Shown piece after piece: positions 1 through 64,000 of a DNA stretch of 64,000 nt (the first letter of the stretch is position 1; each line of letters opens with the position of its first letter). The DNA is taken from contig JASGHG010000001.1 of NCBI GenBank assembly GCA_047602425.1, positions 1,568,001-1,632,000 on the forward strand, written 5' to 3'. This stretch comes from Nibricoccus sp. GTDB lineage: Bacteria; Verrucomicrobiota; Verrucomicrobiia; Opitutales; Opitutaceae. The notes under the pieces were generated by a model. That model was given only the letters and a program-made list of their open reading frames with translations, was not told where the DNA came from and did no database searches. The position numbers and the translations under genes are program-made.

Positions 1-508
1 TTCCACATGTAACCCGGCGGGTAACAGCCCGGGATGCATCGCATCCAACCCCATCAGCGCCGTCCAAATCGTCGCATTGCAAACCGTGCTAAAAAAAAGA
101 ACCGGCAGCACCGCGTTATCGCGGACCGCGAGCTTCGTGAAAAGCTCGTAGCACCCAAGGAAGAACGCGGCGATCAGGCTGGCGGTGATCCAATGCATGA
201 AAACCGTCCACGCTGCGTCATCGCCGATTTCAGATCAAGGCCACGAAAGTCCAAAAATTTAAGTTCCTCCACGACTTTCGGTTAAGCCCGGCCAGTGGCT
301 CGGCACTCGCGTCATCTGCGACGATCCGATGCGCCAAGCTTAAAAGCTGCCTTTGCTAGGAGGTTGTTAATCTGCGTGGAGTTCTGTCGGGTTTTTCGAG
401 CGTTTAGCGCATGTAGACTTGAAGCATCAACCCCGGTCGCTCCAGCCAGCTTCACCCAAGTCGCTGCCGACCTTAACAAGTCACCACGCATAACCCGATA
501 ACTATAAC

Positions 509-3439
509 GTGATTATGACCCCTAACTCGCAATCCCAACCTGCACCGAGAAAGAAAGCCATAGGGCTCTCTCTCTCTGTCATGCTGGCGCTTTCCAGTGC
601 CGGTTTTATACAAGCCCAAACGCCCGTCGCCACGCCAGCGCCGGCCCCCGCCACCCCGGTCGCCGCCACGCCCGCCGACGAGGTCGTCGTCCTCGAAGAA
701 TTCCAAGTCAAAGGCCTTCGCGGTTCCGCGATGAAGGCTATCGAGCTCAAGAAAAATAATATTCAGTTCACCGACTCTGTCGTTTCGGAAGATATTGGTA
801 AGTTCCCGGACAATAACGTCATTGAATCTCTCCAACGTGTGCCTGGCATTCAGGTCACCGACTATGGTCGCGGCAACATCACTTCGATCACTATCCGCGG
901 TCTACCCGACGTCGTCACCCTGCTAAATGGACGCAATATCTTCACGTCTTCCGGCCTGACGCTCTCGCTTCAAGACGTTCCAGCCACGCTGATAAAGCGC
1001 ATCGATGTCATGAAAACTCGCTCTGCCAGTGCCATTGAAAGCGGTATGGCAGGCGTGCTCAATGTTGAAACCTTCCGCCCCTTCGACTTTGCCGGTCATC
1101 GCGTTTCCGTCTCTGCCAAAGCGACCTATCAGGAACAGCGCGGAGCTTGGGATCCTAACCTCAGCGTCCTCGTAAGCAATCGCTGGAAAATTGGTTCTGA
1201 AGGCAAGTTCGGCGCCCTTTTTAATGCGTCCTACCTGACCACAACCTATCGCGATCAAAGCGCCACCTCCGGCGCTCAGGTTCCCTTCGGCAAGGGAGTT
1301 CAGGCCGGTCATCCCTGGCCGGAATCCTACGCCCGCGCTTTCCCCGATGTCGTGGCGTGGACCCCTGGCCTGATCGATGGTCTACCGACAAAACCCGGCT
1401 CCACCATCGGCAACAATGTCGAATACGTTCTCGCTCGCGACGCCGTCTTTTTCGCCGACAGTAAGGGTAAAACCGAGCGTCCCGGCGCCACCCTGTCCCT
1501 GCAGTTCTCCCCTCACAAGAACGCCGAATACACCTTTGACGCGACCTACCTCGGTTACCGCAATCGTCATCGCAACAACCTGTTCTTCACCTTCACCGAC
1601 TGGTGGCTGGGTGGCAGCAACTGGATGGATCCCGCGAATCTTCCTCGGTATAACGATGTCCGCCTCTACCCAGGCACCAACATCGTCCAAAGCCGCGCCT
1701 ACATTCCCGGCATTGCTCAGTTCACCAGCTCCGACTATTCGGATGGTCGCACCGACAGCTTCCAATACGCAATTGCTGGCAAATGGTTCATTACTCCTGC
1801 CTTCACGCTCACCTCTGAGCTCGTTTATCAGGATAGCAAATTTGAACGCACCAACTTCTTCATGCGTGCAGATCGCGTCGGAACTGGTTTCCCATGGCTC
1901 TCGAATGCCATCATCGGCATCCAGTTTAATGATGGCACCGGACTTCCCGCCCTCATCAACTACGACAATCCCCTCACCACCAACGCCGACGAATCGAATT
2001 TGCGCGATCCGAACCAATGGACCGTTGGCCATATGTGGGATGGCGGCGGCGTCGATAAGGGCTCTGCTACCACCTTCACGGAAGAAGGCATCGTCAGTCT
2101 CAACTGGCCATTCATTAAAAAACTCAAACTCGGTCTTCGCGTAGATGATCGCCGCGCCGCTTCAGCCTCCCGCGCTGGCGAAGGCGATCCAAGCTCGGTT
2201 TTAACCCTCAGCGATCTCAATAGCCGCTACCCGGGAATCCTTTACACTAACAGCGATTTCTTCGATGGTCGCGGCAGAGTCCCCTCCAGCTGGGTGAGCA
2301 TGGACGCGAGCTTCATCGGCAAAAACTCCGACAAGCTGCGTAAGTTCTATAACTACACCTCGACTTCGACCTTCGATCTGAAGGAAGTCTTCAGCATCGA
2401 TGAAGTCACAACCGCTGGATACGTTCAGGCCGACGAACTCTCAGCCGATATCGGCGGACATAAGCTCACCGGACAGATGGGCATGCGCTTAGTCTCGATC
2501 AAAACCGCGATGAACTTCACAAACACCAACTTTGGCCGGTTCGACCGAACACAAGGTACAGCAGGTGTTACAAAATGGCTCCCGAGCGCTGCCTTCCAGT
2601 TCGACATCACCAAAAAGTTGATTGCCCGCGCTGGCTATGGCCAAACAATCCGCCGGCCAGCATTCAATGATCTCAATCCATTGATCACCTACAACCGCGA
2701 CGTCACCAACATCGGTTACGGCACGGCCACCGGCGGTAATCCCAATCTCAAGCCCACGACTTCCAAGAGCTTCGACCTCGCGCTCGAATATTACTTCGAC
2801 CAGACGAGTATGGTTCACATTGCTGCCTTCAAGAAGAACATCGATGGCCTCGTCGTCGGCGCCTTCCAACGTGTCATGTATGATATCGGTGATGGCCGCG
2901 ACCTCTATCCGTACATCCTCAGCGCGCCGATTAATGCCTCGAACGGCAAGCTCGACGGCATTGAGATGGGTGGAAAGTTCTATCCGAAATTCTTCAAGGG
3001 TTTCGGCGTCGAAGCCAGCTACACCCATCTGAAGTCCTCGCAAGACATTCCCGTGTATGACAGCACGACTGGCAAGATCACCAAGGTCCTCAATACCGAA
3101 TTCTTCGCGGTTTCGCCGGACTCCTTCAGTGTCACCGCCGGTTATGAACGCAGCTTCATCAGCGCCCGTCTCTCTTATGCTTGGCGCTCGTCCTTCCACC
3201 ACCACAACGAAGCCGCGCTCTTCGCCAATCCGCTGTATGTCTACAATGCTGCTGAACGCAGCCTGACTGCTCAGGTTACGTTCAAGATCGCCAAGGACCT
3301 CTCGATCGACGTCGAAGGTACCAACCTTACCGACGACATTCAGCGCAGCTACTACGGCAAAAACGGCTCCACGGTTAACAACTTTGGTAACTGGATCGTC
3401 GGCCGCACCTTCTCGGTCGCCACTCGCTACTCCTTCTAA
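509..3439 (+). CDS. TonB-dependent outer-membrane receptor (probably carbohydrate type)
   Basis: Signal peptide, Pro/Ala/Thr linker, plug motif 'DIGKFPDNNVIESLQRVPGIQV', 'GNPNLKP', terminal aromatic 'RYSF'. Start is GTG 509 or ATG 515. Confidence 0.95.
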   Translation: MIMTPNSQSQPAPRKKAIGLSLSVMLALSSAGFIQAQTPVATPAPAPATPVAATPADEVVVLEEFQVKGLRGSAMKAIELKKNNIQFTDSVVSEDIGKFPDNNVIESLQRVPGIQVTDYGRGNITSITIRGLPDVVTLLNGRNIFTSSGLTLSLQDVPATLIKRIDVMKTRSASAIESGMAGVLNVETFRPFDFAGHRVSVSAKATYQEQRGAWDPNLSVLVSNRWKIGSEGKFGALFNASYLTTTYRDQSATSGAQVPFGKGVQAGHPWPESYARAFPDVVAWTPGLIDGLPTKPGSTIGNNVEYVLARDAVFFADSKGKTERPGATLSLQFSPHKNAEYTFDATYLGYRNRHRNNLFFTFTDWWLGGSNWMDPANLPRYNDVRLYPGTNIVQSRAYIPGIAQFTSSDYSDGRTDSFQYAIAGKWFITPAFTLTSELVYQDSKFERTNFFMRADRVGTGFPWLSNAIIGIQFNDGTGLPALINYDNPLTTNADESNLRDPNQWTVGHMWDGGGVDKGSATTFTEEGIVSLNWPFIKKLKLGLRVDDRRAASASRAGEGDPSSVLTLSDLNSRYPGILYTNSDFFDGRGRVPSSWVSMDASFIGKNSDKLRKFYNYTSTSTFDLKEVFSIDEVTTAGYVQADELSADIGGHKLTGQMGMRLVSIKTAMNFTNTNFGRFDRTQGTAGVTKWLPSAAFQFDITKKLIARAGYGQTIRRPAFNDLNPLITYNRDVTNIGYGTATGGNPNLKPTTSKSFDLALEYYFDQTSMVHIAAFKKNIDGLVVGAFQRVMYDIGDGRDLYPYILSAPINASNGKLDGIEMGGKFYPKFFKGFGVEASYTHLKSSQDIPVYDSTTGKITKVLNTEFFAVSPDSFSVTAGYERSFISARLSYAWRSSFHHHNEAALFANPLYVYNAAERSLTAQVTFKIAKDLSIDVEGTNLTDDIQRSYYGKNGSTVNNFGNWIVGRTFSVATRYSF

Positions 3440-3464
3440 ACCTGTATCCAGCGTGTTAGCTTTC

Positions 3465-3494
3465 AAGGGCAACCCAGCCGGGTTGCCCTTTTTG
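3465..3494 (+). terminator. Rho-independent terminator after the TBDR
   Basis: AAGGGCAACCC-agcc-GGGTTGCCCTT stem followed by a T-run. Confidence 0.85.
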
Positions 3495-3607
3495 GTGCCC
3501 GCGCGAACCTAGTCTGATGCAGTGCTATCGCTCCTTTCAATGTCCCGATCTTTTGTATTTTGCGCTTCTTGTGCCCCGTCTTCCCCGGTAAAAAAATCCA
3601 CAAGAAC

Positions 3608-4414
3608 ATGCCTGCTCCAAAAGTCTCCATCGACGAGGTCACCTCCATTCTCGAACGGATCCGCACGCGTCATCCGCTCGTGCATTGCCTGACGAATCAC
3701 GTGGTGAAAAACTTCACCGCCAATGTCCTGCTCGCGCTCGGCGCCGCGCCCGCCATGGTCGAGCACGCGGACGAAGCTGCGGAATTTGCCGCCATGGCCG
3801 ACGCCTTGCTCGTCAATGTCGGCACACTCGACGAACCGCAAATGGCCGCGATGCTCCGCGCTATCCCGTCTGCGAACAAAGCCCATAAGCCTTGGGTTTT
3901 CGATCCTGTCGCCGTCGGGCCGCTGACCGTACGCACCCATTTTGCCCACGAAATCCTCGCCCAACGGCCTACACTGATTCGTGGAAACGCTTCCGAAATC
4001 ATCGCACTCGCCGGACAAGCCGGACGCGGACGCGGTGTGGACAGTGGCGACGCTTCCGACGCTGCCCTGGGCGCAGCCAAAGCTCTCGCTGTTCAAACCC
4101 AGGGCGCCGCACTCGTTACCGGCCCCGTCGACTATGCGACGGATGGTTCCTCGATTGTGGCTTGTGCCAATGGCCATCCACTTTTGACGCGCGTCACCGG
4201 AGTTGGTTGTGCCCAGGGCGCCGTCGCCGCTGCCTGCTGCGCCGTTGCCTCAAGCCCGCTTGCCGCTGCCGTCGCCGCCGCCACCTTCATGGGAGTGGCC
4301 GGCCAACTTGCCGCCTGCGTGTCGGTACGACCTGGTTCGTTCGCCGAGGCGCTCCTGGACTCGCTTGACCAACTCGACGCCGACGTCCTGCACCGCGAAG
4401 CAAAAATTTCATGA
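3608..4414 (+). CDS. thiM: Hydroxyethylthiazole kinase
   Basis: 'PLVHCLTNHVVKNFTANVLLALGAAPAM', 'IRGNASEI', 'VTGVGC'; ATG at 3608; overlaps the thiE start. Confidence 0.95.
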   Translation: MPAPKVSIDEVTSILERIRTRHPLVHCLTNHVVKNFTANVLLALGAAPAMVEHADEAAEFAAMADALLVNVGTLDEPQMAAMLRAIPSANKAHKPWVFDPVAVGPLTVRTHFAHEILAQRPTLIRGNASEIIALAGQAGRGRGVDSGDASDAALGAAKALAVQTQGAALVTGPVDYATDGSSIVACANGHPLLTRVTGVGCAQGAVAAACCAVASSPLAAAVAAATFMGVAGQLAACVSVRPGSFAEALLDSLDQLDADVLHREAKIS

Positions 4415-5043
4415 GCAAGGTCGACTACACCGTCTACCTCGTTACCGACGCTCCCGAACGCTATCCAAATGGACTGCTTCCCGGCGTCGAGACCGCCTTG
4501 GCTGGTGGCGTGAGCATAGTCCAATACCGCGCCACAACCGGAACCCGTCGCCACCTCTACGAAACCGCTCGCGCCCTTCAAGGGCTGCTTCGTCCACGCA
4601 ATGTCCCTCTCATCGTCAACGACCAGGTTGACCTCGCCCTCGCCGTCGATGCCGATGGAGTCCACGTTGGCCAAAATGACCTGCCCGCCGACGTCGTACG
4701 TCGTATGATTGGCCCTGGCAAAATACTCGGCCTTTCCATCACCGCCCTCGAGCAACTCGACAGCGTTTCACCAAAAACCGTCGACTACCTAGGCCTCGGG
4801 CCGGTCTTCCCGACCATCTCAAAAGACGACGCCGCGCCCGCACTTGGCCTGGAACAACTCGCACGCCTGACCGCTCGCTGCACGCTGCCCACGGTCGCCA
4901 TTGGTGGCATCAATCTCGAAAACGCTTCCGCCGTCTTCGCCGCGGGCGTCGATGGGCTTGCCGTGGTTTCCGCACTTTCACTTGCCGCCGATCCCGCCGC
5001 GATGGCCCGTGCCCTTCGCGCGAAAAAACCGAACCGCCCATGA
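4411..5043 (+). CDS. thiE: Thiamine-phosphate synthase
   Basis: 'VYLVTD', 'LIVNDQVDLALAVDADGVHVGQND', 'GPVFPTISK', 'VAIGGI'. Confidence 0.95.
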   Translation: MSKVDYTVYLVTDAPERYPNGLLPGVETALAGGVSIVQYRATTGTRRHLYETARALQGLLRPRNVPLIVNDQVDLALAVDADGVHVGQNDLPADVVRRMIGPGKILGLSITALEQLDSVSPKTVDYLGLGPVFPTISKDDAAPALGLEQLARLTARCTLPTVAIGGINLENASAVFAAGVDGLAVVSALSLAADPAAMARALRAKKPNRP

Positions 5044-5888
5044 TCCCCAACGTCCTCACCCTCGCCGGCGTCGATCCTTCCGGCGGCGCCGGCATCTTCG
5101 CCGATCTGAAAACTTTTTCCGCGCTCAAGGCCTACGGAACCGGTGTCGTCGTTGCCCTGACCGCCCAAAACACCCAAGGCGTCACCGGCGTGCAACTCGT
5201 CCCCTCAAGCTTTGTCGCCCAACAAATCGACACGCTCTGTGCTGACGTGCGCATTGACGCGGCCAAGGTTGGAATGCTCGCGACCGCCGAACTTGTGACC
5301 ACGGTCGCGGCCGGTTTGAAACGTCACGATCTCAAACGCCTGGTCGTCGACCCCGTCATGGTTTCAAAAAGCGGTCATCATCTCCTCCAACCCGACGCCG
5401 TCGCCGCCCTCCGCAGCGAACTCCTGCCGCTCGCCGAAATTATTACGCCGAATCTTCCCGAGGCCGGCGTTTTGCTGGGTCAGCCCGAACCACGTACCAT
5501 CGACGAAATGCGCCGGGCCGCCCGCGCTTTGCTCAAGTTCGGTCCGCGCTACGTCTTGCTAAAAGGCGGCCACCTCGGCGACGCGGATAGCACTGACATC
5601 CTCGACGATGGCGTGACGCAGACCGAATTCCGCGCTTCGCGGATCGCTACGAAAAATACGCATGGCACCGGCTGCACGCTTTCCGCCGCCATCACTGCTT
5701 TGCTACCTCAGCGTTCCTCCATCGCCGACGCCATCCGCGATGCCAAAACCTGGCTGACCGCCGCCATCGCCGCAGCCGATCAACTCGCCATCGGCCACGG
5801 CCACGGCCCCGTCCATCATTTCCATGCACTGTGGCAGTCCCCGCCCGATCCGGGTCTCATTTGCGGGCACAACCCGGGACCGCTTTAA
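5040..5888 (+). CDS. thiD: Hydroxymethylpyrimidine/phosphomethylpyrimidine kinase
   Basis: 'LTLAGVDPSGGAGIFADLKTF', 'TAQNT', 'TPNLPEA', 'THGTGCTLSAA'. Confidence 0.95.
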   Translation: MIPNVLTLAGVDPSGGAGIFADLKTFSALKAYGTGVVVALTAQNTQGVTGVQLVPSSFVAQQIDTLCADVRIDAAKVGMLATAELVTTVAAGLKRHDLKRLVVDPVMVSKSGHHLLQPDAVAALRSELLPLAEIITPNLPEAGVLLGQPEPRTIDEMRRAARALLKFGPRYVLLKGGHLGDADSTDILDDGVTQTEFRASRIATKNTHGTGCTLSAAITALLPQRSSIADAIRDAKTWLTAAIAAADQLAIGHGHGPVHHFHALWQSPPDPGLICGHNPGPL

Positions 5889-6047
5889 AGTTGTCGAAAC
5901 CGAACGCGGTCGCAAATCGGCACAATTTGTTTCTAACGTCACAGTGCTGCCGATGGCACCGCAATTTGACGCAGGCGCATTCCTTCGCATCGTCAGAAGG
6001 GCCGGGACAAAACCCATTGCTCATCGCAACTCTGAACAAGCATCACC

Positions 6048-7085
6048 ATGATTCCATCGTCACACCACTTCAGCCACGATCAACTCAGCCGTCGCGACGC
6101 TCTCCGTTTTTTCGGCCTCGCCGGCACCGCCGCCCTCCTGACGCCTTCGCTTTTTGGCGCAAACGAACCAGCCACCATTAAAAATCCGCCAGCCACCCTC
6201 GCTGGTGCGCAGCCCGGCTTTCACCGTTTCCGCATCGGCGCTTTTGAAGCCCTTGCCCTCAACGATGGCGGTTTTGCCCCGACTCCTGCCGAGTCGCCCT
6301 TCGGCGTCGGTGAGCCGCGCGAGAAAGTTGTTGCCACGCTGCGCGACGCGTTTCTTCCGGGCGACAAGGTGCAACTTCCGTTCAATGTCCTTCTCGTCCG
6401 CACCGATTCGGACCTGCTCATGATCGACGCTGGCTGTGGCAGTATGTTCGGCCCGGCCGGCGGCCGTCTCGTCGCCAATCTCGCCGCGGCAGGCGTGAAG
6501 CCCGAGCAGATCACCGGCATTATCCTGACGCATGCCCACGCCGACCACTTCGGTGGATTGCTCGATGCCAACAAAGAACCCGTTTTCAAAAACGCCCACC
6601 TTTTCATCAGCCGCAAAGAGCACGCGTTCTGGACCAGCGCCTCGCCGGATCTCTCCGCTCAACCGCTACCAGAAGAAACCCGCAAAAGCTTCATCGCTGG
6701 CGCGCAATCATATCTCGAAACCCTCAAGGGCCGCTGGCAGTTCATTGCGCCCGGCGAAAAACTCATGGAAGGTCTCGAAATCGTCGACGCCCCGGGACAC
6801 ACGCCCGGCCATGTTGCGCTGCTCTTTTCGTCAGGCTCGGAACAATTGTTGCATTTCGTAGATGCCGCCCATCACCACGCGATTTCCTTCTCTCACCCCG
6901 AATGGAAACTCGCGTTCGACACGCAACCTCCGATCGCCAACGCCACACGCAAAAAGCTTTTCGATCGCGCCGCAGCCGACCGCTTGCGCGTCTTTGGCGG
7001 GCACATGCCGTTCCCTTCGCTTGGCCACATTCGGTCCGTTGGCGACCACTACGAGTTCGTCATCGAACCGTCCTCCATCAGCTAA
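6048..7085 (+). CDS. Tat-exported MBL-fold metallohydrolase (YtnP/methyl-parathion-hydrolase-like)
   Basis: Twin-arginine 'SRRDALRF', HxHxDH 'THAHADH', 'PGHTPGH', 'GHMPFP'. Confidence 0.9.
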   Translation: MIPSSHHFSHDQLSRRDALRFFGLAGTAALLTPSLFGANEPATIKNPPATLAGAQPGFHRFRIGAFEALALNDGGFAPTPAESPFGVGEPREKVVATLRDAFLPGDKVQLPFNVLLVRTDSDLLMIDAGCGSMFGPAGGRLVANLAAAGVKPEQITGIILTHAHADHFGGLLDANKEPVFKNAHLFISRKEHAFWTSASPDLSAQPLPEETRKSFIAGAQSYLETLKGRWQFIAPGEKLMEGLEIVDAPGHTPGHVALLFSSGSEQLLHFVDAAHHHAISFSHPEWKLAFDTQPPIANATRKKLFDRAAADRLRVFGGHMPFPSLGHIRSVGDHYEFVIEPSSIS

Positions 7086-7153
7086 AACAGAGCGTCGTTC
7101 GAGCGTTTCTCGTGGCTCGACACGTCCAACGTGTCGGGCCAGTGTTTTTCGCA

Positions 7154-8170
7154 ATGGGCTCCTACGCACAATTCCGGCAGCTTCTCGTCCTGACTTGTCT
7201 GTTCGCGCTTTTCGGCTGCACGACTCAACAACCTGCCCCTACGCCCAAACCTGCACCGCCCGTCGCGCCTGTGCATGCGCCAAAATTGCCGCCGCCACCA
7301 CCGGCAGTGACCGTGGCACCCTCTGCACCGAAACCGCCACCACCACCACCGCCTGTTCTCACATTGTCCGATGGGCCATGGATAGAAGCCTCTGCCGAAG
7401 AAGCCACCGTCGCGGTGATCGTTACTGTTCGCAGTAATGGGCTTTTTCGCGAACGAACGGGCGTCCACTACCTCCGCCCTGCGCAGAAAAAAATCTACCG
7501 TCTTGTCCAGATTCGAAACAACGCTCCCATTGCACTGGCCCGCAAGGAAGTTCCCGAGGCCTGTTCGGCAACTTTCCATCTGAGTAACAACGAAGCCGAC
7601 CCCGCGGACCACAACTACTCGATCCACTCCACGCTCAAACAAATTCCCGTCGATTCCACGCGCGCCATCACGCTGAACCTCCGCGTCAATTGTCGTGAAA
7701 ACGGCAATACGGACTGCATTGAAGAATCAGTCGTGTTAAATGGTCTCAACCGCACTGAATTCGCCAAAGGTCCCATTCTCGCCATGGTCGAGATTGTCCC
7801 ACCCGAGCGTGCCGTACAGCGTTTGTCCATGGCGGGCGAATCGGCGGCGTCCATCAACAACGATATAAATGCCACGTCGCTTGGAATTGGTTCAAGCGAC
7901 TGGGACCTGCTTCACAAAAAATTCCAGCTAACCGGGCAAGAGTCCCGAATCGCGGGTTGGTTTCAGCTCTCGCTCGACGCATCGATCCAGTTCCCCGACA
8001 TTCGCTTTGCGTGCGGGCTGATTGAGATAAGCGACGACCATTCGATCATGAAACTTCGTGGTCCAGTTCGCATCGAATGGGACGGGCAAACGATGACCTC
8101 GGGCGACGCCGTCATGCGCATTTCACCCGGTACCGTTCAGTTCGAGTCGAGTAACATTCAGGCCAACTAG
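7154..8170 (+). CDS. Hypothetical lipoprotein with Pro-rich linker
   Basis: ATG 7154; hydrophobic stretch with lipobox 'LFGC'; poly-Pro segment; unrecognised C-terminal domain. Confidence 0.65.
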   Translation: MGSYAQFRQLLVLTCLFALFGCTTQQPAPTPKPAPPVAPVHAPKLPPPPPAVTVAPSAPKPPPPPPPVLTLSDGPWIEASAEEATVAVIVTVRSNGLFRERTGVHYLRPAQKKIYRLVQIRNNAPIALARKEVPEACSATFHLSNNEADPADHNYSIHSTLKQIPVDSTRAITLNLRVNCRENGNTDCIEESVVLNGLNRTEFAKGPILAMVEIVPPERAVQRLSMAGESAASINNDINATSLGIGSSDWDLLHKKFQLTGQESRIAGWFQLSLDASIQFPDIRFACGLIEISDDHSIMKLRGPVRIEWDGQTMTSGDAVMRISPGTVQFESSNIQAN

Positions 8171-8226
8171 ACCGACCGCCAGCGGCAGCCCCACCGCTGC
8201 TCAACTGATTTTTTTTGAATCTCCAC

Positions 8227-8272
8227 TTGACGCAGGGCTCTAAGCAGCTACCTTGTCTGAAAAAGGTAGCTG
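8227..8272 (+). promoter_or_regulatory. Putative sigma70 promoter with palindromic (PadR) operator
   Basis: TTGACG at 8227-8232, TACCTT at 8249-8254; perfect inverted repeat CAGCTACCTT-N8-AAGGTAGCTG (8245-8272) overlaps the -10. Confidence 0.65.
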
Positions 8273-8284
8273 GCACTAACACTC

Positions 8285-8608
8285 ATGAGTCTTGACGACA
8301 AATTTTCCGCACTGCGCAAAGGCCTTCTTGAATTCCTTCTGCTGAAGATCATTGCGGCGGACAAAGTCTACGTCGCCGATATCATCAGCCAGTTGCAGGA
8401 CACCGAATTTGCGACCCAGGAAGGCACGCTCTACCCGCTCCTCAGCAAAATGCGGCGCGAAGAACTTCTCAACTACGAGTGGCAGGAATCCGAGGCCGGT
8501 CCGCCGCGCAAATACTATAAACTCACCGCCAAGGGCCGCGAACAACTCCGCGAGCTCAGCGATTATTGGAACACGATCAACGACACCGTAAAAAAACTCG
8601 GCCCATAA
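8285..8608 (+). CDS. PadR-family transcriptional regulator
   Basis: 'LRKGLLEFLLL', 'EGTLYPLL', 'GPPRKYYKLTAKG'. Confidence 0.93.
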   Translation: MSLDDKFSALRKGLLEFLLLKIIAADKVYVADIISQLQDTEFATQEGTLYPLLSKMRREELLNYEWQESEAGPPRKYYKLTAKGREQLRELSDYWNTINDTVKKLGP

Positions 8609-8633
8609 CTACCTCCTACCCCCTACCCAACTT

Positions 8634-9842
8634 ATGAACAAGGTCATCTCCATCCACCTCTGCGGCGTCGCCTTCCAGCTTGAGGAAAACGGTTACGACG
8701 CCCTGCGTGCCTACCTCGAAAAAGCCGAACGCCAGCTCGGAACCAATCCCGACAAGTCCGAAATCATCGCCGACATCGAACGCGCCATCGCCGACAAATT
8801 CCGAGCCCTGCTTTCCTCGGGGCGCAATGTCGTGCTGTCGGCGGAGGTCGAAGCGGTGATCAAGGAAATGGGACCTGTGACCGACAATTCCGCGGAAGAA
8901 AACTCTTCCCAAAAAACCGAACCACACTCCAACGCCAGCACGGGACCGGACGCCGGTCCCCAGCCGCCCAAACGGCTTTACCTCCTCAAGGACGGCGCAA
9001 TGATTTCCGGCGTTTGTAACGGCCTCGCCGCCTACATCGGCATCGACGTGACGCTTCTGCGATTGGTCGTGGCCATTCTTGTGTTTTTCAGTTTTGGCAC
9101 GGTCGCCGTCGCCTATTTGGTGGCGATGATCATCATTCCCACTGCTGAAACACCCGGCGAAAAAGCGGCTGCCACCGGCCCTGCCCCAAACGCGCAGGAA
9201 TTCATTCGTCGTGCCCGGGAGGGCTACTACCAAGGCCTCAAAACATTCGGTGACCGCGATGCCCGTCGCGCGTGGACACGAAAATTCAAAAGCGAAATGC
9301 GCGGGTGGGAACGCCGCCTTCGCCACGAATACCGCTGGGGCTGGCAACGTCGCGTTCCTCCCGTTCCTCCGGTGCCACCCGTGTCGCCAATGGCCGGGGT
9401 TGCATCCATGCCGCCACCCGAAGGCGCACACGTGATGCTTCCGTTGCTCGCCACGATGAAAGCGATTCTTTTGTTTTTCTGCGTCCTCGCAATTTTATCG
9501 CTTTGCACCTCGGGAACCGTGCTCGGAGTTGCCTTGCCGGGCAATCTGCCCATGTGGGCAGGAATCGTTCTCGTCGTTTTTGCCTACAAAATCCTCGTCG
9601 CGCCCATCAAGGCCATCCGCCGAAACTACTACTATCGCCTAAATGGCTGGCCGGGGACCTGCGGCCCGTTCACGGAGTTCTGGCTGAGCATCCTTCCTTT
9701 CGCGGTGCTCGCCCTGGGTATTTGGATGGCCGATTGCTTCATCCCGGGCTTTCACCACGCGCTGCAGAATTTCCCGTCGTTCTGCCACCATATCGGCGAA
9801 TCGGTCCAGCAATGGTGGAACCAAACTAATCCTCCTCGCTAA
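8634..9842 (+). CDS. PspC-domain membrane protein
   Basis: 'KRLYLLKDGAMISGVCNGLAAYIGIDVTLLRL' PspC motif; N-terminal 'EIIADIERAIAD' domain; several TM segments. Confidence 0.88.
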   Translation: MNKVISIHLCGVAFQLEENGYDALRAYLEKAERQLGTNPDKSEIIADIERAIADKFRALLSSGRNVVLSAEVEAVIKEMGPVTDNSAEENSSQKTEPHSNASTGPDAGPQPPKRLYLLKDGAMISGVCNGLAAYIGIDVTLLRLVVAILVFFSFGTVAVAYLVAMIIIPTAETPGEKAAATGPAPNAQEFIRRAREGYYQGLKTFGDRDARRAWTRKFKSEMRGWERRLRHEYRWGWQRRVPPVPPVPPVSPMAGVASMPPPEGAHVMLPLLATMKAILLFFCVLAILSLCTSGTVLGVALPGNLPMWAGIVLVVFAYKILVAPIKAIRRNYYYRLNGWPGTCGPFTEFWLSILPFAVLALGIWMADCFIPGFHHALQNFPSFCHHIGESVQQWWNQTNPPR

Positions 9843-9847
9843 ACAGA

Positions 9848-10933
9848 TCAGCCCCGCGCGATTAGGTGCACATTCGGGGCCTTGATCAGTGCCGTCACTT
9901 CGGCGCCAGCCGTCAGTTTCAATTCGTCCACGGCCTGCCGCGTCAGCAGCGCCGTCAGCGGGAAACCGCAATCCAGTTCAACCCGCACAGTCGCAGCCTG
10001 AGAATTGAGGGCCGTCACGCGCGCCGGGAACCGATTGCGCGCGCTCATGCCTTCCGCCGAACCGGCTTTAACCAATAAAACATCTTCGGCGCGAATGCTC
10101 ACGAGAACTTCGCGCGTATTTGCCGGGAGTTGATCGGCCAGCCCGATCAGGCGAGCCGAGCCCACCGCAACAGCAGCCAGCTCGCCTTCGCCACCCAGCA
10201 ATCGGCCGGCGACCACGGTTTCGACTCCAACGATTTGCGCCACTGCCGGACTCCCGGGGCGTCGCAGCACTTCCTCAACCGGTCCCTGCTGCAAGAGCCG
10301 CCCGTCAGCCAACACCGCAATATCGTCACACAACGCCAGGATTTCCTGTGTGACATGGCTGACGTACAAGATCGGCAAACCAAACTCGTCGCGCACGCGT
10401 TGCAGGTAGGGCAAAATCGCCGTTTTGCGCGCCGCATCGAGCGATGCCAGCGGTTCATCGAGCAACAATAACCTCGGCGCAGAGACAAGCGCCCGCGCAA
10501 TGGCCACGCGTTGACGTTCCCCTCCCGACAGCGTCATCGGCTTTCGATGCAGCAAATCTTCAATGCCCAGCACTGAACATATGTGTTCCCGGCGAAAAAT
10601 CGCAGCCTCTGCATCGCCCTTTCTGCGTTCTGCGAATTTCAAATTACCATCCACCGTGAGATGCGGGAACAGCGCGCCGTCCTGTGGAACGAAACCCATG
10701 CCACGTTCTTCCGGCGCCAGATAAATTCCTTTAGCCACGTCGACCAAAACCTTGTCGTCGAGTGCAACTTTGCCCGCCGTGGGCCGCCTAAGGCCGGCAA
10801 CGATCTCGACTAGCGTGGATTTACCCGAACCAGATACTCCAAATAATCCTGTTACTCGCGCGCCGAACTCGGCATCGATTTCCAACGAAAACTCGCCGGC
10901 TTTCAGACGCACGCCCTGCAATGAAAGTTTCAT
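9848..10933 (-). CDS. modC: Molybdate ABC transporter ATP-binding protein
   Basis: Walker A GVSGSGKS, LSGGERQR, LLLDEP, C-terminal TOBE 'SARN' repeats. Confidence 0.93.
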   Translation of the reverse strand: MKLSLQGVRLKAGEFSLEIDAEFGARVTGLFGVSGSGKSTLVEIVAGLRRPTAGKVALDDKVLVDVAKGIYLAPEERGMGFVPQDGALFPHLTVDGNLKFAERRKGDAEAAIFRREHICSVLGIEDLLHRKPMTLSGGERQRVAIARALVSAPRLLLLDEPLASLDAARKTAILPYLQRVRDEFGLPILYVSHVTQEILALCDDIAVLADGRLLQQGPVEEVLRRPGSPAVAQIVGVETVVAGRLLGGEGELAAVAVGSARLIGLADQLPANTREVLVSIRAEDVLLVKAGSAEGMSARNRFPARVTALNSQAATVRVELDCGFPLTALLTRQAVDELKLTAGAEVTALIKAPNVHLIARG

Positions 10934-11595
10934 GGCGCGCTCCTCCGTGAAAGCCATTCGCTCAACGCCAAAGCGGCAAAAGCCAGAATCAGGGAGACGC
11001 CGAGCAATCCGACCGCGGCACCGTCGTGGCCAAGTTGCACTTCATGATAAATCCCTAGCGCCAGCGTCACCGTCTCGCCTGGAATCATGCCCGCAATCAT
11101 CACCGTCGCGCCGAATTCCCCCAGCGCCCGGGCAAAGGCCAGCACGCAACCCGCCAACAAACCACGCCGCGCAAGAGGCAGCGTGATCGTGAAAAATATC
11201 CGCCACGGTCCCGCGCCCAGCGTCCGCGCCACCCCTTCGAGCCTCAGCGGCACTTCTTCAAAAGCGACACGTGCCGAACGCACCAAAAGAGGCAATGCCA
11301 TGACCGCCGTAGCCAGAACGACCGCACGCCATGTGAAAACAATGTCGACGCCGAAGGCATCCTGCACAAAGCGCCCGAGCACTCCGCGACGGCCGAACAG
11401 CTTCAACAGGATCAAACCCGTCGCCACAGGTGGAATCACCAAAGGCAACGCCACGATGGTCTCGACCAGCGCCTTGCCCGGCCAGCGCCGCCGCGCGAGC
11501 AGCCATCCCAACGCCACGCCCGGCGGCAAAATCAGCAACGTGCTGAACAGCGCAACGCCGAGCGTGAAGAGAGTGACCTGGACGATTTCGGGCAC
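10930..11595 (-). CDS. modB: Molybdate ABC transporter permease
   Basis: 'LPLVIPPVATG', 'FARALGEFGAT'. Confidence 0.95.
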   Translation of the reverse strand: MPEIVQVTLFTLGVALFSTLLILPPGVALGWLLARRRWPGKALVETIVALPLVIPPVATGLILLKLFGRRGVLGRFVQDAFGVDIVFTWRAVVLATAVMALPLLVRSARVAFEEVPLRLEGVARTLGAGPWRIFFTITLPLARRGLLAGCVLAFARALGEFGATVMIAGMIPGETVTLALGIYHEVQLGHDGAAVGLLGVSLILAFAALALSEWLSRRSAP

Positions 11596-11599
11596 GCGC

Positions 11600-12355
11600 T
11601 CAATTCGGAGTCAGAAATCCGGATTTGGCGAACACCTTTTGCGCTTCGGTTCCAGCGAGAAACTCGATCAACGCCTTTGCCGCGTCGGACTGTTTCGATT
11701 CCTTCAGCACAGCGACCGGGTAAATGATTTGGGGTCCTTCAGCCAGCGGCACCTCGAGTGCGATTTTCACTTTTTTCGAACCAAGCGCGTCGGTCTTATA
11801 GACAAAGCCCGCCTCGGCATTTCCCGACTCGACCGCGGCGAGCGCGCCACGCACTGTGTCGAGGGGAACCATTTTATCGACTAGATTTCTCCAATCACCC
11901 GTTTTTTGCAGATACTCCTTGGTGTAGGTGCCAATCGGGACCGTGGCCGGCTCGCCGATCGCGATGCGTCGCACGTCGGTCTTCGCCAGATCGGCCAGCG
12001 TTTTCACCGGTACGCCATCTTCGGCAGCAACAACGACGACCAGTGTATTCGCCAAAAGCATACGCCTCGTGCCTCCCAACAGCAGACCCGCTTTTTCCAG
12101 CTGATCGAGGCGCAATTCGTCGGCGGAGAAAAATAAGTCGGCTGGTGCCCCTTCCTTGATTTGACGCGCCAGCGCGCCCGACGCGCCGAAGTTGAAGCGC
12201 AGCGTATTGCCGGTGGCTTTAGTGTAGAGCGGCGCGACCTCTTTGAGAGCATCCGACAAACTCGCCGCTGCAAAAACCGTGATCTCCGCGGCTGCGGCAG
12301 CAGCCGTTGATAATGCCACAATTAAAAGCGCATAAACCAGGCTGAGCAGTTTCAT
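11600..12355 (-). CDS. modA: Molybdate ABC transporter substrate-binding protein
   Basis: Signal peptide, 'VFAAASL', 'FGASGALARQI', 'GFVYKTDA'. Confidence 0.95.
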   Translation of the reverse strand: MKLLSLVYALLIVALSTAAAAAAEITVFAAASLSDALKEVAPLYTKATGNTLRFNFGASGALARQIKEGAPADLFFSADELRLDQLEKAGLLLGGTRRMLLANTLVVVVAAEDGVPVKTLADLAKTDVRRIAIGEPATVPIGTYTKEYLQKTGDWRNLVDKMVPLDTVRGALAAVESGNAEAGFVYKTDALGSKKVKIALEVPLAEGPQIIYPVAVLKESKQSDAAKALIEFLAGTEAQKVFAKSGFLTPN

Positions 12356-12445
12356 GGACAAAATATTGGGTTTTGTTTGGTTCTTAGCAAACCGGGACCA
12401 GCCGTGATTCGACACCGTGCGACGCAAAGGGCAGCGCTCGGAAAC

Positions 12446-14458
12446 TTATTGGCGTTTCAGACGAACCACCGTCAATGAATTAGCCGGCGCTTCATAGTCG
12501 AAGGAAGGCCCTACGGGGATCTTCGATGTGACCGGTTGCACGACTGGCGGTTTACCGTCTTCGTTGACGACCGAGGCGTCTTGAGCCGCGAGCACGGTCG
12601 CTGTTGCAGTGCTGGCAAGTTTTTGCACGCCGATCAAATCGATGTGGAGTGGCCTGGCTGTCTCGCCGCCGTTGACAAACTTGAGGATGAGATCGCCGGT
12701 CTTGGTGTCGCGCACCGCTGAAGCGGCGAGGGCCATGGACGTTGGTGCACCGTCGATCTTCGTCTCCAGATATTTGTCGCCGCTGTTCACGCCGAAAAGC
12801 TGCTGCACATGATAGTTGATTGTCGGAAATACTTCCGTCCCGTTGAAATAAATTAGATCAGGCCGCCAGTTCGTGTTTTCACGCCGTGCGAGCAGTGGGG
12901 CATAAGAAGCCATCAACACCACGTCTCCGTTGCGCTCCAAGCTGGTCAAATAGGCGGCTTCGGCGATGGCTGAACGCTGCGTGCTCCGGCGTTTATCGTC
13001 GTGAGCGGCGTATTCGCCGACATAGACTTTGGACTTCGTCCGGTCGTACGAATCGTAACGCTGAAGGTTTTCCCAAAACCATTTTGGCGATTTGTAGTAG
13101 TGTTCGTCGACCATGGGAACGCGAAACTCGTCCGCAATCTTCCAGCCTTTTTCGAAATCCTCGCCGTCGGGCATGGGACCAACCGTGCCGATCACGGTGA
13201 TTTCGGGATGCTTTTGCTTCACAACATCGTAGATCATTTTGAAACGCTCTTTGAAAACCGGTGTGATTTCGTCCTCGTTGCCGACGCCGAGATATTCGAG
13301 ATTAAATGGCGCGGGATGTCCCGCCGCCGCGCGCTTCGCACCCCACGTTGAGGTGACAGGCCCGTTGGCCCACTCGATCAAATCGAGCACTTCCTGAATG
13401 TACGCGGGCATTTGTTCGAGCGGCAGTCCGCTTTGGCCGACGCCATGACCCGAATTCTGGCAACACACGCCAGCCGCAACGACCGGCAACGGTTTGGCGC
13501 CAATGTCCTCGCAAAACTGAAAATACTCATAGTAACCCAAACCAACGGTTTGGTGATAACCCCAGAGATTGTATTGCTGGCGGCGCTGTTCGATCGGACC
13601 GATCGTATCCTTCCAGCGGTACATATTGCCCAAACCATTGCCATGAACCAGGCATCCGCCGGGAAAACGCATGAATCTCGGTTTCAGGTCCGCAATGGCC
13701 TGTGCCAGATCCGCACGAAGGCCATTCTGGCGGTTGCGAAAGGTTTTCTGGGGAAAGAGCGAAATGTCGTCGAGGGCCATGCCGCCCGCCGTGTCCGTTA
13801 GCAATACCAGCCGCGCCGCCGGGTCGGTTTGGTTCACCTTAATGGTTCCAGAAAAGCGCCGCCATTCCCGCTCCGAGACAGGAAACGTCGTTTCACCCAG
13901 GACCACGCCGGCTTTCGTTTCCAATCGTACGCTCAAGGGCAACGTCCCGGGTTTCCCCGCCCCGCCCCAGCGACGTCCGATGAATTGTTGACGGGCGAAT
14001 AGGGCCACGTCGTACGTTTCGCCTTCCGTCACCGGGATCCCCGCAAAAAAACCCGAGTTCACCAGACACACGCCATCGCCAGGAGTCTCGTTGGCCAGCA
14101 CCACGTAGTGAGGATTGTTGGGATGGATTGGAAAGGCGTCGTCGACCACGACCGAGCCTTTGGCGTCCCCGCGCTTCACCAGCTCCCAAGCAGTGAGATT
14201 ATTCCAGGTGTTTTGTTTGATCGGCTGAAATTCGAACGAGCGGTTCTGCACCAATTCTGCGTAGAGACCGCCATCGGCCGCATTACTGATGTCTTCGAAA
14301 AATATGCCCATAAGCAGCGGACTGATCGCCTTGCCCTCGCCATCCGCTCGAACAGTGATCGTCGTTTTCTGCCCAAATGCCGCGGCGACATAAAAATTCA
14401 TTGCCAAAAGCGCTGCCAACGAACGAATGGATAGAGACAATATTTTTTTTGGAATCAT
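12446..14458 (-). CDS. abfA: Secreted GH51 alpha-L-arabinofuranosidase
   Basis: 'GIFFEDISNAADGGLYAELVQNRSFE', 'RFPGGC', 'GNE', 'VGEYA', 'ERNGDVV', 'SYAPLL'. Confidence 0.92.
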   Translation of the reverse strand: MIPKKILSLSIRSLAALLAMNFYVAAAFGQKTTITVRADGEGKAISPLLMGIFFEDISNAADGGLYAELVQNRSFEFQPIKQNTWNNLTAWELVKRGDAKGSVVVDDAFPIHPNNPHYVVLANETPGDGVCLVNSGFFAGIPVTEGETYDVALFARQQFIGRRWGGAGKPGTLPLSVRLETKAGVVLGETTFPVSEREWRRFSGTIKVNQTDPAARLVLLTDTAGGMALDDISLFPQKTFRNRQNGLRADLAQAIADLKPRFMRFPGGCLVHGNGLGNMYRWKDTIGPIEQRRQQYNLWGYHQTVGLGYYEYFQFCEDIGAKPLPVVAAGVCCQNSGHGVGQSGLPLEQMPAYIQEVLDLIEWANGPVTSTWGAKRAAAGHPAPFNLEYLGVGNEDEITPVFKERFKMIYDVVKQKHPEITVIGTVGPMPDGEDFEKGWKIADEFRVPMVDEHYYKSPKWFWENLQRYDSYDRTKSKVYVGEYAAHDDKRRSTQRSAIAEAAYLTSLERNGDVVLMASYAPLLARRENTNWRPDLIYFNGTEVFPTINYHVQQLFGVNSGDKYLETKIDGAPTSMALAASAVRDTKTGDLILKFVNGGETARPLHIDLIGVQKLASTATATVLAAQDASVVNEDGKPPVVQPVTSKIPVGPSFDYEAPANSLTVVRLKRQ

Positions 14459-14957
14459 GGGATTTTGCGAAGAGAGCAACGACTAAGCGGCGGAAAATTC
14501 CAGGCGTAAACCGAAAGCCACGCCTGACAGTATGACAGGCAACCCCACGAAATGGACATTCGATTTCAGCCAATGCATACCTGTCGCGCCGCCGACGAGA
14601 CGCCCCAAAAACGCCTCCCCAGCTTATCCCCAGTCGACCCATTTGCTTTCCGGAAATTGCTTGTTTAACTGCGCTAAAACCCACCCCTCAACCGTCTCAA
14701 TTTTTGCGCCATTACCTCCGTTTTGACGCTTAAAACCACCCCCACTTCCTAGTCCTGCGATCAGCCCGAGAGCCGCTGCGTACACCCACACCGCGCAGCC
14801 TTTTCTATTGGCCGAGAGCAATTTGCCAGCGACGCCTGCCCAGCCCTTCGGCGTGGAGTCGTTCTACATATCACTCATTTCAAACAGCCTGCGTAAAAAC
14901 TAAACTCCCCACTAGCCGGCTTTGATCAAGTTGGACCACAACCCTTGATCATTCAAA

Positions 14958-15005
14958 GCCGGGGGCCGTTTCCCCTACCCCAAAGCGGCCCCCGGCCCTT
15001 TTTTT
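14958..15005 (+). terminator. Intrinsic terminator with no annotated upstream + strand gene
   Basis: 11-bp stem GCCGGGGGCCG/CGGCCCCCGGC followed by CC and T7. Confidence 0.75.
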
Positions 15006-15090
15006 GTCCACGCTCGCCCAGCCAAACGAATGCGGCGCCGAAAAAAACGTTCGTGCCTTCCGCGCCACCAACGGACAAGCTGCGCGTTCC

Positions 15091-16365
15091 ATGTCCGAAG
15101 TCCTTGCACAACTCGTCACCAAGATCGCCCAACGCGCCCGACAGGCCTCGCTTGTTCTCGCGACTGTTCCGACGGCGCAGAAAAACGAGGCCTTGCTCGA
15201 ACTCGCCGGCCTGATCGACCGCTCACATGCCGAGTTGCTCGAAGCCAACGCCAAAGACTTGGCCGACGCCGAGGCCAACAGCATGACCAAGGCACAGATC
15301 GACCGTCTCACCCTCGACGCGAAACGCCTCGCCCAACTTTCCGAAAGCGTCCGCCAAGTCGCCGCGTTGCCCGATCCCGTGGGCGCCGTCCTCGACGAAA
15401 CCACTCGTCCCAATGGTCTGCGCATTCGCAAAGTCCGCGTGCCTATCGGCGTCATTGGCATCATCTACGAAGCCCGTCCCAACGTCACCATCGACTGCGC
15501 CATTCTCTGCCTGAAGAGCGGCAACGCCTCGATCCTCCGTGGCGGCAAGGAAATCTTCCACACCAACACCGCCTTTGCCCGGCTTCTCACCGCCGCGCTC
15601 GCCCACGCGCGCCTGCCCGCAGACGCCGTGCAACTCATCCCCACAACTGATCGCGCTGCGCTCAACACCCTCCTTAAACTCGATCAATACGTTCACTGCA
15701 TCATTCCCCGCGGTGGCGAGAGTCTCATCCGTTTCGTCACGAGCAATTCCACCATTCCCGTCATCAAGCACTACACCGGCGTGTGCTTTGTCTACGTCGA
15801 TGCGAAGGCCGACCTCGCGATGGCGGAAAAAATCCTCATCAACGCCAAGACCCAGCGCGTCACCGTCTGCAACACCGCCGAACAACTCCTCATCCACAAA
15901 GATATCGCGGAGAAAGCCCTGCCCGTGCTCGCACGCGCTCTCGTTGCGAAAAACGTCCAGCTTCGCTGCGACCCCGCCAGCGCCACCCTGCTCGTCCGCG
16001 AAAAAATTCCCGCCTCGCTCGCGACCGAGGCTGATTTTAAAGCCGAATTTCTCGATTACATCATCGCCGTCCGCATCGTCGATTCGCTCGATACCGCCAT
16101 CGCCACCATCAATCGCGACAGCTCGGCGCACAGCGAAGTGATTGTGACGGTCGACGAAACTGCCGCACGGAAATTCCAGGCCAGCGTCGACAGCTCCGCG
16201 GTCTTCTGGAACGCCTCCACGCGTTTCAACGACGGTTTCGAATTCGGTTTCGGTGCCGAGATCGGCATCAGCACCGACCGCCTCCACGCCCGCGGCCCCA
16301 TGGGGCTGCCCGAGCTCTGCAGCTATAAATACCTCGTCGATGGCAACGGCCAGATCCGCGGCTGA
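15091..16365 (+). CDS. proA: Gamma-glutamyl phosphate reductase
   Basis: 'VPIGVIGIIYEARPNVT', 'IPRGGESLI', 'NASTRFNDGFEFGFGAEIGISTDRLHARGPMGL'. Confidence 0.97.
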   Translation: MSEVLAQLVTKIAQRARQASLVLATVPTAQKNEALLELAGLIDRSHAELLEANAKDLADAEANSMTKAQIDRLTLDAKRLAQLSESVRQVAALPDPVGAVLDETTRPNGLRIRKVRVPIGVIGIIYEARPNVTIDCAILCLKSGNASILRGGKEIFHTNTAFARLLTAALAHARLPADAVQLIPTTDRAALNTLLKLDQYVHCIIPRGGESLIRFVTSNSTIPVIKHYTGVCFVYVDAKADLAMAEKILINAKTQRVTVCNTAEQLLIHKDIAEKALPVLARALVAKNVQLRCDPASATLLVREKIPASLATEADFKAEFLDYIIAVRIVDSLDTAIATINRDSSAHSEVIVTVDETAARKFQASVDSSAVFWNASTRFNDGFEFGFGAEIGISTDRLHARGPMGLPELCSYKYLVDGNGQIRG

Positions 16366-16382
16366 TCGCCCGGCTGGAATTC

Positions 16383-16560
16383 GCCACAGAGAATACAGAG
16401 CTTGGACACAGAGGTCACAGAGGAAAACCGATCGGCTGCTTCAGCCTCCCACCTCTCCGTCATCAGTGTTCATTAGTGAAAATCAGTGGTAGAAAAACTT
16501 CTGCCTCATCCCTCCCAAAACTCCGTGAAGTCTGTGTCCGAGCTCCGTGCCCTCTGTGGC
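16383..16560. repeat. 178-bp MITE-like element with 40-bp imperfect inverted arms made of (C)ACAGAG units
   Basis: Left arm 16383-16422 matches the reverse complement of 16521-16560 at 32/40 positions; an internal 10-bp periodic triplet lies at 16461-16490. Confidence 0.8.
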
Positions 16561-16611
16561 CCACCTCCGAAAAAAACTAAACTTTCCCGCGCCGCCGCTG
16601 TCTCCATCTCC

Positions 16612-17244
16612 ATGAGATTTCTCCGCCCACGCGCCCTCCTCGCCCTCACCCTGCTTCCGAGCTTGGCCGCCGCCCAGGAAGCCCGGCCTGCCGCACCCGC
16701 GAAATCCAATATCGAGGTTTCCACCGGCAGCGCAGGAGGCACGGCGCCGACGAAAAAACAACGCGCCGTTTCCGACGACATTTCAAAATCCGTTTCCTCG
16801 GCGTTCAAGTACAACCCGCCGCCACCGCCAAAATCGGAGGAAGAGCTCATCGATCTGCGCGATGTCGACAAACCGCGCAACCAGATCATCCGCCTGCCCA
16901 AGTACGTCGTCGAAGCCAAGAAGCCGCCCGTCTTCAACGATCGTAATTTGTACTCGAAGGAAATGCTGCGCCGACTCGCCTACAAACGTTACTCGAGCAG
17001 TTTCAGCCGCGAAGTTCTCAACAAATATCACTTCCTCGGCAATGGCGACATTGCTTACGCCATGATGCAGTACGAAGCCGAGGAGCGTCAGCGCAACCTG
17101 GCCGAAATGGACAGTACAGCCTCGATGTTGCGAATCTCCGGGGACGATGCCGAAGCAGCCAAAACCAAGGACGACGCCCAAAACACCTACATGCGGCGCT
17201 CGGATGCCGGCACCAACATAAACCATCGCTCAAACGGCCAGTAA
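16612..17244 (+). CDS. Secreted hypothetical protein
   Basis: ATG 16612; signal peptide 'MRFLRPRALLALTLLPSLAAAQ'; host-like codon usage. Confidence 0.75.
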   Translation: MRFLRPRALLALTLLPSLAAAQEARPAAPAKSNIEVSTGSAGGTAPTKKQRAVSDDISKSVSSAFKYNPPPPPKSEEELIDLRDVDKPRNQIIRLPKYVVEAKKPPVFNDRNLYSKEMLRRLAYKRYSSSFSREVLNKYHFLGNGDIAYAMMQYEAEERQRNLAEMDSTASMLRISGDDAEAAKTKDDAQNTYMRRSDAGTNINHRSNGQ

Positions 17245-17256
17245 CCCCCGGCGCCA

Positions 17257-17814
17257 TCAAGCCACTTTGGCCTCAGCCTTCGCCGGTCGCTTCGCGCCGC
17301 GCACAAAGACTTTCTTGCAGAGCGGGCTCACCACGCCGTGATACGTGGACAGAATTACGATCACGCCCACCAGCGCATAAACCAAACCTTCAATCGTCGT
17401 CGGCACCGCAGCCTTGTAGGCACCGCCTGCTCCCCGGGCGATTTCCCAGTCGAGGTCGCGCAAAAAAACAAAGGGCCTCGTCCACACCGATGCATCGCGC
17501 AATGCCGCCTCCGCGGAAGCCAGCGTGTTAACGCGCGCCTCTGAATCGGTGACCACTTTGCCCATGCTCACGACCGCCGGGTCGGCATTGGCGGCGTATT
17601 GCGTCGCCAATTCCCGCACCGATTTCCCCGCCTGCTTCGCGATCTCTTCGAACTGAAGCAACTGCCGTCGCGCCTCCGCCAGATGACCACCGAGTCGTTG
17701 CAGATATTGCTGCATAAACTCCGGCGCTTGGGCAAACAGCACCGCGCCAATCACGCAAAGGATCCGATCCACCAAAGATGCACCCGCGGAAAAAATGGGC
17801 TTGAGCCAGCGCAT
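17257..17814 (-). CDS. DUF2937-family membrane protein
   Basis: 'QAPEFMQQYLQRLGGHLAEARRQL' motif; N- and C-terminal TM segments. Confidence 0.8.
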   Translation of the reverse strand: MRWLKPIFSAGASLVDRILCVIGAVLFAQAPEFMQQYLQRLGGHLAEARRQLLQFEEIAKQAGKSVRELATQYAANADPAVVSMGKVVTDSEARVNTLASAEAALRDASVWTRPFVFLRDLDWEIARGAGGAYKAAVPTTIEGLVYALVGVIVILSTYHGVVSPLCKKVFVRGAKRPAKAEAKVA

Positions 17815-18017
17815 GGCCCGATGCCAGCGCAACGACGACTTTGAGGCAAGCCCGCAAACCGCGTACACGACCCGCAAACATCCAAAGGGAGGCTCGTCGA
17901 AACGGTGTTGATTGGAGATAACGACTATTTCCCCATAAATTCAGAAGCAGCCTCGCAACCTGTTCACCCCTTGCGCGATCGGCCGCGCACCGATAGGATC
18001 CTCGCGGCTTCGCCAGC

Positions 18018-18611
18018 TCAGCCGCCTTGCACCACGTGCGTCACGAGAGCTTCGTGGTTGGTGTAGCCTAGTTCGGTTCCTTGAGCCAAACGGTCCTGTA
18101 GGGCGATCTGCATGCGTTTGGTCACTTCCTCCTTGGTCGCGCCGGTGATGGTCAGATTCAGCTCCGGACAAAATTGGGAAACCGTCCCGCGGATGGACCA
18201 TTGGAGACAGGTCACGCTGCAAATCGTGCGTTCCATCGAGCGTACATAGGGATCGTTCAACATACGTACGATCACACTTCGAAATTCCGCGGTGTTTAGC
18301 GGCTTGGCCAGGCCTTCGTTCGCACCGGCTTTCAAGACCCGGCTGAGCAATGCGCTGTCCATCGCGCTGCTGATCACCACCACTGGCAACGGTTTTAGGG
18401 CCTCGGTCTTTCGCGCCAGTTGAATCAAGTCCAAGGCATCTCCTTCGGGAAAAAGAAAATCGCAAATGAGCAGGTCGAATTTGCGCTCGGAAAGCATCGA
18501 CATCGCCATTCGCAGAGAAGGCGTAATCGTCAGCTCACAAAGACCGGTGAGGTACTTCCGCATGAGCAGTTGCGACGTAGCACTGTCTTCCACATAAAGG
18601 ACTTGTTTCAT
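18018..18611 (-). CDS. Response regulator (receiver domain plus ~75-aa C-terminal extension)
   Basis: 'VLYVEDS', 'LLICDFLFP', 'LAKPL'; no HTH output domain recognised. Confidence 0.88.
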   Translation of the reverse strand: MKQVLYVEDSATSQLLMRKYLTGLCELTITPSLRMAMSMLSERKFDLLICDFLFPEGDALDLIQLARKTEALKPLPVVVISSAMDSALLSRVLKAGANEGLAKPLNTAEFRSVIVRMLNDPYVRSMERTICSVTCLQWSIRGTVSQFCPELNLTITGATKEEVTKRMQIALQDRLAQGTELGYTNHEALVTHVVQGG

Positions 18612-18815
18612 GCGCTAATGCGTTAATCGACCAGACTGATATTCCAGTTAAATGGTATCTTGGGTTAAGTGCGAAGGAGCGAATGGCTTCCGTTCACAAT
18701 TATCAATCCCGCTTTGCCGGGAAAAATTTCCGAACTTCGGTCAGTACCAATATAATCCCATAACCCGCTGATTAAATTAAAAATCGGCAAGTGCCATCTC
18801 TCGCATCCGGCAACG

Positions 18816-18845
18816 AAAAACGGGACGGCCATTTAAGCCGTCCCG
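18816..18845 (-). terminator. Intrinsic terminator after the TonB-family gene
   Basis: CGGGACGGC/GCCGTCCCG stem with a T-run on the minus strand. Confidence 0.75.
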
Positions 18846-18872
18846 CTAGTCAGACCCGAACAAAAAAGTCAC

Positions 18873-19607
18873 TCAGGGTTTGGCGTTGGCGACGCTCTTC
18901 TCTTTGCAGAAATCGAAGCTTTGTTGCGCGTGCACCAAGACCGGCTGGCCCTTGCGAGTCGGCGGGGCAAACTGCCACTTGCTCACGGCTGCCACGGCGA
19001 TGCCGGCCAAGCGCGGATCCGATCCGGCGGGCGCCGCGGGAAAACGGACTTTGCCCGTTTCGTCGATGTAGAAATCGATGACCACTTTCCCAATAATCCC
19101 CTGGTCGACCCATTCCTTCGGATACGTCGGCGAAACGATGCTCACCGGAGTCGGGATGCTGTCCAATTTTTTAAGACTGCACGCCTGATATTCATAACCG
19201 TGATCTAGCTCTAAAATCGTCGTATCCACGCCAAAACGCTGCACCAATAGCACGCCGTTCACTTCAAAGTTAAACGTCAGCTCGAGCACCGTTTCAATGG
19301 GTTCTCCGTTATCGTACGCCGGCTCGAACTTCCATTTTTTGATGACCCGCAGAACTTCATCCGCAAATGGCCGGCGTGTGTAGGCCACCACCAGGCTGTC
19401 GATCAACTTCCCCGTCGAATCGATATGCAACACCACGCGCGCGGCGCCGCTCGAAATGCCATCGTTCAACATGCGAATCGGATAAATAGGGGGCGTCGTC
19501 TGAACGATTTTAAACCGGTTGCCGGACTGCGCCGCCGGTTTCTCCACCGCCCGGCCAAGGCCGGCTGTCAGGACGATCAAACTGAAAAAAGCTACGAAGG
19601 TTTTCAT
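18873..19607 (-). CDS. TonB-family protein with two tandem TonB C-terminal domains
   Basis: Two 'P.YP...G...ID.TGK...W.F.P' repeats; N-terminal signal-like segment. Confidence 0.85.
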   Translation of the reverse strand: MKTFVAFFSLIVLTAGLGRAVEKPAAQSGNRFKIVQTTPPIYPIRMLNDGISSGAARVVLHIDSTGKLIDSLVVAYTRRPFADEVLRVIKKWKFEPAYDNGEPIETVLELTFNFEVNGVLLVQRFGVDTTILELDHGYEYQACSLKKLDSIPTPVSIVSPTYPKEWVDQGIIGKVVIDFYIDETGKVRFPAAPAGSDPRLAGIAVAAVSKWQFAPPTRKGQPVLVHAQQSFDFCKEKSVANAKP

Positions 19608-19755
19608 GGGTAAAATGGGTTGCCCTGCATAACCCCGCGACCCTCGACACCCCTTCAAAAGAATCAAAGCCGAACAATGATCCACGCGTCTTTCATCCCG
19701 TCACGCGGCAAAAATTTACCCGCGTCAATCGTGCCTAAACCCCCGCAGCTTCAAA

Positions 19756-21087
19756 TCACTGATACAGCCAAATGCGGCGTGACATCTCTTGATAGAGCCG
19801 CGCGCGACCACGCCAATCCCTGATAAAGGCTTCGACATTCACCCGCGCGCCCTCCCGGCGAAGCGCATTCCACCAAGCGGTTGAGCCGATGTGGCGGTTG
19901 AACTTCGATATCTGGAGTCCATTGAACCCAGCATAGAGATTTGTGCCGCGGTAACGACAAGCCAGCCGCATTAAGTGGAAGCTCAGCTCGGTCGGATTCC
20001 ACACGCTCCAATCCGTGACCTGAACCAATACGCCACCGACAGGACGGCCGCGATTGTCGGCCTGCGTGATTTTCTGAAACCAAATCCCCGGAAGCCGCAG
20101 CATTTGCAAGTCGCGCAACAACTGCTCCGTTGGCTTCCCTCCGCCCGAGACAATTTGAAACGAATACGGCGGCCCCATGCTGTGGCTGAAACCGGTTTCC
20201 TGACAGCCGAGCCCAACCATTGCATAGCCTACAACCGAATTAAAATCGCAGATCGCCGGCGATGTCGGGATAAAATTCAGACCTGTTTCCGGCCAGCGCA
20301 TGTCGCGCCGCCACCCGCGCATCGCCACCACGGTCAGCCGGCCGCGCGCGCGAATGGTTTCCGGCACATCCATGATTCCGGGTGTCGCTGCCGCCAGCCG
20401 CGCGAGTTCCCCGATGGTCAATCCATGCACATAGGGCACGGGAAACGCACCGACGCCGCTCATCAACTCGCGGTCGAGCAGCGGCCCGTCGACTTTTAGA
20501 CCTCCCAATGGGTTCGGCCTGTCCAACACGATCACTTCCACGCCCGCCGAAAAGCAGGCTTCCATCGCATAGCGCATCGTCACCGAATACGTGTAGGAGC
20601 GCACACCGATATCCTGCAGGTCGATGACCAGCGCATCGATCGTGTTCAACTGCTCGCGTGTGGGCCGGCGATTTTTTCCATGCAGCGAATACACCGGCAA
20701 TTTCGTCCGCCGATCCACCGTGTCATCGACATTCACGCTGGCCGCCTCGCTGCCGTAGATGCCGTGTTCCGGCGCGAAAAGGCACACCAGTTTCACGCGC
20801 GGCGAACGTCGCAACACGTCAACGGTTGCCACCCCAAAACGATTTACCCCCGCCGGATGCGTGAGCAATCCCACTCGCTTTCCTCGCAATAACGCGAATC
20901 CCTCCGATTCCAGCACATCGATGCCCAGCAGTACTCGTGATTCCAATACCGGCATCGTGAACAATGGCCGGACCGGCGGGCGGCTCGGCGCCGTGCGTGG
21001 TCCCGCCATCACGCCGCTGGCGACAGCCAACGACACCAGCAACCACCGGAAAACCGTGGTCGGGAGAAAGCGGAATACAGAAAGCAT
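19756..21087 (-). CDS. DUF1343 / NamZ-family exo-beta-N-acetylmuramidase
   Basis: 'GKRVGLLTHPAG', 'FAPEHGIYG', 'DLQDIGVRSYTY', 'VLDRPNPLGG', 'HGLTIGELA'. Confidence 0.9.
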   Translation of the reverse strand: MLSVFRFLPTTVFRWLLVSLAVASGVMAGPRTAPSRPPVRPLFTMPVLESRVLLGIDVLESEGFALLRGKRVGLLTHPAGVNRFGVATVDVLRRSPRVKLVCLFAPEHGIYGSEAASVNVDDTVDRRTKLPVYSLHGKNRRPTREQLNTIDALVIDLQDIGVRSYTYSVTMRYAMEACFSAGVEVIVLDRPNPLGGLKVDGPLLDRELMSGVGAFPVPYVHGLTIGELARLAAATPGIMDVPETIRARGRLTVVAMRGWRRDMRWPETGLNFIPTSPAICDFNSVVGYAMVGLGCQETGFSHSMGPPYSFQIVSGGGKPTEQLLRDLQMLRLPGIWFQKITQADNRGRPVGGVLVQVTDWSVWNPTELSFHLMRLACRYRGTNLYAGFNGLQISKFNRHIGSTAWWNALRREGARVNVEAFIRDWRGRARLYQEMSRRIWLYQ

Positions 21088-21245
21088 CGCAGCGACGCAT
21101 GCCCGAGCACCGCGTTCCGGTCGAGCCGTTTTGTTCTCGTCGCTCTTCAAGGGAACCCGTTCCTCGAACCCTTCGCTGCGCTCAGGGCGAACCCGCTTAA
21201 CTCAAACCGCGCAGCTCACCATCTCCACACTCGCGTACTCCGTCC

Positions 21246-21308
21246 GACTTCCGACCTCTGGCCTCTGGCCTCCGGCCTCTGGCATCTGGCATCTGGCCTC
21301 CGGCTTCT
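21246..21308. repeat. Tandem 7-bp repeat, 9 units (consensus GGCCTCT)
   Basis: gacttcc gacctct ggcctct ggcctcc ggcctct ggcatct ggcatct ggcctcc ggcttct. Confidence 0.9.
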
Positions 21309-21354
21309 AGCATTTACGCTGGCACATTCCACCGTCATCGTGGTCGCACATCCG

Positions 21355-22224
21355 ATGAAACTTGTCCGCCTGCCACTTTTTTCCGCCAGCCTGCTCGGCC
21401 TCGTGCTGATCGGCCCTTTGCTGCGCGCCGACGATGCCTCCGCCGAGTCCAAGCTCAAAGAAATCGTCGCCCACCAAAAAGCCTTCTTCGCCGAAGCGGA
21501 AAAAGCCGGCGACAAACTCGACGACGAAAATGCACGCGGACAGCTTCAACAAATTGGCAACGACTACGAAACCCTCATCGGGCGTAATCCCAAATTCGTG
21601 CCCGCCTACGTCGCCTACGGCCTTTTCCTCGGCAAAGTCGACAATCGCAAAGACGCCATCGGAATACTCCTCAAGGCCAATGCCCTCGACAAAAATATCC
21701 CCGTGGTGAAAAACCAGCTCGGCAACTACCTCGCCGAGGAAGGCCGCCCTATCGAGGCCATGAACTACTATCTATCGGCCATTCAGCTTGAGCCCAAGGA
21801 AGCGCTTTATCATCTCCAACTCGGCAATCTGATCTTCGAAGCCCGCGCCGAGTTTCTAAAATCCGGCCAGTGGGATCGCTCGCAACTCGACAAGACGATG
21901 CAAAACTCCCTCCTCCAAGCCATGCAGTGCGCACCCGACGACTGGCGCTTCGGCTATCGCTACGGACTCTCGTTCTACCAAGTGGAAAAACCCGATTGGG
22001 ACGCCGCGCTGCAATTCTGGAAAGACTTTGAAAAAAAACTGCCCGCCGGACTTCAACAAGGCGCCGCCCGCATCAACCAGGCCAAGGTCCTCATCGCAAA
22101 AAGCCAGCCCGATGAAGCCAAGACCGTCCTCGCCTCCGTCACCGAGCCCGACCTGAAAGAAGAAAAAGAAAAGCTGATTACGGAAATAGACGCCAAAGCC
22201 GGCGCCTCCGAATCCACCAAGTAG
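21355..22224 (+). CDS. Exported TPR-repeat protein
   Basis: Signal peptide; TPR-like helices 'NQLGNYLAEEGRPIEAMNYYLSAIQLEP'. Confidence 0.8.
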   Translation: MKLVRLPLFSASLLGLVLIGPLLRADDASAESKLKEIVAHQKAFFAEAEKAGDKLDDENARGQLQQIGNDYETLIGRNPKFVPAYVAYGLFLGKVDNRKDAIGILLKANALDKNIPVVKNQLGNYLAEEGRPIEAMNYYLSAIQLEPKEALYHLQLGNLIFEARAEFLKSGQWDRSQLDKTMQNSLLQAMQCAPDDWRFGYRYGLSFYQVEKPDWDAALQFWKDFEKKLPAGLQQGAARINQAKVLIAKSQPDEAKTVLASVTEPDLKEEKEKLITEIDAKAGASESTK

Positions 22225-22267
22225 CATTTGCCAACCCCCGGTGCATGCCTTGCACTGGACGAACATC

Positions 22268-23080
22268 ATGTCTTGGTTCAATAAAATCGCGCGCAAGCTC
22301 GAACCTTTCGCCATCCACAATCTCACGCTCTACCTCGTAATCGGACAGACATTCGTCTATCTGGCGGCGATGATGGGGCTGCTGGATCCCATTAAGCTCA
22401 TGCTTGTGCCTGCACTGGTCGGGCAAGGGGAGCCCTGGCGCCTTATCTCGTTCATCTTTATTCCCCCCAATGCCAGCTGGCTGTTCATCGCCTTTGCCTT
22501 GTATCTTTTCTACTTGTTCGGCTCCTCGCTGGAAGAACATTGGGGCGCGCTTCACTACAACCTCTTTCTTCTCACCGGCTATTTGCTTACCGTAGGGTTG
22601 TCTTTTCTCACACCCACCGAGACCGCTTCCAATTTCTTTATCGGCAGCGCGGTGTTCCTCGCCTTCGCGTATCTTTTCCCGGATTTCGTCATGTACATTT
22701 TCTTCATCCTCCCGGTGAAGATCAAATGGCTGGGGCTTCTTACCTGGCTCGGTTATGCCTTCAGTTTTTACGTCGGCGAGTGGCCCACGCGCTTCGCCAT
22801 CATCGGCGGCGTCGGCAATTTTCTCATCTTCTTCGCCCGCGATATCGTCCTCAGCATCAAGCAAGGCCGTCGCCGCATGCAGTCCCAAGCCAAGTTATTT
22901 GGCCGGCAAAACGACGAACGCGAACCACGTCATGTCTGCCACGTCTGCGGCAAAACAGACATCAGCCATCCTGAACTCGATTTTCGCTATTGTTCAAAAT
23001 GCGCCGGCGATCAATGCTACTGCCCTGAGCATCTCCGCGCGCACGAGCATGTGTTGAACAACCCCGCCGCGAAATCATGA
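22268..23080 (+). CDS. Rhomboid/Derlin-like membrane protein with C-terminal Cys/His zinc-finger
   Basis: 'GEPWRLISFIF', 'FILPVKIKWL', about 6 TM segments; 'CHVCG...CSKC...YCPEH'. Confidence 0.75.
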   Translation: MSWFNKIARKLEPFAIHNLTLYLVIGQTFVYLAAMMGLLDPIKLMLVPALVGQGEPWRLISFIFIPPNASWLFIAFALYLFYLFGSSLEEHWGALHYNLFLLTGYLLTVGLSFLTPTETASNFFIGSAVFLAFAYLFPDFVMYIFFILPVKIKWLGLLTWLGYAFSFYVGEWPTRFAIIGGVGNFLIFFARDIVLSIKQGRRRMQSQAKLFGRQNDEREPRHVCHVCGKTDISHPELDFRYCSKCAGDQCYCPEHLRAHEHVLNNPAAKS

Positions 23081-24018
23081 AAAAATCGCCCGCAACCAAG
23101 GCGCGAAAAAAGCCCCTCTTTTCCCGCACGGCCCAGCTCGTGACGTTCGATGACTGGCTGCAGCTCGCCGTCGAGCTCTACGCCCGCGAAGAGGTCGCCC
23201 TCGGCCAGGTCACCGATATCGCGCAGGACGAAGCCCTTTATCTCCTCCTCCGCACGCTCGATCTTCCGCTCGATAGCAACCCCGATATCCTCGATCGCAA
23301 GCTCACTCCAAAGGAAATCACCGCCGTTAAAGCCGTCCTTGAACGCCGCATCGTCGATCGCGTGCCCGCAGCCTACATCACGCGCGAGGCTTTCCTCGGT
23401 GAACATCGCTTCTACGTCGACGAACGCGCCATCATCCCACGCTCCTACTTTCTCGAAATTATCCCCGAACAGCTCGACCATTGGCTGCCTGACCCAAAAA
23501 AAGTTCGTCACGTCGTCGACGTTTGCACGGGCTCAGGCTGCCTCGCCATCCTACTTGCCGATCATTTTCCCAAGGCCAAAGTCGATGCCATCGATCTCTC
23601 GCCCGACGCGCTGGAGGTCGCGAAGATCAATCTCAAGGACCACAAGCTCGCCAGCCGCGTACAACTCTTCGAGAGCGACGTTTTTGACGCTGTCCCAAAA
23701 CAAAAATACGACGTCATTCTCAGCAATCCCCCGTACGAGCCGAGTAAACATGTCGACGGCCTGCCCATTGAGTTTCACCAAGAGCCACGCATGTCGCTCG
23801 ATGGCGGCCATGACGGGCTAGACATCATCCGCAAGCTCCTGCGCCAGTCGCGAGAACGCCTGCAACCCGACGGTATCGTCCTGATTGAAGTCGGCGGCCT
23901 GCGCGAAGCAATGGACAAGGAATTTGCCGCCCTCGATCTCCACTGGCTTCACACCACCGACGGCGCCGATTGCATCTGCGTCATCAACGCAAAACGGTTA
24001 AAAACCGCCAAATTATAA
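23077..24018 (+). CDS. prmB: Ribosomal protein uL3 N5-glutamine methyltransferase
   Basis: 'RVPAAYITREA', 'FYVDERAIIPRS', 'DVCTGSGCLA', NPPY. Confidence 0.9.
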   Translation: MKKSPATKARKKPLFSRTAQLVTFDDWLQLAVELYAREEVALGQVTDIAQDEALYLLLRTLDLPLDSNPDILDRKLTPKEITAVKAVLERRIVDRVPAAYITREAFLGEHRFYVDERAIIPRSYFLEIIPEQLDHWLPDPKKVRHVVDVCTGSGCLAILLADHFPKAKVDAIDLSPDALEVAKINLKDHKLASRVQLFESDVFDAVPKQKYDVILSNPPYEPSKHVDGLPIEFHQEPRMSLDGGHDGLDIIRKLLRQSRERLQPDGIVLIEVGGLREAMDKEFAALDLHWLHTTDGADCICVINAKRLKTAKL

Positions 24019-24075
24019 GCCGGTCCTTTCGACCGACCATAGCCGCTCAGCATAAAAAACCAGTCCACCCAAACT

Positions 24076-24099
24076 GGAGGGCCGACTTCCACGTCGGTC
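24076..24099 (+). repeat. REP-like element (GGAG tetranucleotide plus hairpin)
   Basis: GGAG-GGCCGAC-ttccac-GTCGGTC between convergent prmB and the porin gene; single copy in the window. Confidence 0.45.
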
Positions 24100-24173
24100 A
24101 ATCCGAGTAAGCCAGCTAGGCGAAAACGTTCAATCGGAGCTGATGTTGTAGCGGCACAACTTAGTCGATTTGC

Positions 24174-25328
24174 CTAGAACAGAACCTGCATCCGGCCGAT
24201 CAACCGATCGCCATCGTCAAAACCCTCGGGCTGGTCACCAATCAGGTAGTTGAGCGAGAGCTTCAGATCTTCGCCACGCAACAGGTAGTTCACACCTGTC
24301 GTCCAAACCTTGGTGGTGGTGTTGGTGGTTGCGGTATTGCTGTCGTAATTTTCATAACGCACCACGCCCTGCCATTTCGGCGTAATCCTGTAGGCTGCAA
24401 GCAGAGAATAGCCTTCGGCCTTGGTGACAACTCCAGCCGTCGTGCGATTTTCGCCGCGCAGCCATTCCGCCCAAATATCGCCGGAACCGATGGCGACTTG
24501 CGTGTCGATACCCAAGCCCTTCCGTACACCGCTGAACGCCGTGCCCGTACCCGTATCCCGCGTCCGGAGCGCGTTCGTGCCGACGCTCCACTTCAAGGGA
24601 GTGTCGCCAAGCTTGGTATCGACGACCAGTCCGGAAACACGTCCCGCCCACATCATTTGGTCATTATCGTTGGTTGTCGTATTCACGCCGCTGCCATTGA
24701 AGGCGCCGACCGAATACGAAATACGCTTCTCCACGACGTCCCCGGAAACCCCGACGCCGATTTGCCGGCCGAAGGTCAAACGATCGTTCGGTAGCGAACG
24801 CTCGATCGTGTGCGTCTTCGTGTCCGACGCCAGCTGTTCGAAGCCGAAAGGTGTTTTAAACTGGCCAACCTTAACGACCGAAAAAGCGTATTTGTTCCAT
24901 TGCAGGTAACCGTCGGTTAGTTGTGCTCGAAGTCCGCTGGAGGCGCCGAGCGTGTTCGCGCCGAAGTCGGCTTCGACTTTAGCCAGGAAGTCGCCGCCAA
25001 AGGTGGCCGTGGCATTCAAACGCGCACGACGCAGAAAAAACCGATTCGAGATACCCGCCCAACGCGCATCCGGCACGTCACCGAATTCGCCGTTTGCATG
25101 AATGAACCCACCCAGGACCAACTTCGTCTCCTTGCCCGCAGGAGCGACGAAAACCGGTGGTTTACCGTCCTTTGAATAGCCAAGTTCCTTTTTCAGCGCG
25201 GCGTTCTCGGCGGCCAACGCGGACACTTTCTTTTCCAATTCAGACAAGCGCTCCTCGATGGTGGGCGCAGCAAATGCCGGCAACGCCAAGAGAGCGAGCA
25301 CGGCCATTGGGATAGAACGAAGGATCAT
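24174..25328 (-). CDS. Phosphate-selective porin (OprO/OprP family)
   Basis: Signal peptide, coiled coil, 'FFLRRARL', 'VGQFKTPFGFEQL', 'IERS', terminal F. Confidence 0.85.
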   Translation of the reverse strand: MILRSIPMAVLALLALPAFAAPTIEERLSELEKKVSALAAENAALKKELGYSKDGKPPVFVAPAGKETKLVLGGFIHANGEFGDVPDARWAGISNRFFLRRARLNATATFGGDFLAKVEADFGANTLGASSGLRAQLTDGYLQWNKYAFSVVKVGQFKTPFGFEQLASDTKTHTIERSLPNDRLTFGRQIGVGVSGDVVEKRISYSVGAFNGSGVNTTTNDNDQMMWAGRVSGLVVDTKLGDTPLKWSVGTNALRTRDTGTGTAFSGVRKGLGIDTQVAIGSGDIWAEWLRGENRTTAGVVTKAEGYSLLAAYRITPKWQGVVRYENYDSNTATTNTTTKVWTTGVNYLLRGEDLKLSLNYLIGDQPEGFDDGDRLIGRMQVLF

Positions 25329-25508
25329 GTTGGTTGGTAGGGTTTGTTTAGAGCCTATTTTGTATTTCGGCTGCTTCAAGTGATCCTTAAGTTTCATCAC
25401 CTGGAGGGCTTCTCGCTGCCAGCTCGCACAATCTACTACATAAAATCGAGTTACTGCATGGTGCAGTTTGCGACAGAACTAGAAAATAAACCCGAACAAG
25501 TCTCTCCC

Positions 25509-25524
25509 TGCTACGGTAATGCCA
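25509..25524 (-). promoter_or_regulatory. Possible sigma54 (-24/-12) promoter for the porin gene
   Basis: Minus strand TGGCATTACCGTAGCA has GG-N10-GC spacing; the -12 element is imperfect. Confidence 0.3.
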
Positions 25525-25620
25525 TGAAATTACATTAAGCAGCCGTTAGCACATCCAATATAAACCGGGAATGCACTCTGAGATTGCACCGCGGAAGGCC
25601 GTTTGAAACAACGTCGGCGC

Positions 25621-27735
25621 ATGTTTCGCACCTCCCGACCCCAGGGTTTGGTCCAAATGCTAGCGGTAGGTTTTTTGATCGTTGCGATCGCCGTCCGCTC
25701 GTTGGCCGAACCGACACCTGAAATCGCGCGCCAACGCATTTTCGAACTTCGCGCGCAGATCAAACATCATGATGCGCTCTATTTCCAAAAGGCGGCGCCA
25801 GAAATCAGCGATGCCGCTTATGATGCCTTAAAACGCGAATTGCGCGATTTGGAGCAGACTTATCCGGCGGAGGCCAAGACCGCTGTGCTCGCCGACGATC
25901 ATACGGATGGCTTCACCAAAGTGGTTCACCGCGTCCCGATGCTCAGTCTCGAAAAGGCGTACACCGAGACCGAACTCCGTGCGTTTTGCGACAGGATCGC
26001 CAAGTCGGCCGGAGACGTTGCGCGCTTCGTCATCGAGCCTAAAATCGACGGTCTCTCCGTGAACGCTGTCTACAAAAATGGTCGTTTCGAAAGCGCTTCG
26101 ACGCGTGGGAGCGGTCGCGAAGGCGATGACATCACCGCCAACGCATTGATGATCCGCCCACTGCCACGCGCACTCCGCACCACCAAACCTGACGGAACCG
26201 CCAACAATATTCCCACATTGATCGAGCTGCGCGGTGAAATCTACCTCTCGCACGCCGAATTCAACCGGTTGAATCGAGAACGTTACGCCGAAGGCGAACC
26301 GCCGCTTTCGCATCCCCGCAATGCCGCTGTTGGCACCATCAAGTCCCGCGACCCCAATGAAACCGCGGAGCGACATCTCGATATTGTTTTCTATGGCTTC
26401 GGCACTTGCGAGCCGGCGAACGCCACACCCGCCAGCCAGCAGGCGCTGCATGCGCAATTGCATGATTGGGGCCTGCCGGTTTTAGAAACCTTCACAACCG
26501 CCAAAAATACCGACGAAGTCTGGGCCGCGGTGAGGTCGCTCGGACAACGACGCGACAAACTCGCCGCACCCATTGACGGTGCGGTGATAAAACTCGACGA
26601 CGTTGCCTCTCGTACGCAGTTCGGCGATTCGGCTGAAGGTCCTCGCTGGGCCATTGCCTATAAATATCCCCCGGAGCGCGTCGCAACCCAACTGCGCGCC
26701 ATCACCCTTCAAGTCGGCCGCACCGGCGTCCTCACTCCCGTCGCCGAACTCGCACCCGTCGAACTGGCGGGCAGCACCATCGCAAGAGCCTCACTCCACA
26801 ATCGCGAACAGATCGCCCGCCTCGATCTTCGTCTTGGCGATACCGTTTACCTCGAAAAAGCCGGCGAAATCATTCCCGAGATCGTCGGTGTTGACCTCAC
26901 CCGCCGTCCGGCCATGAGTTCGCGCTATGCTTTCCCGCCGGATTGTCCGTCCTGTCATACGCCCGTTGTCAACGAGCAGGATATCTCGGCCGTGCGCTGC
27001 CCGAACTTCGATTGCCCCGCGCAACGGCAACGCCTGCTCTCTCATTTCGCGAGCAAAGCCGGCGTGAATATTGTCGGTCTTGGCGACAGCACACTTGCCG
27101 AACTTATCGCCAGAGACCTCATTCGCAACGCGGCCGATTTTTATGGATTGCAGAAAAGCGATTTACTGAAAATTCCCGGCTTGGGAGAAAAATCCACCGA
27201 CCAGTTGCTCAGCTCCATCGCTCGCAGCCGTCAGGCCGAGCTCTGGCGCTTCATCCATGGCCTCGGCATTCCGCAAGTTGGCCCCGCCACCGCCAAAACG
27301 CTGGCCCTTCGCTTCCATTCGCTGGAAAAACTGGCTGCCGCCAAGCGGGACGATTTACCTCCAGCTCTTGGTTCTTCGACCATCGACGCCGTCGAAGCAT
27401 TCATCGGCAGGCCGGAAAACCGGGCCTTGTTGCTTGCCCTCGACAAAGTTGTCCAACCCACGCAGGTCGCGGCGCACACCAACGACCTGTCAGGCAAAAT
27501 TTTCGTCCTCACCGGCCGTCTTCAGACTTTGTCGCGAGATGAAACCATCCGCCGGATCGAAGCCGCCGGCGGCCTCGTCCGCGACAGCGTGGGCAAAGCG
27601 ACCTCCTATGTCGTCGCGGGGGAAAACGCCGGGGAAAAGCTCACTAAAGCCAAAGCACTAAATATTCCGGTAATCGACGAAGGAGAATTGCTGCGACTTT
27701 TGGCCAACCCGCCGCCACCAGCGTCCGCTCAATAA
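25621..27735 (+). CDS. ligA: NAD+-dependent DNA ligase
   Basis: 'PEISDAAYD', motif I 'EPKIDG', 'ELRGE', 'PRWAIAYKY', 'QVGRTG', C4 zinc finger, HhH, BRCT; start uncertain (25621, 25657 or 25702). Confidence 0.95.
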   Translation: MFRTSRPQGLVQMLAVGFLIVAIAVRSLAEPTPEIARQRIFELRAQIKHHDALYFQKAAPEISDAAYDALKRELRDLEQTYPAEAKTAVLADDHTDGFTKVVHRVPMLSLEKAYTETELRAFCDRIAKSAGDVARFVIEPKIDGLSVNAVYKNGRFESASTRGSGREGDDITANALMIRPLPRALRTTKPDGTANNIPTLIELRGEIYLSHAEFNRLNRERYAEGEPPLSHPRNAAVGTIKSRDPNETAERHLDIVFYGFGTCEPANATPASQQALHAQLHDWGLPVLETFTTAKNTDEVWAAVRSLGQRRDKLAAPIDGAVIKLDDVASRTQFGDSAEGPRWAIAYKYPPERVATQLRAITLQVGRTGVLTPVAELAPVELAGSTIARASLHNREQIARLDLRLGDTVYLEKAGEIIPEIVGVDLTRRPAMSSRYAFPPDCPSCHTPVVNEQDISAVRCPNFDCPAQRQRLLSHFASKAGVNIVGLGDSTLAELIARDLIRNAADFYGLQKSDLLKIPGLGEKSTDQLLSSIARSRQAELWRFIHGLGIPQVGPATAKTLALRFHSLEKLAAAKRDDLPPALGSSTIDAVEAFIGRPENRALLLALDKVVQPTQVAAHTNDLSGKIFVLTGRLQTLSRDETIRRIEAAGGLVRDSVGKATSYVVAGENAGEKLTKAKALNIPVIDEGELLRLLANPPPPASAQ

Positions 27736-28748
27736 CTCGTTTTACCAAGTTTCACCTTGCCGCGGAAGATCCAGTAAATGCTCACGCTGTAGGCCAGAAC
27801 GATTGGGATGCCAATGCACGCGATGGCCAGCATGATGCGCAGTGTCTTCTGGGAGGACGCGGCATTGTAGACGGTCAGGCTGTTCGCCGGGTTTGGCGCG
27901 CTAAAAATCAGGTTTGGAAACATGCCCACGCCGAAAAGCGACATGAGGCAGACCATCGCTCCGCATGAAGAAAGAAACGCCTGAAAGTCCAGCCCCTTGG
28001 TCACGCATCGAGGGATGTTCGCTATTGCCAGTACCGCCGTCACAACTATTCCAAAGAACCAAGGTTCGTGTTTGATCGCATCGGTGATGTGCGGCACGTA
28101 AAGCAGCGTCGCCAGCGTGAAAATCACGTACAAGACGACGAAATTGACGATTGCCGGATTGATCCACTTGCGCACACGGTCATGCAGCGCGCCTTCGGTC
28201 TTCATCAAAAGATAGATCGCGCCGTGCATGGCGAAAAGCGCCGCCGTCGTCAGCCCCATCATCAACGCATAGGGATGCAACAGCCCCAAAAACGTACCGG
28301 CGAATTCGTGCTCCGCGTCCAACGGCACGCCCCAGGCGATATTTCCCATCGCCACTCCGACAAGGAAAGACGACAACACACTGCCACCGGCAAAAGCGTA
28401 ATCCCACATCGTCCGCCACCATTTCATCGGCTGCTTGCTGCGAAACTCAATTGCCACCGCGCGAAAAATGAGGGCCACCAGCAACAGCATGAATGCGAGG
28501 TAAAATCCGGAAAAAACCGTGGCGTAGACCATGGGAAATGCGGCAAACAATGCGCCGCCGCCGGTGACGAGCCAGACCTCGTTGCCATCCCAAACCGGAC
28601 CGATGGCGTTGAGGAAGACGCGCCGATCCTCGTCGGTCCGCGCAATCAAATGCAACGCCCCCACGCCGAGATCGAAGCCATCGAGAATGGCGTACCCAGT
28701 GAAAAGGACGCCGACGAGAATGAACCAAAGAGTATTGAGATCAGGCAT
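27729..28748 (-). CDS. cydB: Cytochrome bd oxidase subunit II
   Basis: 'GYAILDGFDLGVG', 'IGPVWDGNEVWLV', 'AASSQKTL'. Confidence 0.97.
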   Translation of the reverse strand: MPDLNTLWFILVGVLFTGYAILDGFDLGVGALHLIARTDEDRRVFLNAIGPVWDGNEVWLVTGGGALFAAFPMVYATVFSGFYLAFMLLLVALIFRAVAIEFRSKQPMKWWRTMWDYAFAGGSVLSSFLVGVAMGNIAWGVPLDAEHEFAGTFLGLLHPYALMMGLTTAALFAMHGAIYLLMKTEGALHDRVRKWINPAIVNFVVLYVIFTLATLLYVPHITDAIKHEPWFFGIVVTAVLAIANIPRCVTKGLDFQAFLSSCGAMVCLMSLFGVGMFPNLIFSAPNPANSLTVYNAASSQKTLRIMLAIACIGIPIVLAYSVSIYWIFRGKVKLGKTSY

Positions 28749-28758
28749 GATATTTGCC

Positions 28759-30129
28759 TCAGGTTATAGGTTCGTGTTTTGGTAACGCGAGTTTCCCGGC
28801 TTCATGCAGGTCACTCTCGTCGGGGCCGTGCGAGATCTTGTCGTTCAACAAATAGATAAAAAGTGCGAAAAGCAGCGCGTAGACCAAGGTGAACAACACG
28901 AGCGACGCCACGACGACTTCGCTGCGCACCACTTTCGACAGGCCTTCGGACGTGCGCAGCAAACCGTATACGATCCACGGTTGCCGTCCCACTTCGGCGG
29001 ACCACCAACCCACTTGATTCGCGATTTGCGGGCCCAGCACCGCGAAGACGAGCAACCATAAATACCAACGCTTCTCCAACAATACGCCACGCCACCACAA
29101 GAACGCGCCGATCAGACCGAGCCCGATGAGTGCAAATCCCACGGCAATCATGAGGTGATAAGTCTGGAAAACAAAATTTGCCGGCGGCCGGTCCGCAGGT
29201 TTGAACTCGTTGAGGCCGGTCACGGGTTTCGACGCATCACCGTAAACAAGCCAGCTCAACATGCCGGGGAACGCCACCCCGTGCGTCTCGCCATTTTTGG
29301 CGTCGACCCAACCAAAAGCATACAATGGCGCGGGCCCTGTTTCAAAATGTCCCTCGAAAGCGGCGAGCTTCGCCGGCTGATTTTTTGCGACGCCCGCAGC
29401 GCTATGGTGACCGGTGAAAAGCTGAAACAGGCTGACCGCCAGAATGAGCGCGAGTCCCAACTTTATGGATACACGCGCAAAATCGCGATGTCGTCCGCGC
29501 AAGGCGTAAAATGCTCCGACGCTCGCCACGAGCGTCGCCCCGGCCAGCCAGCACCCGCCCACTGTATGCGTGAGGCGATCGATCGACGATGGATTAAAAA
29601 CCATTTCCCAAAAATCGGTGACTTCCGCACGGGCGTTCATCCCTTCGCCCACGATGTGGTAGCCCGCCGGCGTTTGCTGCCACGAGTTTGCCACGATAAT
29701 CCACACCGCGCTGAAATGTGCGCCCAGTGCGACCATGCACGTGGCAAAAAAGTGCAGTTTGGGTCCCACGCGATCCCAACCGAACAACAACACAGCGAGA
29801 AAACCCGATTCGAGGAAGAAGGCGAAAATTCCCTCCGCCGCCAGCGCGCTGCCAAAGATGTCGCCGACATAGCGCGAATAGGTCGCCCAGTTCGTGCCAA
29901 ATTCAAATTCCATCACAATGCCCGAAGCCACGCCGATTGCAAAAGTCAGTGCAAAGACCTTCGTCCAGAATTTTGCCATCTGGTGGTAAAGCGGATTTTT
30001 AGTCTTCAGCCACAACCCTTCCAACACCACCAGCACCACGCCAAGCCCGATGCTCAATGGCGGATAGATGTAATGAAACGAAATCGTGAACGCGAACTGC
30101 AGACGCGAAAGCCAAAGGACGTGATCCAT
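28759..30129 (-). CDS. cydA: Cytochrome bd oxidase subunit I
   Basis: '[13 protein letters not shown]', 'EFEFGTNW', '[10 protein letters not shown]', 'EVGRQPWIV'. Confidence 0.97.
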
Positions 30130-30268
30130 GAGTCCTTGAAAAAAGGATCCCCACCTCAGAGCACAACTCGCGTCCAGCCTTAGTAAAAGGAGTAATCCGC
30201 ATTATTAACTCATCCGCCGGGCGGGGGTGGAATCTTCGCACACCCTCCGTCCAAAAACGACCCAGAAG

Positions 30269-30375
30269 GTTTGTCATCTATTAAATGACAAACACCTCTG
30301 GTCCCAGCGGAAGGATTTTACTGCACAAAAAAATCCCCGGAACGTTTGTCATTTAATAGATGACAAACGTTCCGG
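30269..30375. repeat. Pair of 25-bp palindromes in inverted orientation (REPIN-like doublet)
   Basis: GTTTGTCATCTATTAAATGACAAAC (30269-30293) is the exact reverse complement of 30344-30368; the second extends to a 16-bp-arm palindrome at 30337-30375. Confidence 0.85.
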
Positions 30376-30425
30376 CCAAAACTTGCCGCGGCCACTCCAC
30401 GAGGGGCGAGAGTTCGTGGGTCGCT

Positions 30426-32690
30426 TTAGCTCAGGACGCCGCCTTTGCTGGCGTTGGCCACGAGCTTGCGGTAGCGGGCAAGCCAGCCGTTGAGTTCGCG
30501 CCGAACCGGTTGCCAGGTCTTACGACGCTCTTCGAGCACCGCTTTGTCGACGAGGATGTCGATGCGGCGGCCATTGAAATCGATGCGCAGGCGATCGCCT
30601 TCCTTGAGCAAACCGATCGGGCCGCCTTCCGCCGCTTCCGGCGAAACATGGCCAATGCAAGCGCCGGCCGTGCCGCCGCTGAAACGTCCGTCGGTGATCA
30701 GCGCAACTTTGTCACCCAAGCCCATACCGACAATGTAACTCGTGGGCGAAAGCATTTCCTGCATGCCCGGGCCGCCGCGCGGTCCTTCGTTGCGGATGAT
30801 CACGATGTCACCGGCTTTCACTTTGCCGGCTAGAATGCCGGCGCAGGCGTCGTCCTGGCTTTCGAAAATCACGGTCGGACCTTCGAAGACAAAATCGTCG
30901 CCGCAATTGGCTTTGAAGGCATCGCTGATTCCCGCGGTTTTCACGACCGAACCTTCAGGTGCAAGATCTCCGTAAAGAATCGAGAGGCCGCCGTCCTTCG
31001 TGTACGCGCGATCCGCCGAGCGGATACAATGCTGTGCGTCGAAGCGGAATGCCGGGTCGTGCGGCATGAGACCGGCCGGTTTCGCCACAGCAAAATTCTT
31101 CGGATCGTAGTCGTGCGCAGCGCGCGCGATCGTGCCAGCCGTGTGCAGGCGCGGCGCGCGGAGCAGACAGTGGATTTTTTTCTCACCGGTCTTTTCGTAC
31201 TGCCAGATGATGAGCGTCGGCGTGCCGCGCACTTCGGCGAGTTCGGCGCGGACGAGGCCACGGAACTCGACAAATTTCGGCTTGAGGCCCGCTTCGATTT
31301 CGAGCGCACCGTGCCAAGTGTTGGATGAGTCGACTTCGAGTTCGCCTTTCGTGCCGAACAAGGCGCCACAGGCAGCGGCGTCGCCGGCGTTGAAAGCTGC
31401 GGCAAAACGCCAGAGCGCAATCGCGCGATCGTCGGCGGGATGGAAGAGCATCGGCTTCGGGATCAAGTTGCCCGACGCAGTGCGTGCGGCCGGACCCATT
31501 TTGTCGTTCGGGTCGAGCACGAGCGCGGAAGCGCCGGAAACGCGCGTGATGCGCGCCTCGTCGGTGCAGGACGGCGAGCGGAGATCCCATGCGTCGATAT
31601 TTTCGCCCAACGTTTTACCCGTGACGGTCAGGCATTCGGTCTTGAGCGCGCCCATGCGTTTGAGTTCGCCAAGGATCGTGTGAATGCCACCGGCGCGATG
31701 AACGTCCTGAATATGATAGTCGGACGACGGCGAAACTTTGCAGAGGCACGGCACGCGACGCGAAATGCCATCGATGCGCGCGATATCGTACTCGATGCCG
31801 GCCTCGCGGGCGATGGCGAGCGTGTGGAGCACGGTGTTGGTCGAGCCGCCCATGGCGACGTCAAGCGCGAGCGCATTGTCGAACGCGTCAAGTGTGGCGA
31901 TATCGCGTGGTTTAAGATCGCGCTTCACGAGTTCCACGATCTGCTTCGCAGCGCGGCGGTAGAGTTGCTCACGTTCTTTCGAAACGGCGAGAATTGTACC
32001 GTTGCCAGGCAGCGCAAGGCCGAGCGCTTCGCAGAGGCAGTTCATGGAGTTGGCCGTGAACATACCTGAGCAAGAGCCGCAGGTCGGGCAGGCGCTTTGC
32101 TCCATTTTCAGGAGCTCTTCCGGCGTGATGTTGCCGGTTTGAAGCGCACCCACGCCTTTGAAAACCGTGATCAAATCGCTCTTTTGGTCCGCCGGTCGCA
32201 AATGTTCAGGCAGCTCGCTTGATGTATCCGTATGGGCAATACCAGCGGCCATCGGACCACCGGAAACGAAGACCGTTGGAATGTTCACCCGCAATGCGCC
32301 CATCATCATGCCCGGGACGATCTTGTCGCAGTTGGGAATGCAAACCATGCCGTCGAAACAATGGGCGCGCAGCATCGTCTCGACGCTGTCAGCAATCAGC
32401 TCGCGCGAAGGCAATGAGTACTTCATGCCCGAGTGACCCATGGCGATACCATCGTCGACGCCGATGGTATTGAAGATGAAAGGCACTCCACCCGCTTCGC
32501 GGACCAGACGTTTCACCAACTGCCCGATTTCGTTGAGATGCGCGTGACCGGGAATGCAGTCGATGTAACTGTTGCAGATGGCAATGAACGGCTTGTTAAA
32601 GTCCTCCTCGGATTCGATCACGCCGGTGGCGCGAAGCAAACTCCGGTGCGGAGCACGTTCAAAACCCTTCTTGATAGTGTCAGAGCGCAT
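30426..32690 (-). CDS. ilvD: Dihydroxy-acid dehydratase with large internal insertion
   Basis: 'VDDGIAMGH', 'NCDKIVPG', '[18 protein letters not shown]', 'GGSTN', '[12 protein letters not shown]', 'TDGRFSG'. Confidence 0.96.
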
Positions 32691-32853
32691 GATGGTAAAA
32701 ATGGAAAAGGGAAGAACGTAGTAACTCCATCCACTTTTGCCACAACGGAAAATCAGAGCGTTTTTCGCCTTAACTTTTCCCGAATCGAGCGCATCAGGCG
32801 GATCATCTCCGTGCCTCTTCTTGTCCCGGCTTCAAAAATTGTCTGCCGAAGGA

Positions 32854-33465
32854 CTAATCCTTTTCGCGAGCACGTGCCATTATTTGTACAACCGCGGAAT
32901 GCCCCGAGTGGCTCGTGCCCTCGATCACCTCGCGCTCCAATTCGCGCGCAACGAGCAGCTCCAGACCGGTGAGTTCTTCGCGCAACGCGGACAAAGTCGG
33001 GAGCAATGCCACATCCTTCGGTCCGCCCGTGCCGAAAGCAAGTTGCGCGGGGGTGTACGCTTCCAAAATAAAAATTCCTCCCGGCGCAAGTCCGCGCACC
33101 GCCCCCGCGTATACACGTCGACGAAGCTCGGGCGGCAGATGACAGAAAATCGAAACGATGCCCGACCAGCGTCCCGGCGCGATTTTGTAGTTCGCCAAAT
33201 CCGCCACCTGCGTCGTCACGGTGACACCGCGCGTCTCCGCAAGACGGCGCGCCTTGGCGAGGCCAACCTCGGACTGATCGACCGCGGTAACAGAGTGCCC
33301 GAGAGTCGCCAAATGAACCGCATTTCGCCCTTCGCCCTCTCCAAGGCAAAGCACCGGACCCGCCGGAATCTTCCCGGCCATTTCCGCAAGGAAAAGGTTC
33401 GGCTCGGTACCAAAAACAAAACCTTCGTTCCCGGCGTAACGGTCATTCCAAAATGAAGCTTCCAT
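32854..33465 (-). CDS. Class I SAM-dependent methyltransferase (TehB-like)
   Basis: 'FWNDRY...FGTEPN', 'LCLGEGEGRNA', 'GTGGP'. Confidence 0.88.
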   Translation of the reverse strand: MEASFWNDRYAGNEGFVFGTEPNLFLAEMAGKIPAGPVLCLGEGEGRNAVHLATLGHSVTAVDQSEVGLAKARRLAETRGVTVTTQVADLANYKIAPGRWSGIVSIFCHLPPELRRRVYAGAVRGLAPGGIFILEAYTPAQLAFGTGGPKDVALLPTLSALREELTGLELLVARELEREVIEGTSHSGHSAVVQIMARAREKD

Positions 33466-33477
33466 CGCGGGCAAAGT

Positions 33478-33858
33478 TCAGGGTTTTCTCACGGGCAGGC
33501 CGGCGGATTGCCACGCCGCAAAAGCGCCGACATTTTCGGTCTTAAAACCTTCCTTCGCGAGAAACGACGCGACCTGGCCGGAGCGATTTCCCGAACGACA
33601 CATCAATAACAATGTCTTGTCCCGGTTTTTTTCGAGAAAGGGTTTCCATTGCGTGCGTGCGCCACGCAGATCGCTCATCGCAAGAAGCACCGCCGGCTCG
33701 GCCACGCCGGTTTCGGCCCATTCGTCCGCCTCGCGTACGTCGACGAGGAGGACATCGGGATTTTTCAAACGCGTAGCGATGGCCGCAGGTTCGGGAAAAC
33801 CAGCTCCGTAGGATGCAAGGGAAGTCATGATCAAAAACAAGAGAACTCGAAAAAACAT
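33478..33858 (-). CDS. Rhodanese-like domain protein (exported or membrane-anchored)
   Basis: 'LVDVREADEW', active-site loop 'CRSGNRS', N-terminal hydrophobic segment. Confidence 0.85.
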   Translation of the reverse strand: MFFRVLLFLIMTSLASYGAGFPEPAAIATRLKNPDVLLVDVREADEWAETGVAEPAVLLAMSDLRGARTQWKPFLEKNRDKTLLLMCRSGNRSGQVASFLAKEGFKTENVGAFAAWQSAGLPVRKP

Positions 33859-33875
33859 TTCCGCAATGTCGGTAG

Positions 33876-34271
33876 CTATTTGGTTGGCAGGCCGGCGGAT
33901 TGCCAACGGCGGTAACCACCCAGGTTGGCCACACGATAGCCTTCTTTCTTCAAGATGCCAGCCGCCGTGCCCGAACGCAGGCCTGACGCACAATACAGGA
34001 TAACAAGCTTATCTTTGTTCTGCAGGAGGTATGGTTTCCATTCGCGGCGCTCACCTTGCAGATCGCTCAGCGAGAGCAAGGCAGCTGGTGCCGCGGCACC
34101 ATTGGCCCATTCGGATGGTTCCAGTACATCGACCAGGATGGCGGAACCGGCGGCGATTTGCGCGGCGGCATCGCCTGGCGCGATGCGCGATCCACCCAGA
34201 ATGAGCGGGCGCAACAAGAAGAAGGCACTCGCGACAAGGAGGCTGTAGAAGAAAATTTGTCCGATGGTCAT
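33876..34271 (-). CDS. Rhodanese-like domain protein with N-terminal TM anchor
   Basis: '[10 protein letters not shown]', 'YCASGLRS'; ATGA overlap with the RND gene. Confidence 0.85.
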
Positions 34272-37200
34272 GAAAGCGGTCCGGTTTTGGAATGGTTTTG
34301 ATTGGCCATGAAATACAGCACGGGCACGGCCATGCGACTGATGAAAAGCGAAGCGATTTCGCCAAACATCAGACTGATCGCAAGACCCTGAAAAATGGGA
34401 TCGGCCAGAATCACGCTCGCGCCCACCACGACAGCGAGGGCGGTGAGCAGCATGGGACGAAATCGCACCGCACCAGCTTCGACCACGGCTTCGCGCAGCG
34501 GCAGGCCGTGCGCGCGGCGCAACTCGATGAAATCGACGAGAATGATGGAATTTCTCACGACAATGCCCGCACCGGCCATAAAACCGATCATTGAGGTCGC
34601 GGTGAAAAAAGCACCCATCGCCCAATGAGCCGGCAAAATTCCAATCAACGAAAACGGTATCGCCGCCATCACTACAAGCGGTGTCACGTAACTCCGGAAC
34701 CAACCAACCATGAGCATGGCAATGAGCACGAGCACCACGGCGAACGCGAGGCCGAGGTCGCGGAAAACTTCGAGCGTGATGTGCCATTCGCCGTCCCATT
34801 TCATCGCAGGCTCCGTGCTGTTGAAGGGCAGCGTGAAATTGAGCACGTTCAGTTTCGCATCGATGCCGCCGAATTCGCGCGCATCGATCTTCGCGATTTC
34901 ACGGTTCATCGAGAAAAGCGCGTAGGCCGGACTTTCAACCATACCCGCGACATCTGCCGTGACGTAGGTGACGGGCTTCAGGTTTTTGCGGTACAGATTG
35001 CGCTCGCCCGTGGTGCGTTCGATCCGGACGAGTTCGCTCAATGGAAGAGAAGGCGCAGAAGCATCGCGTTCGGAACGCACGCGCAACATCAGCAACGACT
35101 CGGGTTGCGAGCGGGCGGAAGCGGGCAACTCGAAAACGATATTCACATCCTCGCGCTCGCCGGGCAAGTGCAGCAAATCGACCGGCGTGCCTTGCGCGCC
35201 GAGTTGCAAGGTCTGTGCGATCGCTGCGGCGTTGATGCCGTGCAGCGCTGCCTTTTCCTTATCGACTACGTAACGGACTTTCGACTGCTCAGCTTCGACA
35301 TACCAGTCGACATCGACCACGCCGGTGGATTTTTCCATGATATCGCGAATTTTTTTCGCGAGCTTAAGCCGCATCGCTTCGCTTGGACCGTAGATTTCTG
35401 CGACAAGCGTCTGTAACACGGGTGGACCGGGAGGAACTTCGGCCACGGCCACCGAAGCGCCGTATTTCGCCGCAATCGCAGCCACCCGCGGCCGAATGCG
35501 TTTCGCGATCGCATGGCTCTGTTCGGAACGGTCGGCTTTGCCCATGAGATTCACCTGGATGTCGGCGACATTCGGACCGCGACGCATGAAATAATGCCGA
35601 ACTAATCCATTGAAGTTAAACGGAGATGCAGTGCCGGCGTAGATCTGATAGTCGCGGACCTCCGGTTCCGTGCGAATCGCCGCCGCCATTTCTGACGCAA
35701 TGCGCGCGGTCTGCTCCAAAGTCGTTCCTTCCTCGGTATTCAGGATGATCTGAAACTCCGATTTATTATCGAACGGCAGCATCTTGACCTTCACCGCACC
35801 CAAACCGACCAAGCCTATCGCACCCAACAAAAGAAAAACAATGATCCCCAAGAATGCCCAACGCCACCCCGCACGCGTGAGCAACGGATCCATGACCTTG
35901 TGATAAAGCCGTGTCGACCAATCATCCGTAGCATGGCCCTGGTCCTCAGAACCTTTGTCACGTATTACGTGACAACCGTTTTTCTCCTTAACGTCTTGAA
36001 TAAAGACGCCGGTGCGACGTTTTAAAATGCGAATTGCAGCCCAAGGGGTGATCGTAAAAGCAATGCCCAGCGAGAATAACATCGCCGCAGTCGAACCAAT
36101 TGGTATCGGCCGCATATAAGGGCCCATCAGTCCGCCAACAAAGGCCATTGGCAGGATCGCCGCGATCACTGCCCACGTCGCTAGAATCGCGGGATTTCCC
36201 ACCTCATCGACCGCGTCCAACGCGATCTGATTGAGCGGCTTTTTTTCGTTACCCGGCAGGCGCACGTGGCGGACGATGTTTTCCACCACCACGATTGCAT
36301 CGTCCACCAGAATGCCGATGGAAAAAATCAGCGCAAAAAGCGTGATGCGATTGAGCGTGTAACCATAGAGATAAAAAACGAGCAATGTCAGCGCGAGCGT
36401 CGATGGAATGGCGATCAAGACGACCAACGATTCGCGCCAACCGAGAAAAATCAGGATCAGCAATGCCACGCCAAACACCGCGATGCCCATATGTAGGAGG
36501 AGTTCGTTGCTCTTTTCGGCGGCGGTGTGACCGTAGTCGCGCGTGATCGACACCTCGACGCCAGCCGGCAATAACGAACCACGCAACGTATCTACTTTTT
36601 TCAACACGTTATTGACGACGTCGATGGCGTTGGCGCCCGGCCGTTTTGCGAGGCTGATCGTAACCGCCGCCTCGGTGTTCGCCGGCCCATATACGACCCG
36701 ATCTTGTGTCGGTGCCGCTTCGACTCCGCGAATCGGCATGCCCGGAGCGGACGCAAGGTCCTTCTCTGAGCCGACACCGCGACCGTGCAAGACGTAGTCA
36801 GTCGGTTCGGCGGCTCCGTCGACGATTGTCGCCACGTCGCGCAGATAAACCGGCAAATCCTTGAACACACCGATCACGACCGCACCGGCATCCGCGCCAT
36901 CGCGCAGAAACGAGCCGATTTCGAGCAGCGTCTCGCTATTGGCGAAAGGCTGGGAACCGGCCTGCACCTGACGGTTGGCCGCTTGTAGATAAGGAATAAT
37001 TTGGGTTGGTGTAAGCGAGCGCGCCGCGAGCGCAGCCGGATCGAACTGCACGCGCACGGTACGACGTACCCCACCGATCAAGTTCGTTTCTGCGACCTGT
37101 GGGACGGATTTGATTTCGTCGTCCACCTGCGCTGCAAAACGCCGAAGGGCAAGATGATCGTACTTCGCACTGTGCAATGTGAGCGCAAGCACCGGCACAT

Positions 37201-37630
37201 CGTCGATCGAACGCGGTTTGATCATCGGAAAACTTACGCCCGACGGGATGCGGTCGAAATTTGTCTGTAGCTTCTGGTTTAACCGGACTAATGCGCCCTC
37301 TAGATCTGTTCCGACCTTGTAACGCACAATCACCAGGCTGCCGCCCGGGCTCGACGTGGAAAAAAGATATTCAACGCCGGGGATTTCCCACAGGAGTTTC
37401 TCCATCGGCCGTGTAACTCGATTTTCCACCTCGGCTGCGGTGGCGCCGGGCATCGACACGAACACGTCGACCATTGGAACCTTGATTTGCGGTTCCTCTT
37501 CACGCGGCAGCATGAGCACCGCAAAAAGTCCCATCAAAATCGATGCGGCGATAACGATCAGCGTGAGTTTTGAATCGATAAAAAACGCCGCGAGCCGTCC
37601 GGCCATTCCATATTTCCCAGGCTCGCTCAT
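34268..37630 (-). CDS. RND efflux permease (AcrB/CzcA superfamily)
   Basis: 'PREEEPQI', '[13 protein letters not shown]', 'RFRPMLLT'; 1120 aa. Confidence 0.95.
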
Positions 37631-38646
37631 GGCTGCACCCCCACGGGCTGGCCATCACGCAACATGGCAGCAGGCGCCGCAACGATCCTCTCGCCCGCAT
37701 CGAGACCAGCGAGAACAACGGCTTTTCCGTCGACACGTGTCCCGATTTTTACGAGCCGCAAGCTCAGCTTGCCATCGGAAATCACAAACACCCGCTCCAT
37801 CTGCCCGAACATACTCACGGAGCCAACCGGAATGCGGAGTTTCTTCACTGCGGGACCGGAGAACCTTACGCGTACAAACTGTCCGGACGAAACCTGTGCT
37901 TCTGCGTCGAGATGCAGCTTAACCAGCACCGAACGCGAAGCCACGTCCGCTCCGGCGGCAATTTCCGCCACAGACGCTTTCGCCCATCCTGCCTGCAACT
38001 CGACAGGCAGTTCGTCGCCTAGTTTCACGTTGGCGACGAATGTTTCTGGCACTGCCACCTCGACTTCGAAGCGACCCTCACCTTCCAATGTGAGCAATGC
38101 CTGGCCGGGCAGCGCCAGATCACCCGGATATGCCTGGCGCGCGGCGACACGAGCGTCGAACGGCGCATGGATTTCCGTGTAAGAAAGCATGGCTTCGGCT
38201 TCAGCCAGTGCGGCTTTGGCGGATTGAACTTGTTCGGCACCGCGGCGCACTGCCTCATCGGTGCCGGCTCCGCTCGCAGAAAGCGATTTATCGCGGGCAA
38301 GTTCGCGTTCCGCCTGTTCGAGCTGCGTGCGGGCACGGGAAAATTGCGCCGCATATTCGGGTGCGGAGAGTCGCACAAGCGTCTCGCCCCGTTTTACCCG
38401 CTGTCCGAGACCCCAAGGCAGTTCGCTGATGGTGCCGGAAATTTTGGCTGAAATCACTGCGCGATCGATCGCGCGAACCGTGCCTGGCAACGCGACCGAC
38501 TCCGACTCCTCAACCTGTTCGACCACCGCCGCCGTCACTCGCACCGGCGGACCGGAGGGAGCAGTCGATTTCGCAGCACGACCGCAGCCAGCTAAAAGGC
38601 CTAAAACCAAAAGCATCGCCGGTGACAGGAACTTTGAACCGTTCAT
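37627..38646 (-). CDS. RND membrane-fusion (periplasmic adaptor) lipoprotein
   Basis: Lipobox 'LLAGC', '[13 protein letters not shown]', 'IHAPFD'. Confidence 0.92.
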
Positions 38647-38684
38647 CGTGTGATCGAGTTTGAAATTTTCCACGAAACACCGGT

Positions 38685-38915
38685 TCACGCCTGCTTGTGG
38701 CCGTGGCTATTGCAACACGCGCCCTCGCCTTTGGTCAGACCGAGCTTTCGGAAGAGGATTTCCGGCGGACAAAAGCCGGTGAAGGCGGATTGGATCAAGT
38801 TGATCGCGGCAAACACGGCCAGCAACAGCCACCACTCACTCACAAAGTGAGCGAGCGTGACGCTGGTCAGAACCACGGAGCCAGCAAGAATGCGGATAAG
38901 GGATTCAGTCTTCAT
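38685..38915 (-). CDS. DUF2892 (YgaP-like) membrane protein
   Basis: 'IRILAGSVVL', 'NLIQSAFTGFCP'. Confidence 0.88.
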   Translation of the reverse strand: MKTESLIRILAGSVVLTSVTLAHFVSEWWLLLAVFAAINLIQSAFTGFCPPEILFRKLGLTKGEGACCNSHGHKQA

Positions 38916-38934
38916 GAGCGGATTAAAGATTATT

Positions 38935-38972
38935 TATATGAGCATATACTCATATACTTGATATTATGTCAA
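38935..38972 (-). promoter_or_regulatory. Palindromic operator and -35 box between DUF2892 and the ArsR regulator
   Basis: TATATGAG-N6-CTCATATA (38935-38956); perfect TTGACA on the minus strand at 38967-38972. Confidence 0.7.
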
Positions 38973-38992
38973 GCTCCTGCTTTCTTTCCGGC

Positions 38993-39337
38993 ATGGCCAA
39001 AGCCCAAAAAATTCGCCCGATGACCGACGAAGCCCTCACATTGGTGGCCCGCCGTTTTGCGGTGTTGAGCGAGCCCATGCGCCTGCGGCTGCTGCACGCG
39101 CTCTTTGACGGCGAAAAACCGGTTAACACTCTCGTTGAAGCCACGGGCGGCACGCAGGCCAACGTTTCACGCCACCTGCAAACGCTCACCGACTCCGGCC
39201 TGCTCACGCGCCGTAAAGAAGGTCTGCAAGTCTTCTACGCCATCGCGGATCCGTCGATTTTCCAGCTCTGCGAACTCGTCTGCGGCAGTCTCGAAAAGCA
39301 GCACGCCGCCCGGGCGGAGATGTTGGGTTCTAGATAA
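38993..39337 (+). CDS. ArsR/SmtB-family transcriptional regulator
   Basis: 'FAVLSEPMRLRLL', 'QANVSRHL', 'RRKEGLQVFY', C-terminal 'CELVC'. Confidence 0.92.
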   Translation: MAKAQKIRPMTDEALTLVARRFAVLSEPMRLRLLHALFDGEKPVNTLVEATGGTQANVSRHLQTLTDSGLLTRRKEGLQVFYAIADPSIFQLCELVCGSLEKQHAARAEMLGSR

Positions 39338-39431
39338 TGCCCAAAGTGAAACGCGCCGGTACAAGGCGCAATTGCGCGGCAACCGGTGTGACAAGCGTGG
39401 GCTTGGCGTTCTTGCGCTAGCACCTCACCGG

Positions 39432-40112
39432 TTATGCTCGTTTTGGGATGAGCTCACTACGATCAGGATCAATAATCGGAAAGAGCCCAGATTGTGCGTG
39501 TGTCTGAAGCAGCGCCGGACCACCAATCTCTCGCGCAAAAGCCGCCTCTAAATCTGTAACGGCTGCAAGGTGGAAAAACTCAAAACGTCCCGATTCAAGC
39601 TGAACGGAGTCAGGCGTTCCGACCGCTGGCGCAAGAATCAAAAAGGTAAGCTTCGAGTCTCCGACAAGCGGCGCTTTAAGAGGTATGCGATCGTAAACTG
39701 ACAACGTCTCGCGACCGGCGTAACGCCCATGAGCCAACAAAATCTGAAATGCCATTACGTGCAGTAGCCGAAGAATTGCCCACTGTGATTCTGCCACGGT
39801 CTCGAGGATGAATTCACATCCAAGCCCAGAAAAACCCTTCGGGTCGGGCAGGTCAGAATCCCAATCGTTCGACATGCCAGAGGTGACATATAGCCAAGAC
39901 CGCCGTGCCGCGGTCGGTGCAAACTGGAAAACACCATAGTGCAACCAGCGTGGATCAATCGACTCTTGTTTGAAGGTGTCAGCGAGTATCTCGGCATTGA
40001 GAGAATAGATTCCTTTGCTCTCGCGGCCAAACAGTGACGGATAAACTTCTTCTTCTCGGTACGCCCAAACACGCTCGAACCACCCATGCTCTGTGTTGTT
40101 CGCTGCACTCAT
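39432..40112 (-). CDS. Suppressor-of-fused (SUFU) domain protein, putative immunity protein
   Basis: 'WLYVTSGMS', 'GFSGLGCEFIL', 'LESGRFEFFHLAAVTDLE'. Confidence 0.75.
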   Translation of the reverse strand: MSAANNTEHGWFERVWAYREEEVYPSLFGRESKGIYSLNAEILADTFKQESIDPRWLHYGVFQFAPTAARRSWLYVTSGMSNDWDSDLPDPKGFSGLGCEFILETVAESQWAILRLLHVMAFQILLAHGRYAGRETLSVYDRIPLKAPLVGDSKLTFLILAPAVGTPDSVQLESGRFEFFHLAAVTDLEAAFAREIGGPALLQTHAQSGLFPIIDPDRSELIPKRA

Positions 40113-40123
40113 TTCACCCCAAG

Positions 40124-40729
40124 CTACTTCGCCAAATCGTACAGTGCGTAGCCTGCGAAGAGATTGGGGCGAAACGCGCACGGCGTTTTCCAGTCGCCAC
40201 TGAGCAATGCGCGGCGGACGGCGCGGATCTTTTTCGTAGCGAGAAAATGTTCGAAATCCGCAATGCTCGCCGGATTCGACGGACGACTTTCGAACCACTC
40301 GGTCGTATACACGGCGTTGCGCGGCTTTCGCCCATGCAGCAGCGCCGCGAGTCGGTTTTTCCAATAACCGTGGTTCACGAAACCGACGGTGACGGATTTC
40401 GCCACGCGGAGGGCTTCGTCGATGACCGCCGCCGGATTTTCGACTTCTTCGAGCGTGCGCGAACAGATCACGCGATCGAAATGCCCGGCGGGAAACGATC
40501 GCATAAACGCGAGCATGTCACCCTGGTAGGCAGTGACGCCACGGCGCACGCAAGCGGAGATTTTTTCAAACTGCATGTCCACGCCCACCGCGTAGACGTC
40601 CTTCGTTTGCACGAGCGATTCGAGCAAAACACCACGGCCGCAACCGAGATCGAGCACACGCGACTTGGGTTCGACCCAGTCCGCGATGATCTGCATGTCG
40701 ACGGTGCGTTTGACGGCGGTTTTCTGCAT
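40124..40729 (-). CDS. metW: Methionine biosynthesis protein MetW-like methyltransferase
   Basis: 'DMQIIADWVEPKSRVLDLGCGRG', 'FVNHGYWKNR', 'PNLFAGYALY'. Confidence 0.85.
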   Translation of the reverse strand: MQKTAVKRTVDMQIIADWVEPKSRVLDLGCGRGVLLESLVQTKDVYAVGVDMQFEKISACVRRGVTAYQGDMLAFMRSFPAGHFDRVICSRTLEEVENPAAVIDEALRVAKSVTVGFVNHGYWKNRLAALLHGRKPRNAVYTTEWFESRPSNPASIADFEHFLATKKIRAVRRALLSGDWKTPCAFRPNLFAGYALYDLAK

Positions 40730-40913
40730 GGTTGGACGCGGCCATTGACATTCAAGCCGCCAGCCGGGTCAAGCGCAGGCAGGATTTTGGAGGCCATAAG
40801 CTGGTTCACTTTACACTGACTGTACGGAAGATTTGGGGAAAATTTGCTTTCTGCCATCCCGACAACCTATACAAAAGCCCGACCGGTTCCTCCGGTAACA
40901 ACCCCTGTCCATC

Positions 40914-42704
40914 GTGCATCTCCCTAACCTTGTTCTCGCCACAGCTGCGAGCGCGGCTCCGTCCGGCGGCTCCAGCTCGATTCTGCTCAATCTCGCCGCG
41001 GTCGATTACGCGATCCTGGCCATTTACTTCGCGTTCGTCATCGGCATCGGCTGGGTGCTGAAGAGCTACCTGAAGACCAGTTCGGATTACTTTGAATCCG
41101 GCCGCTCCCTCCCCGCGTGGATTTGCGCGCTGGGCTTCATTGGCGCGAATCTCGGAGCCCAGGAAGTCATGGGCATGGCCGCTTCGGGCGCCAAATACGG
41201 CATCTCGACCAGCCACTTCTATTGGATCGGCGCGATTCCCGCGATGGTGTTTGTCGGTATTTTTATGATGCCGTTCTACTACGGCTCGAAGGCCCGCTCG
41301 GTGCCCGAATACCTGAAGCTGCGCTTCGATGAAAAAACCCGGACTTTCAACGCGCTCACGTTTGCCGTGATGACCGTTTTTTCCTCCGGCATCTCGATGC
41401 ACGCGCTGGCCCTGTTGCTCAATGCGACCCTCAGCAGCTCCATCCCGTGGTTAAACTACCACGTCTGCATCGCCTTCTCCGGCGTCATCGTCCTCATCTA
41501 CATCTACACGGGCGGCCTTACCTCGGCCATCTACAACGAGGTCATTCAGTTCTTCCTGATCGTGCTTGGTTTCGCTCCGCTCGTTTTCCTCGGTCTCAAG
41601 GATGTCGGCGGCTGGGACGGCCTGATGACCAAACTCGGACTCTACTCCCAAACTCAAGGCATGCCCGGCGCCTGGTCTCATTCTTGGGCTCACATGGGCA
41701 CCTCCACCGGCAACCCAATGGGTGTCGAATGGTTCGGCCTCGCCATGGGCCTCGGCTTCGTTCTCTCGTTCGGCTACTGGTGCACGGACTTCCTCGTGAT
41801 TCAGCGCGCCATGGCCGCCAAGGACATGAACTCGGCCCGCCGCACGCCAATCATCGCCGCGATTCCGAAAATGCTTTTCCCCGCGCTCGTGATTTTGCCC
41901 GGCATGATTGCCATCGCCCTCGTTCAGCAAGGCGGCAACTCCATCAGTCTTCCGACCACGCCCGGCGGCGAAACCGATTTCAACATGGTCGTCCCCGCCC
42001 TGCTCGCGAAGTACTTCCCCACCGGCATGCTCGGCCTCGGTCTCACCGCCCTCATGGCCTCTTTCATGTCCGGCATGGCGGGCAATGTCACCGCCTTCAA
42101 TACGGTCTGGACCTACGATCTTTACCATAACCACATCAACCCGAAAGCCAGCGACGCCGATCTCGTCCGCATGGGCCGGCTCACCACCGTGGTCGGCTTG
42201 TTGATCAGCGCAGCCGCGGCCTACACGGCCCGCGAGTTCAATAACATCATGGACATGCTCCAATTGGTGTTCGGCTTCGTCAACGCCCCGCTCTTCGCCG
42301 CGTTTCTCCTCGGCATGTTCTGGCGGCGCAGCACCGGCCACGGCGCGTTCTATGGTCTGCTCGCAGGAACACTCTCCGCGATGATTTTCCACGGTCTCAC
42401 GCTTCCCGCCGCTGGCACCGCCACTGGCATCAAGGGCGGCTGGATCGGCGTGCAACACACGTTCACGAGTTCGATGGCGCAAAACTTCTGGATGGCGATC
42501 TTCGCCTTCACCGGCTGCTTCATCGCGACCATCGTCATTTCGCTCGCCACCAAAGCCAACAAAACCGACGACGAACTCCGCGGCCTGGTTTACTCGCTCA
42601 CGCCAAAAGCCAAGGACGAAGGCGCTCCCTGGTATTCCCGTCCCGCCACTCTCGGCGCCGTCGTCATGGCGGGCGCACTGGTGCTCAACATCATCTTCTG
42701 GTAA
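40914..42704 (+). CDS. Sodium:solute symporter (SSS) family protein
   Basis: 'DYFESGRSLP', 'VPEYLKLRF', 'YWCTDFLVIQR', about 14 TM segments. Confidence 0.93.
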   Translation: MHLPNLVLATAASAAPSGGSSSILLNLAAVDYAILAIYFAFVIGIGWVLKSYLKTSSDYFESGRSLPAWICALGFIGANLGAQEVMGMAASGAKYGISTSHFYWIGAIPAMVFVGIFMMPFYYGSKARSVPEYLKLRFDEKTRTFNALTFAVMTVFSSGISMHALALLLNATLSSSIPWLNYHVCIAFSGVIVLIYIYTGGLTSAIYNEVIQFFLIVLGFAPLVFLGLKDVGGWDGLMTKLGLYSQTQGMPGAWSHSWAHMGTSTGNPMGVEWFGLAMGLGFVLSFGYWCTDFLVIQRAMAAKDMNSARRTPIIAAIPKMLFPALVILPGMIAIALVQQGGNSISLPTTPGGETDFNMVVPALLAKYFPTGMLGLGLTALMASFMSGMAGNVTAFNTVWTYDLYHNHINPKASDADLVRMGRLTTVVGLLISAAAAYTAREFNNIMDMLQLVFGFVNAPLFAAFLLGMFWRRSTGHGAFYGLLAGTLSAMIFHGLTLPAAGTATGIKGGWIGVQHTFTSSMAQNFWMAIFAFTGCFIATIVISLATKANKTDDELRGLVYSLTPKAKDEGAPWYSRPATLGAVVMAGALVLNIIFW

Positions 42705-42724
42705 CCCTCGACCCTTATTTCATC

Positions 42725-42925
42725 ATGAATCTCGACGTCCGCCTCCCCATGGGTCTGCTCTTCGCCATCATCGGCGCCATCCTGATTGTGCATGGCTTCG
42801 CCGCCGACCCGGCGATTTTCAACACCCATTCCCTCGGCATCAATATCAACGTGCGCTGGGGCATCATCATCTTCGCCTTCGGCGCGATCATGCTGCTCCT
42901 TTCCCGCAAAAAAAAGCAGGAGTAA
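42725..42925 (+). CDS. Small two-TM membrane protein following the SSS gene
   Basis: 'LDVRLPMGLLF...SLGININVRWG'; lies between the SSS gene and the terminator. Confidence 0.75.
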   Translation: MNLDVRLPMGLLFAIIGAILIVHGFAADPAIFNTHSLGININVRWGIIIFAFGAIMLLLSRKKKQE

Positions 42926-42946
42926 GCACAACCTCGTTCCATCTCC

Positions 42947-42976
42947 AAGCGCGGCGCCAAAACGCCGCGCTTTTTT
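42947..42976 (+). terminator. Intrinsic terminator
   Basis: AAGCGCGGCG/CGCCGCGCTT stem plus T-run. Confidence 0.85.
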
Positions 42977-43059
42977 GTGTCCTTTTAAGTCCACGACCCG
43001 GTGCAATGACACGAGGGTTCGAAGTCAAAAGAGAATCTCCAATCAGGCTCCTCCAGACA

Positions 43060-43084
43060 GTTTGTAACTTAATAGATTACAAAC
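43060..43084. repeat. Third copy of the 25-bp palindrome family
   Basis: GTTTGTAACTTAATAGATTACAAAC, 22/25 identical to 30344-30368. Confidence 0.8.
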
Positions 43085-43147
43085 CATCCGACCGATCTAA
43101 AGAATAGGTTTTGTAATAATCGAACCGCGGTACCGCAAAATTTCCGT

Positions 43148-44194
43148 CTACGCTCCGACGGCGAGTTGCCCGCAGCCGGCCGCGATATCGATACCCCGTC
43201 GCTGCCGAACCGTGCTCGGTAAATAGTACTCCGCGAGAATCGCCTGAAAGCGCTTCGCCGCGTCCAGCTGCGTGGGGTGGCCGTCGTATCCACACGTTGG
43301 ATTCAACGGAATGAGGTTCACCTGCGCCTGCAAACCTTTGAGCAATACTCCGACCGCGCGCGCCTGTTCCACCGTGTCGTTTTTTCCCTCGATCAAAGCC
43401 CATTCGAAGAAAATACGCCGGTCGAGCTTCCGCACAAAATACCGGCATGCGTCCATCAACGCGTCGAGCGGCCAGCGTTTCGCGACCGGCACAAGGGCCT
43501 CGCGTTCCGCTTGCGTTGCCGCGTGCAAACTCACCGCCAGGTGCACTGGCCGCGCTTCGTCTGCCATGCGAATGATGCCCGGCACTACGCCCACCGTGCT
43601 GAGGGTGATTTTCTTCGCGCCAAGCGCGACGCCGTTGGAATCGCGCAGGATGTCGCACGCCTTCATCACCGTATCGTAGTTGTGCAAGGGCTCTCCCATG
43701 CCCATCAGCACCATGTTCCGCAACCGATCGCCAGAACCACGCAGAAGTCTTTGCACGTGCAAAGCCTGCCCCACGATTTCGCCAGCGGTGAGATTACGCT
43801 TAAAACCCATTTGCCCCGTGGCGCAAAACACACAGCCCATCGCGCAACCCACCTGGCTGCTCACGCAAGCAGTGACGCGTCCCGTGAAACGCATGAGCAC
43901 CGTCTCGACTTTCGCATCGTCGTCGAGTCCGAGCAGAAATTTCCGCGTAAAACCATCGCTGCTGTGGAGCTCGCGCGCGACCGGCAGCACTTCCAGCCTG
44001 CATTCTGCGTCGAGTCGCTTGCGCAATTTCGGCGGCAATTCCGACATCGCCGCGAACGAATCCACACATTCGTAATAAAGATAGTTCCACAGCCGCGCCG
44101 CGTGCACGGGACTTAAATCCCACGAGACAACCAGCTCCTGTAGCTCCGCACGCGTCAGCTCATGGAGATTATGCCGTGCGGTGGAATTGTTCAC
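43148..44194 (-). CDS. rlmN: 23S rRNA A2503 C2-methyltransferase (radical SAM)
   Basis: 'SSQVGCAMGCVFCATG', 'MGMGEPL', 'NLIPLNP', 'IAAGCGQL'; start uncertain. Confidence 0.93.
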   Translation of the reverse strand: MNNSTARHNLHELTRAELQELVVSWDLSPVHAARLWNYLYYECVDSFAAMSELPPKLRKRLDAECRLEVLPVARELHSSDGFTRKFLLGLDDDAKVETVLMRFTGRVTACVSSQVGCAMGCVFCATGQMGFKRNLTAGEIVGQALHVQRLLRGSGDRLRNMVLMGMGEPLHNYDTVMKACDILRDSNGVALGAKKITLSTVGVVPGIIRMADEARPVHLAVSLHAATQAEREALVPVAKRWPLDALMDACRYFVRKLDRRIFFEWALIEGKNDTVEQARAVGVLLKGLQAQVNLIPLNPTCGYDGHPTQLDAAKRFQAILAEYYLPSTVRQRRGIDIAAGCGQLAVGA

Positions 44195-44346
44195 GCGCGC
44201 AACCAAAGCGATCTCTGCCCCACGCACAAGGGTTTGCTGCTCGCTCCGCAAAAATCCGGCCCCTTCTCTAAACTTCTCTCAGGGGCGCGCCGCCAGTTTG
44301 CGGCGCGCCCGTTCGTCACCCTCCCGGCGCGCGCAATTCCAAAAAA

Positions 44347-44610
44347 TCACCTATGCTCCGTCGGAGGATCGTCGGCTTTGCCTTCGTAGGCGTGAACCGA
44401 ACGCGCCGAGTCGCTCCACGTCGGCAAGTTTGCCCGCCGCCAGAAGTGCGCATGCGTAATATCCGCCCGCACCTCAGGCTCGTCGGCACGCATCATGAGT
44501 TGATTGATCGCGGCATATGCAACGTCCTCGGGATGCAAATGCAGTTGCTCCGCCAAACGGCAAATGGGCGCGTACTCTTCATCATCAAGGTAGACTTTGA
44601 TCGCTGGCAT
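44347..44610 (-). CDS. Small hypothetical protein, possible ribbon-helix-helix N-terminus
   Basis: ATG with upstream GGAGG; beta-strand plus two-helix pattern 'IKVYLDDEEYAPICRLAEQ'. Confidence 0.65.
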   Translation of the reverse strand: MPAIKVYLDDEEYAPICRLAEQLHLHPEDVAYAAINQLMMRADEPEVRADITHAHFWRRANLPTWSDSARSVHAYEGKADDPPTEHR

Positions 44611-45196
44611 GTCGGCCTCCTGTTTTTGGGGTTTCGGGAAATACGTTCTTGGCGGCCCCGAGACTAAGCTGACCGATACCTACAGGCAAGAGCAGCAAAT
44701 CATAATATTGTGCCGCGTAAGCGGCTCATTACTAAATGGTAGCGTGTATTTTAGTTTCAGATAAAAATCCGATTTCTAGGACGTAGGGCGACACCGGAAA
44801 TACGTGAAAAACAATCCTGCCGTATCCATTTTCCACCTACAAATATTGGTTCGGCCCCAGTGAAAAGGTTCCGGCGCGAATAGCCCGCCGTCCCGTTCGC
44901 GCGTGCTTCTGATTGCCAATGGTTTGCACTCAAAACGCCAACCCCTAATCTTACGCAGATTTTCCACGCAATCTTTTGTAGTGGTTTCCCCGTTTTATTC
45001 CCTTTGGTACAATTCACGATGGCACCGGGAGCATAGGGGTTTTATCGACGAGTCGTTAGCAGAACTATGCTTTGTTTCACCCATCCTTCGAGCGCGCGCT
45101 CCAAGCTCGCGCAGTTCCGTCGTATCGCAACCGGTACGTTTCCGCGCCTGCTCATGAACTTTTCGGGCTAACACCCGTCCAATCCACCGCCTTTCC

Positions 45197-46795
45197 GTGC
45201 GTTATCTGCACTCAACACCGCCCTTTGCCGCCCTGCCGGATGCCCACACCCGGCACGACCGGCCGCCTCCAGCGCCCTTGCTGGCCGCAGCCGTGCACGC
45301 ACAAAGTGAAGGTGTGCTCATCGCCGCCCGCCGGTGGACGAAAAAAGGCCTGCGCATTCTTTTCGCGAACGAAAGTTTTTGCGCTCTCACCGGCTACACC
45401 ACCGCCGAATTGCGCGAACGCGGCCACGGTTTCCTTCACGACAACAAGAAAGATCTTGTTCAACTCCACCGCTGGCAGGCCCGGCTGAAACCCGGTTCCA
45501 CGCTGAGCGGCGAAGGTATTCTCATCCGCAAGGATGGCGTGCGCGTGTATTCATCCTGGAACTACTGCCCGGTCTCCGACGAAAAAGGCAAAGTCACGCA
45601 TATCGTCGCCACTTATCGAGACCTCACCGAAAAACGCCGGATGCAGGAAGCTCTCATTCATTCGCAACGTCTCGACGCCGTGGGCCGGCTCGCCGGCGGC
45701 ATTGCGCATGATTTCAACAACCTGCTCTCCGTCATCAACGGCTATTGCGAGATGATGGGATCGAAGCGCGATGTCCGTAAGCTTGTCACTCGCGAGCTTC
45801 AGGAAATCCATGAGGCCAGCCAAAAAGCCGCAGGCCTCGTCGGCCAGCTTCTCGCCTTCAGCCGCCGCCAGACCAGCAATCCGCGCGTCATTAATCTCGA
45901 TCAACTCATTAGGGACAATAGCAACATTCTTTCGCGCCTGCTAAAACCAGCCCGCGCTCTCGAATTTTCCCTGTCCGCCGGTACGGCCAACATTCGCGTC
46001 GACCCAGCCCAACTCCAACAGGTGCTGCTCAACCTGGTTCTCAACGCGCGCGACGCCCTGCAGGAAGGCGGGACCGCCACCATCTCCACTTGCGTGCGCG
46101 AGGCCAGCCCCGATACCAACGACCCCTCGCGTCGCGGCCACTACGCAATTCTGACCGTCTCCGACAATGGTTCCGGCATGGACGAAGAAGTGCGCGCCCA
46201 TCTTTTCGAACCATTCTTTACAACCAAAGCCTCCGGCAAAGGCACCGGTCTTGGCCTCGCGCTCGTTTACGGAGTGGTGCAACAAAGTTCCGGCTTCATC
46301 CGCGTGCGAAGCGTCCCGGGCGCCGGCTCGACCTTCGAAATTTTCCTTCCGCTCATTAACCGCCCGGCCCACCATCGTCATTCCGCCGTGCCCGCCCTCC
46401 CGACCATTCGTGGCCAGGAACGCGTGCTCCTCATCGAGGAGGAAACTTCCGTGCGCAACATGATCACGGAAATATTCCGCGCCGCCGGCTACAAACTCGA
46501 AGCCGTCGCCTCCACGACCGAGGCTCTCGAGCTGCTGAAAAAGCAACGCCAGCCTTTCAACCTCGTCATCATTCAAGCGAGCGCCCGGCAAACCCGTGCC
46601 GACGAAATTTTCACTCGCGCCCTTCCCATCATGCTGCCCGAGGCGCGCGTCCTTTCCATCTCCAACTCGGAAACTTCCTGTTTTCCCGATCTCAACCCCG
46701 CTTTCCAAGCGACGCTGCCAAAGCCTTTCACGCTGAGCGCTGTTCTCAAAACCGCTCGCAGCCTGCTCGACGCCAAAACACCCGTCGCGTCATAG
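45197..46795 (+). CDS. PAS-domain hybrid histidine kinase (CckA-like) with degenerate receiver
   Basis: PAS '[12 protein letters not shown]', H-box '[10 protein letters not shown]', 'NARDA', 'DNGSG', 'FEPFFTTK', 'GTGLGL'. Confidence 0.92.
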
Positions 46796-46836
46796 GTTGA
46801 CCTGAGGGCGTTCCACTCTTTCTGCTAGAGCGCAAC

Positions 46837-47367
46837 ATGCCCCTGTATCTGGTTCGCCATGCCCATGCCGTCGATGAAGAGGAGAATCGCAAGCGTCCGC
46901 TGAGCGAACGTGGTCGCACCCAAGTGCGCGCGCTGGCGGCCTTTTTCAACAACAACCAGCTCTTCACGCCCGCGCATGTCTGGCACAGTCCGCTCCTTCG
47001 CGCCCGCGAAACCGCCGAATTGCTTCTCAACGGCCTGGCCAGCGATGCCGCATTGGTGGAAACGCCCGACCTGCTACCCGAAGACGATCCAGTCCTAATC
47101 GCCAACCGGATTCAGGCCATCAACACCGCAATCAATATCGCGCTCGTCGGCCATCAACCCCACCTCGGCGCGCTTGTGACGCTTCTGCTTCGCGGCAAAC
47201 CTGCGCGAGAACTGGTGGACGTGCAGAAGGCCGCCGTGATCTCGCTCGGTCAAACCGGCGAAATCCACAAAAAGACCGGCCGCGCGCTCTGGCGGATCAA
47301 TTGGCATATCACGCCCGACTTGCTCACTGCCCGCCCCGCCCCCGCCGCACAACCGTGGCCTCCCTGA
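46837..47367 (+). CDS. sixA: SixA-like phosphohistidine phosphatase
   Basis: 'LYLVRHAHA', 'RPLSERG', 'SPLLRARETA', 'LVGHQP'. Confidence 0.85.
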   Translation: MPLYLVRHAHAVDEEENRKRPLSERGRTQVRALAAFFNNNQLFTPAHVWHSPLLRARETAELLLNGLASDAALVETPDLLPEDDPVLIANRIQAINTAINIALVGHQPHLGALVTLLLRGKPARELVDVQKAAVISLGQTGEIHKKTGRALWRINWHITPDLLTARPAPAAQPWPP

Positions 47368-47383
47368 ACCAGTCGCCGTAGCC

Positions 47384-48106
47384 ATGCGTCTCGATCTCCT
47401 TCCCACCCGCACCGGCGGCGCCGCCGAAAACATGGCGACCGATCTTCTGCTTCTACAGCGCTACCCTGTCGAAGAAAACGTCCGCTTTCGTCACTATAAC
47501 TGGCATCGTCCCGCCTTCACCTTCGGCTATAGTCAGCCACTTGACTTCGTTCGCGCCCAACTGCCCGCCGACGAGAACGTCGAAATTTGCCGGCGCCCCT
47601 CCGGGGGCGGTATGGTCGATCATCGCAACGATTGGACGTATGCATTGGTTATACCTCGCGCCCACGATCTTTACGAAGCTTGCGCGACAGAATCCTATCG
47701 GCTGGTGCATGCCTGCATCGCGCAAACGTTCACCACCCTTGGTCAACCCGCCGCGCTCAAGGAGCCAAAACCTGACTCAACCGCTAACGATACTGCCGGC
47801 TGCGGCCCCGGCGTTTGTTTTACCAAGGCCGAAGTCTACGATGTGATCCACCCGCACACCGGCGCAAAGATTGCCGGTGCAGCCCAAAAACGTTCCCGCC
47901 CCGGTATTCTTTTCCAAGGCTCGATCGCGCGCGATGCCGTGTCGCCCGATCTCGATTGGGATAAATTCGAGGAATCGCTCTCCACCGCACTCGCACAAGC
48001 CCTCGGGATGGGGGCCGAATCCGCGCCCTGGCCGGAATTTTCCGAAGACGAATTGTCCGCCCTGACCGAGCAATACTCCACCGAAGAGTGGAATGGCCGT
48101 CGCTAA
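47384..48106 (+). CDS. Lipoate-protein ligase / octanoyltransferase family protein
   Basis: 'NMATD', 'RRPSGGGMVDH', 'KIAGAAQ'. Confidence 0.85.
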   Translation: MRLDLLPTRTGGAAENMATDLLLLQRYPVEENVRFRHYNWHRPAFTFGYSQPLDFVRAQLPADENVEICRRPSGGGMVDHRNDWTYALVIPRAHDLYEACATESYRLVHACIAQTFTTLGQPAALKEPKPDSTANDTAGCGPGVCFTKAEVYDVIHPHTGAKIAGAAQKRSRPGILFQGSIARDAVSPDLDWDKFEESLSTALAQALGMGAESAPWPEFSEDELSALTEQYSTEEWNGRR

Positions 48107-49128
48107 TTGCGCGCGGCGTCGACAAACGCGCGGACGTTTTCCGTGGTCACGCCGGGCGGCATGCCACCGGCGCAAGAGAGAAGAAGCCGCGACGGGTTGG
48201 GGGTGTCAGCAAGGAGTTTTTGCACGGCGGCGCGCACGTCGGCTGGGGTGCCCTGGGCGAGCACATCGCGCGGCGGAATCGTGCCGAGAATGGTAAGACG
48301 ATTGTCGCACAGACGCCGCATTTCGGTGAGAGAAGTTTGAACACCGGGGTTGTAGAGGTTGATGCCTATGTCCGCGTAATGTCGGATCGACTGCGCGCAC
48401 GCGGCATCGTTGTGAAAAAACTTCACCGTTACTTCGCTCGCGTAGAGCTCTTTCAAATACGGAAAACCGAACTCCAAAAAGTCCGCCTCGCCCATGAAAC
48501 CGACGATATCGTCGAGCATCATGATGCCATCGATAGTCGGGAATGTTTTCCGCTGCAAAGCATGCCACTGTTTCAGGAAATCAGTGATAACGCGGAGCAA
48601 CTTGTGCATTTGCACTGGATCGGTTTTGATCGCACAAAGAAACTCCGTCGTGCCCATCAAAAAAGTCGCGACATTCAAGGGTCCGCGCGAAACCGAGAAA
48701 CGGATCTCGTGGCCGAGTGCTTTGATTTTCGGTTCGGCCCAGCGCAGGCGATTAAGCATGAATGGCAGCAGACCGTCGGTTTCGACATTGGGCACGACAA
48801 GCGTGTCAACTTGGGCGACGTCGTTGATGATTTTCTCGGCAAAAGGAAATTCGTTGCGCGGGAACTGACAGCGCGTGCCGAAAGCAGATGGTTCGGTGCA
48901 CATGCCAAACTCCGACCAGAACCCGGGCAGAAACCAAACATCGGGAAAAGTTTCGATAGCGCGGCGGTTGGCCTCGAACCAAATTTCGTCGCCGCAAAGA
49001 TAGTCCGCAATCTGCACGCCATGCCAGTTCGGCAACCAGGGACAATCAATGATGAAGGCTACCGGCCGGGGTTGAACGATTTCGCCGCGAACGACGGCGC
49101 AAAGTTGGTTCCATTGTTGGTTCGTCAT
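48103..49128 (-). CDS. Uroporphyrinogen decarboxylase / MtaA-CmuA methyltransferase family protein
   Basis: 'RGPLNVATFLMG', 'FFHND', 'GTIPP...GTPADV', 'LSCAGGMPPGVTTENV'. Confidence 0.8.
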   Translation of the reverse strand: MTNQQWNQLCAVVRGEIVQPRPVAFIIDCPWLPNWHGVQIADYLCGDEIWFEANRRAIETFPDVWFLPGFWSEFGMCTEPSAFGTRCQFPRNEFPFAEKIINDVAQVDTLVVPNVETDGLLPFMLNRLRWAEPKIKALGHEIRFSVSRGPLNVATFLMGTTEFLCAIKTDPVQMHKLLRVITDFLKQWHALQRKTFPTIDGIMMLDDIVGFMGEADFLEFGFPYLKELYASEVTVKFFHNDAACAQSIRHYADIGINLYNPGVQTSLTEMRRLCDNRLTILGTIPPRDVLAQGTPADVRAAVQKLLADTPNPSRLLLSCAGGMPPGVTTENVRAFVDAARN

Positions 49129-49207
49129 CGGGTAACGGGGTTGCCGCGACGCTAACAGGCGCACCCGGCAGAGCAACGACAACCAAGTCGCAACAATAGA
49201 CTGGGAC

Positions 49208-49238
49208 AAAAAATAAGCGGGATGAAAACATCCCGCTT
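49208..49238 (-). terminator. Intrinsic terminator after argJ
   Basis: AAGCGGGATG/CATCCCGCTT stem with a T-run on the minus strand. Confidence 0.75.
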
Positions 49239-49266
49239 GAATTCTTATCGGCGGAAATGAAAGCGA

Positions 49267-50640
49267 TCAGCTGCGGTAGTCGGCGTTCTCGCTTACGTAT
49301 TCGTGCGTCAAGTCGGCGCCAATCACCGTCGCACTCGCCGTACCAACCCCGAGATCGACTTCGATTTCGACACAGCGTTCATGCGGCGGAAAATCGATCG
49401 GTGGAGAAAAAACTCCGTCCTTCGGTGGAGCGCTTTCGTAGAGCTCGGCACTTTTGAGATGAGCCACGAGTTGCTTTTCCTTGGCCGGATCGAGCGCGAA
49501 GATGCCATCCTTCACGATCTGGATACCGCCGAGCTTCATCTGCGTCTTGCCGAGCGCGATGTTAGGCTCGTGGGCGCCGACGTATTTGCCGACCGCCTGC
49601 ACGAGGCGACCGACGTTGGGATCGTTGCCGGCGACGGCGCATTTGAAGAGCGGAGCATTGACAATGGTTTTGGCAATGGCTCTGGCGGTGCGTTCGGTCG
49701 GAACACCGGAAACCTTCACCCGCATCACGTGGCGCACGCCTTCACCATTGCGGGCCACGTCTTCGGCGAGGTCGGCGCAGACGACGTTGAGCGCGGCTTC
49801 AAAAGCGGCGAGGTCCTTGCAGGGAACTTTGCCCGAAGACAGCATCGCGACAGTATCAGAAGTGCTGGTGTCGCTATCGATGCTCATGCAGTTGAAACTG
49901 CGATCGACGGCGCGGGCGAGGATGGAGCGCAACTCGGCGCGCGGAACGGCGAGATCGGTCAAAATATACACGAGCATGGTCGCCATGTTCGGCTCGATCA
50001 TACCGGCGCCCTTGGCGATGCCGACGATGCTGCCGCCGAGGAGATCGGCGCGGCGGATTTTCGGATAAAGATCGGTGGTCACGATGCCTTCGGCGGCGGG
50101 CAGGATCGAGCCAGCAGCGAGCGAACCAATCGTTTGCGGCAACGCCGCTGCCATGGCGTCCGCAGGCAATCGCCAGCCGATCACGCCGGTCGAACTCGGC
50201 AGAATTTCGTCGGCACTGAGGCCAAGACTCTTGGCGGCCGCGGTGCAAAGACGTTCGGCCGTTTCGACGCCACCAGGCGCGCAGACGTTGGAAATTTTAT
50301 TGTTAACGAGAATCGCGCCGAGCTTTGCGCCATCGAGTCGCTTGCGGCCAACGATGACCGGCGCACCAGGAAACGCGTTCTTCGTGAACATCGCGGCGAA
50401 GTCCGGCGTGGGTTTGTCGAGGACGATGAGCGTGAGCGTCATCTTCGCGGGCTTCGGCACTTCGAAGGGCGTGAATTCAAAACGAGAGGTGCCCACGCGG
50501 AAACCCGCCGGCAATGCGGCCTGACTTGCAAGCCAGGCGCGGTGTTGATCGCGGGAGGAAAAGGTGAGGTTGGTACTTGGCACGAGTGGGAAATGTGAAC
50601 CGTGTGCGGGCGGAGTGAAGCCGAATTTATGTGACGGCAT
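49267..50640 (-). CDS. argJ: Ornithine acetyltransferase / N-acetylglutamate synthase
   Basis: 'SSTGVIG', 'KGAGMIEPNMATML', 'DTSTSD', 'DPNVGR', 'DLTHEYVSENADYRS'. Confidence 0.95.
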   Translation of the reverse strand: MPSHKFGFTPPAHGSHFPLVPSTNLTFSSRDQHRAWLASQAALPAGFRVGTSRFEFTPFEVPKPAKMTLTLIVLDKPTPDFAAMFTKNAFPGAPVIVGRKRLDGAKLGAILVNNKISNVCAPGGVETAERLCTAAAKSLGLSADEILPSSTGVIGWRLPADAMAAALPQTIGSLAAGSILPAAEGIVTTDLYPKIRRADLLGGSIVGIAKGAGMIEPNMATMLVYILTDLAVPRAELRSILARAVDRSFNCMSIDSDTSTSDTVAMLSSGKVPCKDLAAFEAALNVVCADLAEDVARNGEGVRHVMRVKVSGVPTERTARAIAKTIVNAPLFKCAVAGNDPNVGRLVQAVGKYVGAHEPNIALGKTQMKLGGIQIVKDGIFALDPAKEKQLVAHLKSAELYESAPPKDGVFSPPIDFPPHERCVEIEVDLGVGTASATVIGADLTHEYVSENADYRS

Positions 50641-50826
50641 CGTCACACAACGAAGTTGGCGAGCGGCACAGCTGCGAAGTTTTTTCGCTCACACCGAAAA
50701 TTATTATGGAAATACGAAGCTCGCGCGCCTAGGCATTTCCCACTTCGGATTTTTATGACCGCACACTTTTTCCAATCTCAGTCTTTCGCGGCGCACTGCC
50801 GCGCACTCTGATTGCCCGATTTTTCG

Positions 50827-51714
50827 ATGAGCATTGATATCTCCGAAGTCACCGCAAAGGCCAAAGTCCTCCTCGAGGCGTTGCCCTACATACAAGATTT
50901 CCGCGGCTCCACGTTTGTCGTGAAGTATGGCGGCAGTTTCATGGACGATCCCGATCCGATCGCACGCACGCGCGTCGCCTACGACATCGCGTTTCTCGCG
51001 GCCGTCGGCATCAACGTCGTCGTCGTTCACGGCGGCGGCAAAGCGATCACACGCGCGATGGCCGAGTCCGGCTTGAAGGCAAATTTCATCAACGGCCTCC
51101 GCGTCACCGACGAAGCCACGATGCAAGTCGTGAAGAAAACGTTGAACGAAATCGTCAACAAAGACGTTTGCGACGCGATCGTTGTCGCCAAGGGCAAACC
51201 CCGCGGCATTCCAGGCGACTCCGTGCTCACCTGCGCGAAACTCGAAGAGGACGACGACGGCAACAAAGTCGACCTCGGCTACGTCGGCGATGTCACCGAG
51301 GTGAAGGTTAAGGTGATCAAAAAAGAAATCGCCGACGGTTTCGTTCCCGTCATTTCTCCCGTCGCCGAAGGCCTCGACGGCAAACCTTACAACGTAAACG
51401 CCGACGTCGCCGCCGGCCGCGTCGCCAGCGCACTGCGGGCCCGCCGCCTCGTTTACATGAGCGATGTCCCCGGCCTGCTCTCCGCGCCGCCCGACCCGGA
51501 GTCGCTCATTTCCACGCTCAAGGTGAACCAAGTCGAAGATCTAAAAAAGAAAGGCATCATCGACAAAGGCATGCGCCCGAAAGTTTCCAGCGCCGTCCGC
51601 GCCTTGCAGGAAGGCGTGCAGCGCGTCCACTTTATCGATGGCCGCCTGCCGCACAGCTTGCTGCTGGAGATTTTCACCGACAAAGGCATCGGCACCGAAA
51701 TCGTCCAGAGCTGA
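50827..51714 (+). CDS. argB: Acetylglutamate kinase
   Basis: 'EALPYIQ', 'VVKYGGS', 'VHGGG', 'NVNAD', '[13 protein letters not shown]'. Confidence 0.96.
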
Positions 51715-51717
51715 TCC

Positions 51718-51809
51718 AAATCTTTCTCTTTCGTCTTCCTCGCTCTCTTTATCCACGGCCGAGTTTCAGACGGGAGAAAGATGAAGAGAAAGAGAACGAA
51801 GAAAGATTT
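51718..51809. repeat. Pyrimidine-rich / purine-rich imperfect inverted repeat filling the argB-argD spacer
   Basis: AAATCTTTC...TCTCTTT arm versus GAGAAAG...GAAAGATTT arm, with roughly 6-bp periodicity. Confidence 0.65.
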
Positions 51810-51812
51810 CCC

Positions 51813-53033
<1,221 letters not shown>

Positions 53034-53095
53034 CAGCTCTGCCAGTTTTTTCTCTGGTCGACGGGAACGGTCTTGCCTATGACTGACCGTTTCCC

Positions 53096-54049
53096 ATGAA
53101 GCATTTCCTCAAAGAAACGGACCTGTCGTTGCGCGAAGCAGCGGCGGTCTTCGCGCAGGCCGCGAGCTTCAAGAAATCCCGCGGCCGGAAAACGGCGCCC
53201 GTGCTCAAAAATCAGACATGGGCCATGATTTTCTCGAAATCGAGTACGCGCACCCGAGTTTCCTTTGAGGTCGGCATCCATGAACTGGGCGGCAATCCGC
53301 TGTTTCTCAACAAGAACGACATCCAACTTGGCCGCGGTGAGACCATCGAGGACACCGCAAAAGTCCTTTCGCGTTACGTGCACGGCTTGGTCGTCCGCAC
53401 TTTCGATCACAATGACGTCGTCAAACTGGCCAACAGTTCATCGATTCCAGTGATCAACGCTCTCACTGATCTGCTGCATCCGTGCCAGATGTACTCCGAC
53501 GCGTTTACGCTGGCGGAACGTTGGGCCGGTCGGAGCAAAAATTTGCTCGGTTCGCTCAAGGGCAAAAAAATCGCGTTTGTCGGCGACACCGCCTGCAACA
53601 TGGCGAGTTCATGGGTCCTCGGCGCCAATTACTTCGGCATGAAGATTGCCGTCGCCGGTCCCAAAGGTTTTCGCCCCTCGCCTGCGTTCGATGCATTTTT
53701 GGCCACACAAGGATTCGAAGACGCCTACGAATTTACCACCGATCCGTACGAAGCCGTGCGTGGCGCCGATGTTGTCTATACGGACGTCTGGGTCAGCATG
53801 GGCAAAGAAGCCGAGTCGCAGCAGCGCTTAAAGCTCCTTCGTCCATATACGATCGATACAAAGATGTTTTCTGCGGCAAAAAAAGACGCGTTTTTCATGC
53901 ATTGCCTGCCGGCTTATGCGGGCAACGAAGCCACGCAGGAAGTCCTCGATCATCCGCGCTCGATCATCTTCGACCAGGCCGAAAACCGCCTCCACATGCA
54001 AAAGGCGATCATGGCCTTCCTCGCGAAAGCCGCGAAGTCGAAGCGTTGA
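53096..54049 (+). CDS. argF: Ornithine carbamoyltransferase
   Basis: 'SSTRTR', 'HPCQ', 'YTDVWVSMG', 'HCLP', 'QAENRLH'. Confidence 0.96.
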   Translation: MKHFLKETDLSLREAAAVFAQAASFKKSRGRKTAPVLKNQTWAMIFSKSSTRTRVSFEVGIHELGGNPLFLNKNDIQLGRGETIEDTAKVLSRYVHGLVVRTFDHNDVVKLANSSSIPVINALTDLLHPCQMYSDAFTLAERWAGRSKNLLGSLKGKKIAFVGDTACNMASSWVLGANYFGMKIAVAGPKGFRPSPAFDAFLATQGFEDAYEFTTDPYEAVRGADVVYTDVWVSMGKEAESQQRLKLLRPYTIDTKMFSAAKKDAFFMHCLPAYAGNEATQEVLDHPRSIIFDQAENRLHMQKAIMAFLAKAAKSKR

Positions 54050-54053
54050 GATT

Positions 54054-54508
54054 TTTTAACCGCGAATGGACGCGAATTAACGCGAATACTCCATGGCTGC
54101 GAACGATGTTCTGCTTCGGGATGAAGTGTTTCGCATCGTTGGTGCGGCGTTGGAGGTGATCAATTCGCTTGGTCACGGGCTACATGAGAAGCCGTATGAA
54201 AATGCGCTGGTGGTGGAATTTGGTTTGGCGAAAATACCCATTGAACAGCAGAAACGTTTTCCCGTGCTCTACAAAGGCGTGCAAGTGTCGGAGTACGTAC
54301 CCGACCTCATCGCGTTTGGTAGCGTGGTCGTGGACGCCAAGGTGGTCGACCGAATCACCGACCACGAACGCGGCCAGATGCTGAATTACCTCCGAATCAG
54401 CGGCCTAAAAGTTGGAGTACTCTTAAATTTCCAGCGCGCAAAGCTTGAGTGGGAGCGTGTAGTGTTGTCCGATCATTCGCGTTAATTCGCGTCCATTCGC
54501 GGTTAAAA
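54054..54508. mobile_element. Putative 455-bp element: GxxExxY gene flanked by perfect 34-bp inverted repeats
   Basis: TTTTAACCGCGAATGGACGCGAATTAACGCGAAT at 54054-54087 with its exact reverse complement at 54475-54508; mobility is inferred. Confidence 0.7.
54093..54485 (+). CDS. GxxExxY protein (PD-(D/E)XK nuclease fold)
   Basis: 'LGHGLHEKPYENAL' (GxxExxY), 'PDLIAFGSVVVDAK', 'QMLNYL', 'GVLLNF'. Confidence 0.92.
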   Translation: MAANDVLLRDEVFRIVGAALEVINSLGHGLHEKPYENALVVEFGLAKIPIEQQKRFPVLYKGVQVSEYVPDLIAFGSVVVDAKVVDRITDHERGQMLNYLRISGLKVGVLLNFQRAKLEWERVVLSDHSR

Positions 54509-54527
54509 TTTTAAAATCCATTCCATT

Positions 54528-55754
54528 ATGAAAATCGTCCTCGCTTACTCCGGCGGACTCGACACGTCCGTCATCGTCAAGTGGCTCAAGGAAACATACG
54601 ACGCCGAAATCGTCACTTTCGCGACCGACGTCGGCCAGGAAGAGGAACTTCGTGGCCTCGATAAAAAAGCCAAGCGGACCGGCGCCTCTAAACACTACAC
54701 GCTCGATCTCGTCGAAGAATTTGCCCGCGACTTCATCTTCCCGATGATCCGCGCCAACGCTATTTACGAGGGCCAGTATTATCTCGGCACCTCGATCGCG
54801 CGTCCGCTCATCGCCAAAGCGCAGGTCGAAATCGCCCACAAGGAAAAAGCCGACACCGTCGCGCACGGCGCCACCGGCAAAGGCAACGACCAATGCCGCT
54901 TCGAGCTCACGTACATGGCGCTAGATCCAAAACTCCAGATTATTGCTCCATGGAAACTGGAAAACTATCGCGCTGAATTCCCCGGCCGCGCCGAGATGAT
55001 CGCCTACTGCGCAAAGCACAATATTCCCGTCGAAGCTTCGCTCAAGAAGCCATACTCGATGGACCGCAACCTTCTTCACATCTCCTACGAAGCCGGCATT
55101 CTCGAAGATCCGTGGTTCGACCCGACGACGAAGGAAAACAAGGGCATGTTCAAACTCTCCGTCTCGCCGGAAGACGCACCCGACAAACCCGAGTACGTCG
55201 AAATCGATTTCGAAAAAGGCAACGCCGTCGCGATCAACGGCAAGAAGCTCACGCCCGGCGCGCTGCTCAAAGCCCTCAACAAGCTCGGCGGCAAACATGG
55301 TATCGGCCGTGTTGACCTCGTGGAAAACCGTTTCGTCGGCATGAAGAGCCGTGGCGTGTACGAGACCCCCGGTGGCACGATCCTCATGCAGGCGCACCGC
55401 CAGGTGGAATCGCTCACGCTCGACCGCGAAGTGCTCCAACTCCGCGACAGCCTGATCCCGAAATACGCGCAACTCGTGTACAATGGTTTCTGGTTCGCAC
55501 CGGAACGCGAAGCGCTTCAAGCCCTCGTCGACGAAAGCCAGCGTTACGTCAGCGGCACGGTTCGGCTCAAGCTTTACAAAGGCAACATCATCACCTGCGG
55601 CCGCAAGTCGAAGTACTCCATGTACGACGACAAGATCGCGTCGATGGAAGGCGTGAAGAGCTGGTACAACCAGAGCGACGCCACCGGCTTCATCCGCCTC
55701 AACGGCCTGCGCCTCCGCGCCCGCAACCTCTCACAAGGCGGCCCGAAGATCTGA
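54528..55754 (+). CDS. argG: Argininosuccinate synthase
   Basis: '[10 protein letters not shown]', '[10 protein letters not shown]', '[17 protein letters not shown]'. Confidence 0.97.
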
Positions 55755-55778
55755 GCCTAACGATTCAAAATCTCTAAC

Positions 55779-55813
55779 AAAAAGCCAGCCACCGAAATGG
55801 GGCTGGCTTTTTT
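55779..55813 (+). terminator. Intrinsic terminator after argG
   Basis: AAAAAGCCAGCC/GGCTGGCTTTTT stem. Confidence 0.85.
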
Positions 55814-55946
55814 GTGGCCGAGATTTTCAGTGAGTTATTTCACGAGCTCGAAGGGTGACTTTAATTGAGGTGCGGACGGTCGTGGTCGCGGCTCGGAAAG
55901 CGAATGCGATGTTGAGGATTTTTGCGGAGGTGCAAACGTATGCGCC

Positions 55947-56408
55947 ATGCCATCCAAACCCATCCCCGGTTCCACCGGTGAAGTGCTCACGTGTTTGCCG
56001 TCGCCGTATTTGCCGCATGCGGCGACCGGGCTTTTGTACCTGCCCCGTTTTCTCGCGAAGTGCAAATACACCAAGGAGCACGGTGCGCTGCCGAAGAGTT
56101 ATGCGAAAAATTACAAGCGCGGGATCGATCGTTTTCTCTGTTTGCACCTCGGCATCGATCCAAACGCCGTGGAAAAAATCGTGCATGAGTCGGCGGACGA
56201 CGTGGAGATCGAGACGAAATTGCGTGCGCTATTTCCGGCCGACGTGCGTGCGGCAAAATGGAATCGCGAGCTTGTGCAAAAAGGTATGACGCCAGCAGGC
56301 CGCGATTTTTTGAAAGAGGCGCTGACAGCGATGGGTTGCCTCGATCGCGTCGATCAGATCATCAGCGTGCCGGACTTGATCGATTTCGATGAAGGCCGCA
56401 TCGAGTGA
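55947..56408 (+). CDS. DUF5069-like hypothetical protein
   Basis: 'LPSPY...GLLYLPRFLAK', C-terminal 'DLIDFDEGR'. Confidence 0.7.
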   Translation: MPSKPIPGSTGEVLTCLPSPYLPHAATGLLYLPRFLAKCKYTKEHGALPKSYAKNYKRGIDRFLCLHLGIDPNAVEKIVHESADDVEIETKLRALFPADVRAAKWNRELVQKGMTPAGRDFLKEALTAMGCLDRVDQIISVPDLIDFDEGRIE

Positions 56409-56486
56409 AATGCGATAGCCCAAGGATTTGCGCGGAGGGTAATTTCTTGAGTTTCACATTTCAAAAATCCCGTTAAGGTATTCGCC

Positions 56487-56822
56487 ATGGTCAAAGGACA
56501 ACGAGTCGTCTGCATCAACGATAGCTTCAGCCAATTCGTCCGGGCGCTGTATAAGCAGCTTCCGGTCAAGGATAAGACCTACACCATTCGCGAGGTGTTT
56601 TTGGGGCGCGAGAAGATCGTGAAGGGCGATGACACCGCTACCGTTGGTCTTCTGCTCGAAGAATTACACAATCCGCCCGATCCGTTTCACGCGGGCCAGC
56701 AGGAACTGGGGTTTTCTTCGGAGCGTTTCGCGCTGCTCGACGAATTGCCCGACGAGGAAAACGTTGAGGAAGAAGTCGCCGCCGGCGTGATCGGTTTCCC
56801 GAGCCAGGTGGGCGTAAACTGA
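56487..56822 (+). CDS. Hypothetical protein
   Basis: Clean 111-aa ORF 'GQRVVCIND...YTIR...GFSSERF' with acidic tail. Confidence 0.7.
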   Translation: MVKGQRVVCINDSFSQFVRALYKQLPVKDKTYTIREVFLGREKIVKGDDTATVGLLLEELHNPPDPFHAGQQELGFSSERFALLDELPDEENVEEEVAAGVIGFPSQVGVN

Positions 56823-56880
56823 GCGCACGCCGCCAGCCGCTTCGACGGACGCGCGCAGGGACGATTGAGTTTGGTTTGGC

Positions 56881-57780
56881 TTAACGGCTGCCTGTCGCGG
56901 CGGCAGGCAGGTTTTTGAGGAAAAGCCAGAGAGCGCCGAGTTCGGTGTCATTCATTTGGCCGAATGCGCGCGGCATCACCGGACTGATTTCCGTGCCATT
57001 GGGGCGCCGGCCGGTGCGAAGCGTATTGATGAAATCGGTTTCGCTCCAGTTGGCGACGGCCGCTTTTTCGTGCGTCGTGAGATTGGCGGCGGCTGGCCAA
57101 TCGGGCGGTGCGCCAGTGATTGGGCCGCCAGAGTAGTTCGACCCATGGCACCCGGCGCAGCCCGCCGCAAGATAGCGGCCGTAGTCGACCGACCGAGCAA
57201 CTTTCACGGAAGCAGGTTTCAGGTTGGCGTGATCAATGACTTCGGCCGCAATCGGAAATTTCCCTGTCACGACGAGTACGCGGCCGACCGGTCCCAAAGC
57301 AATTGGCACCCGGGCGCGGTCGACAGGAGCGACGGTTTTCAAATAGGCAATAAGCGCTCCGAGATCTTCATCGCTGAAATGAGAAAATTCCTGCGACGGC
57401 ATGAGAAACAGCGGACGGCCCTCTTTGCTCACTCCATGCCGAATGGCCCGGACCCAATCCTCATCGCTAAAATTGGCGGCCAAACCTCCGTTGCCTCGCG
57501 TAAGGTTTGGGCCGTAGAGGCGGCCAATGGGTACGTTTTCGACGACCTTCGCGCCCGCAAAATCGGCACCGTGGCAGTCGATGCAGCCGCGCGTTTGTGC
57601 AATGTGACGCCCTTGCTCGATCGCAGCTGGGTCATTGGGAATGGTTAATGGATTGGCGGTGATACGATAGGTGCGGCGAAGCCGGCTATTACTCATCAAA
57701 TAGACGGTAGTAGCCGCTACGACAATTAACAGAATGATGCCCGCGAGAGCCCAGACGGTGTACTTCAATAACTTACGCAT
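56881..57780 (-). CDS. Membrane-anchored di-heme cytochrome c
   Basis: Two CxxCH motifs (CIDCH, CAGCH), 'PNLT', 'MP' axial motifs, N-terminal TM, GGAGG RBS. Confidence 0.9.
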   Translation of the reverse strand: MRKLLKYTVWALAGIILLIVVAATTVYLMSNSRLRRTYRITANPLTIPNDPAAIEQGRHIAQTRGCIDCHGADFAGAKVVENVPIGRLYGPNLTRGNGGLAANFSDEDWVRAIRHGVSKEGRPLFLMPSQEFSHFSDEDLGALIAYLKTVAPVDRARVPIALGPVGRVLVVTGKFPIAAEVIDHANLKPASVKVARSVDYGRYLAAGCAGCHGSNYSGGPITGAPPDWPAAANLTTHEKAAVANWSETDFINTLRTGRRPNGTEISPVMPRAFGQMNDTELGALWLFLKNLPAAATGSR

Positions 57781-58018
57781 GGAGGTGTTGTAGATGTTAA
57801 AACTTATGCAGTGGTGAAGTATATTTTATGGATTTGACGGACAATGTTACAAAGAAAGTGAGCTTTTTTCCAAACAACCCGCTACCTGCAAACGTACGGC
57901 AAAAAAACCTCATGGAATTCCTGTAACAATGCCTGCGAAAAACCTAAGAAGAGATATCAGTAGTCTGTAGTTGGCCGACCCGGTCGACTGCGCGTCTTAC
58001 CACACAACCAGTCTCTAT

Positions 58019-58729
58019 ATGAAAATAATCGTCCCATTCCTCCGCGTTGCCTCGGCCTGTCTGCTTGTTGCCGCTCTCGCCACGCAAGCCTCCGCCTTCG
58101 AAGGCAAAATTGATATGAAAAACACCGTCGGCAAAGACAGCACGCCGATGACTTTCTTCGTTAAAGGTCCCTTGATGCGAATGGAAATGAAGGCGTCGGG
58201 CGGAAAACGCAAAGGCGGCGAGGAAACTGCGGTCATGCTCCTCAACACAGAAACGCAAGAGGCGACCATGCTCATGGAGAAAGACAAAATGTACATGGTG
58301 CTCAAAATGCCCAAGGACCAGATCGAGCAGGCGCAAAAGGACAATGCCATGGAATTCAAGGCCACCGGTCGGAAGGAGAAAATCGCCGGCGTGGACGCAG
58401 AGGAATACATCGGCACCTCCAAAAAACAATACGTGGAAATCTGGGTCACGAAGGAGCTCGGAAAGTTCATGATGGCAAATCCGGGCGGACCGATGGGCGG
58501 CAAGAAAAAGACCGACCCGTGGCAGGTATTTGCTGAAAAAGAAAATTTCTTCCCGCTACGCACGATCACACGTGCGAAAGAAGGAGCTCCGGAAGAAAGC
58601 CGGATGGAAGTCACCGCCATCGATAAGAGCAAACAAGCCGACTCCCTTTTCAAGCCGCCAGCCGACTATCAGAAATTCGAAATGCCCAACATGGGCGATA
58701 TGATGCGGGGCATGGGACCGGGAAGATAA
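58019..58729 (+). CDS. Exported DUF4412-like protein
   Basis: Signal peptide 'ASA|FEG', 'TGRKEKIAGV', 'EIWVT', 'LFKPPADY'. Confidence 0.8.
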   Translation: MKIIVPFLRVASACLLVAALATQASAFEGKIDMKNTVGKDSTPMTFFVKGPLMRMEMKASGGKRKGGEETAVMLLNTETQEATMLMEKDKMYMVLKMPKDQIEQAQKDNAMEFKATGRKEKIAGVDAEEYIGTSKKQYVEIWVTKELGKFMMANPGGPMGGKKKTDPWQVFAEKENFFPLRTITRAKEGAPEESRMEVTAIDKSKQADSLFKPPADYQKFEMPNMGDMMRGMGPGR

Positions 58730-58753
58730 TGGCGAAACTTTGTCAGACGTGCT

Positions 58754-58788
58754 CACCCCGGGAGTTGGTCCCGGGGTGTTTTATTTTT
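58754..58788 (+). terminator. Intrinsic terminator
   Basis: CACCCCGGGA/TCCCGGGGTG stem plus T-rich tail. Confidence 0.8.
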
Positions 58789-58840
58789 AGCGGCGAAACA
58801 TGCCGCTGATTTCCGCGAATTTTCCCGCGCAATTACTCAA

Positions 58841-59251
58841 CTATTTGCCTGATCCAAATTTCAGGATCGTCGCGAACTCTTCCGGTTTCAATGGCACCAC
58901 TGAGAGCCGGCCTTGGCGCACCAGCATGATGTTCGAAAGCGATTTCTCCACCTTGATTTGATCGAGCGTCACCGGGCTCGGCAAACTGCGCACTGCCTTA
59001 AGTTCAACGGCAGACCAATCGCCGTCATCGGCCGTTTGATCGGGAAAGGCTTCTTTCGTCACCTCGGCCAAACCGACAACGGCTTTTGTGGTCACGCTTT
59101 CATAGAAAAGCACCTGATCGCCCTTGCGCATGGCTCGCAGATTATTCCGCGCAGCGAAATTTCTCACTCCAGTCCACGCCGTTTTCTTTTCACGCAGAAA
59201 AGTTTCCCACGAATAGGCCTCGGGTTCGGATTTCACAAGCCAGTGTTGCAT
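58841..59251 (-). CDS. EVE-domain protein
   Basis: 'WLVKSEP', 'WTGVRNFAARNNLRAM..GDQVLFY', 'RLSVVP'. Confidence 0.92.
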   Translation of the reverse strand: MQHWLVKSEPEAYSWETFLREKKTAWTGVRNFAARNNLRAMRKGDQVLFYESVTTKAVVGLAEVTKEAFPDQTADDGDWSAVELKAVRSLPSPVTLDQIKVEKSLSNIMLVRQGRLSVVPLKPEEFATILKFGSGK

Positions 59252-59302
59252 CGCGAATGGAGTATGCGCGTCGGCTCGCTTTGCAAACCGACGCGCCAAA
59301 AA

Positions 59303-60442
59303 TCACTCGTTCACGTGCACGACCGTCGCTGGCGGGAAGCCGTTGAAATAAGTCGAGGACGCGTGGCTGTAAGCGCCGATATTGGTGCTGTAAACGAGGT
59401 CGCCACGCTCAAGCGCGGGCAGGTTTTCAGCCATCGAAACGACATCGAGCGCATCGCAGGTCGGGCCGAAGACCGCGCTGATCTGCGTCGCGCCTTTCTT
59501 GAAGGCTTTGATCGGATAGTGGCAGTGATCGAAGATGACTCCCGAGTAGGTGTGATAAACACCGTCGTTGATGTAGTAGCAGGGCTTGCCGTCACGGACG
59601 GCCTTGCCGACGACCGACGACACAGCATAACCAGCCGTTGCCACCAAAAACCGGCCCGGTTCGGCTAAGATTTGGATGTTCTTCGGAAAGAGGCGTGTGA
59701 TCTCGGAATTGATGACCTTTGCGAGTTCCTTGAATGGCTTCACCGTGGCGTCGTATGGAGCGGGGAAACCGCCACCGATATCGACGAGGTTCATCTTCGT
59801 GTAACCGCGATCCTGGGCTTCCTTGAAGATGTTTGCGGTAAGATTTAGCGCTTGGACGTAGTTGTCGAAATTCGTCGTCTGACTGCCGACGTGGAAGCTG
59901 ATGCCTTCGACGGTCAGGCCAACACGGTCGGCTTCGAGAATCAGGTCAACGGCTTCGCCCGGTGACGCCCCGAATTTCGAGGAGAGCTCGACCATGGCGC
60001 CGGTGTTCGGGACCTTGAGGCGAAGCGCGAGGCCAGCCTGCGGCGCGTGCTTTTTGATTTTGTGGATCTCCTCGAGATTGTCGAAAGTGACGAGCGGCTT
60101 GTACTTATTGAGTTCCTCAAGCGTGTTCGTCGGCTTGGTGGGATTTGCGTAGATGATTTTATCCCAGATCCAATCCTGCCGCTGCTTCGCGGGCATATGC
60201 TTGATGTTTTCGTAGACGATCTTGAACTCCGGCATCGAAGCGACGTCGAAGCTCGAACCTTCCTTGTAGAGGGTGCGCACGATCGCCGGATCGGAATTTG
60301 CCTTTACGGCGAAATAAACCTGCACGCGGGGCAGATACTTTTTGAACTGCCGGTAATTCGCACGCAGCGCATCGTGGTCGATGACGAAGAGAGGCGTGCC
60401 GTTTTCTTTTGCGAGCGACTGGAGCTTGGCCAACGAGATCAT
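59303..60442 (-). CDS. Type III PLP-dependent ornithine/lysine decarboxylase
   Basis: 'FAVKAN', 'FDVAS', 'SFHVGSQ', 'DIGGGF', 'EPGRF', 'GPTCD', 'FNGF'. Confidence 0.92.
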   Translation of the reverse strand: MISLAKLQSLAKENGTPLFVIDHDALRANYRQFKKYLPRVQVYFAVKANSDPAIVRTLYKEGSSFDVASMPEFKIVYENIKHMPAKQRQDWIWDKIIYANPTKPTNTLEELNKYKPLVTFDNLEEIHKIKKHAPQAGLALRLKVPNTGAMVELSSKFGASPGEAVDLILEADRVGLTVEGISFHVGSQTTNFDNYVQALNLTANIFKEAQDRGYTKMNLVDIGGGFPAPYDATVKPFKELAKVINSEITRLFPKNIQILAEPGRFLVATAGYAVSSVVGKAVRDGKPCYYINDGVYHTYSGVIFDHCHYPIKAFKKGATQISAVFGPTCDALDVVSMAENLPALERGDLVYSTNIGAYSHASSTYFNGFPPATVVHVNE

Positions 60443-60527
60443 GGTTATTTTCAGATGATAGGGTTGGCCGGAATAGCAAGTGGAACCACGCGACGCCGGC
60501 CCGGCGCGAGGAAGAAATTAGCTGCGC

Positions 60528-61979
60528 TCAACGTCCGTCCTGAATGAGGAAGTTCTTGAACTGCCACGGATCTTTCATGTCGAGGTCGGGTTTGTTATAA
60601 CCGTTAAACTCGTTGTGGTAATCGCGCAGCGGCGTCCAATCGGAGGACTTCGAGATATATTTGCCGAGATAAGGCTTGGCGATGCCGAGAACGTACTCGT
60701 GCGGAAGCTCATCAGGAACAACCACGCCCTCCTCGGGATTTTCGATCATCCACATCGTTGCCGCGGTGACGGAAATCGCGACCTGCATCGTCGTCGCGTT
60801 CTGATGCGGAACGAGTTTGCGCGATTGCTCGATGCTCAAATCGCTGCCGATCCACCATGAATTGTAAGCGTGACCCATGAGCAAGGCGCCGAGGATATCG
60901 GAACCGCTCGTGATCTCGTCATTCATAATGCGAAGCTTCGACTGGAGCTTGTAGTCGTAGCCACGCAGCTCGTTGAGCGAGGCAATGGCACAATCGCAGG
61001 GACAATAAGCGTAATGAACGGTCGGACGGTAAACGGCTTTGCCCTTTTCCAGAACCGTGAGCTTGTCCGAGATGGTAAACGCCTCGCCGTGGCGGACAAC
61101 CATTCCATGGATGGAATAGTTCGGCACCCACGTGCGCACCCAGGTGTTCATGCCCATGCGCGCGAGGCAGATTTGATTACGTGGGCCTTCCTTATGCTGA
61201 TAGGCGAAAGCCGGAAGCGTTTTCTCGTGCGTGCCCCACCCTAGCTCCGACGTGGTGATGCCTTCTTCGCGGAAACCTTCGATCGACCAGGTGTTGACGA
61301 ATTCGTCGACCTGCTTGGGTTGATCGGTGATCTGCGTATCGCGCTCGGAAACGTGAATGACCTTCACGCCGAGTTTTTGAGCCAGGACGTTGAAAGTCTG
61401 GTCCTTGATGAGTTGGGCAATCTCCTCGGCTTTTTTGCCGGTAAGCTTTTTATCGGCAATCAAGTTCTGACCGATATCGATCAAACCCTGTTTGGTGAAA
61501 TGCGAAATCAGGCCAGGGTTCGCACCGTGTTCGATGACGGCGGTCGGGCCCTTGACCTTCCACTTCGCCGTCATCCGGCGCAGGTTCATGTGGCGCCAAT
61601 AGAGCGTTTTTTCCGTCGGATGTTTGCCGGATTTGTAGGGATCCCACAGTTCAGTCGAAGTGTTGATATAGCGCACGCCGTTGTCGTGGCACCACTGGAG
61701 AATTTCCAAGGCATCGATGTTCCAAGCGAGATCGATGAGGATGTCACCTTGGCCGACGTGCTTGCCGAGAAGCTTGCTGAGATTCTCCTCAGTCACGCGG
61801 TCCTTCACGAAGCGCACGCCCTTGGCGGTCCACTTCTTCAGCTTCTCCCGGCGGTCTTCGAAGTCCATGATCGTGACGTTCTTCGCCGGCACTTTGATGT
61901 GCTTGAACAGGATCGGAAGCGTGCATTCGGCGACAGCACCATAACCAACAAACAGAACTTTATTATTAAACGTAATCAT
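60528..61979 (-). CDS. hss: Homospermidine synthase
   Basis: 'HGANPGLISHF', 'EFVNTWSIEG', 'YRPTVHYAY', 'NATTMQV', 'DPWQFKNF'. Confidence 0.92.
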   Translation of the reverse strand: MITFNNKVLFVGYGAVAECTLPILFKHIKVPAKNVTIMDFEDRREKLKKWTAKGVRFVKDRVTEENLSKLLGKHVGQGDILIDLAWNIDALEILQWCHDNGVRYINTSTELWDPYKSGKHPTEKTLYWRHMNLRRMTAKWKVKGPTAVIEHGANPGLISHFTKQGLIDIGQNLIADKKLTGKKAEEIAQLIKDQTFNVLAQKLGVKVIHVSERDTQITDQPKQVDEFVNTWSIEGFREEGITTSELGWGTHEKTLPAFAYQHKEGPRNQICLARMGMNTWVRTWVPNYSIHGMVVRHGEAFTISDKLTVLEKGKAVYRPTVHYAYCPCDCAIASLNELRGYDYKLQSKLRIMNDEITSGSDILGALLMGHAYNSWWIGSDLSIEQSRKLVPHQNATTMQVAISVTAATMWMIENPEEGVVVPDELPHEYVLGIAKPYLGKYISKSSDWTPLRDYHNEFNGYNKPDLDMKDPWQFKNFLIQDGR

Positions 61980-62181
61980 GATTTAGCGGACTTTTTTCCG
62001 CATACGCCGCGTCCGGGGTCGGAACGCTTCGAGCGCATGCGCGAAGATGTTGCACGAGTGGTGTGGAAACACGCGCGTCTGACAAGCAGTTTTCCGAGGG
62101 AAAACGCAGGAATTTGCGCGAATCGAAAAAATCGGTCCGGCGCCGTGTGACGTTGCGGTGTCGAAAAAAATCCGCGCAGCC

Positions 62182-63204
62182 TCAGGCGAGGCCGGCTGTC
62201 TCCTCGAAGCCAAGCCAAAGGTTCATGATTTGCACCGCCTGGCCGCTGGCACCTTTCACAAGGTTATCCTCGGCTGAAGTGATCACGAAATTTTTCGTGC
62301 GTGGATCGAATACCGCCGACATGTCGATGCGATTCGTGCCCACCACGTACGCCGTGTCGGGCGTTTCTCCCGCGGGAAGAATCTGCACGAACGGACGATT
62401 TGCGTACGTGGATTTCCACGAAGCGTAGAGCGCGTCGATGGAAGGATTCGCCGCAGGCACGGTGATCGTCGTCGCAATGCCACGCCGCATCGGCGCGAGA
62501 TGCGGATTGAATTGAATCACCGTCGCCGCACCCGTGCGCATAGCGAGTTGCTCCTCCACTTCGGCGAGATGGCGGTGCTTCACGAGACCGTAGGCCTTCG
62601 CGCTTTCGGCACGTTCGCAGAAAAGGTACGCTTCCTCGGCTTTTTTTCCGGCACCACTAACACCGCTGAAGGAATTCACGACGATGTGTTCGCGCAACAC
62701 GATGCCATCGCGTACGAGCGGGATGAGAGGCAGCAAAATACTCGTCGGATAGCAGCCGGGGGCGGCGATGAGCTTAGCTTCGGTTTTCCACGCAGGCGGC
62801 GTGAGCTCAGGCAAAACGAAACGCGCCGACGGCAACAGCTCCGGAGCGTGGTGTTTGCCGTAGTACTTTTCGTACGTATTCAAATCGGCAATACGGAAGT
62901 CAGCGCTGAGATCGATGACTTTTTTGCCGGCGGGCACGAGAACTTTGGCGTAGTCAGCCGCGGCACCGTGCGGAAGCGCGAGGAAGAAAAGGTCGATATC
63001 GCTTGCCGCAAGTGCGACAGCGTCGGAGTCGACAAACTTCAGGTCGCGATCAACGCCCCGAAGTGCCGGGATGACCTGCGAAAGGGATTTCCCTGCTTGC
63101 GACCGAGAGGTCACCGCTTCAAGCGTGACCTTTGGATGAGCAAGAAGGAGTTTGACTAGAGTTTCGCCGGAGTAGCCCGACGCGCCGATAATACCGACTT
63201 TCAT
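62182..63204 (-). CDS. argC: N-acetyl-gamma-glutamyl-phosphate reductase
   Basis: 'GASGYSG', 'LALPHG', 'DLSADFR', 'PGCYPT', 'DNLVKGASGQA'. Confidence 0.97.
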   Translation of the reverse strand: MKVGIIGASGYSGETLVKLLLAHPKVTLEAVTSRSQAGKSLSQVIPALRGVDRDLKFVDSDAVALAASDIDLFFLALPHGAAADYAKVLVPAGKKVIDLSADFRIADLNTYEKYYGKHHAPELLPSARFVLPELTPPAWKTEAKLIAAPGCYPTSILLPLIPLVRDGIVLREHIVVNSFSGVSGAGKKAEEAYLFCERAESAKAYGLVKHRHLAEVEEQLAMRTGAATVIQFNPHLAPMRRGIATTITVPAANPSIDALYASWKSTYANRPFVQILPAGETPDTAYVVGTNRIDMSAVFDPRTKNFVITSAEDNLVKGASGQAVQIMNLWLGFEETAGLA

Positions 63205-63397
63205 GGGAGGATGAGATTGGGAATTGTTTTTCTAAAAGTTAATGAACGCCAATGAGCGTCAATAAATCCAGTCAGGAAATTTATTTCCCAAAGCAGCGTC
63301 GTCTTTTCGCAGGGTGCACACCGCACAAAAGCCTAAAAGTCCAACCGCGACGCTGCACAGATAGGCGATCTCCGCGGAACGTTCTATTTCGTTAATG

Positions 63398-63429
63398 AAA
63401 AAGGCGCGGCTTTTTGGGCCGCGCCTTTG
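63398..63429 (-). terminator. Intrinsic terminator after the secretin gene
   Basis: AAAGGCGCGGC/GCCGCGCCTTT stem with a T-run on the minus strand. Confidence 0.8.
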
Positions 63430-63451
63430 AAACTCATGTGGCTAAAATGGC

Positions 63452-64000
63452 TTACTTATTGAACCAACCCTTTTTCTTCGGCTCCGGAGGCGGAGGTGTG
63501 AAGTAAGGATCCGAACCATCGCGATAGCCAGGCAGATCGTTCTTCTGGATTTCCATCTGGCGAATCATGCGGGGATCAAAGACCTCACCAGTATCGCCGC
63601 CATCAGGTTTGATGGTCTTGGCCGTCAGGAAGATCACAAGGTTCGTCGCCTGGGTATTCTTGCTGTCGCTGCGGAAGAGACGACCGAGGCCAGGGATATT
63701 ACCGAGAACCGGGACCTTGGACTGGCCTTTGGAATCGGCCTTCTGGATCATGCCACCGATACCCAACGTATAACCATCTTTCATGGTGACCTGCGTCTTG
63801 GCCTTGCGAGTGGTGATCACAGGCAATTGGGCCGAACCGAAAATCTTGTCCTTGGTCGGATCGGTCGAGCTGACTTCAGGTTCAACCGAGAGCTTGATAA
63901 AGCCAGCGTTGTTCACCTGAGGAGTCACCTTCAGGATGATACCAACGGGCTTGTAGGTGAAACCACTGATCTGGAAAACACCCTGCTCCTGGTTATAGGT
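63452..64000 (-). CDS. Secretin (GspD/PilQ family), 3' part, truncated by the window end
   Basis: Frame open to 64000: 'YKPVGIILKVTPQV', 'IGGMI', 'KVPVLGNIPGLGRLF', 'LVIFLT'. Confidence 0.9.
   Translation of the reverse strand, partial: TYNQEQGVFQISGFTYKPVGIILKVTPQVNNAGFIKLSVEPEVSSTDPTKDKIFGSAQLPVITTRKAKTQVTMKDGYTLGIGGMIQKADSKGQSKVPVLGNIPGLGRLFRSDSKNTQATNLVIFLTAKTIKPDGGDTGEVFDPRMIRQMEIQKNDLPGYRDGSDPYFTPPPPEPKKKGWFNK

Follow-up and report, generated by a model that had tools for sequence, protein, structure and literature searches.

Two described systems are among the closest to the locus analyzed here. In the REPIN/RAYT system (Bertels and Rainey 2011, PMC3116915), a RAYT gene acts with a population of dispersed repeats, the REPINs, whose ends carry a GTAG or CGTC tag according to the part of the REP literature drawn on here (PMC3733652). 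The second system is the intervening sequence (IVS) of 23S rRNA, in which the protein family PF05635 is found; an example is the S23p open reading frame of the Coxiella IVS, which the portion of the report concerned with it describes as decaying and not made (PMC4990558). A third line of background is a protein family, GxxExxY (PF13366), that comprises 9,005 cluster representatives (50% identity, E up to 0.001) and for which the one curated entry that we found gives the function as unknown (PMC3424549). In the available portions of the literature on GxxExxY, PF13366/PDDEXK_3/TIGR04256, PF05635/TIGR02436, and inverted repeats of Verrucomicrobia, we found no account of packaging of the kind described below. 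Here, we analyze a GxxExxY gene that lies between argF and argG in a 64,000-nucleotide stretch of a Nibricoccus genome (the window), and we find that the gene and the inverted arms around it belong to a two-part system, which consists of arm-boxed GxxExxY genes and of many hairpins and single arms of like design that lack a gene and lie in the intergenic DNA of the same genome.

Results

The argF-argG cassette

The argF and argG genes of the window (which match NF001986 at 401.6 bits and NF001770 at 593.3 bits, respectively) are separated by an open reading frame that scores 124.5 bits against the GxxExxY model TIGR04256 (cut-off, 35) and 113.8 bits against PF13366 (PDDEXK_3; cut-off, 22), the latter being the sole family matched by the encoded protein. 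As the original prediction had it, this gene is bracketed by perfect inverted repeats (Table 1). An inverted-repeat search recovered arms of 34 nt each that are 100% complementary and have 387 nt between them, and the claimed design of a TTTTAAC end plus three cores is present in the sequence, with core starts 10 nt apart in both arms. When up to one mismatch was allowed, CGCGAATNNNCGCGAAT matched the window 4 times, always within the arms (expected number, 0.19; 0 of 100 shuffles reached 4). The fit between gene and arms is close: GATT separates the argF stop from the left arm, ACTCC (5 nt) separates the left arm from the ATG, and the right arm codes for the last three GxxExxY residues (HSR) and the stop. 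Gene and arms are therefore a single compact 455-bp unit, as had been claimed for a gene whose stop codon lies inside its right arm; in agreement with the same prediction, this unit contains neither a DDE nor an HUH gene, and no target-site duplication is seen at the argF-argG cassette.

Table 1. Features of the argF-argG cassette and its neighbors (positions in the window)
Feature	Position	Strand	Description
Left arm	54054..54087	.	TTTTAAC, then CGCGAAT three times (54061-54067, 54071-54077, 54081-54087), with spacers GGA and TAA
AAC at outer arm end	54058..54060	.	Near-invariant family-wide; partner GTT at 54502-54504
GxxExxY gene	54093..54485	+	130 aa, PD-(D/E)XK nuclease fold
Right arm	54475..54508	.	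Exact reverse complement of left arm
Stop codon TAA of GxxExxY gene	54483..54485	+	Within first spacer of right arm
argF (ornithine carbamoyltransferase)	53096..54049	+	Upstream, co-oriented; stop TGA 4 nt short of left arm
argG (argininosuccinate synthase)	54528..55754	+	Downstream, co-oriented; ATG 19 nt past right arm

The GxxExxY protein carries the motifs G29-x-x-E32-x-x-Y35, D71, D81-x-K83, and Q95-x-x-x-Y99. Conservation reaches 90% or more at E32, E42, D71, and Q95, and the consensus holds ExK. An AlphaFold2 (AF2) model of the protein (pLDDT, 94.4) gave lambda exonuclease, Cas4 SSO0001, 3ijm, and Hjc as its best folds in Foldseek, and the matches to 3slp, 4ic1, and 4r5q had E values of about 1e-3 to 3e-2 and TM-scores of 0.45 to 0.55. 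The modeled fold, the acidic residues, and the (D/E)xK lysine identify the protein as a member of the PD-(D/E)XK superfamily, and both the sequence and the model indicate that the nuclease is intact. A search of solved structures by sequence gave no match apart from two homeobox matches (E, about 0.7) that were taken as chance. The fold and the motifs (D, ExK, and QxxxY) are shared with nucleases of the Cas4 and lambda-exonuclease type; the GxxExxY protein, however, is half as large and lacks both cysteines and cas neighbors. Hallmarks of Cas4 are four cysteines that bind an Fe-S cluster and linkage to cas genes. A Cas4 identity was rejected for this 130-aa protein, which has no cysteine, and therefore no Fe-S cluster, and which has argF and argG as its neighbors. 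Tandem two-domain members also occur in the GxxExxY family.

Arms around other GxxExxY genes

Inverted arms made of repeated short cores surround all five GxxExxY genes of the Nibricoccus genome, each copy with its own core (CGCGAAT, CGCTAAT, CACGGAT, CACAGAG/CACGGAG, and AACGAAG). Elsewhere, AAC-anchored arms flank 59 of 80 related GxxExxY loci, and in five additional genomes, 14 of 26 GxxExxY genes reach an inverted-repeat score of 14 or more. The expectation that other GxxExxY genes would carry analogous arms, with cores that differ between protein clades, was thus borne out both here and in relatives. Two related claims fared less well. The perfect complementarity seen at the argF-argG cassette is a local feature, as spacers are often mismatched in relatives, and a 10-bp helical period is not a general rule, since periods of 7 to 9 nt occur in further arms, both here and in relatives. 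The arms that box a gene are built of a run of T residues, an invariant AAC, and a 7-mer core that is present three times. Across 62 arms of this genome, the outer-end trinucleotide is A in 54, A in 62, and C in 60 at its three successive positions, so that arm ends read AAC/GTT, and neither a GTAG nor a CGTC tag is present. The ends of the GxxExxY frames are fused to the arms, with a start or stop codon falling within an arm; the arms provide the start codon in relatives and the stop codon in the argF-argG cassette.

The pairing of cores with proteins is loose. Proteins that are 64 to 73% identical to the argF-argG GxxExxY protein carry CACGAAT arms, while genome G021 has CGCGAAT arms around a protein that is only about 37% identical to it and genome G052 has two GxxExxY genes with CGCGAAT arms; because of these last two genomes, core type does not simply track protein clade. 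In addition, three of five arm-rich genomes examined (G005, G007, and G008) hold 11, 11, and 23 CGCGAAT arms, yet none of their GxxExxY genes is flanked by CGCGAAT. On these data, a strict core-to-protein code was rejected.

Gene-less hairpins and solo arms

The Nibricoccus genome holds 79 arm clusters, a few of which are GC-rich false matches. Its intergenic DNA contains about 70 arms or hairpins that share the design but enclose no gene, including 12 tight gene-less arm pairs with loops of 19 to 110 nt; by crude ORF calls, 63 of 75 arms are intergenic. Many solo arms retain perfect cores. When the 480 nt on the inner side of each of the 75 arms were searched with HMMs, no remnants of genes turned up besides the two intact cassettes. 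A de novo scan of this genome for other cargo in periodic arms yielded cassettes of the GxxExxY and PF05635 types only, along with arms that flank host genes. The gene-less CGCGAAT arms have spacers that differ from those of the argF-argG cassette and hence are not recent offspring of it. In Rfam, no family matched at E up to 1 except for two chance-level matches. The original view of a lone element does not survive these counts: most arms in the genome are gene-less, and the unit of analysis is therefore the nuclease together with a dispersed repeat population. An ArgR-box or other arg-specific regulatory role of the arms was rejected because arms occur genome-wide.

We surveyed 81 genomes of the family with a generic arm pattern, which was found 0 to 158 times per genome; a reversed-pattern control gave 0 in all 81. 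Arm number correlates with GxxExxY gene number (Spearman, 0.51), a value that is uncorrected for phylogeny and to which each cassette's own arms contribute, as they add up to 2 to the arm count per gene. Every one of the 40 genomes with at least 10 arms has a GxxExxY gene, the 11 genomes without such a gene have 0 to 4 arms each, and another 11 have GxxExxY genes and no arm of the tested pattern. Two genera are split, with one genome that has gene and arms and one that has neither (G023/G095 and G099/G044).

Mobility, age, and selection

The 80 related cassettes are spread over about 28 flank contexts. At the site where genome G023 has a cassette, its congener G095 has a spacer of 15 to 16 nt, and the flanks are 80 to 83% identical. 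Genome G023 also holds a gene-less hairpin of roughly 190 bp, loop included, in 3 copies at three loci; a search for its empty site in G095 gave a partial match only. Among congeners, the same intergenic sites are occupied by hairpins with different cores. In 47 of 59 cassettes, the closest ORF upstream has the same orientation as judged by crude ORF calls, and most of these co-oriented ORFs stop within about 10 nt of the AAC. Judging from these comparisons of sequence, the GxxExxY cassette family moves. We found no target-site duplication in the flanks of the 59 cassettes or at the G023/G095 site; the features of a transposon or MITE are thus lacking, as the cassette unit has neither a target-site duplication nor a transposase gene.

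At the argF-argG junction itself, 7 of 24 resolved junctions hold the cassette (in this genome, in 4 of 4 congeners, and in 2 other genera), and 7 are empty and 17 to 57 nt long, so that empty sites do exist in relatives. One further junction (G019) retains a decayed cassette remnant, and another (G005) holds hairpins of other core types. The GxxExxY gene has a dN/dS of 0.03 to 0.09 at a pS of 0.54 to 0.94, where synonymous divergence is saturated. We compared mean pairwise differences across 21 arg-junction cassettes. GxxExxY codons differ by 0.538 at third positions and by 0.167 at first and second positions, and the arm spacers differ by 0.294 (left) and 0.200 (right). The arm cores, at 0.121 (left) and 0.057 (right), are less diverged than first and second codon positions; within the genus, spacers as well as cores are almost invariant. 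Premature stops occur in 2 of 80 related GxxExxY genes, and six other genes have natural stops before the arm. Three arg-junction cassettes run opposite to the operon with both arms and an open frame retained, and two cassettes (L060 and L061) nest in the arg clade, yet have CGCGGAT-type cores at all six positions.

These data show that the cassette entered a short argF-argG spacer behind the argF stop in an ancestor of several Opitutaceae genera and that this copy has since been vertically inherited, with its protein and arm cores under strong purifying selection. The original claim of a mobile element therefore holds for the family, which has moved (about 28 contexts, empty junctions, and the G023/G095 pair), and not for the argF-argG copy, which is an old resident. 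A dN/dS below 0.1 and long vertical inheritance are as compatible with a gene that benefits the host as with a selfish gene.

Discussion

We favor, at slightly less than an even chance, a nuclease-repeat partnership that resembles REPIN/RAYT but employs a different enzyme. Under this model, the GxxExxY nuclease would be the trans-acting partner of the repeat population, as RAYT is for REPINs. It would recognize the repeated cores on duplex DNA or on a folded strand and cut at or near the AAC/GTT ends, whereupon host repair or recombination would copy hairpins and, occasionally, the whole unit of gene and arms. Spread would need such host steps because a hydrolytic PD-(D/E)XK nuclease cannot rejoin DNA. 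New copies would land in short spacers behind the stop codons of co-oriented genes, and the GxxExxY gene, for which no separate promoter is visible, would be expressed as part of the operon mRNA. The partnership of a GxxExxY nuclease with hairpin-forming repeats is apparently widespread and undescribed. If the model is correct, it provides a second kind of nuclease-repeat partnership beside REPIN/RAYT, on a different enzyme fold, and a specific DNA partner gives the very large, uncharacterized GxxExxY/PF13366 family a testable role. The arms are also a cheap and highly specific annotation marker, given the reversed control, by which such elements can be flagged and told apart from sites of host regulation in arg and other operons.

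Several observations count against the partnership: core types are not strictly matched to the resident genes, target-site duplications were not found in the 59 cassettes or at the G023/G095 site, and the gene-less CGCGAAT arms are not recent offspring of the argF-argG cassette. In addition, PF05635, an unrelated protein family, is packaged in the same style, which hints that the packaging may be set by something other than the encoded protein. A bolder proposal, which we consider speculative and somewhat unlikely, is that these elements form a distinct class of selfish DNA, in which a lone Cas4/lambda-exonuclease-like hydrolase of about 130 aa reads a phased 7-mer arm code and drives the copying of hairpins and of its own gene through host repair rather than transposase chemistry, while the arms fold in the transcript so that insertions into operons or rRNA stay harmless. 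If this is true, the mobility of 23S rRNA intervening sequences with PF05635 genes, which has long lacked an explanation, would follow from the same packaging grammar.

The main rival explanation acts at the level of RNA and could coexist with the nuclease-repeat partnership. Here, the arms would form a long stem in the operon transcript, looping out the gene or letting RNase III excise it in the manner of an IVS, which would preserve the functional adjacency of argF and argG; the nuclease would be cargo or a selfish passenger, and the cores would be incidental. The cassette is suitably placed for such a role, since it is co-oriented with both neighbors and lies between a stop and a start codon, and in the predicted fold of the 487-nt RNA, the entire cassette is enclosed by a terminal stem (free energy, −196.8 kcal/mol; z score, −6.67; none of 100 shuffles was as good). 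Spacers evolve more slowly than third codon positions and are, with the cores, almost invariant within the genus, which also speaks for a stem. There is precedent in the Coxiella IVS, which RNase III excises according to the portion of that report on processing (PMC4990558), and in genome G025, where a PF05635 gene sits at argF-argG in its own 30-nt, 97% complementary periodic arms. The pattern of arm divergence, however, argues against this reading. Mismatches show no strand bias (45 G.T versus 49 A.C among 1,770 cells), transversion mismatches (97) concentrate in the spacers, and spacer pairing is barely higher than with shuffled partners (0.709 versus 0.666; standard deviation, 0.015). Moreover, the three inverted arg-junction cassettes keep their arms and frames, many solo arms have perfect cores, and a stem alone leaves three identical cores and an invariant AAC unexplained. 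We view an RNA-level role as unlikely.

It is less likely still that the gene parasitizes the hairpins, that is, that GxxExxY is a free-standing endonuclease gene of the homing type, which enters existing hairpins at their loops through arm homology, with the hairpins spread by another agent or serving the host. Gene-less hairpins are far more numerous than genes, the CGCGAAT arms shared across distant proteins while closer ones carry CACGAAT fit such invasion, L060 and L061 look as if their arms had been swapped, and at the G005 junction the hairpins have cores of other types. In phages, free-standing homing endonuclease genes are compact and promoterless, lie between conserved co-oriented genes, are patchy among relatives, and belong to nuclease families other than GxxExxY. 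The GxxExxY cassette shares their compactness, apparent lack of a promoter, co-oriented conserved neighbors, and patchiness, and empty alleles exist at argF-argG junctions and at the G095 site. To our knowledge, however, those phage genes have neither flanking phased inverted arms nor a gene-less repeat population. The survey also opposes the parasite model through its asymmetry: 0 of the 40 genomes with at least 10 arms lack the gene, while 11 genomes have genes and no arm of the tested pattern. Fusion of the ORF ends to the arms fits co-descent of gene and arms, and no second agent was found.

We regard it as improbable that GxxExxY is a domesticated host gene that serves the cell, for example, in repair or defense, with arms that are local control or binding sites and with mobility that is only historical. 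The low dN/dS over saturated synonymous divergence, the conserved arms, the retention of the gene in all four congeners, and the rarity of premature stops are what such a gene would show. Nevertheless, the GxxExxY protein has no match in PADLOC or PHROGs, the family is patchy (with the 7 empty junctions and the decayed remnant in G019), and several paralogs per genome occur with different arms in many insertion contexts; the dispersed gene-less arms would also be left unexplained.

The last two alternatives invoke a known enzyme. It is highly improbable, and largely refuted, that an integron integrase moves the hairpins as attC-like sites. The outer ends TTTTAAC/GTTAAAA do resemble the attC box consensus RYYYAAC/GTTRRRY, the hairpins are similar in size to attC sites (about 80 to 170 bp), and the genome has two integron integrases (TIGR02249, 420 and 373 bits; cut-off, 265). 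Across the 81 genomes, however, the Spearman correlation of arms with integrase is 0.10; genomes with at least 10 arms include 19 with an integrase and 21 without, among them G076 with 136 arms. Neither integrase gene has hairpin arrays beside it, and the ORF is inside the hairpin, whereas in an integron cassette it is beside it; this reading was rejected on the absent co-occurrence and absent arrays. Hardly credible, and also rejected, is the idea that a resident RAYT or IS200-type Y1 transposase moves the arms as ordinary REP sequences. Searches for Y1_Tnp in the genome gave two clear genes (at 113.8 and 61.5 bits) as well as two marginal matches, and Opitutus terrae, of the same family, is reported to be rich in GTAG-tagged REPs (PMC3733652). 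However, the Y1_Tnp genes are located away from the cassette, beside repeats of another kind rather than AAC-core arms, the GTAG-type hairpins of this genome are a separate family, and the arms carry AAC, neither GTAG nor CGTC.

The nuclease-repeat partnership can be set beside the two systems with which we began. Insofar as the Coxiella report covers these points (PMC4990558), the cassette and the 23S rRNA IVS are both inserts of roughly 430 to 450 nt with an inverted-repeat stem and a small ORF in the loop, both lie inside a transcription unit, and both arrived horizontally and were then maintained vertically. They differ in that the cassette lies between the protein-coding genes argF and argG rather than in a 23S rRNA helix and encodes a nuclease under strong selection, whereas S23p is decaying. 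A further shared feature is seen in G025, whose argF-argG junction holds a PF05635 gene within periodic arms, and the partnership is a possible clue to how rRNA intervening sequences reach their sites. With REPIN/RAYT, as presented in the relevant parts of Bertels and Rainey (PMC3116915), the shared features are dispersed inverted repeat doublets that can form hairpins, a small gene of nuclease type with such repeats on either side, several paralogs per genome that each have their own repeat variant, repeat populations only where the gene is present (although core-type matching is not strict here), and vertical inheritance of the gene under purifying selection. The enzyme here, however, is a PD-(D/E)XK hydrolase (PF13366) and not an HUH Y1 transposase (PF01797), and the repeat consists of three phased 7-mer cores after AAC rather than a short GTAG- or CGTC-tagged palindrome. 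In addition, the ends of the gene are fused to the arms here, and the cassette sits in operons directly behind a stop codon.

Results

The 455-bp unit between argF and argG (gene order argB-argD-argF-unit-argG) matches the original prediction in all details, including the paired arms, their phasing, the gene, a stop codon inside the right arm, and the argF and argG neighbors. Each arm consists of TTTTAAC and three CGCGAAT cores stepped by 10 nt (spacers GGA and TAA), and the doubled core has four matches in the window against 0.19 expected, all inside the two arms. Gene and arms are fused. Right-arm sequence supplies the final three codons and the TAA stop of the GxxExxY gene in the window, while at three other loci (L011, L012, and the paralog L002) the start codon is made of the AT of a core and the G of a spacer, giving M-D/N-A-N. 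In most relatives, the reading frame stops just ahead of the right arm. Only two of the 80 related genes carry truly premature stops; six further early stops are natural ends before the right arm.

Features of the unit, its relatives, and argF-argG junctions (G, related genome; L, extracted locus with its own coordinates; source genome, that of the window)
Feature	Location	Description
Left and right arms of window unit	54054-54087 and 54475-54508	Inverted pair, core CGCGAAT; 34 nt, 100% complementary, 387 nt between
GxxExxY gene	54093-54485	ORF call, 130 aa; TIGR04256 124.5 bits (cut-off 35); also PF13366
Ornithine carbamoyltransferase (argF)	53096-54049	Upstream neighbor of unit; profile match
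Argininosuccinate synthase (argG)	54528-55754	Downstream neighbor of unit; profile match
Arms of second GxxExxY gene	Source genome	Core CGCTAAT; 42 nt, 95%
Arms of third GxxExxY gene	Source genome	Core CACGGAT; 38 nt, 82%
Arms of fourth GxxExxY gene	Source genome	Cores CACAGAG/CACGGAG; 40 nt, 90%
Arms of fifth GxxExxY gene	Source genome	Core AACGAAG; 27 nt, 96%
argF-argG junction, G005		Gene-less hairpin, CGCGGAA cores
argF-argG junction, G019		Decayed remnant, right arm still recognizable
argF-argG junction, G025	L027:2317-2809	PF05635 gene in own 30-nt, 97% complementary arms of ATTCAAA(A) repeats
Three argF-argG junctions		Opposite-strand ORF, prepilin-type N terminus by eye; N-methylation motif present in the ORF checked (L019)
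Premature stop	L071, codon 32	Replaces conserved glutamate of GxxExxY
Premature stop	L109, codon 52	
Integron integrase genes, source genome outside window	L204:1501-2442 and L205:1501-2424	TIGR02249 420 and 373 bits (cut-off 265)

The source genome, a single 5.16-Mb contig, has five GxxExxY genes, and inverted arms of a repeated short core surround all five, each with a different core. The same design also occurs without a gene. The 79 arm clusters listed (including a few GC-rich false positives) use CGCTAAT, CGCGAAT, CACTGAT/CACTTAT, and CACGGAT cores and include 12 tight hairpins with loops of 19 to 110 nt, the remaining clusters being solo. A sequence logo built from 62 arms shows a T-run 5' of the nearly invariant AAC that precedes the first core (A 54/62, A 62/62, C 60/62), and conservation ends abruptly past the third core. 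By crude ORF calls, 63 of 75 arms are intergenic, 44 of these between co-oriented ORFs. When the 480 nt inward of each arm were searched with an HMM, only the two intact cassettes in the set gave gene signal, so the gene-less copies are not freshly decayed genes.

The window itself holds a solo arm (16462-16491, minus strand) with CACTGAT/CACTAAT cores and TAC for AAC. It belongs to the same family, differs from the generic pattern at one position, and has neither a partner arm nor a gene detected near it. At 5058850-5059876 of the source genome, a CGCTAAT-type left arm opens an M-A-A-N reading frame, as in the cassette gene, and the interior before the right arms is a different, tandemly repeated sequence. 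GTAG-tagged REP-like hairpins (GGTAGGGACG...; L002:2774-2859 and near 5150914-5150999) form a separate repeat family in the same genome, which also encodes Y1_Tnp (RAYT/IS200-type) genes.

A scan with one genome per species yielded 335 relatives, of which 80 (64 to 91% identity) were kept; 59 of these have AAC-anchored arms. Flank clustering placed the related cassettes in ~28 contexts, the arg junction being the largest (32 to 37 loci), and arg cassettes cluster together in a quick tree. Of the 59 armed cassettes, 47 have a co-oriented ORF as their nearest upstream neighbor (crude ORF calls), in most cases with its stop at most ~10 nt from AAC; the right arm is often followed closely by the next start codon. 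One site gives a clean contrast within a genus: genome G023 carries a cassette flanked by CACGGAT/CACAGAT arms, and its congener G095 has a 15- to 16-nt spacer there. The flanks are 80 to 83% identical, the unit begins and ends no more than 6 nt from AAC and GTT, and no convincing target-site duplication was seen at this site. G023 also has one ~190-bp gene-less hairpin in three copies at three loci, with homology spanning the loop and ~20 nt past AAC/GTT, and intergenic hairpin sites of the source genome hold other core types, or no hairpin, in congeners. Both the cassette family and the gene-less hairpins have moved; the window copy is old and conserved.

Three cassettes (L051, L060, and L061) point the opposite way to the arg operon. 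In L060 and L061, every one of the six cores has G at position 5, although both loci nest in the arg group; their arms (~1166-1195 and 1583-1612) use CGCGGAT, CGCAGAT, or CACGGAT and never CGCGAAT, through either concerted change or an arm swap. At L135 (G004), an intergenic site orthologous to 1334321-1334437 of the source genome, two arms with CGCAAAG-type cores and a 9-nt period have their outer ends facing (…GTT, 14 nt, GAAC…); the arrangement resembles two elements abutting end to end, or a hairpin of reversed topology.

Junction extraction after a DNA search in 40 relatives resolved 24 argF-argG junctions. The cassette is present at seven (in the source genome, each of its four congeners, and two further genera), and another seven are empty, with spacers of 17 to 57 nt. 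Four junctions have arm-free spacers of 99 to 134 nt, and six are occupied by other things (see table). The PF05635 (23S rRNA intervening-sequence) protein of G025 is unrelated to GxxExxY, and its packaging style is like that of the unit. Across seven orthologous cassette genes dN/dS is 0.03 to 0.09, with synonymous sites near saturation, and arms, including spacers, are nearly unchanged inside the genus. Pairwise comparison of 21 arg-junction cassettes taken from public genomes gave mean differences of 0.538 at third codon positions, 0.167 at first and second positions, 0.121 (left) and 0.057 (right) in arm cores, and 0.294 (left) and 0.200 (right) in arm spacers. Core values below that of first and second positions indicate that the cores are held tighter than the protein sequence.

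Arms and genes were compared across 81 family genomes with a generic pattern (AAC-CRCNNAT-N3-CRCNNAT-N3-CRCNNAT) and, as the control, the same pattern read backwards. The pattern occurs 0 to 158 times per genome and the control in none of the 81; CGCGAAT arms are found in 33 genomes, with a maximum of 79. Genomes in which the window protein finds more GxxExxY genes have more arms (Spearman 0.51; this and the counts that follow are uncorrected for shared ancestry). All 40 genomes having at least 10 arms carry a GxxExxY gene, and the 11 genomes without such a gene have 0 (eight genomes), 1, 2, and 4 arms. Two genera each include one genome with gene and arms and one with neither. Each cassette itself contributes at most two arms, and the large populations are far above that. 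Cores vary among relatives (CGCGAAT with the closest proteins; CACGAAT, CGCGGAT/CGCAGAT, or CACGGAT with others among the 59). Arms and genes match loosely by core type: among five arm-rich genomes that lack a close homolog, a CGCGAAT-flanked gene encoding a distant protein is present in two, and the other three have no CGCGAAT-flanked gene. Integron integrases, present in 39 of the 81 genomes and twice in the source genome, show no relationship with arm occurrence. No obvious attC arrays lie beside the latter two, and a CGCTAAT hairpin lies ~1.5 kb from the first (L204).

The GxxExxY family is large (9005 cluster representatives; at least 7977 matches among 8000 candidates listed). The confidently predicted structure of the window protein (pLDDT 94.4) resembles, with modest TM-scores, lambda exonuclease, Cas4 SSO0001, the small restriction-endonuclease-like protein 3ijm, and Hjc; the protein lacks cysteine and so is not Cas4 proper. 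Residues G29, E32, Y35, E42, D71, and Q95 are conserved at ≥90%, and the consensus has ExK and QxxxY. Searches with this protein found no solved structure related by sequence and no defense or phage family match. Several proteins of 250 to 390 residues carry two GxxExxY stretches and look like tandem fusions, and a 3143-residue predicted protein (P0137) has 20 GxxExxY-like stretches.

Watson-Crick pairs make up 1579 of the 1770 arm cells in the 59 armed cassettes, and mismatches (97 transversions, 45 G.T, and 49 A.C) are concentrated in spacer positions and one position of the middle core. Spacer pairing (0.709) is slightly above that of shuffled partners (0.666, sd 0.015). AAC, the cores, and the repeating of cores in both arms are conserved across cassettes; the perfect pairing of the window arms is a lineage trait. 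Helical phasing at 10 bp holds for the window arms, but periods of 7 to 9 nt in other arms disfavor a strict helical-turn rule.

Discussion

The main rival explanation, an RNA role for the arm stem like that of 23S rRNA intervening sequences (PMC4990558), is compatible with a nuclease-arm partnership. It gains weight because an intervening-sequence-type gene (PF05635) shares both the packaging and the argF-argG junction. In the predicted fold of the transcript, a terminal stem still closes the cassette. G.T mismatches are not in excess of A.C on the sense strand, so a sense-RNA stem gains no support from them. We consider this role rather unlikely. Literature searches on GxxExxY/PF13366, PF05635, and Verrucomicrobia inverted repeats yielded no published description of this nuclease-arm packaging. 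We infer an action of the enzyme on the arms, and likewise the way copies arise. Because of the anatomy and the genome-level asymmetry, in which arms imply the gene and the gene does not imply arms, GxxExxY and its arms fit a partnership resembling REPIN/RAYT (PMC3116915), in which a hydrolytic nuclease would take the place of the HUH transposase.
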